Part shown: positions 1 to 64,000 of the stretch, in pieces
Layout of the letters: the number at the start of each line of letters is the position of its first letter
Position numbering within the stretch: position 1 is the first letter of the stretch
Assembly (NCBI GenBank): GCA_963733855.1
Contig: CAVTEL010000011.1
Location: 31,691 to 95,690, forward strand
Origin: an uncultured Actinomycetes bacterium
Lineage (GTDB): Bacteria > Actinomycetota > Thermoleophilia > Gaiellales > Gaiellaceae
Length of the DNA: 64,000 nt
Direction: 5' to 3'
Position numbers and translations under genes: made by a program
Notes under the pieces: model-generated
Seen by the model: only the letters and a program-made list of their open reading frames with translations
Databases searched by the model: none
What the model was told of the DNA's origin: nothing

Positions 1-583
1 CGAGCGCTACCTGCTTCCCGCGCGTGAGAACGTCGGGCTGGGGCGGAAAGAGCGCATCGACGACATCGAGGCGATACTCGAAGCGGCGGCGCGCGCGGAC
101 GCGCACGAGTTCCTCGCTTCGCTGCCCGAGGGGTACGAGACGATGCTCGGCCGCGAGTTCTCGGGCGGCTTCGACCTCTCGATCGGACAGTGGCAGCGGG
201 TCGCGCTGGCTCGGGCGTTCTTCCGGGACGCGCCGTTCGTGATCCTCGACGAGCCGACCGCGTCGCTCGACGCGCGGGCGGAGAGCAACCTCTTCGAGCG
301 GATGCGGGAGCTGCTGCACGGACGCTCGGTCGTCCTGATCTCGCACAGGTTCTCGAGCGTCCGGTCGGCCGACCGGATCTACGTGCTGCACGAAGGCCGC
401 GTGGTGGAGGAGGGGTCGCACGACGAGCTGATGGCCAGGGACGGTCTCTACGCAGAGCTCTTCACGCTGCAGGCTCGGGCGTACGTCGAGCGGCCGGCGT
501 CGGCGGCCGGAGAGGAGGACGAGCCTCGCGAGTCCGAGGAGCCGGAGGAGCCGATCGAGCAGGTCTTCTTCGGCGCGCCGTGA
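1..583 (+). CDS. ABC exporter ATP-binding domain, C-terminal part (5' end outside window)
   Basis: ORF 143..583 plus in-frame upstream sequence. Signature-like LSIGQWQRVALARA, Walker B FVILDEPT, H-loop LISHR. Confidence 0.85.
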   Translation, partial: ERYLLPARENVGLGRKERIDDIEAILEAAARADAHEFLASLPEGYETMLGREFSGGFDLSIGQWQRVALARAFFRDAPFVILDEPTASLDARAESNLFERMRELLHGRSVVLISHRFSSVRSADRIYVLHEGRVVEEGSHDELMARDGLYAELFTLQARAYVERPASAAGEEDEPRESEEPEEPIEQVFFGAP

Positions 584-633
584 CCCGGCGAGTCTCGGCA
601 CGGAATCGGCGTACTCACGCGCGAATCCAGGCG

Positions 634-1182
634 CTAGCCTCGAAGCTCATCCCCTTGGGTGGGTGGGGGTTTGGGATGGGTCCGACCCGCCGTGCGCTCT
701 CGACCCTCACCAAGCAGGAGCGCGTATCTGAGCTCGACCGGGTACGGCGGGAACTCCGATCTCGACCGGGCGCCGTCGTCCCTCCAGCCGCGCGCCTCGT
801 AGAACCGGCGCGCTCGCTCGTTCTCCTCGAGCACCCACAGGCAGGCCTTCGGCCCGTGTCGGCGCAGCAGCGCCACCGCCTCGTCGTGGAGCGCCGCACC
901 GGCGCCGCGGCCCCACTCCGCCGGCACCACGAACAGGTTCCGCAGCCATCCCGGCGAGACGGACACGAACCCGACCGGCCTCCCGGCGCGCTCCGCGAGC
1001 AGCACGGCCGTCTCGGCGTCACGCAGCGCGCCGGCCCAGACCTCCCGCATCTCCGCGTCGGGGAACCGGTATCGATCGGGCGGGAAGATCTCCGCGTACG
1101 CCGTCATCGCGCTCTCCTTGTGGATCGCGAACAGCGTCTCGGCGTCGTCCGGCGCCGCCGTCCGAATTGCGAGCGCGCCCAT
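634..1182 (-). CDS. GNAT family N-acetyltransferase
   Basis: Internal ATG (1182) of ORF 634..1419. Acetyl-CoA-binding-like VVPAEWGRGAGAALHDEAV and a typical ~180-aa length. The upstream part of the ORF is an Arg/Pro-rich shadow. Confidence 0.8.
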   Translation of the reverse strand: MGALAIRTAAPDDAETLFAIHKESAMTAYAEIFPPDRYRFPDAEMREVWAGALRDAETAVLLAERAGRPVGFVSVSPGWLRNLFVVPAEWGRGAGAALHDEAVALLRRHGPKACLWVLEENERARRFYEARGWRDDGARSRSEFPPYPVELRYALLLGEGRERTAGRTHPKPPPTQGDELRG

Positions 1183-1244
1183 CCCGCGATTGTCCCTGCG
1201 CGTACCATGGACGGCCCCGGAACCTGACCGTTCCGGCGTTCGTC

Positions 1245-4200
1245 GTGGACCCGCCGGTGCTACACGTCGTCGCCCAGGAGCTCGCCGACAGCGAGCGTCT
1301 CGAGACGTTCGCGGACGAGGTCTCCGAGGCGCACAAGGGCCTCGCCGTCGAGGCCGCCGACCGCAAGGGCCCTCGCGCCCGCGTCTCCGAGCCGGCGCTG
1401 CCGCTTCTCCTCGCGGCACTCCACCTCAGGCTCGATCGCGGCCTCGTCGTCGTCCTGCCAGAGGACTCCGAGGCGCGCGACGCCGCAGAAGCCGCCGCCT
1501 GGTTCCTCGGCGACGACCGCGTCGCGCTGCTGCCCAGCCGCGGCGTGGGTTGGGGCTCCGGCCTCGACCCGGCGCCGCACCTGGTCGGCGAGCGGGCCCG
1601 CGCGCTCGACGTCCTCGCCGCCGGCGGCCTGGTCGCCGCTTCCGCTGCCGCCATCTCGGAAGGGCTTCCCCCGCCGGACGAGCGGCCAGAGCCGATCCGC
1701 CTGCCCGAGGACGCCGAGGACGATCTGACGGAAAAGCTCGCGCTCGCCGGCTACGAACGGGTCGAGCGCGCAGAGGAGCGCGGGCAGTTCGCTGTTCGCG
1801 GCGGGATCATCGACGTCTTCCCGACGACCGGCCGCGAGCCGCTCCGCATCGAGCTGTTCGGGGACGAGATCGAGTCGATGCGCGCGTACTCGCCGTTCAC
1901 GCAGCGCACGCTCCACCCAGTCGAGAGCGCCGTCATCTACTCGGCCGCCGAGCGCCGCGCCGACCTGACCGAGCCGACGCTGACGGAAGAGGACGCCGCG
2001 CCGCAGGCGCCCGACGACCTCGTCCCGCCACTCGCCCGCGTGCCCGACCTCGTCTGGCAGCCAGAGGCCGTCCGGTCGGTGTGGGACGAGGAGGGCCTCC
2101 CGCCACAGCCGCTCGAGGGCGCCGCCGAGCTCGATCCCTTCCCGACCGGTCAGCCGATCTCGTTCGAGGCGCAGCGGCCGGCGATCGCAGCCCGTGGCCT
2201 GTCGGAGGCGGAGCAGGAGCTCGCCTCGCTCGTCCGCGGCGGCTTGCGAACGATCGTCGCGTTCGCGCACCGCGGCGAGGCGCTCCGCAACCAGAACCTC
2301 CTCCGGCGGGTCGAGGCCCGTCTCCTCGAGGAAGGCGACCAGCTCCCGCCCGAGTCCGAGCTCCTCTACGCAGTCTCCCCGGCCCGGCGGGGGTTCGTCT
2401 GGCGCGACCTCGGCATCGCGCTCCTTCCGGATACGCAGGTCTTCCGCCGCAGGCCGCGCCGGGCCGAGCACAGGGTCGGTCGCGCGCTCCAGTCCTTCGC
2501 CGACCTGCGCACGGGCGACCACGTCGTTCACGAGGACCACGGCGTGGGCCGGCTGCTCGGCTTCGAGACGAAGGAGGTCGCCGGCGTGACGCGCGACTAC
2601 CTCCTGCTCGCGTTCCGGGGAGACGACCGCCTGTACGTCCCGCACGAGCAGCTCGGGAAAGTCTCGCGCTACATCGGCTCGAACGGCGGCGCGCCGGCGC
2701 TCTCCAAGCTCGGCGGGAAGGCGTGGCAGCTGCTCAAGAGCCGCGCCCGAGAGGGGATCCGCGAGCTTGCCGGCGAGCTCCTCCGTCTCTACGCCGAGCG
2801 GCAGCAGGCGCCCGGTGTCGCGTACGACCTCGACCACGAGTACCTCGAACAGCTCGAGGCGAGCTTCCCGTACCAGGAGACCGACGACCAGCGCGTCGCG
2901 ATCGAAGCGGTCAAGGAGGACCTGGAGACGCCGCGGCCGATGGATCGCCTCGTCTGCGGCGACGTCGGCTTCGGCAAGACGGAGGTCGCCGTCCGCGCGG
3001 CCTTCGCGGTCGCGCTGAACGGCAAGCAGACCCTGATGCTCGTCCCCACGACGGTGCTCGCGCAGCAGCACTGGAACACCTTTCGCGAGCGCTACCGCGA
3101 CTTTCCGCTCCGCGTCGAGATGGTCTCGCGCTTCCGCAGCGCCAAGGAGACCAAGCAGGTGCTCGCCGACTTCGCGGAGGGCAAGGTGGACGTCCTGATC
3201 GGCACGCACCGTGTCCTCTCCCGCGACGTGATTCCCAAGGACCTCGGGCTCGTGATCGTGGACGAGGAGCAGCGGTTCGGCGTGGCCCAGAAGGAGCTGC
3301 TCCGCCAGCTGCGGCTGGAGGTCGACGTGCTCGCGCTGACGGCGACGCCGATCCCGCGCACGCTCCACATGTCGCTCTCCGGCCTGCGCGACATCTCGAT
3401 CATCGAGACTCCGCCCGAGGGACGCCGCCCGATCCGCACACACGTCGGCGAGTTCGACGAGGACCTGATCAAGCAGGCCATCGAACGGGAGGTCGCCCGC
3501 GGGGGACAGGCGTTCTTCCTCCACAACCGGGTCGAGACGATCGAGGAGCGTGCGGCGTGGCTCCAGGCACTCGTCCCCGAGGTCCGCGTCGTCGTGGCGC
3601 ACGGACAGATGCGCGAGAAGGAGCTCGAAAACCGGATGCTGTCGTTCCTGCGCGGCGACGCCGACGTCCTCGTCTCCACGACGATCATCGAGTCCGGCCT
3701 CGACATCCCGCAGGCGAACACGCTCATCGTCGAGCGGGCGGACGCGCTGGGCCTCGCGCAGCTGTACCAGATCCGCGGGCGGGTGGGCCGCTCCGACGAG
3801 CTGGCCCACGCGTACCTGTTCTATCCGGACGCGTCAGAGCTGACCCCGGAGGCCCGCGCACGCCTCGCGACGCTGGCCGACCACACCGAGCTCGGCGCAG
3901 GGTTCGCGATCGCGATGCGGGACCTCGAGATTCGCGGCGCGGGCGACCTCCTCGGGGCCGAGCAGTCGGGCCACGTCGCAGCGCTGGGGTTCGAGCTCTA
4001 CGTCGAGCTGCTCGGTGAGGCTGTCGCGGAGCTCTCGGGCGAGCGGCGGCCGACCGCCAGACCCGTGCGTGTCGACGCCCGGGTCGACGCCTACGTCCCG
4101 AACACCTACATCGACTCCGAGGCGATGCGGATCGACCTCCACCGCCGGCTCGCGCTCTCCGAGACGGAGGACGAGCTGCGCGAGCTGGAGGCGGCCACGA

Positions 4201-4484
4201 TCGACCGCTTCGGCCCCCTGCCGGAACCGGTCGAGAACCTGTTTGCGATCCAAGAAGTAAGGATCAAGGTCGCCCGGCTGGGCGCCGACTATCTGGTCTT
4301 CCGAGGGGGGCGGGCGACCGTCGGGCCGCTCGTTCTCGGCTCGGGAGAGCTGCGCGAGCTCCGTAGCCGAATCGACACCGCCGTCTACACGACAGCCCGA
4401 AATGAAATCTCGTTAAGAGACGATGTATTTAAGGGGGCGGTGCGTTTGGTCGATGCTATTCTCGACACGCGTCGCGCAGCATAG
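1245..4484 (+). CDS. mfd: transcription-repair coupling factor
   Basis: 1105-aa ORF 1167..4484. CarD/TRCF motif GDHVVHEDHGVGRLLG; SF2 motifs GDVGFGKTEVA, DEEQRFG, TATPIPRT, QIRGRVGRS. Start placed at in-frame GTG 1245 to clear the divergent GNAT gene (alternatives 1167, 1257). Confidence 0.95.
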   Translation: MDPPVLHVVAQELADSERLETFADEVSEAHKGLAVEAADRKGPRARVSEPALPLLLAALHLRLDRGLVVVLPEDSEARDAAEAAAWFLGDDRVALLPSRGVGWGSGLDPAPHLVGERARALDVLAAGGLVAASAAAISEGLPPPDERPEPIRLPEDAEDDLTEKLALAGYERVERAEERGQFAVRGGIIDVFPTTGREPLRIELFGDEIESMRAYSPFTQRTLHPVESAVIYSAAERRADLTEPTLTEEDAAPQAPDDLVPPLARVPDLVWQPEAVRSVWDEEGLPPQPLEGAAELDPFPTGQPISFEAQRPAIAARGLSEAEQELASLVRGGLRTIVAFAHRGEALRNQNLLRRVEARLLEEGDQLPPESELLYAVSPARRGFVWRDLGIALLPDTQVFRRRPRRAEHRVGRALQSFADLRTGDHVVHEDHGVGRLLGFETKEVAGVTRDYLLLAFRGDDRLYVPHEQLGKVSRYIGSNGGAPALSKLGGKAWQLLKSRAREGIRELAGELLRLYAERQQAPGVAYDLDHEYLEQLEASFPYQETDDQRVAIEAVKEDLETPRPMDRLVCGDVGFGKTEVAVRAAFAVALNGKQTLMLVPTTVLAQQHWNTFRERYRDFPLRVEMVSRFRSAKETKQVLADFAEGKVDVLIGTHRVLSRDVIPKDLGLVIVDEEQRFGVAQKELLRQLRLEVDVLALTATPIPRTLHMSLSGLRDISIIETPPEGRRPIRTHVGEFDEDLIKQAIEREVARGGQAFFLHNRVETIEERAAWLQALVPEVRVVVAHGQMREKELENRMLSFLRGDADVLVSTTIIESGLDIPQANTLIVERADALGLAQLYQIRGRVGRSDELAHAYLFYPDASELTPEARARLATLADHTELGAGFAIAMRDLEIRGAGDLLGAEQSGHVAALGFELYVELLGEAVAELSGERRPTARPVRVDARVDAYVPNTYIDSEAMRIDLHRRLALSETEDELRELEAATIDRFGPLPEPVENLFAIQEVRIKVARLGADYLVFRGGRATVGPLVLGSGELRELRSRIDTAVYTTARNEISLRDDVFKGAVRLVDAILDTRRAA

Positions 4485-4499
4485 GTCGGCGCGTTTTTT

Positions 4500-5509
4500 A
4501 TGAAACGGGTCTTCTCGACACTCTTCCTCGCCCTCGGGCTCGCCGTATTCGCGGTGGGCTGCGGCAGCGACGACGGCGGCTCCGATGCGGTGCCGACGAA
4601 CTCGGTCGCGGTCGTCGGCGACCAGTCGATCCCGAAGTCCGAGTTCGACGACCTGATCACGTACGCGAAGCGCAGCTACGACTCGCAGAAGCGGCCGTTC
4701 CCGAAAGTCGGCACGCCCGAGTACGTGCAGCTCCGCGACCAGGCGATGCGCTTCCTCATCCAGCGCACCCAGTTCGAGGTCAAGGCCGACGAGCTCGACA
4801 TCGACGTCAGCGACGAGGCCGTCGACAAGCGGATCGACCAGTACGTCAAGGAGCGGCACCAGGGCGACAGGAAGAAGTTCGACGCCGAGCTCAAGACTCA
4901 GGGCCTGAGCCCCGAGCAGGCGAGCGACATCATCCGCGCCAACCTCGTCCAGGAGGCGATCTTCAACAAGGTCACGAAGGAAGTGAAGGTCACCGACGAG
5001 CAGGTCAAGACGTACTACGACAAGAACAAGGCGCAGTACGGGACGCCCGAGACGCGGTCCAGGTTCGCCACGTCCTCGTCAAGGACAAGGCGAAGGCCGA
5101 CGACCTCTACGCGCAGCTCAAGGCCGGCGGCAGCTGGCAGGCGATCGCGAAGAAGCACTCCCAGGACCCGGCCTCGAAGAACCAGGGCGGGAAGATGACG
5201 GCGACGAAGGGCCAGCTCGTTCCCGAGTTCGAGCAGACGGCCTTCACGATCGGCGACAACGGGATCTCCAAGCCCGTGAAGACGCAGTACGGCTGGCACA
5301 TCATCCAGGCGCTCGGCCCCGTGAAGAAGAGCCAGTCCACGCCCTTCCCTCAGGTCCAGGAAGCGATCCGGCAGCAGCTCCTCCAGGAGAACCGGAACAA
5401 GGAGATGGAGAAGTGGGTCACCGAGATGCGCAAGGACCTCGAGGGCGAGACGACGTACCAGGTCGGCTACAAGCCGAAGCCGGCCGCCGAAGAACCGGCC
5501 ACTGGCTAG
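4500..5509 (+). CDS. lipoprotein peptidyl-prolyl isomerase (parvulin/PrsA-SurA-like), one apparent frameshift
   Basis: Lipobox signal MKRVFSTLFLALGLAVFAVGC and parvulin core ..QVRHVLVKDKAKADDLY..GWHIIQA. ORFs 4500..5198 and 5195..5509 join if 1 nt is added near 5055-5060. Confidence 0.8.
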
Positions 5510-5510
5510 T

Positions 5511-8326
<2,816 letters not shown>

Positions 8327-8331
8327 ACGCC

Positions 8332-9751
8332 GTGTCCGCGCGCGTGCCCCGTCGCACGAAGATCGTGGCCACGCTGGGGCCGGCGTGCGCGATGCCCGAG
8401 CAGGTGCTCGCGCTCGCCCAGGCCGGCATGGACGGCGCGCGACTGAACTTCTCGCACGGGACGCACGAGCAGCACGCCGAGTACGCGCGCATGGTCCGTG
8501 CGGCCCAGGACGAGGTCGGCAGGCCGATCGCGTTGATCGCGGACCTCCAGGGGCCGAAGCTCCGGATCGGCGATCTCGAGGAGCCGATGCAGCTCGCCGA
8601 CGGCGACGAGATCGTGGTCACGGGCGGCGACGATGCGAGCCTCGACGGAGAGCTCCCGGTCCTGCCGGCAGTGATCGGCCAGGTGCTCCAGCCCGGCCAC
8701 GACGTGCTGATCGACGACGGCCTCGTCCGGCTCCGCGTCGAGAACGTGACCGCTGGCCGGGCGCGCTGTGCCGTCGATCGTGGGCGGCACGGTCAGCTCG
8801 CACAAGGGCGTGAACGTCCCCGGCGTTCCGGTGCCCATCCCGGCCCTGACCCGAAAGGACACCGACGACCTCGAGTTCGCGCTCGAGCTCGGCGCGGATT
8901 TCGTCGCACTCTCGTTCGTCCGCTCGGCCGCCGACGTCCGCGACCTGAAGGGGCTGATCAAGCAGGCGGGCGTCGACGCGCATGTGATCGCGAAGATCGA
9001 GAAGGCGGAGGCAATCGACGCCTTGCCGGCGATCCTCGAGGAGGCGGACGCGATCATGGTCGCCCGCGGCGACCTCGGCGTCGAGATCGGCGTCGAGGTC
9101 GTGCCCCTCCTCCAGAAGCGGATCATTCTCGGCTCGCTCAACTGGGGAAAGCCGGTGATCACGGCGACCCAGATGCTCGAGTCGATGGTCAACCACGCCG
9201 AGCCCACGCGGGCCGAAGCGAGCGACGTCGCCAATGCGATCCTCGACGGCACCTCGGCGCTGATGCTCTCCGAGGAGACGGCGATCGGCCGCTACCCGCT
9301 CGAGGCCGTCCGAACGATGGAGCGAATCGCGCGGACGATCGAGCCGAGCATCGAGTACCGGCACCAGTTTCCGCAGCCGGGCGACGAGCCCACGGTCGGG
9401 CAGGCCATGTCCAACGCCGCCTGCGACCTGGCGGAGACGCTCGGCGCGAAGGCGATCCTGGTCCCGACGTTCACCGGCCGGACGGCGTCCGTCGTCGCCA
9501 GGCTCCGCCCGCGCCGCCCGATCATCGGCCTCTCCCACCACCCCGCCGCACTCCAGCACATGGCGCTCGAGTGGGGCGTGACGCCGATGCAGATGCCCCA
9601 GGCGGCCGACGTGGAGGAGCTCTGGACCCGTTCGCTCGAGTCCGGTCGCGAGTCCGGCCTGCTCGACGAGGGCGACCTGGTGGTGCTCACGGCTGGGACC
9701 GCGGTGAACCTCCCCGGCACCACGGACATGATCAAGCTCTCGTACGCCTAA
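8332..9751 (+). CDS. pyk: pyruvate kinase, one apparent frameshift
   Basis: RRTKIVATLGPA, NFSHG, then ORF 8768..9751 with KGVNVPG, MVARGDLGVEI, ATQMLESM, EASDVANAILDG. Frames join near 8770-8790. Confidence 0.9.
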
Positions 9752-9786
9752 GAAGGAGCCGCGGTCACCCTCCCGAACGGACGGCC

Positions 9787-10158
9787 ATGCCGTCCCGGTC
9801 CCGGTCCAAGCGGCCCCGCCGCCGGCCGCCGCTCATGCGGTGGCTCGCGGTCGCAACGATCCTCGTGGTCGGGCTCCTCTACTACAGGCCGCTCAAAAGC
9901 TATCTGGACACGAAAGCGTCGCTCGAGGAGCGAGCGGCCCAGGTGCGATCGCTGCGCGCCGAGCGCGACGAGCTCGCGCGGATGGTGGCCGAGTCCGACA
10001 CGCCGGAGGCTCTGGCCCGGCGTGCCCGGCGCCTCGGTCTTGTCAAGCCCGGCGAGCGGCTCTTCATCGTCAAGGGAATCGACGAGTGGCGGGCACGACA
10101 GAACGCCGGAACAGGTGCCGCGTCCGGCGACGAACCCAACGCCGCAGGCGACCGCTGA
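9787..10158 (+). CDS. ftsB: septum formation initiator (FtsB/DivIC family)
   Basis: ATG 9787 within the long composite ORF. Basic N-terminus, one TM helix (WLAVATILVVGLLYY), coiled coil, and the ARRLGLVKPGE motif. Confidence 0.75.
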   Translation: MPSRSRSKRPRRRPPLMRWLAVATILVVGLLYYRPLKSYLDTKASLEERAAQVRSLRAERDELARMVAESDTPEALARRARRLGLVKPGERLFIVKGIDEWRARQNAGTGAASGDEPNAAGDR

Positions 10159-10290
10159 CACGGCGCCGGGCTGCGTCCTCAGTCGCCCCGATGCTTCTAG
10201 CATCGAGGCTCCCTGCGTCCTGCCCCGGCTTGGTCATCGGCCCCCTGCGACGGGGGAGCGTCACCGGACGCGACACTAGGATCGGAGGCG

Positions 10291-10795
10291 GTGGATGACC
10301 GGGCGATCGTGGAGCGCCAGCTGGGCCGGGAGCCGCGCGCGTTCCTGCGCGTGGCCGTCCGCTGCCCGTTCGGCGCGCCTGCCGTAACGCTCCAGGCGCC
10401 GTACGACGGCACTGGCGATCCCTTTCCGACGACCTTCTACCTCACCTGCCGCCACCTGGTCGCCGCCGTCGCCCGCATCGAGGCGGCCGGAGGGATCGAG
10501 CGCTGGGGCGAGCTCGCGTCCGGCGACGAACGGCTCGCGAGCAGCCTCGAGGCGGCGACGGCCCAGCAGCGCGTCATCCGCCGCGAGCTTGCGGACGGGC
10601 AGGTCGGACGGGAGCAGGGAGCCTCGCTCGACCTCGGCATTGGCGGCACGGCGAACCCGCTATCGGCTCAAGTGCCTTCACGCCCATGTCGCGTTCGCAC
10701 TCGCCCGGCCGGGGTACGAGCTAGGCGAACGGATCTACGCCGAGATCGAGCCGAGCTGGCCCGATCGGTGCTGCACGCTGGATGCTCCTGGGTAA
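10291..10795 (+). CDS. DUF501 domain protein, one apparent frameshift
   Basis: FPTTFYLTCRHLV.. then the frame of ORF 10589..10795 (LKCLHAHVAFALARPGYELGERI). Join near 10650-10660. DUF501 classically follows eno/ftsB in actinobacteria. Confidence 0.7.
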
Positions 10796-10798
10796 GCG

Positions 10799-11113
10799 AT
10801 GGCCAGCTACCTGGAGACCGCGAGGCAGCAGTGGGCGGAAGGCGACCGTCGGCTCAGGGCTGCCTCCTCGGACCCGAACGCCTACGAGACGCTGATGGCG
10901 CAGGTCGAGGCCGTGACCGAGGCACTCAGGCGCCGCATCGGCGAGCGCTTCACGCTCGTGCAGCTCGCGGACCTGTACGCCGGTGCCGACGGCTGGGTGT
11001 ACGAGGCGGTCGCCGAGCGCGCCGCTCGTCCCGGATGGACGGCGACGGCGTCGGTCGCTCAGGACGCTGCGTTCCATCGGTATGCACGAGGCGCGACGGA
11101 CTACGCCCCATGA
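10799..11113 (+). CDS. hypothetical protein
   Basis: 104-aa ORF with a balanced composition unlike the shadow ORFs, tightly packed between neighbours. Confidence 0.5.
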   Translation: MASYLETARQQWAEGDRRLRAASSDPNAYETLMAQVEAVTEALRRRIGERFTLVQLADLYAGADGWVYEAVAERAARPGWTATASVAQDAAFHRYARGATDYAP

Positions 11114-11340
11114 GCACCGACGTGCCCACCCGCAGGCGCCGCAGGCGAGGCGTCGGCGTCGTCGGCTGGCTCATCCGGATCGCCGCGGCGGTGATCGTCT
11201 TCGGCGTTGGCGTCGCCGTCGGGCAGGCGCTCGAGGATCGCCCCGAGCCCACGAAGCCGGTGACGAGCTTCCGGACGATCCAGCCCTGGACGCAGACGAA
11301 CCGCGGGACCGAAACGCGCACCGTCACCGTGACTCCCTGA
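11110..11340 (+). CDS. small membrane protein (hypothetical)
   Basis: ATGA overlap with the previous gene. Arg-rich N-terminus then one TM helix (VVGWLIRIAAAVIVFGVGVAVG). Confidence 0.45.
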   Translation: MSTDVPTRRRRRRGVGVVGWLIRIAAAVIVFGVGVAVGQALEDRPEPTKPVTSFRTIQPWTQTNRGTETRTVTVTP

Positions 11341-11372
11341 ACACGCGAGAACGAAGAAAGTGCAGCTTTGAT

Positions 11373-11378
11373 TAGATT
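11373..11378 (+). promoter_or_regulatory. candidate -10 hexamer (TAGATT) for a leaderless transcript
   Basis: TANNNT hexamer in the only AT-rich patch of this intergenic region, 6 nt upstream of GTG 11385. Confidence 0.3.
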
Positions 11379-11384
11379 CATGCC

Positions 11385-11984
11385 GTGTCCGAGGTCGGGG
11401 GCAAGGCGCACAGACAGCCGCCTGATGAAGGTTCCGACTGGTTGACCCTCGGTCAGGCGGCGAAATACCTCGGAGTCGCGCAGAGCACGATCAGGAAGTG
11501 GTCGGACCAGGGCCGCCTGCCGGCCTTCTACACGCCCGGTGGTCATCGCCGGTACCAGCGGCACGACCTGGACGCATTCGTATCCGGCTCCAGCAGCGCC
11601 TCCACCTCGCGGACGCGCGGGACGCCGCTCGTCCTGATCGTCGACGACGATCCGCGGATCCGCGAGTTCGTCCGGGTGAACCTGGAGATGGACGGCTACG
11701 TCGTCCGCGAAGCGGGGAGCGCGGAGGAAGGCCTTGCCGCCCTCGAGGAGCTGCCGCCCGACCTGATCCTCCTCGACGTGATGATGCCCGGCGTGGACGG
11801 GTGGGAGATGCTGCAGCGGATGCAGGAGCGCCACGACCAGGGCTCGATCCCGGTGATCATGTTCAGCGGCCAGGTGGATAGCTCGGACAGCGACGCCGTC
11901 GCACGGGGCGCTCAGGGCTTCCTCGGCAAGCCCTTCAACCCGCAGGACCTGATCACGCGGACGAAGGAGCTCTTAAGGGCTTGA
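11385..11984 (+). CDS. response regulator with N-terminal excisionase/MerR-type HTH and C-terminal receiver domain
   Basis: HTH LTLGQAAKYLGVAQSTIRKWSDQGRLP..GGHRRY. Receiver residues VDDD, LLDVMMPGVDG, MFSG, GKPF. Confidence 0.85.
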   Translation: MSEVGGKAHRQPPDEGSDWLTLGQAAKYLGVAQSTIRKWSDQGRLPAFYTPGGHRRYQRHDLDAFVSGSSSASTSRTRGTPLVLIVDDDPRIREFVRVNLEMDGYVVREAGSAEEGLAALEELPPDLILLDVMMPGVDGWEMLQRMQERHDQGSIPVIMFSGQVDSSDSDAVARGAQGFLGKPFNPQDLITRTKELLRA

Positions 11985-12043
11985 GGCGGCCACCGCCCGG
12001 CCGAGACGCTGATTGCCGCTTCCTCGCGTTCCGCGGCGCAACG

Positions 12044-12613
12044 CTAGAGCTCCTCTGACGCCCGTAAGAGGCCGGCGACGATCACAAGCACGGCCGCAAC
12101 GAGCGAGATCCAGATGCCGATGCCGCGGCCGGCCGGCTGGAAGTCGTCCGGGATCGAGATCACGCGGATCAGGACGAGGATCGTCGCGATCGAGCCGAGC
12201 ACGATCACGATCAGGCTCTCGGGGACCGTGGCCGGGAGCTCGATGCCGGCTGCGTGCAGCAGATGGAGCGCGACGACCGCGAGTCCGAGCAGCAGAACGA
12301 TCTTGGCCAGCGCACCCGTGTGCCAACCGATGACGGCGACCGTCAGGTCTCCCGAGCTGTTGACGTACCAGCCCATCAGAGTCGAGAGCGCGAGCACCAT
12401 CCCGGCGAGCCAGGTGAGCCGCTCGCCGGCACCCCACAGCCAGGCAGTGTCTGGCGAGAACCGGTCGCTCTCGTCGGGCTCGTAGGCCTCAGGCGGGTAG
12501 GTCTCGGGCGACTCCACGCCGGCATCTTCGCTGAAAGCCCCGCGGCTCTCAGTGAGTGGATCGGGTCGCGAGGGTTCCACTAGAAGCCGAAGAGCTGTTC
12601 GATTTGCCGCCAT
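12044..12613 (-). CDS. membrane protein (hypothetical)
   Basis: 189-aa ORF with about four predicted TM helices after an acidic/Pro-rich N-terminus. Confidence 0.55.
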   Translation of the reverse strand: MAANRTALRLLVEPSRPDPLTESRGAFSEDAGVESPETYPPEAYEPDESDRFSPDTAWLWGAGERLTWLAGMVLALSTLMGWYVNSSGDLTVAVIGWHTGALAKIVLLLGLAVVALHLLHAAGIELPATVPESLIVIVLGSIATILVLIRVISIPDDFQPAGRGIGIWISLVAAVLVIVAGLLRASEEL

Positions 12614-12816
12614 ACGACGAGCGAGAGATAGGCGGCGAGAACGACGAGGGAGAGGAGGATCGCGAAGAACCGCAGCCGCGCGAGGGCCCGCTCCTGCTTC
12701 CGGTCCTGCCGGATGCGACGCCGTGTCTTGTGGAATCGGTACGCGCGCTCGACCGCGATCGGATCGGGAAGCGGCGGCTCTTCCACGGCATCGGGGCGCC
12801 GGGCGGGCTCGGCCAT
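12580..12816 (-). CDS. small membrane protein (hypothetical)
   Basis: 78-aa ORF with a basic stretch followed by one TM helix (FFAILLSLVVLAAYLSLVVW). Confidence 0.45.
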   Translation of the reverse strand: MAEPARRPDAVEEPPLPDPIAVERAYRFHKTRRRIRQDRKQERALARLRFFAILLSLVVLAAYLSLVVWRQIEQLFGF

Positions 12817-12902
12817 CGCCGCACTCTATAAGAGGTTCCGGCGGTGGGAAGGGCCCCTGGCGGCTCGAGCCTCGTGGCGCCGGAGCCTCCTACACTTGTC
12901 GG

Positions 12903-15596
12903 GTGATTCCCTCTGGACAGGAGGTACGGGAGGCGGCGCTCCAAAGCCTCGCTGCGGCGGGCCAGGACCTCGTCGACACGGACGATCTGGACGCCGCCCT
13001 CGGAGTGCTGGCCGCGGCGGCGGCGTCGGGCGTCGGCGCCACGCTCGCCGTCATCCGCGTCGCCGAGCAGGGCGACGAGGATCTGCAGGCGCGCGGAGTC
13101 TGGGCGGCATCGCCGGCGCTCCGGGCCGAGCTCGAGGGCTCTCGCATCGCGGCCGGGACGATCGGCTCCGAGGAGCTGACCGACCGCGACGACTTCCCGA
13201 GGCGATCCGCCGGCTCGCGCGCCGTTGGGGCGCGTCGCGCGTGCTGATCTGCCCGGTCTGCTCGGAGGGACGACCGTTCGCGAGCCTCGAGCTGGCGCGC
13301 GCCGGCGATCCGTTCTCCGAGCAGGACATCCTGCTGGCCCGGGTGGTCGCAAGCCATGCCTCGCTTCTCATCCGTGCGGTCGATCCGGCCGGACGGGCAC
13401 TCGACGGTGACCGGACGGGACGCGATGCTCGAGCTCGCCGGCCGCGCGCTCGCCGTCGTGGCGGAGGAGTCCCGCAGCGGGGAGCGCATCGCCAGGCTCG
13501 CGCTCGAGGCGACGGGGGCGCGGTCCTGCATCCTCTGGCGCTCGAACGGCCGGCCGGAGCCTGTCGCGACGGCCGGTGCCGCCGAGGATCTGGACGACGC
13601 CGAAGCGGCGGTGCGCGACGCCGACGAGCAGCTTTCGGCGAACGGAAGTGTGACGCTCGGGGACGGCGTCGTCCTCGTTCGGCTGGGCGAGCCGCCGGTC
13701 GGCGGTCTCCGGCTCGTCTTCGAGCCGGGGGACGAGCCGGGCGACGAGGAGCTCTCCCGGCTCGCGACCTTCGGCGCCCGTGCGGCGCACGCGGTTCGCG
13801 TCGGCGAGCGGACGACCGACCTCGCGCAGGAGCTGGAGCGCAGCCGGGCGCTGCTCGCGGTCGTCGGTCAGGCGATCGCAGAGCTGTCGCTGTCGCACAC
13901 GCTCGAGACCGCGGTCGACCGCGTGGGCGAGCTGCTCGAGACCGACCGCGCGGCGGTCTATCTGCGCCAGGCGGGAGGGCTCGAGACGGCGGTCGAGCGC
14001 GGGCTCGCGGGGCCGCACGTCCGTGTCGCCGAAGGGCTACTCGACCTGATCCTCGGCGGTCTGCGGGCGAGGCCCGTAGTCGAGGTGCAGGACGCGACGT
14101 CCGACCCGCGGCTCGGGTCGGTGCGGGACGCCGTCACCGAGTCGGGCATCGAGGCGGCCGTCGTCGTTCCGCTGCGTGCCGCCGGCGAGCTGATCGGGCT
14201 GCTCGTCGCCTACCTCCCGGCGACGCGGCGGCTCGCCGAGGGGGAGTCCACGCTGCTCGCGGCGCTCGCCGGACAGCTCGCCGTCGCGGTCCAGAACGCC
14301 GAACTGCACGAGGACACCGCGCGCCTTGCGCGCGAGCGGCAGGAGGCGCTCGACGCGGAGCTCCTTGCAGCCAAGCGCCTGGAGGCGTTCTACGAGATCT
14401 CGCGCTCGTTCTCCGAGAGCCTCTCGCTGGAGGAGACCGTCGGTGCGATTGCCCGCACGGCGGTCGAGCTTCTCGGCGTGGACGCTGCCGTCCTGCGCAT
14501 GCCGGACGCTCGCGGCGACTCGCTCGTCGCGCGGGCCGTCCACGTCCCGGATGTGCGCCTCGGCGTCGCGCTCGATCCGATTCTCCGCCGCCCGCAGCCG
14601 CTCGACCGGATCGCGGCGGCGACACCTGTGGCTCTCACCACCGGTCAGGCCGCGCGGCTCGGCGGCGGCCACGAGCTGCTGGTCCCGTTCCTCGAGCGCG
14701 GCTCGACGGCCTCGTTCGTCCCGATCGTCTCGGCGGGAGAGGTGATGGCTGCGCTCACTCTCATCTCGCTCGACCCGGCGCGGCCCATCGACCGCGAGCT
14801 GCTCGAGACGGCGGGGTCGCTCGCCGCCCAGGCGTCGCTCGCGATCGGGAACGCCCGTCTCTACGAGCAACAGGCCCACTTCGCGGACGCGATGCAGCGG
14901 TCGCTCCTGCCGGACGAGCCGCCCGACCTCCCCGGCGTCGAGATCGGCAGCGTCTACGAGTCCTCGGCGCGGCTGGACGTCGGGGGCGACGTGTTCGACT
15001 ACACGGTGCTGCCCGACGGCCGCCTCGCGGTCGTGGTCGGCGACGTGACCGGCAAGGGGATCGACGCGGCCGCCGACATGGCGATGACGAAGTTCGTCTT
15101 CCGGTCGCTCGCGCGCGAGCATCCAGAGCCGTCGGAGCTGATGCGGATCGCGAACCAGGTCGTCCTCGACGAGGTGGAGGAGGGCAAGTTCGTGACGATG
15201 ATCTACCTGACCCTCGATCCCACCACGGGCGAGCTCGCCTGTGCGGGAGCGGGTCATCCTGAGCCCCGCCTCGTACGGCCGGACGGCTCCGTCGAGGAGC
15301 TGGAGGCGCGCGGGCTCGCGCTCGGGATCGCGCCGGACCAGCAGTACCCCGAGTCGAGAGCAACGTTGGAGCCCGGGGCGTCCGTCGTCCTCTACACGGA
15401 CGGGGTGGTCGAGTCCCGCGTCGGCGGCGAGCTGTACGGAAAGTCGAGGCTCGACCGGCTGCTCGCCGACAAGCGCGACCTGCTGGCGCAGCAGCTCGCA
15501 CGCGCCGTCGTCGAGGACTCCCGGGCGTTCGCAGGCGGCGGGCTCGCGGACGACTCGGCCGTGGTCGTCGTCAAGCGAACGCCAGCTTCAGGTTGA
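12903..15596 (+). CDS. multi-GAF domain PP2C (SpoIIE-type) serine phosphatase, two apparent frameshifts near the 5' end
   Basis: ORF 13356..15596 has GAF repeats plus a PP2C core (DVGGDVFDY, VVVGDVTGKG, CAGAGHP, LYTDGV). A further N-terminal GAF-like region reads through two other frames from GTG 12903. Joins near 13200 and 13420. Confidence 0.85.
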
Positions 15597-15597
15597 T

Positions 15598-15621
15598 GGG
15601 GACAGGATCAATCCTGTCCCC
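15598..15621. other. perfect palindrome GGGGACAGGAT-CA-ATCCTGTCCCC
   Basis: 11-bp arms between the phosphatase stop (15596) and ATG 15622. No U-tract follows. Confidence 0.6.
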
Positions 15622-17150
15622 ATGAGGCTAGGTCGGCCCTCATTCCAGGCGACGCTGACCGGCGTCGTCTTCGCCGCCGGCGTCGGGACGCTGGCGACGG
15701 AGATCGCCGCGTCGCGCCTCCTCGCCCCGTACTTCGGGAACTCCACGATCGTCTGGGCGAACGTGATCGGGCTGACGCTGGCCTCGCTCTCGGTCGGCTA
15801 CTGGCTCGGGGGCCGGCTCGCGGACCGATACCCGAGTCCACGGGCCCTCGGCCTCGTCGTCTCGGCCGCGGCCTGTCTCGTCGCGGTCGCGACGCTCCTG
15901 GCCCGCCCGATCCTCGACCTTTCGGTGGAAGGCCTCGACCGGGTCTCCGCCGGCGCGGCGATCGGCTCGTTCTTCGGCGTCCTCATCCTGTTCGTCCCGC
16001 CGGTGACGCTGATGGGGATGGTGGCGCCGTTCGCGATCCGGCTCGCGATCCAGGACGTCGAGAGCGTCGGGACCGTCGCCGGGCGCCTTTACGCAGTCTC
16101 GACGATCGGCAGCCTGCTCGGCACGTTCCTCGCCGCGCTCGTCGCCATCCCGGCGATCGGGACGCAGCGCACGCTGCTCGCGGCTGCGGCGCTGATCGGT
16201 GCGAGCGGCGCCGTGCTGCTCGGGCGCCGCTGGCTCCTGCTGGCGGCGGCCTCGCGGCGCTGCTGCTCATCCCGCCCGGCGCCGTGAAGGGCCAGAGCGG
16301 CGTGATCTTCGAGGACGAGTCGCGCTACCAGTTCATCCAGGTCGTGGAGGAGGACGGCGTGCGCCGCCTCTACCTCGACGAAGGGCTGGCGACGCACTCG
16401 GTGTGGCGGCGGGACGAGGTGCTCACCGGAGGGGTATGGGACACGTACGTCGCCGTCGTCGACCTGCTCGGGCGGCAGCCGGAGCGGGTGGCGATGCTCG
16501 GGAACGCCGCCGGCACAGCCGCGCGGGCATACGCTCGCTACTTCCCGATGGTGCAGATCGACGGTGTGGAGCTCGATCCGGCGGTCAGCGAGGCCGGACG
16601 GAAGTACTTCGAGATGGGGGAGACCAGTGGGCTGGCCGTCCACGACGCGGATGCCCGGGCCTACCTGCGCCGGACGGACGAGCGCTACGACGTGATCATC
16701 GTCGACGCGTACCGCCCGCCCTACGTCCCGTTCTACCTGGCAACGGAGGAGTTCTTCGAGCTCGTACGGGACCGGCTCAGGCCGGGCGGGATCGTCGCGC
16801 TCAACGTGGCGACGACGCCCGACAACCACGACCTTGCGAGGAACATCGGCGGGACGCTCGCGTCCGTGCTGCCGAGGGCGTACGCCTGGCAGCCGCTCGA
16901 GTTCAACCAGATCGTCATCGGCCAGAACGGTGAGCCGACCGGCAGCGTGCGCGTAGCGCCCCCCGATGTCGCGCCCCTCGTCCGGGATCTCCGCGCCACC
17001 ATGCGCCCGATTCCGCCGTCCGACGACCCGTGGACCGACGACCGCGCGCCCGTCGAGTGGATCACCGACCGGATGATCGTCGAGTTCGCCGCGCAGGGCG
17101 GGCGGTTCGAGGAAGACCCGCTCCCGACCGCTGCCGACGGCGAGAGTTAG
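15622..17150 (+). CDS. fused membrane domain / spermidine synthase-like protein, one apparent frameshift
   Basis: N-terminal polytopic region (ORF 15241..16287 from ATG 15622) joined near 16245 to a SpeE-like methyltransferase fold (ORF 16284..17150; GNAAGTAARAY, DVIIVDAY, GGIVALN). Confidence 0.8.
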
Positions 17151-17176
17151 CAGGGCTTTTCTCTACACTGGCGCCG

Positions 17177-18233
17177 ATGAGGCGTGGGGTCTCGATCATC
17201 CTTGGTGTGCTCGCGTGCGCGGCCGCGGGCCTGCTCGCCGCTGCCGTCGTGGCGGCGCCGGGCCTCTCGCAGCTTCCGATCACGACCGGGCACGACGACC
17301 GGTCGCCACAACCACCGCGCCGACGACGACCGACCGACCACGACGCAGGCGCCTCAGGCCGACCTGATCCCGGACGGTGTCTTCGTCGGTCGGGTCGAGG
17401 TGGGCGGGCTGACGCCCGCCGGTGCGACCGCACTCGTCCAGGCGGAGTTCGACGAACCGCTCACGCTCGTGTTCGGCCGCAAGAGGATCCTCGTCACGCC
17501 GCAGCGGCTCGGCGCGACTGCGCGCGTGAAGCTCGCGATCGACCAGGCCCGCCGCGCGGCGCCGGGAACCAGGCTCCCGCTCTTCGTCACGCTGCGGCGC
17601 GGCGGCGTCGCGAAGTACGTGAAGGCGCTCGGGAAGCGCTTCGACAGGGGCGGGAAGAACGCCGAGCTCGTCGGCCTGCGCGGCAGCCGGCCGTGGATCA
17701 CCAAGGAGCAGACCGGGCGGGTCCTGAAGCAGCGCCCGGCGGTGCGGGAGATCGTCGCCAACCTTCGATCCCACCGGCGCTCTCCGCTGCGCGTCCGCGC
17801 CGAACGAGTCGAGCCGAGCGTGACGCGCGCCCGCTTCGGTCCGATCATCGTCATCCGGCGCGAGTCGAAGGTGCTCAACCTCTTTCGCGGGATGCGCCTC
17901 TGGAAGCGGCTCGGCGTCGCGACAGGCCAGTCGTCCTACCCGACGCCGCTCGGCAATTACTCGATCGTCACGATGCAGCGGCATCCCTGGTGGTATCCGC
18001 CGGACTCGGACTGGGCCAAGAACGAGAAGCCGGTCCCGCCCGGGCCGGGGAACCCGCTGGGGACGCGATGGATGGGCATCAGCGCGCCGGGCGTCGGCAT
18101 CCACGGGACGCCGGACCCGGCCTCGATCGGTTACTCCGCGTCCCACGGGTGCGTGCGCATGCGGATCCCCGAGGCGGAGTGGCTGTTCAGCCGCGTCCGG
18201 GTCGGGACGCCGGTCTTCATCGTCCGCGCGTAG
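17177..18233 (+). CDS. L,D-transpeptidase (YkuD domain), one apparent frameshift
   Basis: Signal/anchor MRRGVSIILGVLACAAAGLLAAAVV in one frame, the rest in ORF 17184..18233. Catalytic SHGCVRM. Join somewhere in 17280-17340. Confidence 0.85.
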
Positions 18234-18245
18234 GCTCTGTAGGTC

Positions 18246-18807
18246 ATGAGCGGCCGTCTGAAGCTCGCGGCCCAGGGTCTCTCCGTCGCGCTCGTCGCCG
18301 GGCTCTTCGCGCTACTCGTCTGGAAGGTCGCGACGCAGGAGGAGGGCGCGGCGCGCAAGCTCGGACGCGGCGAGATCGTCAGCGCGCCCAACTTCCGCCT
18401 CGATCGGCTCGACGGGCAGGGGAAGATCTCGCTCGCCGAGTACCGCGGCCGCCCCGTCGTCGTCAACTTCTGGGGCTCGTGGTGCGACCCGTGCAAGGAG
18501 GAGGCGCCCGTGCTCGAGGAGACCTGGCGGCGGTACAAGGATCGCGGCCTGGTCGTGCTCGGGGTCGACTTCCACGACCTCAAGGGCGCAGCGACGACGG
18601 TTCGCGCGCGAGAACGACATGAGCTATCCACTCGCCTACGACGGGCCGGGGAACACGATCTCCGACTACGGCGTCGAGGCTGCGCCGGAGACGTTCTTCG
18701 TCTCGCCCGACGGGAAGCTGGTCTGCGAGCGGCTGCTCGGCGGCGTCCACATCGAGCGGAACCGCCTCCGCTACGACGACTGCGTCCGGGAGCTGCTCGC
18801 CGCGTGA
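18246..18807 (+). CDS. TlpA/ResA-type thiol-disulfide oxidoreductase, one apparent frameshift
   Basis: TM anchor and thioredoxin motif NFWGSWCDPCKEE. The C-terminal half lies in ORF 18619..18807. Join near 18585-18600. Confidence 0.85.
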
Positions 18808-18812
18808 GCAAG

Positions 18813-18909
18813 CTAGTAACAGAGTGTCACTTGCCCTCCGCGGCCGCCGCTCCGGCTGTCCGAGAGCCGTTGCGCCGCTCGAGAAGCCTTGTAACACAGT
18901 GTTACTTGG
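18813..18909. repeat. paired-palindrome repeat element, copy A
   Basis: GTAACAGAGTGTCAC (18816-18830) and GTAACACAGTGTTAC (18891-18905) flank a GC-rich spacer. The 22-mer CTTGTAACACAGTGTTACTTGG is identical to 63163-63184. Confidence 0.75.
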
Positions 18910-19358
18910 TCGTGCTGGCGGTCGTCGTGCTCGCGCTGGGTATGCCGGCCGCGGCGAACGCTGCCTGTCCGACGCTCGCAGATCTCGAGGGGGAGGTGAT
19001 GTGCCCGCAGTGCAAGACGACGCTCGACCAGTCCGACGCGCCGGTCGCCCGGGACATCAAGCAGTTCATCCAGGCGCGGGCCGAGGCGTGCGTGCCCGAG
19101 GGGCAGATCAAGGACGAGCTGGTCGCGCAGTTCGGGCCCGCGGTCCTGGCCGCGCCTCCGCGCGAGGGCTTCCACTGGTTGGCCTGGCTGCTGCCGCTTG
19201 CCGGGCTGCTCGCGGGCGCCGTCGTGGTCTCGATCCTGGTCTGGCGCTGGAGCCGGCGCCGGCCGGTCGCGCAGCCGGTCGCGCCGCCCAACGGCCGGCC
19301 GCTGGATCCCGAGCTCGAGCGGAGGCTCGACCGGGAGCTCGCCCGCTTCGATGGCTGA
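18870..19358 (+). CDS. ccmH: cytochrome c-type biogenesis protein CcmH/NrfF-like
   Basis: Signal-like N-terminus, heme-handling CPQC motif (VMCPQCKTTLDQSDAPVA), C-terminal TM helix. Start uncertain (TTG 18870, TTG 18906 or GTG 18912) and lies inside or next to the repeat element. Confidence 0.75.
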   Translation: MRRSRSLVTQCYLVVLAVVVLALGMPAAANAACPTLADLEGEVMCPQCKTTLDQSDAPVARDIKQFIQARAEACVPEGQIKDELVAQFGPAVLAAPPREGFHWLAWLLPLAGLLAGAVVVSILVWRWSRRRPVAQPVAPPNGRPLDPELERRLDRELARFDG

Positions 19359-20062
19359 GGCCCTTCCGCTCGCGTTCTTCGCCGGTGTGCTGTCGATCAT
19401 CACGCCCTGCGTCCTGCCGCTCGTGCCCGGCTACCTGTCGGCGGTCTCGGCGGTGGAGGCGGACCGGCTCGGCGAGGCCGGAGTGGGGAGGCGGGTGGCG
19501 CGCTCGAGCATCCCCTTCATCCTCGGCTTCACGACGGTCTTCGTCGTCCTCGGTGCGGGAGCGGCGGCGCTCGGCGGCGTTCCTCGACGCGAATCGACGG
19601 GCTGAGCTCGCTGGTCTCGTGCTCGTCATCCTCGGGCTCGCGTTTCTGGGTCTGCTGCCCTGGCCCGAGCGGCTCGTCGCGCCGGGGCTCCTGACAGGCG
19701 CGCGGAGGCGCGGTTCGGGCGTCCTCCTCGGCGCCGCTTTCGCGGTGTGCGCGGCGCCGTGCATCGGCACCGTGCTCGCGTCGGTGCTGGTGCTGGCCGG
19801 GAGCGCGGAGGAGATCCTGGAGGGCTCCGCGATCCTCGCCGCGTACTCGGCGGGCCTCGCGCTCGCCTTCGTGCTGGCGGCGATCGCGTTCGTGCGCGCG
19901 ATGGGCGCGTTCCGCTGGCTGCGCGACCATTACACGGTGATCCGCGTCGTCAGCGGCTCGGTGCTCGTCCTCATCGGGCTGGCGTTCTTCTTCCATCGCG
20001 ACGGGTGGATCCGGGTCGGGTTCGACCGGGTGCTCGACTGTCGTCGGGCTAGGCAGCTCTAG
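19351..20062 (+). CDS. ccdA: cytochrome c biogenesis thiol-disulfide transporter CcdA/DsbD family, one apparent frameshift
   Basis: ITPCVLPLVPGY and AAPCIG Cys motifs; polytopic. ORF 19198..19605 from ATG 19351 joins the frame of ORF 18824..20062 near 19570. Confidence 0.85.
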
Positions 20063-20391
20063 CGGCTCTCGGCAGCTCGAGCGAGCCGGAGCTCGACGAC
20101 GCGCTGCGCGCAGCGCCGACACGACGCAGAGGACGGCGGCGACATCGACGCCGCGATGCTCCGGCGCGAACGGGCTCGAGCGCGCCGCGCCGCCTTCGCG
20201 AGCTGCCGCTCGCAGCCCGGCCGGTTCCCCCGGCCGGCGTGGTGCCAGGCGACCGCGACGTGGACGAGGCCCTGGAAGAAGTCCTTCTCCGCCGGCTCGG
20301 CCGCACGCCACGCCTCCTCGAGCTCCTCGTGCGCCTCGAAGTACTCGCCGCGCCGGATCAGATCGAGACCGTTTCGCAACCACTCGTCCAC
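20059..20391 (-). CDS. DUF309 domain protein
   Basis: GEYFEAHEELEEAW...FFQGLVHVAVAWHH motif. GTG 20391 chosen as start. The C-terminal ~50 aa may contain a frame error. Confidence 0.6.
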   Translation of the reverse strand: MDEWLRNGLDLIRRGEYFEAHEELEEAWRAAEPAEKDFFQGLVHVAVAWHHAGRGNRPGCERQLAKAARRARARSRRSIAASMSPPSSASCRRCAQRVVELRLARAAESR

Positions 20392-20418
20392 AAACGGGAG
20401 TGTTACGCTCGGCGGGTC

Positions 20419-20724
20419 GTGGCGACGATCCTGCTCGAAGGCGTCGACCTCTTCATCCGCGGCAAGCTCGAGGCGCTTCTCGAGGGCCACCACCTCGTCA
20501 CGAACGACTCGGTCGATCCGCCGGATCTGGTGATCGCGGACATCGGGCGAACCGATCCGGACGAGGTCGCGGACGCCTATCCCGACGTCCCGATCCTCGG
20601 CTTCTCGAACCACAAGGACACCGCGGGCCTGCGCCGGGCGCACGAGGCGGGCTTCGACCAGGTCGTCGCGAAGTCGGCGCTGACGGAGCGCGCGCCTGAG
20701 CTCGTCGAGCAGCTGACCACGTAG
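20419..20724 (+). CDS. receiver-like (CheY-fold) small protein lacking the N-terminal acidic pair
   Basis: C-terminal part of ORF 20239..20724 from GTG 20419. DLVIADI, PILGFSNH and VVAKS resemble receiver landmarks. Confidence 0.5.
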   Translation: MATILLEGVDLFIRGKLEALLEGHHLVTNDSVDPPDLVIADIGRTDPDEVADAYPDVPILGFSNHKDTAGLRRAHEAGFDQVVAKSALTERAPELVEQLTT

Positions 20725-20737
20725 TTAGGCTCCAGGC

Positions 20738-21984
20738 GTGACGTACATCATCGCCGAGCCCTGCATCGACATCAAAGACCTCTCCTGCGTGGACGTGTGC
20801 CCGGTCGACTGCATCCACGAGTTCGAGCGGATCCTGATCATCGACCCCGAGGAGTGCATCGACTGCTTCGCCCCGACGGAGCGGTTCGTGACCTCGAAGG
20901 GCATCCGGACCTTCGCCGAGCTCGAGAACGAAGCCGTGCGAGTCCTGACCGACGACGGCTTCAAGCCCGCGCTCGTGAAGCGGTTTCGCCGGAAGCCGCT
21001 CGTGAAGCTCGAGCTGGCGCCGGCGTTCGAGGAGCGCGACCGCTACGGCGGGACGCGGCTGACGACCCGCAACATCTCGAGGTTCCGCCGGACGATCTGG
21101 GCGACGCCGACGCATTCGTGGCTCCTCGCGGACGGCGAGCGAACCGATTCGCTCGAGGCAGGCCAGTTCGTTCCGTCGATGCGCGCTCAGCCCCGTCGCG
21201 AGGGCGAGACCTATCGCCTCGGCGTCCTCCACGGGCTCGTGTTCGGCGACGGAAGCTGGAACAAGCAGGAGATCCGTTCGAGCGAGCACCTCCACTACGT
21301 CCAGCTCTACGGCGAGCGCGTGGCGAAGTTCCGCGACTTCTTCGACCAGGTCAACTTCTCGCCGTGCCTCGACGTGCATCCCGGATACGTCGGAACCGGC
21401 GTCGTGCGCTCTTCGGCGAATCTCAAGCGACTCTTGCCCGAGACGGCCGACACCGAGTACATCACCGGCTTCGTCGACGGCTGGATCGCCGCGGACGGCG
21501 ATCCCGTCAAGGCCGGATCCTGGCGCCTCCGCTCGACCGACCACGAGGCGCTTGCCTGGCTCGAGCAGGCAGCGGTGATCGCCGGATACGTCGCGGTCGG
21601 CTCCGGCGAAGAAGCAAGCCGCGAGACGAATTTCGGCGTCCGCAGCCGCCCCATCCGCTGGCTCTACCTCGCGACCCGGAGGTCTCCTGGCGGGTGATGA
21701 ACGTGGAGGAGAACGAGGCTGACGCAGAGGACACCTACTGCGCCGTCGTTCCCGGAAAGCACGCGTTCACGCTTGCCGGCGGCGTCTACACCAAGAATTG
21801 CGGTGCGTGCGAACCGGAGTGCCCGGTCGAGGCGATCTTCCCCGAGGATGCGCTCCCCGATAAGTGGGAGCCGTTCGTCAAGATCAACTACGCCTACGGC
21901 GAAGGCGCCGACGTGGTCAACAACCTCACCAACGAGTACGCCACCGAGCACAACGTGCAGAACCCTCCGCTCGACGAGCGTTAG
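20738..21984 (+). CDS. fdxA: 7Fe ferredoxin FdxA interrupted by an intein
   Basis: N-extein MTYIIAEPCIDIKDLSCVDVCPVDCIHEFERILIIDPEECID and C-extein CGACEPECPVEAIFPEDALPDKWEPF.. together form a colinear FdxA. One frame break lies inside the insert near 21670. Confidence 0.85.
20864..21798 (+). mobile_element. class-1 intein with LAGLIDADG homing endonuclease domain
   Basis: Cys1/block A CFAPTERFVTSKGIRTFAEL; block B ATPTHSWLL; LAGLIDADG motifs LGVLHGLVFGDGSW and GFVDGWIAADGD; block F DTYCAVVPGKHAFTL; block G GGVYTKN followed by Cys+1. Confidence 0.8.
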
Positions 21985-22032
21985 CGGTTCCACCAACCGG
22001 GTACGGACCATCCGTTCCGAAAGGAGGGTCAC

Positions 22033-22368
22033 ATGCCACAGGAAGCGTGGAGCAACAAGCGCGAACGGCAGTACGAGCACATCAAGGAGAGCGCCAAGGA
22101 CAGCGGCGCCTCGACGAAGCGTGCCAAGGAGATCGCGGCCCGCACGGTCAACAAGGAGCGGGCCCGGTCGGGCGAGGCTCGGACGTCGTCGAGAACGTCT
22201 CGGCAGGACATGTCGTCAAGCCGCCGCGGCGGTCAGCGCTCCGGAACGAACCGTCCGAAGGGCCGCACGAAGGAGCAGCTCTACAACGAGGCCAAGCGGA
22301 TGGGCATCGACGGCCGCTCGAAGATGAACAAGCAGCAGCTGCAGCGCGCGGTCGATCGCAGGAAGTAA
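22033..22368 (+). CDS. Rho termination factor N-terminal (Rho_N) domain small basic protein
   Basis: Strong SD AAAGGAGGG 6 nt upstream. C-terminal KEQLYNEAKRMGIDGRSKMNKQQLQRAV matches the Rho_N/SAP-like motif. Confidence 0.6.
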   Translation: MPQEAWSNKRERQYEHIKESAKDSGASTKRAKEIAARTVNKERARSGEARTSSRTSRQDMSSSRRGGQRSGTNRPKGRTKEQLYNEAKRMGIDGRSKMNKQQLQRAVDRRK

Positions 22369-22413
22369 TCGCCTTCCGTCGGTTGCACGGCGCTGGCTAT
22401 ATTGCGCGGCGCC

Positions 22414-23113
22414 GTGCGACCGAAGACCCTCGATCACGTCGCGTACTGGCTCGCCGACCGGGACCGCATCGCCGACTTCGTCACGACGCACCTCGGCATG
22501 CACGTCATCGAGCGAACCGACCGCTTCACGCTCGTCGGCTCCGACGCGCGCAAGGGGAAGCTGACGCTCTTCGATGCGGAGGCGCCGCGCGAGCGCGGCG
22601 CGCTCAAGCATGTCGCCCTTCGCGTGAACGACCTGGACGCCGCGCTCACCGAGCTGCCCGACAGCGTCGTCGTCGAGCGGACGAACGGCGCGGCGCTCTT
22701 CGACCTCGGCGACGGGGTGAACCTCGGCCTCGTCGAGGCGCCGACCGAGACGGAGTACGACCTCGATCACGTCGCGCTCTTCTCGGCCGATCCCGAGGCG
22801 ACCGCGCAGCGATACCGCGACTACGGCTTCGAGTCCGCCGAGCGCGGCTCGGGCGGCGCAGCCTCGCGTGCAGGTCGCAGGGGCCTACGTCGAGTTCCAC
22901 CAGGGCGAGCCGGGCGACCCCGAGTCGCCGCTGCTGAACCACCTCGCGGTGCTCGTCGACTCCGCGGAGGATCACCGGGCGGAGGCCGAGGAGAGCGGCA
23001 TCGAGGTGCAGGACTTCGTGGACGCCCCGAACACGCTCGCGGTGTTCGTCTGGCTCCCGGAGCGCGTCCGGCTCGAGTACGTCGAGCACAAGCCGACGTT
23101 CGCGCTCCAATAG
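22414..23113 (+). CDS. VOC (glyoxalase/dioxygenase) family protein, one apparent frameshift
   Basis: Two VOC half-domains (LDHVAYW.., LKHVALRV.., LDHVALF.., LNHLAVLV). ORF 22402.. joins ORF 22868..23113 near 22850. TATATT hexamer at 22398-22403. Confidence 0.7.
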
Positions 23114-23117
23114 CCCT

Positions 23118-24141
23118 GCGTATCGCGGGAGCCGGAATGGCCGGCCTCGTGGCGGCCGCCAGGGCGCGCGAGCTCGGCGCCGAGCCGGTCGTCTACGAGA
23201 AGGGGACGCGCGCGGGCGGATCGATGCTGCTCTCGAGCGGCTTCGCCTGGCGCTACCGGTCGTGGGAGGTCTTCCGTGAGCAGTGCCCGGGCGGCGATCC
23301 GACGCTTCAACGCCTGATCCTGGAGCGGTTCGACGACGCGCTCGACTGGCTCGAGGCGAAGGGTGTCGAGCTGCGCACGCGCGAGACGGGGAACCCTCTC
23401 ACTGTCGGTGCCCGCTTCGACCCGCGCCAGCTCGTCGAGACGCTCGCGCGTGACGTCCGGCTAGGGGAGACGACAGAGGAGCCGACGATCCTCGCCACCG
23501 GTGGTTTCCCCGGCGCGGCTCGCCCGCGAGCGTGGGCTGCTCCTGCGCGCCAACCCGTGGAGCGAGGGGGACGGGCTCGACCTCGCCCGGGACCGTGGCG
23601 CGGCGACGGCGGGCGAGCTCGACGAGTTCTACGGTCGCGCGATGGCCGCGGTCGACGCCGTCGCGGAGGAGGACTTCGTCCGTCTCGGCCAGCTCTACGC
23701 GAAGTTCGCCGAGATCACGTCGGAGGACGGGTCGGAGCGTTTCGTCGGCGAGCCGAGCTGGTCGGAGATCGACGTTGCGCAGCAGATCGCGCGCTGGCCG
23801 GGCGGGCGCGCGTGGTTCGCGGTCGACCGCGCCGCACTGGACGAGCGCGTGCGCGACCGGACGGTCAGGGAGATGATCGAGGCGGCTCGTCAGGCAGGCG
23901 CGCCGGTCGAGGAGCAGGACGGCCGCGTGCGCGTCCTCGTCCGGGCCGGAGTGACGCAGACGCTCGGTGGCCTGCGCGTCGACGAGCGGGCCCGGGTGCT
24001 GGACGCGAGCGGCGAGCCGATCGAAGGTCTCTTCGCGGCTGGCGCGGATGCCGGCGGCATCTCGACGGGCGGCTGGTCGAGCGGCCTCGCGACGCGCCCT
24101 CGTCCTCGGCCTGGTCGCCGCCGAGTCGGCGCTCGAGCTAG
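23118..24141 (+). CDS. FAD-binding oxidoreductase (fumarate reductase/succinate dehydrogenase flavoprotein-like), at least two apparent frameshifts
   Basis: Dinucleotide motif IAGAGMAGLVAAARA and C-terminal LGGLRVD..GLFAAGADAGG. Frames join near 23505 and 24090. Both gene ends are uncertain. Confidence 0.6.
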
Positions 24142-24332
24142 CCGGGAAGCGGCTGGAGGTACGCCGCGCGGCGGTCGTCGCCGGGCAGCGGCGAGGGCGC
24201 GAGACGGTTGACCTCCTGCCGGCCGCCCTCGTCGAGCTCGACCACGCTTCCCATCGTCGGCAGCTCGCCCTCCCGCTCGTGGAGCTCGTACCCGGTCGTC
24301 TTCCAGACGAAGAGCAGGTGCTTGTCCGCCAT
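24138..24332 (-). CDS. hypothetical small protein, last gene of the RR-HK operon
   Basis: 64-aa ORF with non-shadow composition (HLLFVWKTTGYELHEREGELPTMGSVVELDEGG), 13 nt downstream of the kinase gene. Confidence 0.45.
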   Translation of the reverse strand: MADKHLLFVWKTTGYELHEREGELPTMGSVVELDEGGRQEVNRLAPSPLPGDDRRAAYLQPLPG

Positions 24333-24344
24333 CGCGGCCGGACT

Positions 24345-25175
24345 CTAACCGCGCGCCGTATAGGGCGGCAGCGTGATGCGCACGGCCGTGCCGCCCTCGT
24401 CCGAGCTGCGGTCGACGTCGACCGTGCCGCCCAGCGCCCGCGCCCGCTCCTCCAGCGCCTCGAAGACCCGCCGCCGCCGCTCGGCCGAGCCGTCGTCGGT
24501 GATCAGCGTCTCGACGGCTCCCGCGTCCACCTCGCCGATGGCCACGGAGATGCGCGTCGGCGGCCCTCGACGCAGTGCCGCGTCGAGCGACTCGCGGATG
24601 ATCTGGTACAGGACGATCTGGGCCCGGCTGGCCAGCGCGCTGCCGGCCTCGACGTCGAGTTCGACGCGAACGCCCTGCGAGCTCTCGACCTGGTCGGCCA
24701 GCGCTTGCACCGCAGGCCCGAAGCCCTGGTCGCGCAGGACGACCGGCTCGAGGGCGAACGAGAGGTCGCGCAGCTCGCGGATCGTCTCCCGCTGGCGGCC
24801 GACGGCTTTGCTCAGGATCTCCTGCGCGTCCTCGACCCGGCCGCGGTCGATCGCGTCGACGACGCCGTCGAGCATCAGGGCGATGCCGGACATGGACTGG
24901 ACGGGGCCGTCGTGGAGGAACAGTGCGAGACGTCGCCGCTCGTCCTGCTCTGCGGCGATCAGCTGGTCAGCGTGCCGTGACCGCTCGGCTTCCTCCTGCC
25001 GCGTGCGGAGCAGGCTGAGGGCGAGCGCCGCAGCGGCGACGACGGCGACGCCGACGGCGCCGTAGGCAAGCCAGTCCACTCCCGTCGCCGCGCCGGCCAG
25101 CGCAAAGAGCGCGGCGGCCGCAATGACGCCGACAAGGACGGCAGCCCTAGTCGATGATCGCTTCGCGAAGCGCAA
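24345..25175 (-). CDS. sensor histidine kinase (HisKA_3/DesK-LiaS type)
   Basis: Two N-terminal TM helices, H-box RRLALFLHDGPVQ, HATPase_c C-terminus. Confidence 0.85.
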   Translation of the reverse strand: MRFAKRSSTRAAVLVGVIAAAALFALAGAATGVDWLAYGAVGVAVVAAAALALSLLRTRQEEAERSRHADQLIAAEQDERRRLALFLHDGPVQSMSGIALMLDGVVDAIDRGRVEDAQEILSKAVGRQRETIRELRDLSFALEPVVLRDQGFGPAVQALADQVESSQGVRVELDVEAGSALASRAQIVLYQIIRESLDAALRRGPPTRISVAIGEVDAGAVETLITDDGSAERRRRVFEALEERARALGGTVDVDRSSDEGGTAVRITLPPYTARG

Positions 25176-25791
25176 TCGCCACCGCGTGCGTCCGCGTGTC
25201 CGCCTCGAGCTTCGTGAGGATGTGGCGCACGTGGCTCTTCACCGTCTCCTGGCTGATGAACAGCCGGGCGGCCACGTCCGCGTTGGACATGCCGTCGGCG
25301 AGGAGCTGGAGGATCTCCCGCTCGCGCCCCGTGAGCATGTCGTCGCCCTTTCCGGGCAGGAACGCGGGCATCAGAGCCGGGTCGACGTAGCCGTCCCCGG
25401 CCGAGACCTTCTCGATCGCCTTCACGAGGCTCGCATGCGGCGCCTCCTTGAGGATGTAGCCCTTCGCGCCGGACTCGAGCCCGCGGCTGAGCAGGCTCCG
25501 CTCGCTGTAGGCCGTGAAGATCAGGACGGCGATCTCGGGCACCCGTTCGGTGAGCTGCTTCGTCGCCTCCAGGCCGTCCATGCCCGGCATGCGCACGTCC
25601 ATGATCACGACGTGCGGCTTCCGGCGCTCGGCCAGCGAGACGGCTGATGCGCCGTCGGACGCTTCCCCGATGACGCGAATGTGCGGCGCGCGCGACAGCG
25701 ACAACCGCAGCCCCTCGCGGACGACCTCGTGGTCGTCGACGATCAGGCAGGTGATCTCGGGGCGGCCGTCCTCACTCTGCTCGTCAGTCAC
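25147..25791 (-). CDS. NarL/LuxR-family response regulator
   Basis: Receiver (IVDDH, IMDVRMPGMDG, FTAY, KGY) plus LuxR HTH (LTGREREILQLLADGMSNADVAARLFISQETVKSHV). Confidence 0.92.
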   Translation of the reverse strand: MTDEQSEDGRPEITCLIVDDHEVVREGLRLSLSRAPHIRVIGEASDGASAVSLAERRKPHVVIMDVRMPGMDGLEATKQLTERVPEIAVLIFTAYSERSLLSRGLESGAKGYILKEAPHASLVKAIEKVSAGDGYVDPALMPAFLPGKGDDMLTGREREILQLLADGMSNADVAARLFISQETVKSHVRHILTKLEADTRTHAVAIALREAIID

Positions 25792-25827
25792 GGGCGTGGA
25801 ATTCTAGGCCGCGGGCACGGAGTCCTG

Positions 25828-26728
25828 TCAGACGGCAAGGCTGAGCTGCTCGTCGTGCTGCGTTCCGTTGAGCCGGATTCGGCGCCTGTCCCGTACGCCC
25901 AGCTCCTTCGCGAGGGCGGCAACCTCCTCGCGCACGGGCTTGGCGGCAGCGCTCGGCAGGTAGGCGCGCCCACCCGGATAGAGCTCGAGGTAGTGGGGCA
26001 GCTGCTCCGGGAAGTCCTCGGCGAGGTGCTCGAGGAAGTGCTCCCTGGTTCCGGGCCGGAGGTTGAGGAGGTTCGTCCAGACGCCGGTCGCTCCGGCCTC
26101 GCGCGCGGCCGTGACGACCTCGCGCAGCTGCTCGGGCCGGTCCGAGATCCCGGGGAGGATCGGTGCCATGCCGACGCCGACCTTGATCCCCGCGTCGACG
26201 AGCTCCTTCAGCGCGCGCAGCCGCTGGCGGGGATGGGCGGTGCTCGGCTCCGTCTTGCGCCAGACCTCCTCGTCGAGCGTCGGGATCGAGAAGGTGATCG
26301 CGACCTTCGCGCGCCTCGCCGCCTCGGCGAGGACGTCGACGTCGCGCACGATCATCGGGCCGCGCGTGATCAGCTGGAACGGGTTCGAGAAGTCGCGCGA
26401 GCGCCTGGAGGCAGCCGCGGGTCAGCTTGTACTTGCCCTCCGCGGGCTGGTACGGGTCGGTTGCGGCCCCGATCGCCACGGACTCGCCTTCCCACGACGG
26501 CCGCGCCAGTTCCTTTCGTAGCACCTCGGCGACATTCGTCTTCACTCGGATCGACGTGCCGTAGCGATCGTCGCTGGGTCGGTCCGCGCGCCGCTCGAAC
26601 GCCCTGACATAACAGAACGTGCAGCGGTGGACACAGCCCATGTAGGGGTTCAGCGACCAGGAGAACCCCATGCCCTTGACCCGGTTGAGCGCGCTTCGGC
26701 AGGGCTCTTCGCGGTACTCGACGCCCAT
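25828..26728 (-). CDS. radical SAM protein (SplB-like DNA-repair-photolyase family), one apparent frameshift
   Basis: CxxxCxxC cluster motif GCVHRCTFCY. ORF 25784..26728 joins ORF 25828..26355 near 26395-26405. Confidence 0.8.
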
Positions 26729-26738
26729 GCCTGGAGTT

Positions 26739-26754
26739 TAGAACATACGTTCGC
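26739..26754. promoter_or_regulatory. candidate LexA (Cheo/SOS) box TAGAACATACGTTCGC
   Basis: Perfect GAAC-N4-GTTC inverted repeat 13 nt upstream of the radical SAM start codon, in the divergent intergenic region. Confidence 0.45.
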
Positions 26755-26783
26755 TCTCGCGGCGGTTCTGTCCGCCTCGTTCC

Positions 26784-26789
26784 TATAAT
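26784..26789 (+). promoter_or_regulatory. candidate -10 hexamer TATAAT
   Basis: Perfect consensus hexamer in a high-GC intergenic region, ~60 nt upstream of ATG 26849. No convincing -35. Confidence 0.3.
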
Positions 26790-26848
26790 CCGAAGACTTC
26801 CTTGGACGACGACCGACCGCCCAGTACTCAGGCCCCGGAGAGCGGGGC

Positions 26849-28154
26849 ATGAGCGATCTCCTTCGAATCGTCGTGGTTCTCCTGCTCGTGCTGGGGAACG
26901 CGATCTTCGTCGCCGCCGAATACGCGCTCGTGACAGCGCGGCGTAACCGCCTGCAGGAGCTGGTGGACCGCCGGGCGCCACGGCGCGAAGCACGCCCTCG
27001 AGCTGATGGACAACCCCGTGCGCTTCATCAGCACGGTGCAGGTCGGGATCACCGTCGCCGGCATCGCCATGGGCGCGATCGGCCAGCCGCTCGTCCAGGA
27101 CTGGTTCACGTTCGTCCAGTCCGACACGGTCGCGTTCCTGATCGCGTTCTTCTTCCTGACCTACCTGAGCGTCTCCCTCGGTGAGCTCGTGCCGAAGGCG
27201 ATCGCGCTGCAGCGGGCCGAGCGGCTGGCCATCGCCCTCGCCTGGCCCATCGACCTCCTCGGCCGGATCGCGCACCCCCTCGTCTGGCTGCTCCAGACCT
27301 CGGCGAATGCCGTCGTCCGCCTGTTCGGGATCAGGCCCGCACCGGCCGGCGTCATCGTCCACACGAGGGACGACATCCGCGCGGTCATCGCCGAGGCGGG
27401 CGAGAGCGGCGCCGTCGAGGGGGTCGAGCAGGAGGTGCTCTACCGCGCCTTCAGGTTCGCGGACAAGGAGGTCCACGACGTGATGGTCCACCGGCCGGAG
27501 GTCGTGGCGATCTCGGTCGACCTTCCCCCGCGAGAATGCCTGGCCGCCGTCGTGAACTCGCCGTACACGCGCTACCCCGCGTACCGGACCTCACTCGACC
27601 AGATCGACGGGATCCTCCACGTGCGCGACCTCTTCTCCGCGCTGTACGAGAAGGGCATCGACAACGTGGTCATCGCTGACCTGCTCCGGAAGCCGTACAT
27701 CGTTCCGGAGACCAAGGATCTGGCCGCGCTCCTGTCCGAGTTCCGCGCGCAGAACCAGCACATGGCGATCGTCGTCGACGAGTACGGCTCGATGCAGGGG
27801 ATCGTCACGCTGGAGGACCTGCTCGAGGAGATCGTCGGCGAGATCGAGGACGAGTACGACCTGCCGGACGAGTCGCTGGAGCGGATCGACGAGCGCACGG
27901 TTCGGGTCGACGGCACCTTCCCGATCGACGACTTCAACGAGCAGTTCGATGTCTCGATGCCCGACGACGACTACCACACGCTTGCCGGCTTCGTCTTCGG
28001 CCAGATCGGCCGGGCGCCGGAGACAGGCGACGAGGTCGCCTGGAACGGCTTGAGGTTCCGCGTGATCGACATCGAGGGGACGCGGATCGAGAAGCTCCAG
28101 GTCGAGTTCCTCCCCGAGGAGGAGATCGAGGCCGCGTCCGCGGAGTCGGTCTGA
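26849..28154 (+). CDS. HlyC/CorC family transporter (DUF21-CBS-CorC_HlyC), one apparent frameshift
   Basis: DUF21 TM region, tandem CBS domains, C-terminal TLAGFVFGQIGRAPETGDEV. ORF 26849.. joins ORF 27006..28154 near 26970. Confidence 0.88.
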
Positions 28155-28185
28155 GCCTTCGAGGTTTCGCGGGCGGCAACCCCGA

Positions 28186-31625
<3,440 letters not shown>

Positions 31626-31636
31626 ACTCCAGAGCC

Positions 31637-32143
31637 ATGGACGTCCTCGTTCTCATCGACAAGCTCGACGACCTCGTGCACAACGCCAAAGCGGTGCCCC
31701 TGACCGACCAGGTCCGCATCGACCGCGAGGAGATCTACGAGATCCTCGACCAGATGCGGGCGACGATCCCGGAGGAGATCAAGCAGGCCCGGTGGATCGT
31801 CAAGGAACGGCAGGAGATGCTCGCCGAGGCCAAGAGGGAGTGCGACCGGATCCTGGGCGAAGCCCGGGAGCAGGCGGTTCGCGAGGCCTCGCAGACCGAG
31901 ATCGTCAAGCTCGCCGAGCGGCAGGCGCAGGAGATCATCGACGAGTCGCGGCGGTCCGCACGCGAGACGCGGCTCGAGATGGAGGACTGGGCCGACAGCA
32001 TCCTCTCCACGCTCGAGGTGAACCTCGACAAGTTCCTCGGCGCCGTCAAGCGCGGCCGCGAGCGGCTCCACGAGCGCTCGCAGGAGACTGTCGTCGCCGG
32101 CATCGCCGCTCCGGGCTCCAACGACGATCAGCCGTACGAGTAG
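31637..32143 (+). CDS. coiled-coil protein (ATP synthase b-like / DivIVA-like), function unknown
   Basis: 168-aa ORF with highly charged, heptad-like sequence. Confidence 0.5.
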   Translation: MDVLVLIDKLDDLVHNAKAVPLTDQVRIDREEIYEILDQMRATIPEEIKQARWIVKERQEMLAEAKRECDRILGEAREQAVREASQTEIVKLAERQAQEIIDESRRSARETRLEMEDWADSILSTLEVNLDKFLGAVKRGRERLHERSQETVVAGIAAPGSNDDQPYE

Positions 32144-32159
32144 CCGCCGCGTCCAACGC

Positions 32160-32841
32160 GTAGCGGCGCTTTACGACGTCCACGGGAATCCGGCGGCGCT
32201 CGAGGCCGTCCTGGCGGAGGTCGGCGATGCGACAGCTCGTTTTCGGCGGCGACCTTGCGTGGGGCCCGGTGCCGGCGGAGGCCGTCGATCGGATCCGGGA
32301 GCTCGACGCCCTCGCGATCCGCGGCAACGCCGACCGGGACCCGGGCGACGACTGGGTCGTGGAGCAGCTCGGCCCGGAGCGGCTCTCGTGGCTCCAGTCC
32401 CTGCCTGAGCAGCTCGAGCTCGAGATCGACGGGCTGGGACGGGTGCTCTTCGTCCACGGGTCGCCGAGAAGCGACGAGGAGATGCTCTTGCGCACCGCTT
32501 CGGACGAGCGGCTCGCCATGATCCTCGAGGGCGTGGAGGCGGACGTCGTCGTGTGTGGCCACACGCATATGCAGTTCGATCGCAGCTTCGGCGGCAAGCG
32601 CGTCGTCAACGCCGGCAGCGTCGGTCTTCCATACGGCGCCTTCGGTGCGCACTGGGTCGAGCTCGGCCCGGAGGTCCGTCATCGACGCGCGGACTACGAC
32701 GCGTCGCCGCTCGCCGCCTCGGAATGGCCCCGGGCGGAGGAGGTCGTCCCGGTGATCCAGTCGCCTCCGAGCGAGGACGAGGCGATCGCGGAATTCGAGG
32801 CCCTCATCGCGGCAGGGCGCGACGCTACCCTCATCCAGTGA
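32160..32841 (+). CDS. metallophosphoesterase (YfcE-like), one apparent frameshift
   Basis: ORF 32227..32841 has GNAD, VHGSP and CGHTH motifs. Motif I (LYDVHGN) lies upstream in another frame. Join near 32225. No canonical start found. Confidence 0.75.
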
Positions 32842-33347
32842 CCACGTTCGACCTCAGACAGGCCAGGCTCCGCCCCGGCGAGGAGTACCGCGACGAGCAG
32901 GAGATCGAGCTCGCGCCGTTCGACCTCGGCGGCCAGCGCTACCTGCCCGTTCCCGAGAAGGTGCCCGCCGAGCTCGTGATCGGCCGCGGGTCGAGCGGGA
33001 CGACGTTCGAGCTGCGTTTCCGCACCCGGCTCCACGGGCCGTGCGTCCGCTGCCTGAAGGACGCCGTCGTCGACCTGCCGGTCTACGCCCGCGAGTACCA
33101 GGCGACGAATCCCGGCGACGCCGAGGAGCTGCGAACCCAGTACGTGACCGAGAACCGGCTCGACCTGTCCGCCTGGGCGCGGGACGCCGTCGCGCTCGAG
33201 CTGCCCGATCAGATCCTGTGCCGGGAGGACTGCGCCGGCCTCTGTCCCGTCTGCGGCGAGGACCTGAACGAGAACCCGCACGAGCACGTCGAGGAGCGCA
33301 GCGACCCTCGCTGGGCCGCGCTCGAGGAGCTGAAAGAGAAGCTCTAG
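32838..33347 (+). CDS. DUF177 (YceD/YlbN) family protein
   Basis: GTGA overlap with the upstream gene. CVRCL ... CREDCAGLCPVCG zinc-ribbon-like motifs and an acidic C-terminus. Confidence 0.85.
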   Translation: MTTFDLRQARLRPGEEYRDEQEIELAPFDLGGQRYLPVPEKVPAELVIGRGSSGTTFELRFRTRLHGPCVRCLKDAVVDLPVYAREYQATNPGDAEELRTQYVTENRLDLSAWARDAVALELPDQILCREDCAGLCPVCGEDLNENPHEHVEERSDPRWAALEELKEKL

Positions 33348-34912
33348 ACAGCCAGGGTCGAGGTCGGCGCGACCCGCTCCAGGAAGCGCCGGTCGTGTGT
33401 GACGAGCACGAGCGTGCCCTCGTAGTCCTCCAGCGCCAGCTCGAGCTGCTCGATCGCCTCGAGGTCGAGATGGTTCGTCGGCTCGTCCAGGATCAGCGCG
33501 TTGGCGCCCTGCGCCGACAGGAGCGCCAGGATCGCCCGAGTTCTCTCACCAGGAGAGAGCGAGGACGCGGATCTCGCGACTTCGGCGCCGCGGAGCGCGA
33601 ACTTCGCGAGCAGCGTCCGCGCCTCTCCCGTCGCGAGCTCCGCCCGCTCGCCGAAGAGCTCGATCAACGGCCGCTCGGAGTCCAGCCAGGCACGGTCCTG
33701 CTCGAGCTCGCCGAAGCGCACGTTGCTCCCGACGTGACGCCGGCCGCTCGCAAGCGGAAGAGCGCCGACGAGCGCGCCGATCAGCGTCGACTTTCCCGAT
33801 CCGTTCGGGCCCACGATTGCGAGGCGGTCGCCGTATCGCAGCTCGAGGTCGATCGGTCCCAGCCGGAAGTCCTCCCGCTCGACGACCGCCTCCTCGAGGC
33901 GAGCGACGACCTTGCCGGAGCGCTGCGACTCGAGCGAGAGCTCGAGGCGCCACGGCGTCCACGGCTTCTCCACCTGCTCGAGGCGCTCGAGCCGCTTCTT
34001 GGCAGAACGCACCTTGGACATCAGCGCGTGGGTCCCGCGCCGATCCGCCATCCTCCCGGCGGCCCGCGCCTCGCCCCGGCGGGTTCGCAGCAGCGCCTCG
34101 AACCGCGACCGCTCGTCGACGTACCGCTCGTAAGCACCCTCCTCGCCGCGGCGGCCGACCTCTCGCAGCCGCTCGTAGTCGCCCCAGCCGCCCGCGAACT
34201 CGCGGATCCTCCTCGTCTCGGCCTCGAACTCCACGACCCGCTCGACCGTCTGCTCGAGAAACGTCCGGTCGTGGGAGACGAGGACGAGCGCGCTCGGTGT
34301 CGAGGCCACGAAGCGCTCCAGCAGGTCGAGGCCGTCGAAATCGAGATCGTTCGTCGGCTCGTCGAGGAGCAGGACGTCGAAGCGGGAGAGGAGGACCGCG
34401 GCCAGCTTGGCGCGCGCAGACTCACCTCCAGAGAGCCTTCCGAGCGGCCGATCCAGGCGATCGAGCCCGACCCGGGCCGCCGCTTCGCGGGCACGCGCGT
34501 GGAAGTCATCGGCGCCGAGCGAGAGGAAGCGCTCCAGGGCGTCGGCGTGCTCGTGTGCGACCTCGGGCTCGGCGCCGAGGCGCGCCGCGAGTGCGTCCAG
34601 CTCGAGCGCGGCGGCGCCGACGCCCGTGCGCCGCTCTAGGTACGTGAGGAGCGTTTCGTCGGGCCGTGCGTCGACCCCCTGGGAGAGGTAGCCGACGGTC
34701 AGCGACGGCGGACGACGCTCGACCGAGCCTCCGTCGGGCTCGTCCAATCCGGCGAGGAGACGGAGCAGCGTCGTCTTCCCGCTTCCGTTCGGCCCCACCA
34801 CGCCGATTCGGGCGCCGGGCAGCACTGTCAGCGAGGCGTGGTCGAGAATCGTCTCGGCGCCGTAGCTCTTCGTGATGTTGGACGCGGCGAGCGCGCCGCT
34901 CGGGCGTTGCAT
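33344..34912 (-). CDS. ABC-F family ATPase (two ABC cassettes, no TM domain)
   Basis: GPNGSGKTT/LSGGESARA/LLLDEPTNDLD and [29 protein letters not shown] separated by a basic helical linker. ATG 34912 follows AGGAGGA. Confidence 0.9.
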   Translation of the reverse strand: MQRPSGALAASNITKSYGAETILDHASLTVLPGARIGVVGPNGSGKTTLLRLLAGLDEPDGGSVERRPPSLTVGYLSQGVDARPDETLLTYLERRTGVGAAALELDALAARLGAEPEVAHEHADALERFLSLGADDFHARAREAAARVGLDRLDRPLGRLSGGESARAKLAAVLLSRFDVLLLDEPTNDLDFDGLDLLERFVASTPSALVLVSHDRTFLEQTVERVVEFEAETRRIREFAGGWGDYERLREVGRRGEEGAYERYVDERSRFEALLRTRRGEARAAGRMADRRGTHALMSKVRSAKKRLERLEQVEKPWTPWRLELSLESQRSGKVVARLEEAVVEREDFRLGPIDLELRYGDRLAIVGPNGSGKSTLIGALVGALPLASGRRHVGSNVRFGELEQDRAWLDSERPLIELFGERAELATGEARTLLAKFALRGAEVARSASSLSPGERTRAILALLSAQGANALILDEPTNHLDLEAIEQLELALEDYEGTLVLVTHDRRFLERVAPTSTLAV

Positions 34913-34921
34913 CGGGTCCTC

Positions 34922-34982
34922 CTGATCGACAAGACGGCCCAGCGGGCCGGAAACGAGGATGTGTCGATCAGCAGACGCGCAT
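34922..34982 (-). promoter_or_regulatory. candidate leader of the ABC-F gene: 4-codon uORF plus SD-proximal hairpin
   Basis: Minus strand: ATGCGCGTCTGCTGA (34982-34968), then CTGATCGACA (34971-34962), a 30-nt loop with nested GGCCC/GGGCC, then TGTCGATCAG (34931-34922) running into AGGAGGA and ATG 34912. Confidence 0.35.
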
Positions 34983-35016
34983 AGGTCGAGCCCGTGGGCT
35001 CGCGCAGAACGATAGC

Positions 35017-35022
35017 TATAGT
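35017..35022 (+). promoter_or_regulatory. candidate -10 hexamer TATAGT upstream of rpmF
   Basis: TANNNT hexamer 11 nt before ATG 35034, implying a very short or absent leader. Confidence 0.3.
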
Positions 35023-35033
35023 GGCGAGCCGCG

Positions 35034-35222
35034 ATGGCAGTCCCCAAGAGGAAAACGTCGAAAGCGCGCCGCGACAAGCGCCGCGCCAACCACAAGCTCG
35101 AGGCCCCGAGGGTCAACGAGTGCCCGGTCTGCCACCGGCCGAAGCGGCCGCATCAGATGTGCCCGACGTGTAAGACGTACCGCGGACGGGAAGTCGAGCC
35201 ACTACGCACGCCGGTTTCGTAG
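35034..35222 (+). CDS. rpmF: 50S ribosomal protein L32
   Basis: MAVPKRKTSKARRDKRRA plus CPVC..CPTC zinc ribbon. Confidence 0.95.
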   Translation: MAVPKRKTSKARRDKRRANHKLEAPRVNECPVCHRPKRPHQMCPTCKTYRGREVEPLRTPVS

Positions 35223-35263
35223 AATCCCCGCGCTCCCAGTCCATCGAACGTAAGCGAGGTCAC

Positions 35264-35509
35264 ATGGCAGCGTCCCGCGACGAAGTCTATGAGCGCGTCA
35301 GGGAGGTCCTGGCAGAGCGCTTGTCCGTGGAAGAAGCGGACATCACGGAGGAAGCGAACTTCCAGCAAGATCTCGGCGCCGACTCGCTCGACCTCGTCGA
35401 GATGATCATGGAGCTCGAGGATCAATTCGGGATCAAGATCCCGGACGAGGACGCCCAGAAGATCCAGACGGTCGGTCAGGCTGTCGAATACGTCACGTCG
35501 CACCAGTAG
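35264..35509 (+). CDS. acpP: acyl carrier protein
   Basis: 81 aa; phosphopantetheine site DLGADSLDLVE. Confidence 0.95.
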   Translation: MAASRDEVYERVREVLAERLSVEEADITEEANFQQDLGADSLDLVEMIMELEDQFGIKIPDEDAQKIQTVGQAVEYVTSHQ

Positions 35510-35519
35510 CCAGGCTCCG

Positions 35520-36200
35520 AAGCGGGAGCTCGGCCGTCTTGCGCGGCTGATCGACGAGCTGCCCGCCGAGCGGGCGGCCAATGCATTCACGCACCCCTCG
35601 TGGGCTCCCGACAGGGCGTCCTCCTACGAGCGGCTGGAGTTCCTCGGAGACAGCGTCCTCGAGCTCGCCGTCGCCAACGCGCTCTACGAGCGGTTTCCGG
35701 ATCTTCCGGAGGGCCGGCTGGCGAAGATTCGGTCGCACGTCGTCTCCCGCGCGAGCTGCGCGGTGGTATCGCGCGAGCTGGGTCTGGGCGCTCGGCTCGC
35801 GGACCGGGGTGACGGCATCGTTCCGCCGGAGGAGCTCGAGCGGCTGGCGCGCAATCGCAACGTCCTCGCCGCGGTGCTCGAAGCGGCTCTGGCTGCGCTC
35901 TTCCTGGAGCACGGCTTCGAGCCGATCGAGGACGCGGTCGTCGAGGCGTTCGCCGGGCGGATCGAGTACGCAGCCACCACACACGTCGACTACAAGACGG
36001 AGCTGCAGGAGCAGCTGGCGGCTCTCGGGCTGCAGGTCAGCTACTCCGTCCTCGAGGTGGAGGGGCCGCCGCACGACCGGAAGTTCACCTCGGCAGCCGT
36101 CATCGACGGCGACCAGGCCGGCGTGGGGGTCGGGTCCTCGAAGAAAGCTGCGGAGCAGGAAGCCGCCAAGCAGGCGCTCGAGAAGGTCCGCGCCGCGTAG
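35520..36200 (+). CDS. rnc: ribonuclease III
   Basis: Signature ERLEFLGDSVLE upstream and in frame with ORF 35763..36200. dsRBD end (GPPHDRKF..GSSKKAAEQEAA). No canonical start codon seen, so the 5' end is approximate. Confidence 0.9.
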   Translation, partial: KRELGRLARLIDELPAERAANAFTHPSWAPDRASSYERLEFLGDSVLELAVANALYERFPDLPEGRLAKIRSHVVSRASCAVVSRELGLGARLADRGDGIVPPEELERLARNRNVLAAVLEAALAALFLEHGFEPIEDAVVEAFAGRIEYAATTHVDYKTELQEQLAALGLQVSYSVLEVEGPPHDRKFTSAAVIDGDQAGVGVGSSKKAAEQEAAKQALEKVRAA

Positions 36201-36237
36201 GGAACACCATCCGCCGGTCCCACTAGCGTTCCGGCGG

Positions 36238-38782
36238 CGTGCATCTCCGCGCCATCCGCATCCGCGGCTTCAAGTCCTTCCCCGAACCGGTCGAGGTTCG
36301 CCTCGAGCCGGGCGTCGCCGTGGTCGTCGGGCCGAACGGCTCCGGGAAGTCGAACGTCGCCGACGCACTGCTGTGGGCCTCGGGCTAGCCTGAGCCCGAA
36401 CGAGCTCCGGGCGGAGAAGCCCGACGACGTGCTCTTCGCGGGCTCGGGCGAACGGCAAGCCGGCGCCGTACTGCCAGGTCGAGCTCGTCCTGGACAACGA
36501 GGACGACACGCTGGCCGACCTCCCGGCGGAGGTGTCCGTCATGCGGCGCGTGCACCGGGGCGGCGAGGGCCAGTATCTGATCAACGGGACCGCGGTTCGG
36601 CGCACCGACCTCGTGGAGCTGCTGGCCGACGTCGGTCTGGGAGGCGCCGCCGGTTCGGTCATCTCCCAGGGCAAGGTCGAGCAGATCCTGGCCTCGAAGC
36701 CCGAGGAGCGCCGGGCGCTCGTCGAGGAGGCGGCCGGGCTCGGGAAGTTCAAGCGTCGCCGCCACCGCGCGGAGTTGAAGCTCGCGCGGGTGGGACAGGA
36801 CGTTGCGCGTGCGCGCGACATCGAGGCGGAGGTCAAGAAGCGGCTTCGGCCGCTCGCGCTCCAGGCGAGCGCGGCGCAGCGTGCGGAGAAGCTCGGCGGC
36901 GAGATCGCCTCGCTCGAGGCCGCCGTCGCCACTCTCGATCTGGCCGCGGTCGACGAGCGGATCGGCGAGGCATCCGAGCGGCGAGCGGCGGCGGATCACG
37001 CGAAGCGGCGGACGGAGGGGAAGCTCGAGGAGCTGCTCGCCGAGCGCCACCGCGCGGAGGAGGAGCTGGCGGACGCCGCCGGCAAGCGCGAGTCGGCGAC
37101 GGCCGCGCTCTACCGGCTCAAGAGCGCCGGCGAGCGGCTGGAGCTGCGGCGGGAGAGCGCGGCGGCACTCGTCGAGTCGCTCCGGCACGCGGCGAGCCGC
37201 CCGCGGCTGCGGACCGGCCCCTCGGCCGCCGACCTGCGCCGCCTGAAAGCTGCGCGAGGAGGCCGATCTCGCCCGGGAACGGCTCGCGGCGCTCGAGCGG
37301 ACGCTTGCCGAGCGCGAGGGCGTTCCGCCGGCGGCGCGTGCGCTCGCCGAAGCCGGCCACGAGCTCCTGCTGTCCAAGCTCGAGGTCGCTCCGGGAGACG
37401 AGCGCGCCGTGATCGCAGCCCTGCGAGGCCGCGGCGGCGCCGTCGTCGCGCCCGACGAGCGGACGGCACTCAGGCTGGTCGACGAGGCTCGGGCGGGCGG
37501 GCTCGGGAGCCTGAACGTGGTCGTCGACGAGACCGTCGACGAGTTCGTCGTCGTCGAGCGCGACGAGCTCCTGCGGCAGTCGACCGTGGCCGTCACGCGC
37601 GACGGCATCGGCTACGACCCGTCAACGCGGGAGGTCTGGTTCCTCGGCGAGGCTGCCGAGGCGGTCTTGCTGGAGCTCGAGGCCCGCCGCCGGGCGGTTG
37701 CCGCCGAGGTCGAGGAGCTGGAGCGGCAGGCGGAGGCCGTCGTCGACGAGCCCGGTCCGAGCGCACGCGCTGGACGACGGCCGGTACCGCTCGCAGATCG
37801 CCGCGGCAGAGCGCCTGGAGCGCATGCTCGCAGTAGCCGGGTTGTCGAGCGACCGTTGGGAGCCGACGCTTCGCGCGCGCGCCGACGCCGGGACCACCCG
37901 GACGGCCGAGCTCGCGGACGAGCTCCGCCGGCTAGGCGGCGCGGAGGCGGAGATCCGCCGAGAGGCAGGCGAGGCCGCGACCGCGTCCGGCGCGATCGAC
38001 GTCGAGCTCGCCCGCCTCCAGGCCGAGCGCGACGAGGCTCAGCGGCGGCTGGAGGCGGCGGGCGCCGAGCCGGCAGAGGGCGACGACCGCGAGCGCGATC
38101 GCCGAGCGGCTCGAGCGCCTGGGCCGTCGCCGCGAGGAGCTCGGGCGCGTCAATCCGCTCGCCGCCGAGGAGTACGAGCGCGAGAAGGAATCACTCGCGG
38201 AGCTCACGGCGCAGCGCGAGGATCTCGAGCGCAGCCTCGACGAGCTCGCCAAGCTGCGGGACGACCTCGACCGCACCGTCGAGCGCCGGTTCGCCGAGAC
38301 GTTCGATGCCGTCAGCGAGCCACTTCGAGGAGGTCGCGTCGACGCTCTTCCCGGGAGGGCACGGTCGGCTACGGCTGACCGCCGAGAGCGAGGGTGACGA
38401 CGACGAAGCGACGCCGGGCATCGAGGTCGAGCTCCGCCCGGCCGGCAAGCGCGTGACGCGGCTTTCGCTGCTCTCGGGCGGCGAGAAGGCACTCGGCGCG
38501 ATCTCGTTCCTCTTCGCGCTCTTCCTCGCCCGGCCGTGCCCGTTCTACCTCCTGGACGAGGTCGAGGCGGCGCTCGACGACGCGAACATCGGCCGCTTCG
38601 TCGAGCTGCTGCGCCGCTTCTCCGACCGGGCGCAGTTCATCGTCATCACCCACCAGAAGAAGACGATGGAGGCGGCCGACGTGCTCTACGGCGTGACGAT
38701 GGGCGACGACGGCGTCTCGCAGGTCGTCTCGCGCACGCCTGCCGCGCGAGCCCGCCGCCGAAGCCGCGGCCTAGACGCCTAG
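36238..38782 (+). CDS. smc: chromosome partition protein SMC, about six apparent frameshifts, unusually short
   Basis: GTG 36238. IRGFKSF, Walker [10 protein letters not shown], hinge (..[16 protein letters not shown]..), signature LSGGEKAL, Walker [13 protein letters not shown]. Frame joins near 36385, 36465, 37248, 37745, 38095, 38325. Confidence 0.85.
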
Positions 38783-41700
38783 CCCGTGAACGGCACGCGC
38801 ACGACCGGCCGGCCGCGGACGAGCACGCGCGCCCGGTCGCGACAGGCCGGCAGTCGCCTGGAGATGTCGGGCGCCGGCAGTTGAGCCGTGTTCGAGCCGG
38901 AGACGTCGGCGGGGTTCACGATCGCGCGTCGACGGCTCGACGGGCCGACTCGGGCGACGACCACGAAGGTCTTCCTTGTGTTTGGTCGCATCGTCGCGAC
39001 CCGCCAGCAAAGATTCCGTCCGGACCGGCGAGCTCCGGGTGCCCGCACGACGGTCAGGCCGGCCGGCATGCGGTCACAGGTGATGACGTTCCGAGCGGTT
39101 CCGCGGCCGCGGTTCCTGACCGTGATCCGGAACGTCGACACGCTGGCTAGGGATACAGGAGATGCCGGTTCGCCGCTCTTGTCGAATCACCAGGACGGGC
39201 GAGCGGGCCGGGCCGCTGCACGTTCGTGACCGTGCACGTCAGGACACCGCCGGGCGTGCTCGGGGTCGTGACGGTGAAGGGGCCGCCTCGGTAGAGCCTC
39301 AGGTCACGCGGGCCGGTGCCGCAGTTGATGAAGGCGACGTACCCCTGCGGCATGGCGGATCTCACCGATCGTGACCTGGGTCGACGGCGGGTAGTCGAAC
39401 GACACGCTCTGCCCGTCCGCGGTGGCGACCGAGGCAACGTCGAACGGCGCACTGCCGGCTTCGTCGACGAAGATCGTCGCCGACCGCTCCGCGCCGCCCC
39501 ATTCCTTGAGCAGGCGGACGGTCGTCACGGGGGTGTTCGTGATCGTGCACGTGATGGTGGCGCCGTCGACGGCCGGTGAGGTAACCGGGAACGGGCCGCC
39601 TGCATAAGCCTGCGGGCCGCCGCCGCAGTCGATCGCCGCCGTGAATCCAGCGGGCACCGTGGTCTCGCCGACCGCGACCGGAGTCGAGACGGGGTACTCG
39701 AATGACGTGCCCTGGCCGCTGGCGGTCGCGACCGTGGAGGCGTCGTAGGGCGCCATCCCGTTCACGTCGACGAAGAGCGTCGCCGCTGACGAGGCCCCGG
39801 CCCATTCCTTGACGACCTGCACCGTCGAGCGGAGCTCCGTGTTCGTGATCGTGCAGGTGGTGACCTCGTCCCCGTCCGCAGGAGAGGTGACCGGGAAGGG
39901 GCCGCCGGTGTAGGGCTGGGGGCCCTGCCCGCAGTCGATGGTGGCGGCGTAGCCGGCCGGCACGGGATCTTCACCGACCGTTACCGGGGTCGAGACCGGG
40001 TACGTGAAGGAGGCGCTGTCGCCGCTCGCAGTCGCGACGGTCGAATCGTCGAAGGGCGCCGCGCCGTCCTGGTCGACGAAGATCGTCGTCGAGGCGGGTG
40101 TTCCGATCCACTGCTTGACCACCTGGACGGTCGAGAACAGCTGGGAGTTCGTGACGGTGCAGGTGAGGACTCCGAGGTGTTGAGCCGGAGACACCACCGG
40201 GAACGGCCCGCCGTCGTACGGCTGACGAGGCTGCGTGTGGCCGCAGGCGATCTCGGCTCCATAGCCGGCCGGCACCGTGGTCTCGCCGACCGTGACCGGC
40301 GTGGAGGTCGGGTAGACGAAGGACGTGTTGTCGCCGCTCGCGGTGGCTGTCGTGGAAGCGTCGTACGGTGCCGCGCCGTTCAGGTCGACGAAGATCTCCG
40401 CGGACGACGTAGCGCCGACCCACTGCTTGACGGTCCGGACGAACGAGAGCGTCTGCGTGTTCGTGATCGTGCAGGTGACGACTCCGAGGTGCTGCGCCGG
40501 AGACGTGACCGGGAACGGGCCGCCGTTGTATTGCTGGCGACCCTGCAGCTCGCCGCACGAGATCGTCGCCTGGTACCCGACCGGCACCGTGGTCTCGCCG
40601 ACCGTGACCGGCGTCGAGACCGGGTAGACGAAGGACGTGGTGTCGCCGCTCGCGGTCGCTGTCGTGGAGGCGTCGTACGGTGCCGCGCCGTCCCGGTCGA
40701 CGAAGATCTCCGCCGAGGAGGGGGCGCCGACCCACTGCTTGACCACGCGGACGGTCGAGAGCAGCTGCCTGTTCGTGATCGTGCACGTGAGGGTTTCCCC
40801 GGCTGCAGGAGCGACGACGGCGAACGGCCCGCCCTGGTAGGGCAGTGCCCGGTTGGCGCCGCACTGGATCCTCGCGTCGTAGCCGGTCGGCACCGCGGTC
40901 TCGCCGACGGTCACCGCCGTCCCGGCCGTGTAGTTAAAGGAAGTGTTGTGCCCATCAGCAGTCGCGACCGTCTCGGCGTCGTACGGCGCCGCGCCGGTGG
41001 CGTCGACGAAGATCGTCGCCGAGGAGGGGGCGCCGTCCCATTCCTTGACCACCCGAACGGTCGCCGGCGGCGGAATGATGTTGTTGCTGATCGTGCAGAT
41101 CAGCGTGTCGCCGTTGGTTGCCGGCGACGTGACCGCGAACGGGCCGCCGAGATAGGCCACCGGAGCGCCGGACCCGCACTGGATCGTCGCCGTGAACCCG
41201 GCAGGCAAGGCGGTCTCGCCGACGAACGCCGGCGTGGAGACCGGGTAGGTGAAGAACGTGTTGTGCCCGCTGGCGGTGGCGACCGTGGAGGCGTCGAAGG
41301 GCGCCACGCCGTTCTGGTCCACGAAGATCGTCGCGCTGGTCGGCGTACCTGACCAGTTCTTGATTACTCGGATCTTCGAGAGCTGTTGTGTATTGACGAT
41401 CGTGCAGGTAATGGTCGCTCCGTCGGTTGCAGGCGACGTGACCGGGAATGGGCCGCCGGCGTAGGCGACTGGAGCGCCGGTGCCGCACTGGATCGTGGCG
41501 GCATAGCCGGCCGGGAGGACGGTCTCTCCCACGAACACCGGCGTCGAGATCGGGTAGGTGAAGGAGGCGCTGGCGCCGCTCGCCGTCGCGACGGTCGAGG
41601 CGTCGAAGGGCGCCGCTCCGGTCGCGTCGACGAAGATCGTCGTGGTGCTCGGCGCGCCAACCCATTCCTTGACCACCTCGACCGACGAGAGCTGCTGGGT

Positions 41701-44188
41701 GTTCGTGATCGTGCACGTGATGGTTGGCCCACCGATGGCGGGCGAAGTCACCGGGAATGGGCGCGCCCGTGTACGGCTGCGTAGTCGCCCGTCGCCGCAC
41801 CGGATCGTGGCCGCGTAGCCGGCCGGGACGGGTGTCTCGCCGACCGTGACCGGGGTCGAGATCGGGTAGGTGAAGGAGGCGCTGTCGCCGGTCGCGGTCG
41901 CGACGGTCGAGGCGTCGAAGGGCGCCGCGCCGTCCTGGTCGACGAAGATCGTCGTCGTCGAGGGGGCGCCGACCCAGGCCTTGACCACTCGCACCGTGGA
42001 GGTTTTCTGCTTGTTGGTGATCGTGCAGGTGATGGTTCCGCCGTCGGTAGCCGGTGAGGTGACCGCGAACGGGCCGCCCGTGTAGGCCTGCGCGGCGCCC
42101 GTGCCGCACTGGATCGTCGCCTCGTAGCCCGACGGCACGGCGGTCTCGCCGACGGACACCGGCGTCGAGACCGGATAGGTGAAGGAGGTGCTGTCGCCGC
42201 TCGCGGTCGCGACCCTCGAGGCGTCGAACGGAGGCGATCGCCGTTCCGGTCGACGAAGATCGTCGCGGACGACGGTGGCGCCGACCCAGTTCTTCACGAC
42301 CTGCACGGTCGAGCGCAGCTGCTTGTTGGTGATGGTGCAGGTGACGGTCGTCGCCGTCGGTCGGCGGTGACGTGACCGCGAACGGCCCGCCGGTGTAGTC
42401 CTGCACGGGCCGGCGCCGCATTGGATCGTGGCCGTGTAGCCAGCCGGCACCGGGGTCTCACCGACCGTCACCCCGGTCGAGACCGGGTAGTCGAAGCGAG
42501 GCGCTCGCTCCGCTGGTGGTCGCGACGGTCGAGGCGTCGTAAGTCGGCGGCGCCGGTGGCGTCGACGAAGATCGTCGTCGAGCTGGGGTCGCCGACCCAT
42601 TGCTTGACCACGCGGACCGTCGAGCGCTTGAACTGGTTGCGGACGACGCAGTTGACGTGGTCGCGCACCTTCAGGCCCGTGAGAGTGAACGACGCCACTG
42701 TGGCCGGAACGTTGCTGTCGAGGATCGTCTGGCCTGCCGGACGTGCAGGTCACCTTCTCCGGTTCGTACCCCGGCTTCGTCCCGTCGGTGATCGTGATGT
42801 TGCTCAGCGTGGTGTGCTGAGTTCGGCCGCCAGACGAAGTCGATCGTCCCGTCGGCGACCGTGTTTCCCGACTGGGTTGCGGTCGCGGAGGTGACGGGGT
42901 TGACCGGGTTCGGCTTGAACCACCGGTAGGCGTACTGACCCGGAGGAGCCTCGACCCGGCCGCTGAACCCCCAGCCCGGCTCGGAGACCCAGGCGTCCCG
43001 AACCAGCCTTGTCCGTCTCCTTCCTGACCGTCACCGTGAGATTGCAGAGCTTGGAGGCGAGGTCAGCGAACGCATTCTCGAGGTCGTTGAAATTGGTGAC
43101 GAGCGTGTAGTCGGCCGTCTCGATCGGGTACTCCGGGAAGCTCCTCGTGCCCGAGACCGCCTGGATCCGCAGCGCGCTGAGAGCGTCCGTCACGCCGTCG
43201 CCGACGCCGATCGCGAACATGTGCGAGTTCGCCTTGAGCTGGTTCGCGGCGTTAGCCGCGGGGTCCATTGCCGAGTAGAAGCCCTCCTCCACACCGGTGC
43301 CGCCTCCGGCCCAGCGGTTCGGGTTCCCGTCAGTGAGGAACACGACGAGGTCAGGCTTGTCGCCGGTCGTCTGTGTGCGTACCCGGTTCAGTCCCGGCAT
43401 CCCAGTTCGTGGTCCCCCCGGGGTTGTAGTTGTTCAGGTACGTCGTGAGCTGGCCGTCGATGAACGCTTGAGTGATGTCCTGATACGGCGTCGATGTGGC
43501 TCGTACTGGCCGTCGTCGAGAACTTGAAGACGGCCATCCTGGCGCCTGTGTCGAGGAGACCCCGGGCGAGAGCTTTCGTCGCGCTCCTGACCTGTGGTGC
43601 GGCGCTCCCGATCGATCCCGACTCGTCCAGAACGACGGCGACCTTCATCCCCTGACACGCTGCGGTGAGCGGCTCGTTGTGCGCGGGAACGTCGGTCGTG
43701 AGGTCGAGATGCTCTGATTCGCGAGGCCGCTCCCGGAGCAACTGTCGTTCGTGAAGAGCTCGATCCGGAGCGTCGAGGGGCCGCCGGGCGGCGGCGTGAA
43801 CACGTGCTCGCTGGGCCCGACCTTGCCCGGGTCGGGGAGGTTCCCCCGGGGCGGGCTCTCAGCAGCTTTGATCGCCGCGTTGGCTTCGTACTCGTACTCG
43901 AGGTCGACGGTTTGACTGCCGTTCGCCCTGATCGCTCGTGGTTGACGCACCGGGTCACGCCGCCGGTCGTCCAGCTGGTCGATTCCCAGGTCGTGCCGTC
44001 GCGTGACGTTCGCCACGATCCGAATGTCGTAGCCGGAGCCCATCGGCCCGGACGTGATCGATGCACCCGCTCGCCCGCGCCTGCAGGCTCGTGATCGTGA
44101 TCGCCGCGTGTGAGGAAGCTACGACCGCGAGAGCTCCGGCCACGCCGACGGCAAGGGCCGCCGCAGGCAGTCTCCACCTCTCGCGCAT
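38779..44188 (-). CDS. giant secreted adhesin-like protein: signal peptide, N-domain, VWA domain, 11 tandem ~100-aa repeats, DUF11-like C-terminal domain; many apparent frameshifts
   Basis: ATG 44188 after GAGGAAGGGGA. Signal [60 protein letters not shown]. Repeats in ORF 39304..42753. DUF11-like [26 protein letters not shown] (ORF 38779..39141). Confidence 0.8.
39230..42650 (-). repeat. 11 tandem coding repeats, period ~300-310 bp
   Basis: Unit consensus [94 protein letters not shown]. Confidence 0.85.
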
Positions 44189-44290
44189 CTGAGTCCCCTT
44201 CCTCGCCGTGCTGGGACGGGCACCGAAGATCGTACTTCCCATCGGTGTTGTCAAAAAAAGCGCCGTGCCCGCAGCTAGCCTCCTCCGGAC

Positions 44291-45238
44291 ATGAGCCGGA
44301 GTTGGGGCGAGTTTCTCGGCGACACCGACACGTCGGACGAGACCGCGGACGAGCAGTCCGGCTTCCTCTCTCGCCTGCGCGACTCGCTGGGCAAGAGCCG
44401 CCGGGCGCTGACCGAGCAGATCGCGGCGGCGGCGTTCGACCCGGCGGACGACGAGGCATGGGAGCGGCTCGAGGAGGCGCTGATCGCGGCCGACGTCGGA
44501 GTCCCGACGACGGCCGAGCTCGTCCAGCGGCTGGAGGCGCGCGAGGTCGCCGGCGAGCTGGGCGCCGCGCTCAGCGACGAGGCCGCCGAGCTCCTGGGCG
44601 GCCCGCCGCGCCTCGACCTGAGCGCCGGGCCGACCGTGATCCTCGTCGTCGGCGTCAACGGGACCGGGAAGACGACGACGATCGGCAAGCTGGCGCAGAA
44701 GCTCCGCGAGCACGACCACTCCGTCCTCCTGGCCGCCGCAGACACCTTCCGCGCCGCGGCCGAGGAGCAGCTCGAGATCTGGGCGGGCCGCGCGGGCGCG
44801 GACTTCGTCGGCTCGGAGCGCGGGGGAGACCCGGCCGCCGTCGCCTACGACGCGATCGAGGCGGCGGCGGCTCGCGGCCGCGACGTCGTGATCGTCGACA
44901 CCGCCGGCCGGCTGCACACGCAGACGAACCTGATGGAGGAGCTCGCGAAGGTCCGCAGGGTGATCGAGCGCCGCCTGCCGGGCGCGCCGCACGAGACGCT
45001 GCTCGTCGTCGATGCGACCACCGGCCAGAACGGCCTCCAGCAGGCGCGCCTCTTCGGCGAGGCCGTGGACGTGACCGGCGTCGCCCTGACCAAGCTGGAC
45101 GGCTCGGCGAAGGGCGGTGTCGCGCTCGCGATCGCCCACGAGCTCGGTCTCCCGGTCAAGCTCGTGGGCGTCGGCGAAGGGCTCGACGACCTCAGGCCGT
45201 TCGACGCCCGCGACTACGCGAACGCTCTCCTGCTCTAG
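44291..45238 (+). CDS. ftsY: signal recognition particle receptor FtsY
   Basis: Intact 315-aa ORF. GVNGTGKTT, DTAGRLH, TKLDGSAKGG. Confidence 0.95.
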   Translation: MSRSWGEFLGDTDTSDETADEQSGFLSRLRDSLGKSRRALTEQIAAAAFDPADDEAWERLEEALIAADVGVPTTAELVQRLEAREVAGELGAALSDEAAELLGGPPRLDLSAGPTVILVVGVNGTGKTTTIGKLAQKLREHDHSVLLAAADTFRAAAEEQLEIWAGRAGADFVGSERGGDPAAVAYDAIEAAAARGRDVVIVDTAGRLHTQTNLMEELAKVRRVIERRLPGAPHETLLVVDATTGQNGLQQARLFGEAVDVTGVALTKLDGSAKGGVALAIAHELGLPVKLVGVGEGLDDLRPFDARDYANALLL

Positions 45239-45441
45239 CGCTCCACCGCGAACGCGATGTTGACGGTCGTGCGGTACATGCTGATCTTGTCGTTCTCGAC
45301 GAGCGCGCTCATCGAGATGACGTCGGCGCCGGAGATCCCGCGTAGCGTCTTCGACGCCTCCTGAACGGCGACGTCGGCCGCCTTGGCGAAGCTCTCCGGC
45401 GACTGGCCGATGACGGTGATGACCTTCGCGATCTCTGCCAT
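45235..45441 (-). CDS. dodecin family flavin-binding protein
   Basis: 68 aa; VITVIGQSPESFAKAADVAVQEASKTLRGI...YRTTVNIAF matches the dodecin beta-alpha-beta-beta pattern. Confidence 0.7.
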   Translation of the reverse strand: MAEIAKVITVIGQSPESFAKAADVAVQEASKTLRGISGADVISMSALVENDKISMYRTTVNIAFAVER

Positions 45442-45456
45442 GCAGTCTCCTCTCGT

Positions 45457-45521
45457 CTAGGGCTGGATTTGCTCGAGCTCGACGATGTAGTCGTGGATCG
45501 GTTGCTCGCGGTGATGTACAT
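45457..45521 (-). pseudogene. C-terminal remnant of a dodecin-like small-protein paralogue
   Basis: MYITA / (frame change) EQPIHDYIVELEQIQP* parallels MYVEVHNPIHDYIVVL of the gene at 45765. Only ~21 codons. Confidence 0.35.
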
Positions 45522-45536
45522 GCCCGCTTGTCCGGT

Positions 45537-45722
45537 CTAATCGAAATCGACGAGGTAGTCGTGATGCGGGTTTCGGCTAAGCCTCTTCACCGTGACTCTG
45601 ATCACGCGTTCATCGCCGACCGGCACGTCGTCTCGTATCAGCGCCGCGTTGACCGCCTCCTTGAGTTCCCTCCGAAATCCGCGGTCATAGTCCTCGGTGC
45701 TGGTCTGTTCCTGGTCCTCCAT
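45537..45722 (-). CDS. small dodecin-like protein, paralogue 2
   Basis: GGAGG-N5-ATG (45722). MEDQEQTSTEDYDRGFRRELKEAV....NPHHDYLVDFD. Confidence 0.45.
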   Translation of the reverse strand: MEDQEQTSTEDYDRGFRRELKEAVNAALIRDDVPVGDERVIRVTVKRLSRNPHHDYLVDFD

Positions 45723-45751
45723 GTTCACCTCCTCGAAGCTCCGCGATTTTC

Positions 45752-45772
45752 AGACGGCTGAAGCTCAGCCGT
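45752..45772 (-). other. intercistronic hairpin GACGGCTGA-GCT-TCAGCCGTC
   Basis: 9-bp perfect stem overlapping the stop codon of the 45765 gene. No U-tract follows. Confidence 0.5.
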
Positions 45773-45977
45773 CGGTGTCCAGAACCACGATGTAGTCGTG
45801 AATCGGGTTGTGGACCTCCACGTACATCTCTGCGACCCTCAGACGTACCGGCTTGCCGGGCTCCGGGGCCCCGTGTTCGGCCTTGTAGTTGTCGACGGCC
45901 GCCTTGGTGGCGGCCCGAAAGCCCGCTTCTGGATCTTCCGAAATGACGTGAAACTCCCTCGACCTGGGGCATCCCAT
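45765..45977 (-). CDS. small dodecin-like protein, paralogue 3
   Basis: ..EFHVISEDPEAGFRAATKAAV...MYVEVHNPIHDYIVVLDTDG. In-frame ATG 45977 abuts GGAGG. The better-spaced ATG 45972 is out of frame, suggesting a 1-nt error near 45955. Confidence 0.5.
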   Translation of the reverse strand: MGCPRSREFHVISEDPEAGFRAATKAAVDNYKAEHGAPEPGKPVRLRVAEMYVEVHNPIHDYIVVLDTDG

Positions 45978-46009
45978 CCTCCTTTTCTGACTGCGTCGTT
46001 CGTTCGATC

Positions 46010-48954
46010 CTACGACGGAAGAGCGCGCGCGGCGAGGCGCGCGACCGCCGCGACATTGCCCTTGCGCTCGTACTCCGCGACTGCGCGGCCGCGAGCCGCC
46101 TCGTCCCCTGTCACCTCCCAGATGCCGAGGAAGGCGCGCGCCTTGAGGTCTGGGCAATCGGTTTGCTCGGCCAGCTGGACGGCCTGTCGAGCAAGGTCTG
46201 GCTCATGGGCGGCCTTGGCTCGCGCCAGACGCCACATCACCTGCGTCACCACGTCCTCCGCAGCGGCATCGTCACGGCTCAGCTGCGCGTAGTACAGGGC
46301 TTCGGCGTCGTCGCCCTCTGATGCAAGGGCGTCCGCGAGGTATGCGGCCATGGTGGACCCCACGCTGGTGATGCCCATCTCCTGCAGCTCGCCGAACGCC
46401 CAGCGCAAGATCGCGATCGCCTCCTCCGGCCGACCGGCGAGCGCCTCGATATCCGCGGCGCCGAATGCCCGAGCCGCGATGCGTAGGCGCTGACCGAACT
46501 GCTCGTCGAGCGCGCGGGCCTTCGCCTGGAGTAAGCGGGCCTGCTCCAGATCGCCGCGCATGGCGCTGAGGCCCGCGATGGTGCCGGTGATCGAAGCGCT
46601 CAGCGACCTGTCGTCAGGTCTCTCGGCGAGCAGCTCTTCGCAGCGCGCGATCGCCTTGTCAGCCGGCATTGGACCGTAGTAGAGGGCCTGGACGAGTTGG
46701 GCTGCGAGCGTGGCGAACTCACCCGCATCGCCCGCCTTACGGGCGTGCTCGAGCGCGCGCTCGAGATACTCCGCCCGCTGGCCCCAACGGCAGGCGTTGA
46801 CATGAACCTCGCTCTTCAGCCACCACGCCTTGGCGAGGCCGAGGTCGTCGTCGAGGTCCTCGAGGAGGGGGATGATCTCGTCGGCAACTTCGGCGATCTC
46901 CTCGACTGAGCCCTCGGGTCTCGTGAAGGCGCGGAAGAACGCACGGTCGATCAGCGTGCGGAGCTCCAGGCCCCGGTCGCCCGCTGCTTGCGCGCCCTCG
47001 AGCGCCTCGTCGAGGAAGCGCTCGGCCCGCGTGAAGTCGCCTGTGCGCATGAGCGCCCCACCAAGGATCGGAAGGATTTCCCGTCGCTGCTCGTGGGAAT
47101 CGGGCAGGAGCGCTGCCGCCCGGGTGAGGAGCGTGACCGCGGCCGGGAGGTCCCCGCGTCCTACTGCTCGGCGCCCGGCGCGGGCAAGCCGCTCGCCGGC
47201 CTGGGCCGCGAGGGACTCGTCGGCCGCGCCGAGCTCCTGCCGGTAACGAAATGCCTGCTCCAGGTGGTAGCCGATGATTTCGTCCAGCTCTCCCGCCGAC
47301 CGTGCGAGCCAGTTCGCGTACCGCTCGTGGAGCTCGGCTCGGCTGGCCTTCGCGACGCCGAGGTAGGCCGCGTCGCGGATCAGGATGTGGCGGAAGCGGA
47401 AGCCGTCGTCGCCGGGAATCAGCGAGCGGTCCGGCTCGATGAGGTCCCGGCGGACCAGTGAGAGGAGCATCGAGCCCACGGCCTGATCTCCGGAGAGCGA
47501 GTTGACGGCACCGGCGGTGAACTCGCGCCCGATCACGGCTGCCTGCTCCAGAACGGCGCGCTCCTCCTCCGCCAGCCGGTCGAGGCGCGCCGCGAGCAGC
47601 GCGTGGATCGTGGGCGGGATCGCCTCTGCCGGAGACCCCTCGACCGCAAGCGCGAGCATCTGCTCGACGAACAGCGGATTGCCCTCCGCGCCGGCGAGGA
47701 TCCGCTCCCGCTCGCTCTCGTCGATCTCCGCCCCGAGTGCTTCGACGAGGCGCTCCGAATCGTCCTCGGAGAGCGGCTCGAGCGCAACGACGAGCGAGCT
47801 GGTCGCGCTCCAGGTCGGCCGGTGCTCCAGCAGCTCGGGCCGCGCGAGGCCGAGGACGAGAACCGGTGCGTCGGTCGTCCAACCGACGAGGTACTCGAGG
47901 AGGTCGAGGAACGTCGGCTCGGCCCACTGGAGCTCGTCGATCCCGAGGATGATCGGGCGCTCTCGCGCCATGTGCTCGAGAAACCGGCGGACGGCCCAGA
48001 ACGTCTCCTCGCCGCCGGGCGGCGCCTCCTCTGAGCCGACGGCGCCCGCGAGCCTGTTTGCGATCCGGTCCGCGTCCTCCGCGCCCTCGAGGAACTGCGC
48101 GATCCCCTCCTGGGTCAGGCTCCCTGTCGCGGAGAGGACGATTCCGCGCAGTGGCCAGTACGTGATCCCCTCGCCGTACTCGAGACAGCGCCCCACGAGC
48201 GTCGTCGCACGGCCGCGGGTGGCCGAGAAGACCTCATTGCCGAGCCGGGACTTCCCGATACCCGCCGGGCCGACGATGGTCGCCAGGCGGCACCGCCGTT
48301 CGCGATCGGCCGCGTCCAGCTCGGTCTCGAGCGCCGCCAGCTCGTCCTCGCGCCCGACCATCGGTGTGTCGAGCCTCCGCGGGAAGGGCGGCGCGCCCTC
48401 GACGACGCCGAGCAGGCGCCAGGCGCGCACGGGCTCGGCCTTGCCCTTGAGCTCCAGCGGCTCCATCGGCTCGACGAGCACCGCGTTCGAGACGAGCCGG
48501 TAGGTCGAGTCGCCGAGCAGGATCTCGCCGGAGCGGGCTGCGGCCTCGAGCCGCTGCGCGGTCGCTACGGCAGCGCCGGTGGCGAACGACTGCCTGTCGG
48601 TGGGGTCACCGGCGACGACCTCGCCGGTATTGACGCCGGTCCGAATCGCGAGCCGCACGCCGTGGGTTTCCTCCAGGTCCTGGTTGAGCGACCGAGCGCG
48701 GTGCGCATGTCCATGGCGGCCCGAACAGCGCGCAGCGCGTCGTCGTCGTGGACGGTCGGGATGCCGAACACGGCCATGGCCGCGTCGCCGATGAACTTCT
48801 CCACGGTGCCGCCGTGCCGCTCGAGCTCCCGGCGGACGACGGCGTAGTACTGCTCCATCACGCCGCGCATCACCTCAGGGTCGAGCGCCTCGCCGAGCGG
48901 CGTGGAGTTCGCGATGTCGGAGAAGACGACGGTGACCGTCTTCCGGGCAGCCAT
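46010..48954 (-). CDS. class III adenylate/guanylate cyclase fused to STAND NTPase and TPR-like repeats, one apparent frameshift
   Basis: Cyclase VTVVFSDIANST..KFIGDAAMAVFG..IRTGVNTGEVVAG; P-loop GPAGIGKS; long helical-repeat C-terminus. ORF 48565..48954 joins ORF 46010..48658 near 48670-48700. Confidence 0.85.
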
Positions 48955-49002
48955 GGTCAGACTCTAGGGGGCTAAACCGGCTGTCTCTAGACTGTTCCGC
49001 CG

Positions 49003-50328
49003 GTGTTCGACACGCTCGGTGACAAGCTCAACGCCGCCCTCGGCCCGCTTCGGAGCCGCGGAAAGCTCGACGAAGAGGTGATTTCGCGCTCGATGCGCGA
49101 GATCCGTCTGGCGCTGCTCGAGGCGGACGTCAACTTCCGCGTCGTCAAGGACTTCGTGGCCCGCGTCAAGGAGCGCGCGCTCGGCCAGGACGTCGCGCGC
49201 AGCCTCACTCCCGGCCAGCAGGTCGTGAAGATCGTCCACGAGGAGCTGACGACCCTGATGGGCACCGGGGACTCCAAGCTCGTGTTCGCGGGCAAGGGGC
49301 CGACCGTGATCCTGCTCGCCGGGCTTCAGGGCTCGGGCAAGACGACCGCCGCGGCCAAGCTGGCGCTGCTGCTCCGCAAGGAGGACCGCGCGCCGGCGCT
49401 CGTCGCCGCCGACCTCCAGCGCCCGGCCGCCGTCGAGCAGCTCCAGCAGCTCGGCCGCCAGATCCAGATCCCGGTCTTCACCGGCACGGAGCCGGTCGAG
49501 GCCGCGAAGGACGGGATCGAGCAGGCAAGGGCGCAGGGCCGCGACGTCGTGATCGTCGACACCGCCGGCCGGCTCCAGATCGACGAGGACCTGATGGAGG
49601 AGCTGGGCAGGATCAGGGACGCCGTCAAGCCGACGAACGTCCTGCTCGTGCTCGACGCCATGACCGGCCAGGAGGCCGTCTCGGTCGCGGAGGCGTTCCA
49701 GGAGCGGGTCGCGTTCGACGGCGTCGTCCTCACGAAGCTCGACGGTGACGCACGCGGCGGCGCCGCACTCTCCGTGAACGCCGTCACCGGCAAGCCGGTG
49801 AAGCTCGCTTCGGTCGGCGAGAAGCTCGACCAGCTCGAGTACTTCTATCCCGACCGGATGGCCTCGCGGATCCTCGGGATGGGCGACGTCATGACCCTGA
49901 TCGAGAAGGCCGAGGAGGCCGCGTCCGAGGAGGACCAGGCGGCGATGGAGGCGCGGATGCGCGCCGGCGAGTTCAGCTTCGACGACTTCCTGACGAGCTT
50001 TCGGATGATGCGGAAGATGGGCCCGCTCAAGGGCGTCCTCGGCATGGTCCCGGGACTCGGGAAGCAGCTCAAGGGGCTCGACGTCGACGAGGCAGAGCTC
50101 TCACGCGTGGAGGCGATCGTCCTCTCGATGACGCCGCAGGAGCGCCGGATGCCGCACCTGATCGACGGGTCGCGGCGCAAGCGGATCGCGGCCGGCAGCG
50201 GCACCGACATCCAGCAGGTGAACAAGCTGCTCTCGGCGCGGAAGCAGATGCAGAAGATGATGAAGCAGATGGGGAAGGGCAAGATGCCCGGGCTCCCACC
50301 GGAGCTGATGAAGGCACAACGGAGGTGA
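49003..50328 (+). CDS. ffh: signal recognition particle protein Ffh
   Basis: Intact 441 aa. [25 protein letters not shown], Met-rich M domain. Confidence 0.97.
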
Positions 50329-50329
50329 A

Positions 50330-50572
50330 ATGGCAGTTCGCATGAGATTGACGCGGGTCGGGTCGAAGAAGAACCCGATCTACCGCGTCGTGGTCGCCGA
50401 CCAGCGCTCGCCGCGGGACGGCAGGTTCATCGAGATCGTCGGGCGCTACAACCCGCAGACCGACCCGTCGACGATCGAGTTCGACGAGGAGAAGGTGCGC
50501 GAGTGGCTCGGCAAGGGCGCCCAGCCGTCGAACACGGTCTCGCGCCTGCTCAAGGTCAAGAACATTGGCTGA
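50330..50572 (+). CDS. rpsP: 30S ribosomal protein S16
   Basis: [24 protein letters not shown]. Confidence 0.95.
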
Positions 50573-50795
50573 GCTGCTCGCGTACCTCGCGAGGCAGCTC
50601 GTGGACGATCCCGACGCGGTTCGCGTCGAAGAGGTGGAGAGCGAGGATGCGCTCGTCCTCCGTCTCCATGTCGCGAAGGACGACGTCGGGAAGGTGATCG
50701 GCCGCCAGGGGCGGATCGCGCGGGCGCTGCGGGCGATCGTTCGCGCGGGCGGCGCGCGCCAGCGCCGGCGGCTCGTGCTCGAGATCGCCGATTAG
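50565..50795 (+). CDS. KH-domain RNA-binding protein (YlqC family)
   Basis: 76 aa; GxxG loop [17 protein letters not shown]; conserved rpsP-KH-rimM order. Confidence 0.85.
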
Positions 50796-51261
50796 CGACC
50801 AGGAATTCGTCACCGTCGGCCGGGTGGGGAAGCCGCACGGCCTGGACGGCTCGTTCGTCGTCGAGCAGGCGAGCGAGGACCCGAAGCGCTTCGAGCCGGG
50901 CGCGGTCCTGCGCGCCGGCGGCGAGGAGGTCCGCGTCGAGGAGCGCAAGCACTCGGGCGGCCGCCTCGTGATCCGGCTCGACCGGCCGGTTCCCCGCGGG
51001 ACGACGCTCGAGGTCCCGCGGGCGGAGCTGCCGGCGGCCGGCGCCGGGCGAGTACTACGTCTTCGAGCTCGTCGGACTCGAGGTCGAGGAGGAAGGCGGC
51101 CGGAAGCTGGGCGTCGTCACCGACGTCGTCCCCGGACCGGCGAACGACGCCTTGGAGCTCGACACGGCTATCCTGCTCCCGCTCGTCGAGGCCTGTGTCC
51201 GACAGGTCGACCTCGACGGGCGCCGAATCCTGGTGGCGCACGGTTTCGCGCCGACAACTAA
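50791..51261 (+). CDS. rimM: 16S rRNA processing protein RimM, two apparent frameshifts
   Basis: VGRVGKPHGLDGSFVV; PRC-barrel half (EYYVFELVGLEV..LPLVEACVRQVDL) lies in a second frame. Joins near 51040 and 51250. Start unresolved (ATT 50791 or GTG 50824). Confidence 0.8.
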   Translation: MSDQEFVTVGRVGKPHGLDGSFVVEQASEDPKRFEPGAVLRAGGEEVRVEERKHSGGRLVIRLDRPVPRGTTLEVPRAELPAAGAGRVLRLRARRTRGRGGRRPEAGRRHRRRPRTGERRLGARHGYPAPARRGLCPTGRPRRAPNPGGARFRADN

Positions 51262-51273
51262 CCTGCTCAAGCC

Positions 51274-51931
51274 CTGCGCCTCGACGTCTTCACGCTGGTT
51301 CCCCATGTCTTCGCTGCTGTCTCCGAACAACGCCCAGTCGCCTCCGTCCTCGGTGGGGAGCTCGACCTGCGCCTCTTCAACTACCGGGACTGGGCTCCCG
51401 GCGGCGAGGTCGACGACGAGCCGTACGGCGGCGGCCCGGGCATGGTCCTGCGGGTCGACGTCGTCGCCGCGTCGCTCGAAGGCGTCTACGGCGGGCTGCC
51501 GGAGCACCGGGTGGTCGCGCTGACGCCCCAGGGTCGCCAGCTCGACCAGGGGGTCGTCGACGAGCTCGCCGGGGAGGAGCACCTGACGCTGCTCTCGGCC
51601 CGGTTCGAGGGCTTCGACGAGCGAATCGTGGAGCACCTCGCGAGCGACGCGATCTCGATCGGGCCGTACGTCCTCTCCGGCGGCGAGCTGCCGGCGATGG
51701 TCGTGGCCGACGCCGTGGCCCGGCGGCTGCCGGGCGCGCTCAGCGAGGGCTCCGGCTCGGAGGAGAGCTTCTCGGCCGAGCTCGAGAGGTGGGCTCGAGT
51801 ACCCGCACTACACGCGGCCGGCGGAGTTCCGCGGCTGGACGGTGCCGGACGTCCTGCTGTCGGGCGACCACGCCCGGATCGCGGACTGGCGGCGGGAGCA
51901 GAGCCGCATGCGGACAGCGGATCGGGCATGA
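51274..51931 (+). CDS. trmD: tRNA (guanine37-N1)-methyltransferase TrmD, one apparent frameshift
   Basis: [13 protein letters not shown].., [26 protein letters not shown], end ..[28 protein letters not shown]. Only CTG 51274 is available as start. Join near 51790. Confidence 0.88.
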
Positions 51932-52530
51932 GGAACCCCGTCGACCGTCTCACGCACCGCCTGCCGCGGCCCTGGAGGGTTGCGATCGACTGGGTGGTCA
52001 CGATCGTCGGCGCCGTCGCGATCGTGCTCGCGATCAAGCAGTGGGTCGTGAACCCGTACCGGATCCCGTCCTCGTCCATGGAGCCGACGCTTCACTGCGC
52101 CGGCTCGGGGCTGGGCTGCACCTCGCGCTTCTCCGACCGGGTGCTCGCGAACCGCTTCATCTACCACTTCACGGATCCAGAGCGGGGCGACATCGTCGTC
52201 TTCACGACGCCGGAGCGCGCGCGGAAGGACTGCGGCGCCGGCGGGACGTTCGTCAAGCGGATCGTCGGGCTTCCCGGCGAGACGTGGGAGATGCGCAACG
52301 GCTTCGTCTACATCAACGGCAGGCGCCTGAACGAGCCCTACGTGAAGGAGGACCGGCGTGACGTGGACACGAGGCCGCCCGAGAAGATCCCGCCGGGCCA
52401 GTACTTCGTGATGGGCGACAACCGGGCCCAGTCGTGCGATTCCCGCGTGTGGGGCCCGCTGGCGCGGGACAACCTGATCGGCAAGGTTTTCGCGATCTAT
52501 TTCCCGCCGAGACGAATCGGCTTGCGCTAG
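51928..52530 (+). CDS. lepB: signal peptidase I
   Basis: ATGA overlap with trmD. TM anchor, catalytic SSSMEPTL and [20 protein letters not shown]. Confidence 0.9.
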
Positions 52531-52538
52531 CATCCCGC

Positions 52539-52558
52539 GGTCGGGCCGCCGCCCGACC
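52539..52558 (+). terminator. GC-rich hairpin GGTCGGGC-CGCC-GCCCGACC followed by CTTTG
   Basis: 8-bp stem 9 nt after the lepB stop. The U-tract is weak. Could instead belong to the rplS leader. Confidence 0.3.
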
Positions 52559-52565
52559 CTTTGCC

Positions 52566-53042
52566 ATGGCCAATCCCATCGAGACACTCGAGCGCAAGCA
52601 GCTGCGCGCCGACCGTCCGGAGTTCAAGGCTGGGGACACGGTCCGTGTCCACTTCCAGGTCATCGAGGGACAGCGCCGCCGGATCCAGGTCTTCGAGGGC
52701 ATCGTCCTCAAGCGACAGGGCTCGGGCTCCCGTGAGACCTTCACGGTGCGGAAGCAGTCGTTCGGCGTCGGCGTCGAGCGGACGTTCCCGCTGCACTCGC
52801 CGAAGATCGAGCGGATCGAAGTGATGGCAATCGGCGACGTGAACCGCGCGAAGCTCTACTACTTGCGCGGGAAAGTGGGCAAGAAGGCGCGCGTGCGCGA
52901 GCGCCGTGATGGGGTGCGGCTATCCTCGGCCGGTGCCGCAGCCGTCGTCGCCGAACAGCCTCCCGACGAAGATTCCGGGCCGGAAGAGGCCGTCGAGGCC
53001 GCGGCCGACGAGCTCGAGCCCGAAGCCTCAGAAGAGGGGTAG
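52566..53042 (+). CDS. rplS: 50S ribosomal protein L19 with acidic C-terminal extension
   Basis: [30 protein letters not shown]..; about 44 extra acidic residues beyond the usual length. Confidence 0.9.
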
Positions 53043-53688
53043 AAGGCTCCTCGAGTTCGACCGCCGCTTCGGGCGGCGGTTCGTCGCCGGGGTGGACGAG
53101 GCGGGCCGCGGTTCCTTGGCGGGACCGCTGGTCGTCGCCGGGGTCCTCTTCGACTACGAGCTCCTGCGAGACCACCGCTGCCGGCCGCTGGCGGGCCTGA
53201 ACGACTCGAAGCAGCTGACCGCCGAGGAGCGGGAAGCGCTGTTCCACGGCGTGGTGGCCTGCGCGAGGTCGTTCACGGTGCGTGTCGTGTCGTCGTCCGA
53301 GATCGACCGCAACGGGCTGCATCGGTCGAACCTCGAGGGGATGCGCTCGTGCCTGCGGGAGCTGGCGCCGCCGGCGGAGGCGTGCCTGGTGGACGGGTTC
53401 CGGCTGGGGCCTTCTGCGCCGGTGCACACGGCGGTCGTGGACGGGGACGAGCGGTCGGCGGCGATCGCCGCTGCGTCGATCATCGCGAAGGTGGTGCGGG
53501 ACCGCGCGATGCGGCGGATGGACGCGCTGTTTCCCGCGTATGGGTTCTCGTCGCACGTCGGCTACATCACGCCGCGGCACTCGGCGGTCGTGAGGGAGCG
53601 CGGCCCGTCGGAGATCCACCGGCGGTCGTTCCAGGCGCTCTGCTACCTCTCGCCGGAGGAGCTGGCCGCGAGGCTCGAGGAGGAATGA
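52906..53688 (+). CDS. rnhB: ribonuclease HII
   Basis: [37 protein letters not shown]. The only canonical start is GTG 52906, which overlaps the rplS tail by 137 nt. Confidence 0.85.
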
Positions 53689-54021
53689 ACCGGACGGGCG
53701 CGCGGGCCGAGCGCCGGGCGCGCCTCTTCTATCTGCTTCGCGGCTACCGGGTGCTGGAGCGCGAACTGCGGCCGGGTGCGGGTGGAGGTCGATCTGATCC
53801 TGCGTCGGGGCCGTCGGCTGGTGTTCTGCGAGGTGAAGGCGAAGCTCGGCGAGCGGTTCGGCGATCCGGCCGAGATGGTCGGGCTGGAGAAGCAGGAGCG
53901 TCTGAGGCGGGCCGCCGAAGCGTGGCTGGCAGAGCATCCGGAGGCGGCGGAGTGGGAGGTGCGCTTCGACGTCGTCTCGGTGACGCCGCGGGGCGTGCGG
54001 CGCGTGGCGAACGCGTTCTAG
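53685..54021 (+). CDS. YraN family (UPF0102) endonuclease, one apparent frameshift
   Basis: ATGA overlap with rnhB. GARAERRARLFYLLRGYRVLERN.. then ORF 53776..54021 (EVDLILRRGRRLVFCEVKA). Join near 53765. Confidence 0.8.
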
Positions 54022-54054
54022 GACTCCTCCGCCGCCCGGCGAAGGAGGTTCGTC

Positions 54055-55166
54055 GTGGCGCCGACGCAGGATGCGCTCTACGCGGAGATCGACCTCGAGC
54101 TTTCCTGGTCGGAGCGCGACCTTCCCGAGCGCGAGCGGACGAAGCACGTCCACCGGCTCCATCCGTACCTCGGCAAGTTCATTCCGCAGCTGGTCGAGGC
54201 GCTGCTCGGCCGGTACGTCCCGGCGCGTGGGCGGGTGCTCGATCCGTTCGCCGGCTCGGGGACGACGCTCGTCCAGTCGCTCGAGAGCGGGCGAGACGCT
54301 GTCGGTGTCGACATCGCGGCGTTCAACTGCCTGCTCATGAGCGTCAAGACGCGGCGCTACGACCTCTTCTCGCTCGAGTCGGAGCTGCGTGACGTCGTGC
54401 GTCGGGTGGAGGCGTTCGACGGGGGCGGGCCTGCCGCGTCCGGCTACGCGGCCGAGTGGTACGCGCCGAGGGCGGCCTCGGAGCTGCTCGCATTCCGGGA
54501 GCTGGTGGGCGAGTACGAGCACCAGGACGTGCTCCGCGTCATCCTTGCCCGCGCCGCCCGTTCGGCGCGACGCACGACCCACTTCGACCTGGACTTCCCG
54601 CGCGCGCCGCAGCTGGAGCCGTACTGGTGCCACAAGCACAAGCGGATCTGCCGGCCGGTCGAGCGCGCGGAGCACTTCCTGCGGCGGTACACGCTCGACA
54701 CGCTGGCGCGGATCAAGGAGTTCGCGCGCGTGCGCGCGCGTGGGCGAGAGGCTGAAGTTCTGCACGGGGACGCGCGGGAGATGGGTTACGGCGGCCGGTT
54801 CGACGCGGTCGTGACGTCACCGCCGTATCCGGGGCTGATCGACTACCACGAGCAGCATCGGTACGCCTACGAGCTGCTGGGTCTCGAGGACCGCCGTGCG
54901 GTCGAGCTCGGCGCGGCTGCTCGCGGCACGAGCGTCGGCGGCGCTCGCGGAGTACGTCGAGGGAATCGCCGCGGTGCTCGCGCACGCACGGAAGTCCCTG
55001 CGGCGCATGCACCGGTCGTGATCGTCGTCCACGACCGGCGCGAGCTCTTTCCGCAGATCCTCGATCGGGCGGGCCTGCGGCTCGAGGAACGTCTTCGCCG
55101 CCATGTGAACCGCCGGACGGCCGGCGAGCCGGCGAGTTCTTCGAGGACATCCTGATCGCCCGCTAG
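54055..55166 (+). CDS. putative DNA amino-methyltransferase (motif I before motif IV), about three apparent frameshifts near the 3' end
   Basis: SAM motif VLDPFAGSGTT, catalytic VVTSPPYPGLIDY. C-terminal region read across frames (..ALAEYVEGIAAVLAHARKSL.., PVVIVVHDRRELF.., ..GEFFEDILIAR*). Joins near 54935, 55005, 55125. Confidence 0.7.
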
Positions 55167-55227
55167 CGCGGTTTCGGCGCGAAGTCGGCACAGACACGCG
55201 CGTCTTTGAGCCGTACCGTCGGCGGGT

Positions 55228-56686
55228 GTGCTCGGACGGACGGTTACCCATGCTCTCGTAGGGCTCGAGGCTCGCAAGGTGGAGGTCGAGGCGCACCTCC
55301 AGAACGGGGTTCCGGGGCTCGCGATCGTGGGCCTGGCCGACCGGGCGTGCCAGGAGGCGAAGCATCGAGTCCGGAGCGGGATCGCGTCCGCCGAGCTCGA
55401 GTGGCCGCAGCGGAGGATCACCGTCAACCTCGCGCCCGCGGCGCTGCGGAAGGAGGGATCGGGATTCGACCTTCCGATCGCGCTCGCGATCCTGGCCGCG
55501 TCTCGACAGTTCCCGCCGGACCGCCTGGCTGGGCATGCGGCGATCGGCGAACTGGCGCTCGACGGGCGGCTGCGGCCGGTGGCCGGCGTGCTCGCGGCCG
55601 CCGAGGGTGCGCGTGGGGCCGGGCTCGGGCGTCTGGTCTGCGCAGCCGAGTCGGCGGCGGAGGCGGCCCTGGCCGGCGTCGAGCCGATTCCCGCCCACCA
55701 TCTGGCCGAGGTCGTCGGGTACCTTCGCGGCGAGCACGAGCCGTCGCCGGTCGAGGCAGCGTCCAACGGTCACGTGAGACCCGACGTGCCAGACCTGGCG
55801 GACGTGCGGGGTCAGGAGCGAGCGCGGAGAGCCCTCGAACTGGCTGCGGCCGGCGGCCACAACCTCCTGTTTGCAGGGCCGCCGGGAATCGGCAAGTCGA
55901 TGCTGGCGCGGCGCCTGCCCGGGGTGCTGCCGGCGATGACGAGGGACGAGGCGCTCGAGGTCACGCGGATCCACTCCGTCGTCGGGCTGCTGTCGCGCGA
56001 GCGGCCCCTGGTGGACCGGCGGCCGTTCCGGTCACCGCACCACAGCGCGTCGGTGGCGGCGATCGTCGGCGGCGGCCCTGGGCCGAGGCCGGGTGAGGCG
56101 ACGCTCGCGCATCGAGGCGTCCTCTTCCTGGACGAGCTGCCCGGAATTCCAGCGACCGGTGCTCGAGGCGCTGCGCCAGCCGCTCGAGGACGGCGAGATC
56201 GCGGTCGCGCGGGTGGGAGGGAGGGCGGTCTTCCCGGCGCGGTTCCAGCTCGTTGCGTCCATGAACATGTGTCCTTGCGGAGGGCGCGGCGATGCGGGTG
56301 CGGATTGCCAGTGCTCGGCCCAGCGGCTGGCCGCGTTTCGCGAGAAGCTCTCGCGTGCGCTCCTCGATCGCTTCGACCTCGTCGTCGCGCTGCCTCGTCC
56401 TCGCGCGGCGGAGCTGGGCGGAGCCGGGGGCGAGCCCTCGAGCGCCGTCGCCGGTCGAGTGGCTGCGGCTCGGCGACGACTCGCGGGTCGTCCGCTCGAG
56501 CGCACGGATCCGGCGACGGCGCTCCTCGACCGGGCAGTCGAGCGGTTGCCGCTCTCCGGTCGTGGGCGGGCGCGGGTGGCGCGCGTCGCGCGGACGGTTG
56601 CTGCCCTCGCGGCCGCAGAGGCCGTCGAGGAGGAGCATGTCGCCGAGGCGCTCGCCTACCGCTCGCCGCGGGAGCTGGCGCAGTGA
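55228..56686 (+). CDS. comM: Mg-chelatase-like AAA+ protein ComM/YifB, one apparent frameshift
   Basis: Lon-like N domain, Walker A GPPGIGKS, Walker [11 protein letters not shown], zinc-like CPCGG...C.C. Join near 56145. Confidence 0.9.
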
Positions 56687-57528
56687 AGCTCGCGCGCTCA
56701 GACGTGCGCTTTCCACCGCGGTTGAAGGCGATCTTCGATCCGCCTCCGTCGCTCTATCTGCGTGGCTCGGGCGAGCCGGAGCTGCTCGGGCGGAGAGCAG
56801 TCGGCGTCGTGGGGGCGCGATCGTGCTCGCCCTACGGCGCGCAGGTTGCGCGGATGCTCGGCCGTGAGCTCGCGGCCGCCGGCCTCGTCGTCGTCAGCGG
56901 GCTTGCGCGAGGGATCGACGGCGAGGCACATCGTGGCGCCCTCGAGAGCGGCGGGCCGACTGTCGGCGTACTGGGGTGCGGCATCGACCGCGACTACCCG
57001 GCCATGAACGCAGCCCTCTCACGACGGATGGAGGACGGCGGTCTCGTCATCTCGGAGTACGAAGCCGGGGTGGAACCGGCGCCGTGGAGGTTCCCGGCGA
57101 GGAATCGGATCATCGCGGGGCTCTGCGAGGCGGTCGTCGTCGTGGAAGCCAGAGAGCGGAGCGGCGCGCTGATCACGGCCGACTTCGCTCTCGAGGAGGG
57201 CAGAGAGGTCTTCGCAGTGCCCGGCGAGATCACGAGCGCGCTGTCGGTCGGGTCGAACGCTCTCCTGCGGCTCGGCGCCACGCCGCTGACCGGGTCGGGA
57301 GACGTGCTCGAAGCGCTCGGCATCGAACGCGCCGCGGCGACGGAGGATCCGGACGTCTCCGAGGCCGCCAAGCGCCTGCTGGTGCTGGTTCGCGACACGC
57401 CGTCTGCCGCGGACGAGCTGGTCGCCAAGGCCTCGCTTGCGGCCGGCGCGGTCAGCGTCGCGCTGACAGAGCTGGAGCTCGCGGGCCTGGTGGCGGCGGC
57501 CGACGGTGTGTACAGGGCGGTGCGATGA
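56683..57528 (+). CDS. dprA: DNA-processing protein DprA
   Basis: GTGA overlap with com[36 protein letters not shown]; C-terminal winged-helix-like part. Confidence 0.9.
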
Positions 57529-58672
57529 CGGTGTCTACGATCGCCCGGTGGACACGCCGTACTGGCTGGACGAGCCCGTCGAGCCCCTGGGCGGCAAGCG
57601 CCACGACGATCCTGTCGACGCCGCGATCGTCGGTGGGGGCGTCACGGGTTGCTCCTGCGCGCTCACACTGGCTGAGGCCGGCATGCGTGTTCGGCTGTAC
57701 GAGGCGCGCACGATCGCCTCCGGCGCCAGCGGGCGGAACGGCGGCTTTGCTCTCCGTGGCGGCGCCATGCGCTACGACGCCGCACGGGCGACGTTCGGAC
57801 CGGAGCGCGCAACAGCGTTCTGGCGACTGACCGAGCGTGCGCTCGATCGGATGGCCGAGCTCGCCGGCGACGCGTTTCGGCGCGTCGGCAGCCTCCGGCT
57901 GGCCGCAGACAAAGAAGAGAGAGACGAGCTGCGAGCGGAGTACGACGCGTTGCTCGCGGACGGCTTCGCGGCGGAATGGGTCGACGAACTGCCCGAGCGG
58001 CTCTCCGGCACCTACCTGGCCGCGATCCTCCAGCAGGACGACGGGGCGCTTCAACCTGGGCGCTGGGTCCGGCGCCTGGCTTCCCGGGCCGGCGAGGCCG
58101 GAGTGGAGATCCGTGAGGGCGCACGCGTCGCGTCCCTGGACGAGCTCGAAGCCGAGCACGTGGTGATCGCCTCGGACGGCTACCCGAGCGGCCTCGTCGC
58201 GGAGCTCGACCAAGTCGTGCAGCCCACGCGTGGCCAGGTCGTCTCGACCGAGCCGCTGCCCGAGCTCCTGTACGAGCGACCGCACTACGCGCGGCGGGGG
58301 TTCGATTACTGGCAGCAGCTGCCGGACGGCCGGCTCGTCGTCGGCGGTCGGCGCGACGTCACGCTCGAGGCCGAGTTCACGGCGGACGAGGTGACGACCG
58401 AGCCCGTCCAGGCTGCACTCGAGTCGTTCCTTCGAGACCTCGTCGGGTACCTGCCCGCGATCACCCACCGCTGGTCCGGGATCTTCGGTACCTCGCCCGA
58501 CGACCGTCCGCTCGTGGGCGCGGTTCCCGGGCGCGACCGCGTGTGGGTCGCCCGTGGCTACTCGGGCCACGGAAACGTGCTCGGGCTCGCATGCGGCGAG
58601 CTCGTCGCGAAAGCGATTCTCGGCCGGCGCGAGCCCGAGCTCGAGCTGTTCGATCCTTCTCGGCTTCTCTAG
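57506..58672 (+). CDS. FAD-dependent oxidoreductase (DAO family)
   Basis: 388-aa [16 protein letters not shown] dinucleotide motif, SGRNGG, C-terminal GYSGHG. Start uncertain. Confidence 0.8.
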
Positions 58673-59039
58673 CCCTGTTCCGGCGCCGGCGCGTTCTCGT
58701 CGTTCTGCCAGATCGAGAACGAGTTGCCTTCGGTGTCCTTGGCATGGGCGAACCAGCCCATGCCCGGGCACGGGGCTCTTCTCCTCCACCGAGCCCCCAG
58801 CTGCTGCAGCCTTCTCGCGTGCTGCGTCGATGATCCTCGACGGCGAAGTAGACGGTGAGGCCGCTCTGACCATCTCGCGGCATGAGGCCGCCGCCGGACT
58901 GCTGATCGTCGTTCGAGAACATGTAGTACTCGACCGGCCCGTCGTAGCTCTGCAAATCGATGCCGAACAAGCCCGACCAGAACTCCTTGGCGCGACTCGT
59001 GTCGTCAGCGGGAATCTCGAAATGCACGACCTTGCTCAT
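58669..59039 (-). CDS. VOC/glyoxalase family protein, two apparent frameshifts
   Basis: MSKVVHFEIPADD..AKEFWSGLFG.., then ..IIDAAREKAAAAGGSVEEKSPVPG.. and ..MGWFAHAKDTEGNSFSIWQNDENA in other frames. Joins near 58830 and 58755. Confidence 0.7.
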
Positions 59040-59187
59040 CCGCTTCCTCCCTTCTCGACCACCCAGCCGATATCGATTTCTTGGACGTCCGAGAAGCTAC
59101 CGTCGCTAGGCCCCGCCCGGAAGCGGTTCACCACCTCAATACCGATCGCGCGGGATCCCAGAAGTCAGGGAAGATTCGCGAGCCGGC

Positions 59188-60129
59188 TTAGAGGTCGATC
59201 ATCGGCAAGTCCAGCTCGTCAGTGCGCTCCATCGCCGTGAGAGCGACCGCGAGGTCCTGAATCGCGAGGCCGGTCGAGTCGAAGATCGTGATGTCGTCAC
59301 TCGACTGCCGCCCGGCCGCTGTCCCAGTGAGTACGTCACCAAGCTGCGTCACGTCCTTCCGACCAAGCGCGCCTGCCTCGACCGCGTGGGCGAGATCACC
59401 GTTGTGGCTTGCCTGCTCCCAGTCGTCGCAGAAGATCCGGACTCGGGCCAGCTCGCCGATCGTGATCTCGGACTTTCCCGGCCCGTCCGCGCCCATCAGG
59501 CTCGCGTGCTGCCCCGGCCGGAGACTCCCGTCGGGAAAGACCACCTCGTGGCCAGGCGTCACCGTCACGACGAGATCCGCGCTCAACGCCTCCTCGGCGC
59601 TCGCCGCCACCCGGCCGCCAACCTCCTCGGCAGTCGCCCTGGCTCGCCCGGCGTCCACGTCCCACACGATCACGTCCCGGCCACGGGCGACGAAGGTCCG
59701 CGCGACCGCCCTTCCGTTCACGCCGGCGCCGATCACCGCGGCAGTCCCCGCATCCGGCCGTCCCAGCGTCTCGGCCGCGAGCACTGCGGCCGCGCCGGTC
59801 CGCAGCGCCGTCACCGCCCCCGCTTCGAGGACGGCGACGGGCATCCCGTTCGACGCGTCCGACAGCAAGACGAGCCCAGCTACCGTCGGCAGCCCCAACG
59901 CGGGATTCCCCGGAAAAGACGTGACCCATTTCAGGAGCGCGAGACCAGCGCCGAGGGCCGGCATCGCCCGAAAGTCCCCGGCCGGGTACGCAGGCACGTA
60001 GACCTTCGGCGGCATCGACCACTCGCCTCGCGCATACGCCACAAAAGCGTCCCGGACAACGTCGACCGCCCGCGCGGGAGGCACCGCGGCCTCGACCACC
60101 GCCGCGCCGAACACGGGAACCGGGGTCAA
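59188..60129 (-). CDS. ornithine cyclodeaminase/mu-crystallin family protein
   Basis: C-terminal 313 aa of ORF 59188..60858. Rossmann VIGAGVNGRAVA. TTGA overlap with the pntB stop. Confidence 0.85.
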   Translation of the reverse strand: MTPVPVFGAAVVEAAVPPARAVDVVRDAFVAYARGEWSMPPKVYVPAYPAGDFRAMPALGAGLALLKWVTSFPGNPALGLPTVAGLVLLSDASNGMPVAVLEAGAVTALRTGAAAVLAAETLGRPDAGTAAVIGAGVNGRAVARTFVARGRDVIVWDVDAGRARATAEEVGGRVAASAEEALSADLVVTVTPGHEVVFPDGSLRPGQHASLMGADGPGKSEITIGELARVRIFCDDWEQASHNGDLAHAVEAGALGRKDVTQLGDVLTGTAAGRQSSDDITIFDSTGLAIQDLAVALTAMERTDELDLPMIDL

Positions 60130-61523
60130 ACGGCCTTCAGCGACGTGACAAGCTTCTCCAGCGCCGCCTTCGCGTCGTCGAAGAGCATCACGGTCTTCGG
60201 GTCGTAGAACAGCGGGTTGTCGACGCCTGCGAACCCCGGCGAGAGGCTGCGCTTGATCACGACGACGTTGTGCGCGCGGTCGACGTCGAGGATCGGCATC
60301 CCGTAGATCGGGTTCCCGGGCGAGTTCCGCGCCGCCGGATTGACCACGTCGTTGGCGCCGACGACGACGACGACGTCCGTCTGGGGAAACTCGGGGTTGA
60401 TCTCCTCCATCTCGAAGAGCTCGTCGTACGGGACGTTGGCCTCGGCGAGCAGCACGTTCATGTGCCCCGGCATCCGTCCGGCCACCGGATGGATCGCGTA
60501 GCGGACGTCGACGCCCTTGTCCTCCAGCAGGTCGCCGAGGTTGCGGACGTCGTGCTGCGCCTGCGCGACCGCGAGCCCGTAGCCCGGGACGAAGACGACG
60601 CGACGCGCATAGGCGAGCATGAAGGCGATGTCGTCGGCGAGACGCGGTCCGGACCGACCCGTCGCCGTCGACGGCCGCGACTGCTGCGCCCGCGCCCTCG
60701 GGCGCTGCGCCGAATGCGCCGAACAGCGTCAGCCGCAGCGGCCGTCCCATCGCCTTGCCCATCAGGATGGTCAGCAGCGTTCCCGAGGCGCCGACGAGCG
60801 TCCCGCCGATGATCAGCGCCGTGTTGTCGAGCACGAAGCCCGTCGAGGCGGCCGCCAAGCCCGGTGAACGCGTTCAGGAGCGAGATCACGACCGGCATGT
60901 CGGCGCCGCCGATCGGCAGCACGAAGAGGAAGCCGAAGATCATCGCCCCGAGCATCAGCATGGCAAGCCAGATCCCCTGCTCGGTGACCGCCGTGAGCGC
61001 GATCGCGCCGAGCAGCGTCAGCGCCAGGATCGCAGTCGTGAGGTTCTGTGCCGGCGCGAGGATCGGCCGGCCGGGGACGAGCTCCTGCAGCTTCCCGAAC
61101 GCCACGAGGCTCCCCCAGAAGCTGATGGAGCCGACGACGGCCGAGAACAGGATCCCGATGAGCAGCTCCCCCGGGAGGCGGCCCGGGTCGCCCGCGGTGC
61201 GGTGGTACTCGGCCGCTGCGATCAGCGCTGCCGCTCCGCCGCCGACGCCGTTGAAGAGCGCCACCATCTGCGGCATCGCGGTCATTCGCACCGCCCGCGC
61301 CGGAGCGACGCCGATCACGGTCGCCGATCGCCATCCCGGCGACGATCAGCCAGTAGCGCTCGAGCCCCTCGATCGCGAACGTGAAGCCGACCGCGATGGC
61401 CATTCCCGCTGCGGCGATGTGGTTCCCCGAGCGGGCCGTTCGCGGATGAGACAGCCGCTTGATCCCGATGACGAGGCAGATCGCCGCCACGAGGTAGGCG
61501 ACGTCGATCCAGGTCCTACTCAC
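60126..61523 (-). CDS. pntB: NAD(P) transhydrogenase subunit beta, about four apparent frameshifts
   Basis: Polytopic N-part spread over ORFs 60813..61523, 60458..61318 and 59188..60858. dIII domain in ORF 60126..60620 (VPGYGLAVAQAQH, HPVAGRMPGHMNVLLAEA, VVVGANDVVNPAA). Confidence 0.85.
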
Positions 61524-61824
61524 GCTGTTCCGTGTCCTCGTCCGGCCGGCGCTTGAACATCTCCAGCATCCGGTCGGTCACGAGGAAGCCGCCGACGATG
61601 TTGATCGTGCCGAAGACGACGGCGACGAACCCGAACACCTGCTCCAGCGTCGAGTCGGCCGTGCCCACGATCAACATCGCCCCGATCAGGACGATCCCGT
61701 GGATCGCGTTCGTGCCGGACATCAGCGGCGTGTGCAGCATCGTCGGCACCTTCGAGATCAGCTCGAAGCCGAGGAAGACCGCGAGCGCGAAGATCGTCAG
61801 CTCGGCGACGAGCTGCGTGCTCAC
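61516..61824 (-). CDS. pntA: NAD(P) transhydrogenase subunit alpha part 2 (membrane)
   Basis: GTG 61824 (GTGA overlap with alpha part 1). ..LTIFALAVFLGFELISKVPTMLHTPLMSGTNAIHGIV... Confidence 0.8.
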   Translation of the reverse strand: MSTQLVAELTIFALAVFLGFELISKVPTMLHTPLMSGTNAIHGIVLIGAMLIVGTADSTLEQVFGFVAVVFGTINIVGGFLVTDRMLEMFKRRPDEDTEQRE

Positions 61825-62923
61825 GCCGGTACTTCCTCGCGCCGCGTCACGCATGCGCCGGCGGTGATCTCGTCGTCCCAGTCGAGGTTGAGCTCGCCGT
61901 CCGGCGCGAGATGCGTCAGCAGCGCCTGGACATTTCGCGCATAGAGCTGGCTCGCGTGCACAGGGACCGTCGCCGGGCAGATTCGTGTGGCCGACGATCG
62001 TCACGCCGTTCCGCTCGACTTCCTCGCCCGGCTCGGTCAGCTCGCAGTTTCCGCCCGCCTCGGCGGCGAGGTCGACGATCACCGACCCCTCGCGCATCGC
62101 CTCGACCGCGGAGGCCGGGATCAGCTTCGGCGCCGGCCGGCCGGGGATCAGCGCCGTGGTGACGACGACGTCGAAGTCGGCCGATGCGCCGCTCCAGCTC
62201 GGCCTGCTGGCGGCGTTGCTCCTCGTCGCTCAGCTCGCGTCGCGTACCCGCCGGACGTCTCCTCGCCGACGACGCCGAGGTCGAGGAACGTCGCGCCAAG
62301 GCTCTCGACCTGCTCGCGCACAACCGGGCGCACGTCGAAGCCGGACACGACCGCGCCGAGCCGGCGAGCCGTCGCGATGGCCTGCAGCCCCGCGACTCCG
62401 GCCCCGACCACGAGCACCTTCGCAGGCGGAACCGTGCCTGCCGCGGTCATCAGCATCGGGAAGAACCTCGGCAGCCGGTCGGCGGCGAGCAGCACCGCCT
62501 TGTAGCCAGACACGGTGGCCTGCGAGGAGAGCGCGTCCATCGGCTGCGCGCGCGTGATTCGCGGGATCGACTCGAGCGCGAAGCCGATGACGCCGCGCCG
62601 TGCCAGCCGCTCGATGCCGTCCGGATCGGTCAGCGGCTGGAGGAACGCGATCAGGATCGAGCCCTCGGGGAGCCGCTCGACCTCCTCGGCCGACGGCTTC
62701 TGCACCTTCACGACGCCCTCCGCGTCGGTGAAGAGCTCCCCGAGCGCCGACGACGCGTGCCCCCGCCTCCCGGTACTCCGAGTCCGAGAAGCGTCGCGCC
62801 CTCGCCGGCTCCCTGCTCGACCGCAACCTCGAACCCGCCCGCTGCGAGCTTCTCGACGATCTCTGGGACGAGCGCGACGCGGCGCTCCCCCGGCGCTGTC
62901 TCTTTCGGAACGGCGACCCTCAC
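61821..62923 (-). CDS. pntA: NAD(P) transhydrogenase subunit alpha part 1 (alanine dehydrogenase/PNT fold), at least four apparent frameshifts
   Basis: VAVPKETAPGERRVALVP, VLVVGAGVAGLQAIATARRLGA, ..GSVIVDLAAEAGGNCE.., spread over ORFs 62708..63013, 62230..62826, 62148..62711, 61916..62323, 61516..62097 and an unlisted frame. Confidence 0.8.
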
Positions 62924-62948
62924 TGGCGGAGGAATCCTACGGGCGCTC

Positions 62949-63105
62949 TTGAACGAGCCACGCGTGGTGCTGACTGCGCTGTCGCGCCCCATCGAGGCGA
63001 GCGATCCGTTCACGCGCGGCCATTCGGCCCGCGTGAGCGCGATCGCAGAGGTGATCGCGCGGAGGCTGAGCCGAAGGCGACTGCGCCGAGATCCGCGCCG
63101 CCTAG
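62949..63105 (+). pseudogene. truncated HD-GYP/HD-domain gene fragment
   Basis: LLNEPRVVLTALSRPIEASDPFTRGHSARVSAIAEVIARRL.. (end of ORF 62184..63128), then with a 1-nt shift ..EGDCAEIRAA*. The fragment ends before the HD metal-binding motif, directly at repeat copy B. Confidence 0.5.
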
Positions 63106-63107
63106 GC

Positions 63108-63184
63108 TTAGTAACACAGTGTTACTAGTCCCTCGAGCCGCTCGGTCAGCCGCCGCGCGCGGCTTGTAACACAGTGTTACTTGG
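63108..63184. repeat. paired-palindrome repeat element, copy B
   Basis: TAGTAACACAGTGTTACTA (19-bp palindrome, 63109-63127) and CTTGTAACACAGTGTTACTTGG (63163-63184) flank a GC-rich spacer. Ends 2 nt from the stop of the dehydrogenase gene. Confidence 0.75.
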
Positions 63185-63186
63185 CC

Positions 63187-64000
63187 TCAGAGCGATGACC
63201 AGACGTCGAGTTTCTGCTTCGCCCGGCGGATCACCTCGTCCGTGAACTCGCTCGTCGACGAGTGGCCGCTGAGGTCGGCCGTCCGGATCCCGTCCGCGAC
63301 CGCCTCGAGCGCGCCCTCGCGGATCGCCCGGCCCGCCTGCTGCGCCTGCTCCTCGCCGTAGCCGAGCAATGCCGCGGCCGCGAGGATCATCGCCATCGGG
63401 TTGGCGACGTTCTTGCCCTGGAGCGCGGGCGCGGTCCCGTGGGCAGCCTCGGCCATCACCGCGTCGGGCACGTAGTCGTCGTCGAAAGCCACGAGCAGCG
63501 ACTCGGCGCCGGCGATCGAGCCGAAGAGCGGCAGCACGAGGTCCGAGAGCACGTCTCCGTCACGGTTCAGCGTCGGGATCACGAGCGGCGCCCCGCTGGA
63601 CGTGACGAGGTAGGCGAAGGTCGCGTCGATCAGCTGCGGCTCGTACGGCACGTCCGGATGCCGCTCGGCCGCCGCATCCATCTCCTCCTTCAGCATCCCT
63701 TCGTAGACCGGGCTGACCGTGTACTTCGGCCCGCCGAACACCTTGGCGCTCGTCCGGTCGGCGAGCCGGAACGCAAACTCGGCGACCGAGCGGCAGATGC
63801 GCCGTTCGATGCGCTCGGTCCGGAACGCGACCTCCTCCTCGCCGTCGCCTTCGCGCCACTCCTTCGCGCCGTACGCGTCGCCGACCGCCATGCGCACGAC
63901 CGAGATCGGCGCGTGGACACCGCCCAGAGGGACCACGCCGGGAATGCGCCGGCCGGTCCGGACGATCACCTTTCCGCCGATCTCCTCCCGGATGAGCCGG
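63187..64000 (-). CDS. isocitrate/isopropylmalate dehydrogenase family protein (5' end outside window)
   Basis: ORF 63187..63969 continues in frame to the window edge. NRDGDVLSDLV, GSIAGAES, AHGTAPALQGKNVANPMAMILAAA. Confidence 0.85.
   Translation of the reverse strand, partial: RLIREEIGGKVIVRTGRRIPGVVPLGGVHAPISVVRMAVGDAYGAKEWREGDGEEEVAFRTERIERRICRSVAEFAFRLADRTSAKVFGGPKYTVSPVYEGMLKEEMDAAAERHPDVPYEPQLIDATFAYLVTSSGAPLVIPTLNRDGDVLSDLVLPLFGSIAGAESLLVAFDDDYVPDAVMAEAAHGTAPALQGKNVANPMAMILAAAALLGYGEEQAQQAGRAIREGALEAVADGIRTADLSGHSSTSEFTDEVIRRAKQKLDVWSSL

Follow-up and report, generated by a model that had tools for sequence, protein, structure and literature searches.

Repeats of the REP/REPIN type are known mainly from Proteobacteria and travel with an HUH transposase. 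REPINs of Pseudomonas and Enterobacteria are doublets spaced 71 or 110 bp apart around a non-conserved spacer, and the RAYT gene is flanked by its own repeats (PMC3116915, PMC3337134). Rickettsia palindromic elements (RPEs), about 100–150 bp long, have no known partner protein and lie in frame within housekeeping genes (PMC10969869). For Gaiella, Gaiellales, and Thermoleophilia, literature searches turned up no relevant description of repeats.

The DNA analyzed here, a stretch of 64,000 nucleotides termed the window, is C11:31691–95690 of the Gaiellaceae assembly G000 (1.83 Mb, 20 contigs, 69.8% GC, rated 59% complete). A first-pass annotation had described two palindromes in the tlpA–ccmH gap, GTAACAGAGTGTCAC at 18816–18830 and GTAACACAGTGTTAC at 18891–18905, with starts 75 bp apart and a GC-rich spacer between them (copy A). 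It had also noted that the 22-mer CTTGTAACACAGTGTTACTTGG is identical at 18888–18909 and 63163–63184, and that the second locus (copy B) is paired as well. Re-reading the sequence bears out each of these points, with copy B holding perfect palindromes at 63111–63125 and 63166–63180, 55 bp apart. At up to three mismatches the window contains four sites of the form GTAACA-N3-TGTTAC (eight strand-matches), for which shuffles predict 0.04. Copy A is probably a member of a family of miniature palindromic elements restricted to the Gaiellaceae, that is, inserted DNA whose palindrome is the putative recognition site of a small protein, here called ORF97.

The REPIN/RAYT partnership is the closest analogue. 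Like REPINs, the elements have paired palindromic ends at few fixed spacings (here 55 or 76 bp), a variable spacer, the capacity to form hairpins, and tens of copies at gene ends, and they combine long-term vertical inheritance with patchy copy number. A small partner gene flanked by the repeats, each partner lineage having its own repeat family, is a further likeness to REPIN/RAYT. Unlike RAYT, the partner here is a 97-aa predicted helix-turn-helix orphan without HUH or Y1 motifs that reaches four copies per genome. The ends are also perfect self-complementary palindromes with a 6-3-6 core, unlike those of REPINs, and a quarter of the copies are intragenic. With RPEs the elements share in-frame insertion and translation as an extra peptide (here xSNxxLLx or xVTxCYL, at domain borders), whereas most copies here are intergenic, the core is a palindrome of 21–23 bp resembling a protein site, and the host belongs to the Gaiellaceae and not to Rickettsia. 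The features expected of a MITE, inverted-repeat ends, small size, absence of coding capacity, and multiple copies, are all present, as are the insertion polymorphism and the longer gene-carrying version of IS-derived MITEs. Unlike those, the elements show no target-site duplication that could be seen and no recognizable transposase, and each “end” is itself a palindrome.

The sites matS, SBS, NBS, and parS, recognized by MatP, SlmA, Noc, and ParB, are dispersed palindromes bound by a small dimeric protein, tolerated in genes, and conserved across species. They are not inserted DNA, they are unpaired, and they do not bracket the gene of the binder, which is single-copy and universal in its clade. 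The present family resembles them in its tens of sequence-specific palindromes, found also inside genes and conserved across species, and differs in being inserted as extra DNA, paired around a spacer, and arranged in brackets around a multi-copy ORF97 gene.

About 50 copies of the palindrome occur in the incomplete 1.83-Mb genome of G000, on all larger contigs. Exact matches to GTAACANNNTGTTAC number 47, and a reversed control pattern has none in the whole assembly; confinement of the motif to the two loci of the window is thereby excluded. The full repeat unit reads c-WW-GTAACA-NNN-TGTTAC-WW-g (21–23 bp), with the three central bases free. Against this family consensus the left palindrome of copy A, which had been called degenerate and does have two mismatches to the core, departs only by a T to C change in TGTTAC. 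The sites form 22 pairs in two classes of start-to-start spacing, 54–56 bp (n = 16) and 75–78 bp (n = 6), which lie 21 bp or two helical turns apart. Seven further sites appear to be single, and in two of them the partner has been spoiled by a 1-nt deletion. Spacers are 40 or 61 bp long and GC-rich, and their oriented alignment yields a weak common consensus only. Copies of the 76-bp class are nevertheless homologous from end to end (copy A matches C19:115478–115596 at 74% and C15:50852–50950 at 72%), and the spacer therefore belongs to the repeated unit. Judged by eye, the central triplets within a pair are the same in nine cases and reverse-complementary in two, a weak tendency. A link of pair orientation to the upstream gene was considered and dropped, with seven same and four opposite by eye giving no signal. 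An apparent third site 384 bp from a pair on contig C4 proved to be a chance site with two mismatches inside an acyl-CoA-ligase-like gene.

Copy A belongs to the 76-bp spacing class and occupies 18809–18907 (borders ±3 bp). Upstream lies a tlpA/resA-like thioredoxin gene with a WCDPC motif (18246–18807, forward strand), downstream ccmH with its CPQC motif (18870–19358, forward strand). In only 4 of 38 congeners searched, the closest relatives of G000, the interval 18350–19350 finds a full-length match (G054, 96%; G052, 94%; G051, 93%; G001, 84%), and in the remaining congeners the match stops exactly at copy A. Twenty tlpA–ccmH junctions were recovered, of which the alignment shows 19. The distance from anchor to anchor is 248–254 bp in the five carriers, G000 included, and 129–149 bp in the 15 others. 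At the empty junctions the tlpA stop overlaps the ccmH start as GTGA or ATGA, and the CcmH signal peptide MRLLLTVVAALALAGPAAAACP... follows directly. The counterpart in the window is the GTGA at 18804–18807 (forward strand), where the tlpA stop TGA (18805–18807) overlaps the ancestral ccmH GTG at 18804. In the carriers, 99–102 bp are intercalated behind GTGAG (window 18808), with the extended palindromes as borders. Relatives that lack the element thus exclude the possibility that it is simply conserved coding or promoter sequence. The left palindrome (18816–18830) has the one mutated half-site base, which reads TGTTAC in the orthologues of G052, G051, and G001; the right palindrome (18891–18905) is perfect. 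The GC-rich spacer (18831–18890) evolves fast except for GAGAG..TTG, being 83% identical to its orthologues versus 92% for the flanks and 97% for the half-sites. Scans for sigma-70 promoters and terminators at copy A returned no match.

With the overlap split by the insertion, the present ccmH start must lie either inside the element or upstream of it. The first-pass annotation had proposed TTG 18870, with a signal peptide encoded in part by the element. GAGAG-N3-TTG (18862–18872, forward strand), a Shine-Dalgarno-like sequence with a candidate start, is kept in all five carriers. It is followed by an Arg-rich stretch (LRRSRS, LARRRR, or LRRARR) and LVTxCYL, likewise kept, while other spacer positions diverge by up to 30%. 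This conservation strengthens the proposal and makes a start at TTG 18870 plausible, although the sequence leaves the choice of start undecided. A ccmH starting there would take from copy A both the region that binds the ribosome and the beginning of its signal peptide, which would come partly from the right palindrome (LVTQCYL). The frame from the old GTG 18804 is also open through copy A in all five carriers; since every carrier has another open frame there as well, the open frame is uninformative about translation.

Copy B, of the 55-bp class, occupies 63106–63185. On one side is the stop (TAG 63103–63105) of a remnant HD-GYP-type gene, on the other that of a convergent gene (TCA 63187–63189). 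The site is empty in G011, where the stop of the full HD-GYP-type gene abuts the convergent stop (TAG|CTA). An element of about 80 bp sits exactly there in G000 and G054, and a decaying copy in G001. The HD-GYP-type gene (window 62950–63105) is a remnant in both G000 and G054, with a shared internal deletion of about 350–470 bp that removed the HD domain, and its native C-terminus (AEGDCAEIRAA*) persists there in another frame. The deletion lies upstream of copy B, and the gene was therefore not cut by the element. G011 and G001 have the gene in full; G003 carries another internal deletion and an SDR gene inserted as well. A further pair, at C18:330379, is missing in G011 and G001 and again lies between two stops, and the pair in the biotin carboxylase gene adds 54 bp relative to G011, G020, and G009. 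The pairs represent inserted DNA, and its borders coincide with the palindromes. No target-site duplication was seen in the filled and empty comparisons of copy A, copy B, and C18:330379, whose flanks are 84–91% identical, so that a duplication of 1–2 bp could escape notice.

Positions relative to genes were tabulated from GC3-based ORF calls, with a Pfam check of about twenty genes and hand correction for single-base assembly indels. Six pairs lie between convergent genes and none between divergent genes, the lone apparent divergent case falling inside a DUF2071 gene. Between tandem genes, most elements keep within –4 to +31 bp of the upstream stop regardless of how far away the next gene is, and in about ten cases the element supplies the stop codon, as TAA within GTAACA or TAG within cTAG. 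The neighboring genes have no functional theme. Of the 29 elements, seven or eight fall within genes and keep the frame. The palindrome lacks stops in two of its three frames, which read xSNxxLLx or xVTxCYL, and the elements add 7–31 residues within enzymes such as biotin carboxylase and QueA. The in-frame copies are located between Pfam domains, the biotin carboxylase pair lying between CPSase_L_D2 (ATP-grasp) and Biotin_carb_C. Others are a pair in queA, singles in the CoaBC linker, dnaE, wecB, and the DUF2071 protein, and copy A in the 5′ end of ccmH; the wecB palindrome is in frame in G052, G054, and G001 as well. With a genome-wide family, sharp filled and empty borders at the palindromes, and a place at gene ends and not at promoters, the REP/BIME- or MITE-like repeat offered by the first-pass annotation stands. 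Its alternative of a paired promoter operator fails on the divergent and convergent counts.

The palindromes nevertheless behave as protein-binding sites would. Over 14 orthologous element comparisons, the 12 half-site bases show 96.7% identity and the 150-bp flanks, mostly coding, 92.3%, compared with 82.6% in the spacer and 77% at the three central positions; the comparison used kin genomes and is therefore not a formal test. The arms are conserved in sequence and show no covariation. This pattern fits sequence-specific recognition by a protein better than an RNA hairpin. Decaying copies occur at copy B of G001 and coaBC of G011.

The single palindromes in wecB and dnaE are not clearly insertions. 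Genomes without the motif hold an unrelated segment of equal length (±3 nt) at these places, which makes them equal-length replacements without net gain, and an origin in situ or by patch replacement fits them better than transposition. At the wecB position of G020 (L145, G020:C7:324300–324318) stands another, GC-rich perfect palindrome, GTCCAGGGG-TCTGA-CCCCTGGAC, which has three near-identical copies in G020 (among them C6:82740 and C7:114915) and one each in G013 and G009. An ORF97-family gene was not found in these three genomes. The palindrome at the G020 position may reflect a hot spot, patch replacement, or evolution in situ.

Elsewhere in the genus, an ORF of about 97 aa, ORF97, is flanked by two palindromes 372–417 bp apart. 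One palindrome lies 50–62 bp upstream of its start and the other 14–49 bp past its stop. All ORF97 loci examined are bracketed in this way except that of G017, where both palindromes are upstream. The gene is present in 28 of 39 genus assemblies with 1–4 copies per genome, which occur in either orientation and are spread over at least five different loci. At one locus between convergent genes, the ORF97 unit (~500 bp) is found in six genomes, while G010, G019, G011, and G045 lack it and have only ~20–30 bp between the stops; G016 retains a degenerate solo palindrome there. In G003, an ORF97-unit locus (L127) is filled on contig C2 and empty on C3:15087–16878, the two being 86–89% identical, which may reflect paralogy or the presence of two strains in the bin. 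The ORF97 family is absent where palindromes are absent or nearly so (G013 and G020 with none, G009 with one). No ORF97 gene was found in the 59%-complete G000 assembly, whose nearest relatives carry two or three, nor was one detected in several palindrome-rich assemblies, such as G015 (21 palindromes) and G001 (19), all of them incomplete.

ORF97 is under purifying selection, with a median dN/dS of ~0.2 over 78 pairs. Searches against Pfam, NCBIfam, PHROGs, PDB sequences, plasmids, and phages gave nothing significant. The predicted structure has a confident three-helix N-terminal domain (pLDDT 76–91) and a conserved C-terminal half (VLLDVAFRxRPP..) without a confident fold. The best Foldseek matches of the model are the helix-turn-helix DNA-binding domains of TnsB and MuA, at non-significant E values of ~0.9–7, and this resemblance is suggestive only. 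No catalytic or transposase signature was found in the protein, which has neither an HUH motif nor Y1 similarity. A unit of 400–520 bp with the same palindromic ends as the short elements exists, and its 97-aa product has no transposase signature. The short spacers were considered as deletion derivatives of this unit, an idea that was set aside with 11 short BLAST matches against about five expected from shuffles. The palindrome upstream of ORF97 adjoins promoter-like sequence, and autoregulation through it is likely.

A profile search gathered an ORF97 family of 372 clusters at 50% identity. Among diverged homologues, a given gene always has one and the same type of palindrome on both sides. 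Type A, GTAACA-N3-TGTTAC, was read on contigs L092 and L094; type B, TTGTGTTGA-N-TCAACACAA, on L093, L095–L097, and at the gene of G098 itself in L105; type C, CTTAGTGATGA-C-TCATCACTAAG, on L098; type D, CTTGTGGCTC-N-GAGCCACAAG, on L124; and type E, TTGTGATGA-C-TCATCACAA, on L125. R31, P45, Y47, and R51 are invariant throughout the family, and the residue after the invariant Pro-x-Tyr in helix 3 tracks the type, being Glu in A, Ala or Ser in B, C, and E, and Val in D. Protein lineage and palindrome co-vary.

Copy numbers are uneven. Type A has 0–52 copies per genome among 24 congeners. Across the family, 28 of the 70 genera sampled carry it (27 of 69 without the unpublished genome G285, which has seven copies and on which no conclusion depends), the range being 0–47 copies. 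In other genera its pairs are spaced 65–94 bp, with ORF-sized spacings of 370–401 bp. The motif was found only in Gaiellaceae among the genomes searched, the class-level search covering the type B pattern. Type B has 62 copies in G098, from another genus, and none in 200 other genomes of the class. At least four of the 19 type B copies examined lie between convergent genes and others at gene ends; one call inside an ORF, when checked, was intergenic.

The explanation we favor is as follows. As the comparisons show, the element is extra DNA that entered the 4-bp overlap of the tlpA stop and ccmH start in the common ancestor of G000 and its closest relatives, and sister copies inserted right behind stops, between convergent genes, or in frame in permissive gene linkers. 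A dimeric helix-turn-helix ORF97 of about 97 aa would recognize the palindrome that brackets its own gene, and such binding by ORF97 dimers is likely. The pairs without an ORF would be non-autonomous relatives of the ORF97 unit; that they are, and that ORF97 is needed for their spread, we put forward tentatively and with some doubt. The protein has no recognizable catalytic domain and so may supply site recognition only. Elements would survive only where promoters and protein folds stay undisturbed, and such survival at harmless places would produce the bias toward stop codons and linkers. At tlpA–ccmH, translation of ccmH would now be initiated from element sequence, which would also encode the first residues of the signal peptide.

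A bolder version holds that palindrome-ORF97-palindrome (~400–520 bp) is a mobile element complete in itself, of a new type and the smallest known. Its helix-turn-helix protein, which has an invariant Tyr and invariant Arg residues and is not a DDE, HUH, serine, or tyrosine recombinase, would catalyze the insertion or patch-replacement of its own palindrome or recruit host repair or recombination for it, would seed both pairs and singles behind stops and in gene linkers, and would have co-diversified with them into at least five specificities. This we regard as rather unlikely.

The palindromes could instead be host-function sites of a nucleoid-associated or chromosome-organizing protein, ORF97 or another, in the manner of matS/MatP, SBS/SlmA, or NBS/Noc, selected for benefit to the host and partly arising in situ, with mobility secondary. 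The better conservation of half-sites than of coding flanks across species agrees with this, as do the wecB and dnaE singles that replace an equal ancestral length without adding DNA, the sites within genes as well as between them, their spread over all larger contigs, and spacing classes that differ by two helical turns. The pairs, however, are clear insertions of 54–102 bp, their spacings vary between genera, and copies decay in some lineages (copy B of G001, coaBC of G011). A range of 0–52 copies among congeners, with none in many genera, is also unlike an essential organizer, and ORF97 is multi-copy at differing loci; host function as the primary role is an unlikely reading, though the weightiest of the rivals. 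Less likely by a wide step are promoter operators of a regulon, for example of a BldD-type box (nTnACnC(A/T)GnGTnAn), whose consensus the palindrome core fits. Paired, AT-rich, palindromic sites would suit operators, and so would the palindrome 50–62 bp before the ORF97 start beside promoter-like sequence. This reading is already contradicted by position, with no divergent and six convergent pairs, most elements close to the stop codon where the intergenic space is long, and copies inside genes; neighbors without a functional theme and the lack of a promoter-like match at copy A make it barely credible.

Gene-end position could also be explained at the RNA level, by bidirectional terminators or 3′-end stabilizers of mRNA. 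Elements directly behind stops and between convergent genes would suit such a role, as would the stable hairpins predicted on both strands. When folded, whole elements form a long hairpin on either strand at –40 to –46 kcal/mol (z –2.8 to –5), but they do so because the two ends are self-complementary, and the hairpins do not discriminate between the readings. There is no U-tract, the stems are AT-rich, the terminator scan of copy A found nothing, and an Rfam scan of the same copy gave chance-level matches only. It is the sequence and not the pairing that is kept, with a free center and arms without covariation, and termination would be harmful at the coupled junction in an operon and in frame in essential genes. 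An RNA role as the explanation is very unlikely, though terminator or stabilizer action could be a side effect at some loci. A classical REP/REPIN system mobilized by a RAYT, a Y1 HUH transposase, would account for two conserved palindromes at fixed spacing around a poorly conserved spacer, for the long-hairpin fold, and for an extragenic gene-end location with a repeat-bracketed partner gene and family-specific pairing (PMC3116915, PMC3337134). Genes with a Y1_Tnp domain (PF01797) do exist in these genomes. In G000 and G098, however, no type A or B palindrome lies within ~1.5–2 kb on either side of them, which largely refutes membership in REP/RAYT. The gene that is bracketed is ORF97, with no HUH motif, Y1 similarity, or Pfam match; GTAG-type REP heads are absent, and the palindromes are self-complementary with a sequence-specific core and not imperfect, covarying hairpins. 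Such a system is extremely improbable here. The Y1_Tnp (IS200/RAYT-like) matches of G000, at C20:188537–188785 and C7:2754–3029, fall within long open frames of 325 and 868 aa, and no AT-rich palindromes flank them.

On the favored reading of inserted palindromic elements, the syndrome of fixed-spacing doublets, gene-end positions, a repeat-bracketed partner, and lineage pairing recurs in a deep-branching, uncultivated actinobacterial family with a tiny orphan as the partner. Should ORF97 mediate the spread, short DNA would be moved or copied here by an undescribed route; should it do no more than bind, it would represent a new nucleoid or regulatory protein for which insertion creates the sites. 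In either case the elements rewrite gene ends, since they supply stop codons, have split the coupled tlpA–ccmH pair, and would donate the CcmH start and signal-peptide head. Annotators of Gaiellaceae MAGs should expect gene ends altered by elements and insertions within enzymes.

Several smaller observations concern the same genes. The tlpA reading frame of the G000 assembly is shifted by an extra C near 18595 (window 18590–18600); five relatives lack the extra base, and the frame was checked to be intact in G011. Single-base frame breaks also occur in wecB (a missing base) and queA of G000, and all three are probably assembly indel errors and not real pseudogenes. At the coaC–coaB junction, coaC of G009:C1 (L074) ends with TGA and coaB starts apart from it in another frame. 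In G000 (L058, C18:72505), G054, and G003, a palindrome occupies the junction, and coaC and coaB form one continuous frame (..QLLGPSNKLLLGKTVVVTAGG..). Elsewhere in the window, a perfect palindrome of 24 nt, GGGGACAGGATCAATCCTGTCCCC, lies at 15598–15621 between a phosphatase stop and the next ATG and is unrelated to the GTAACA family.
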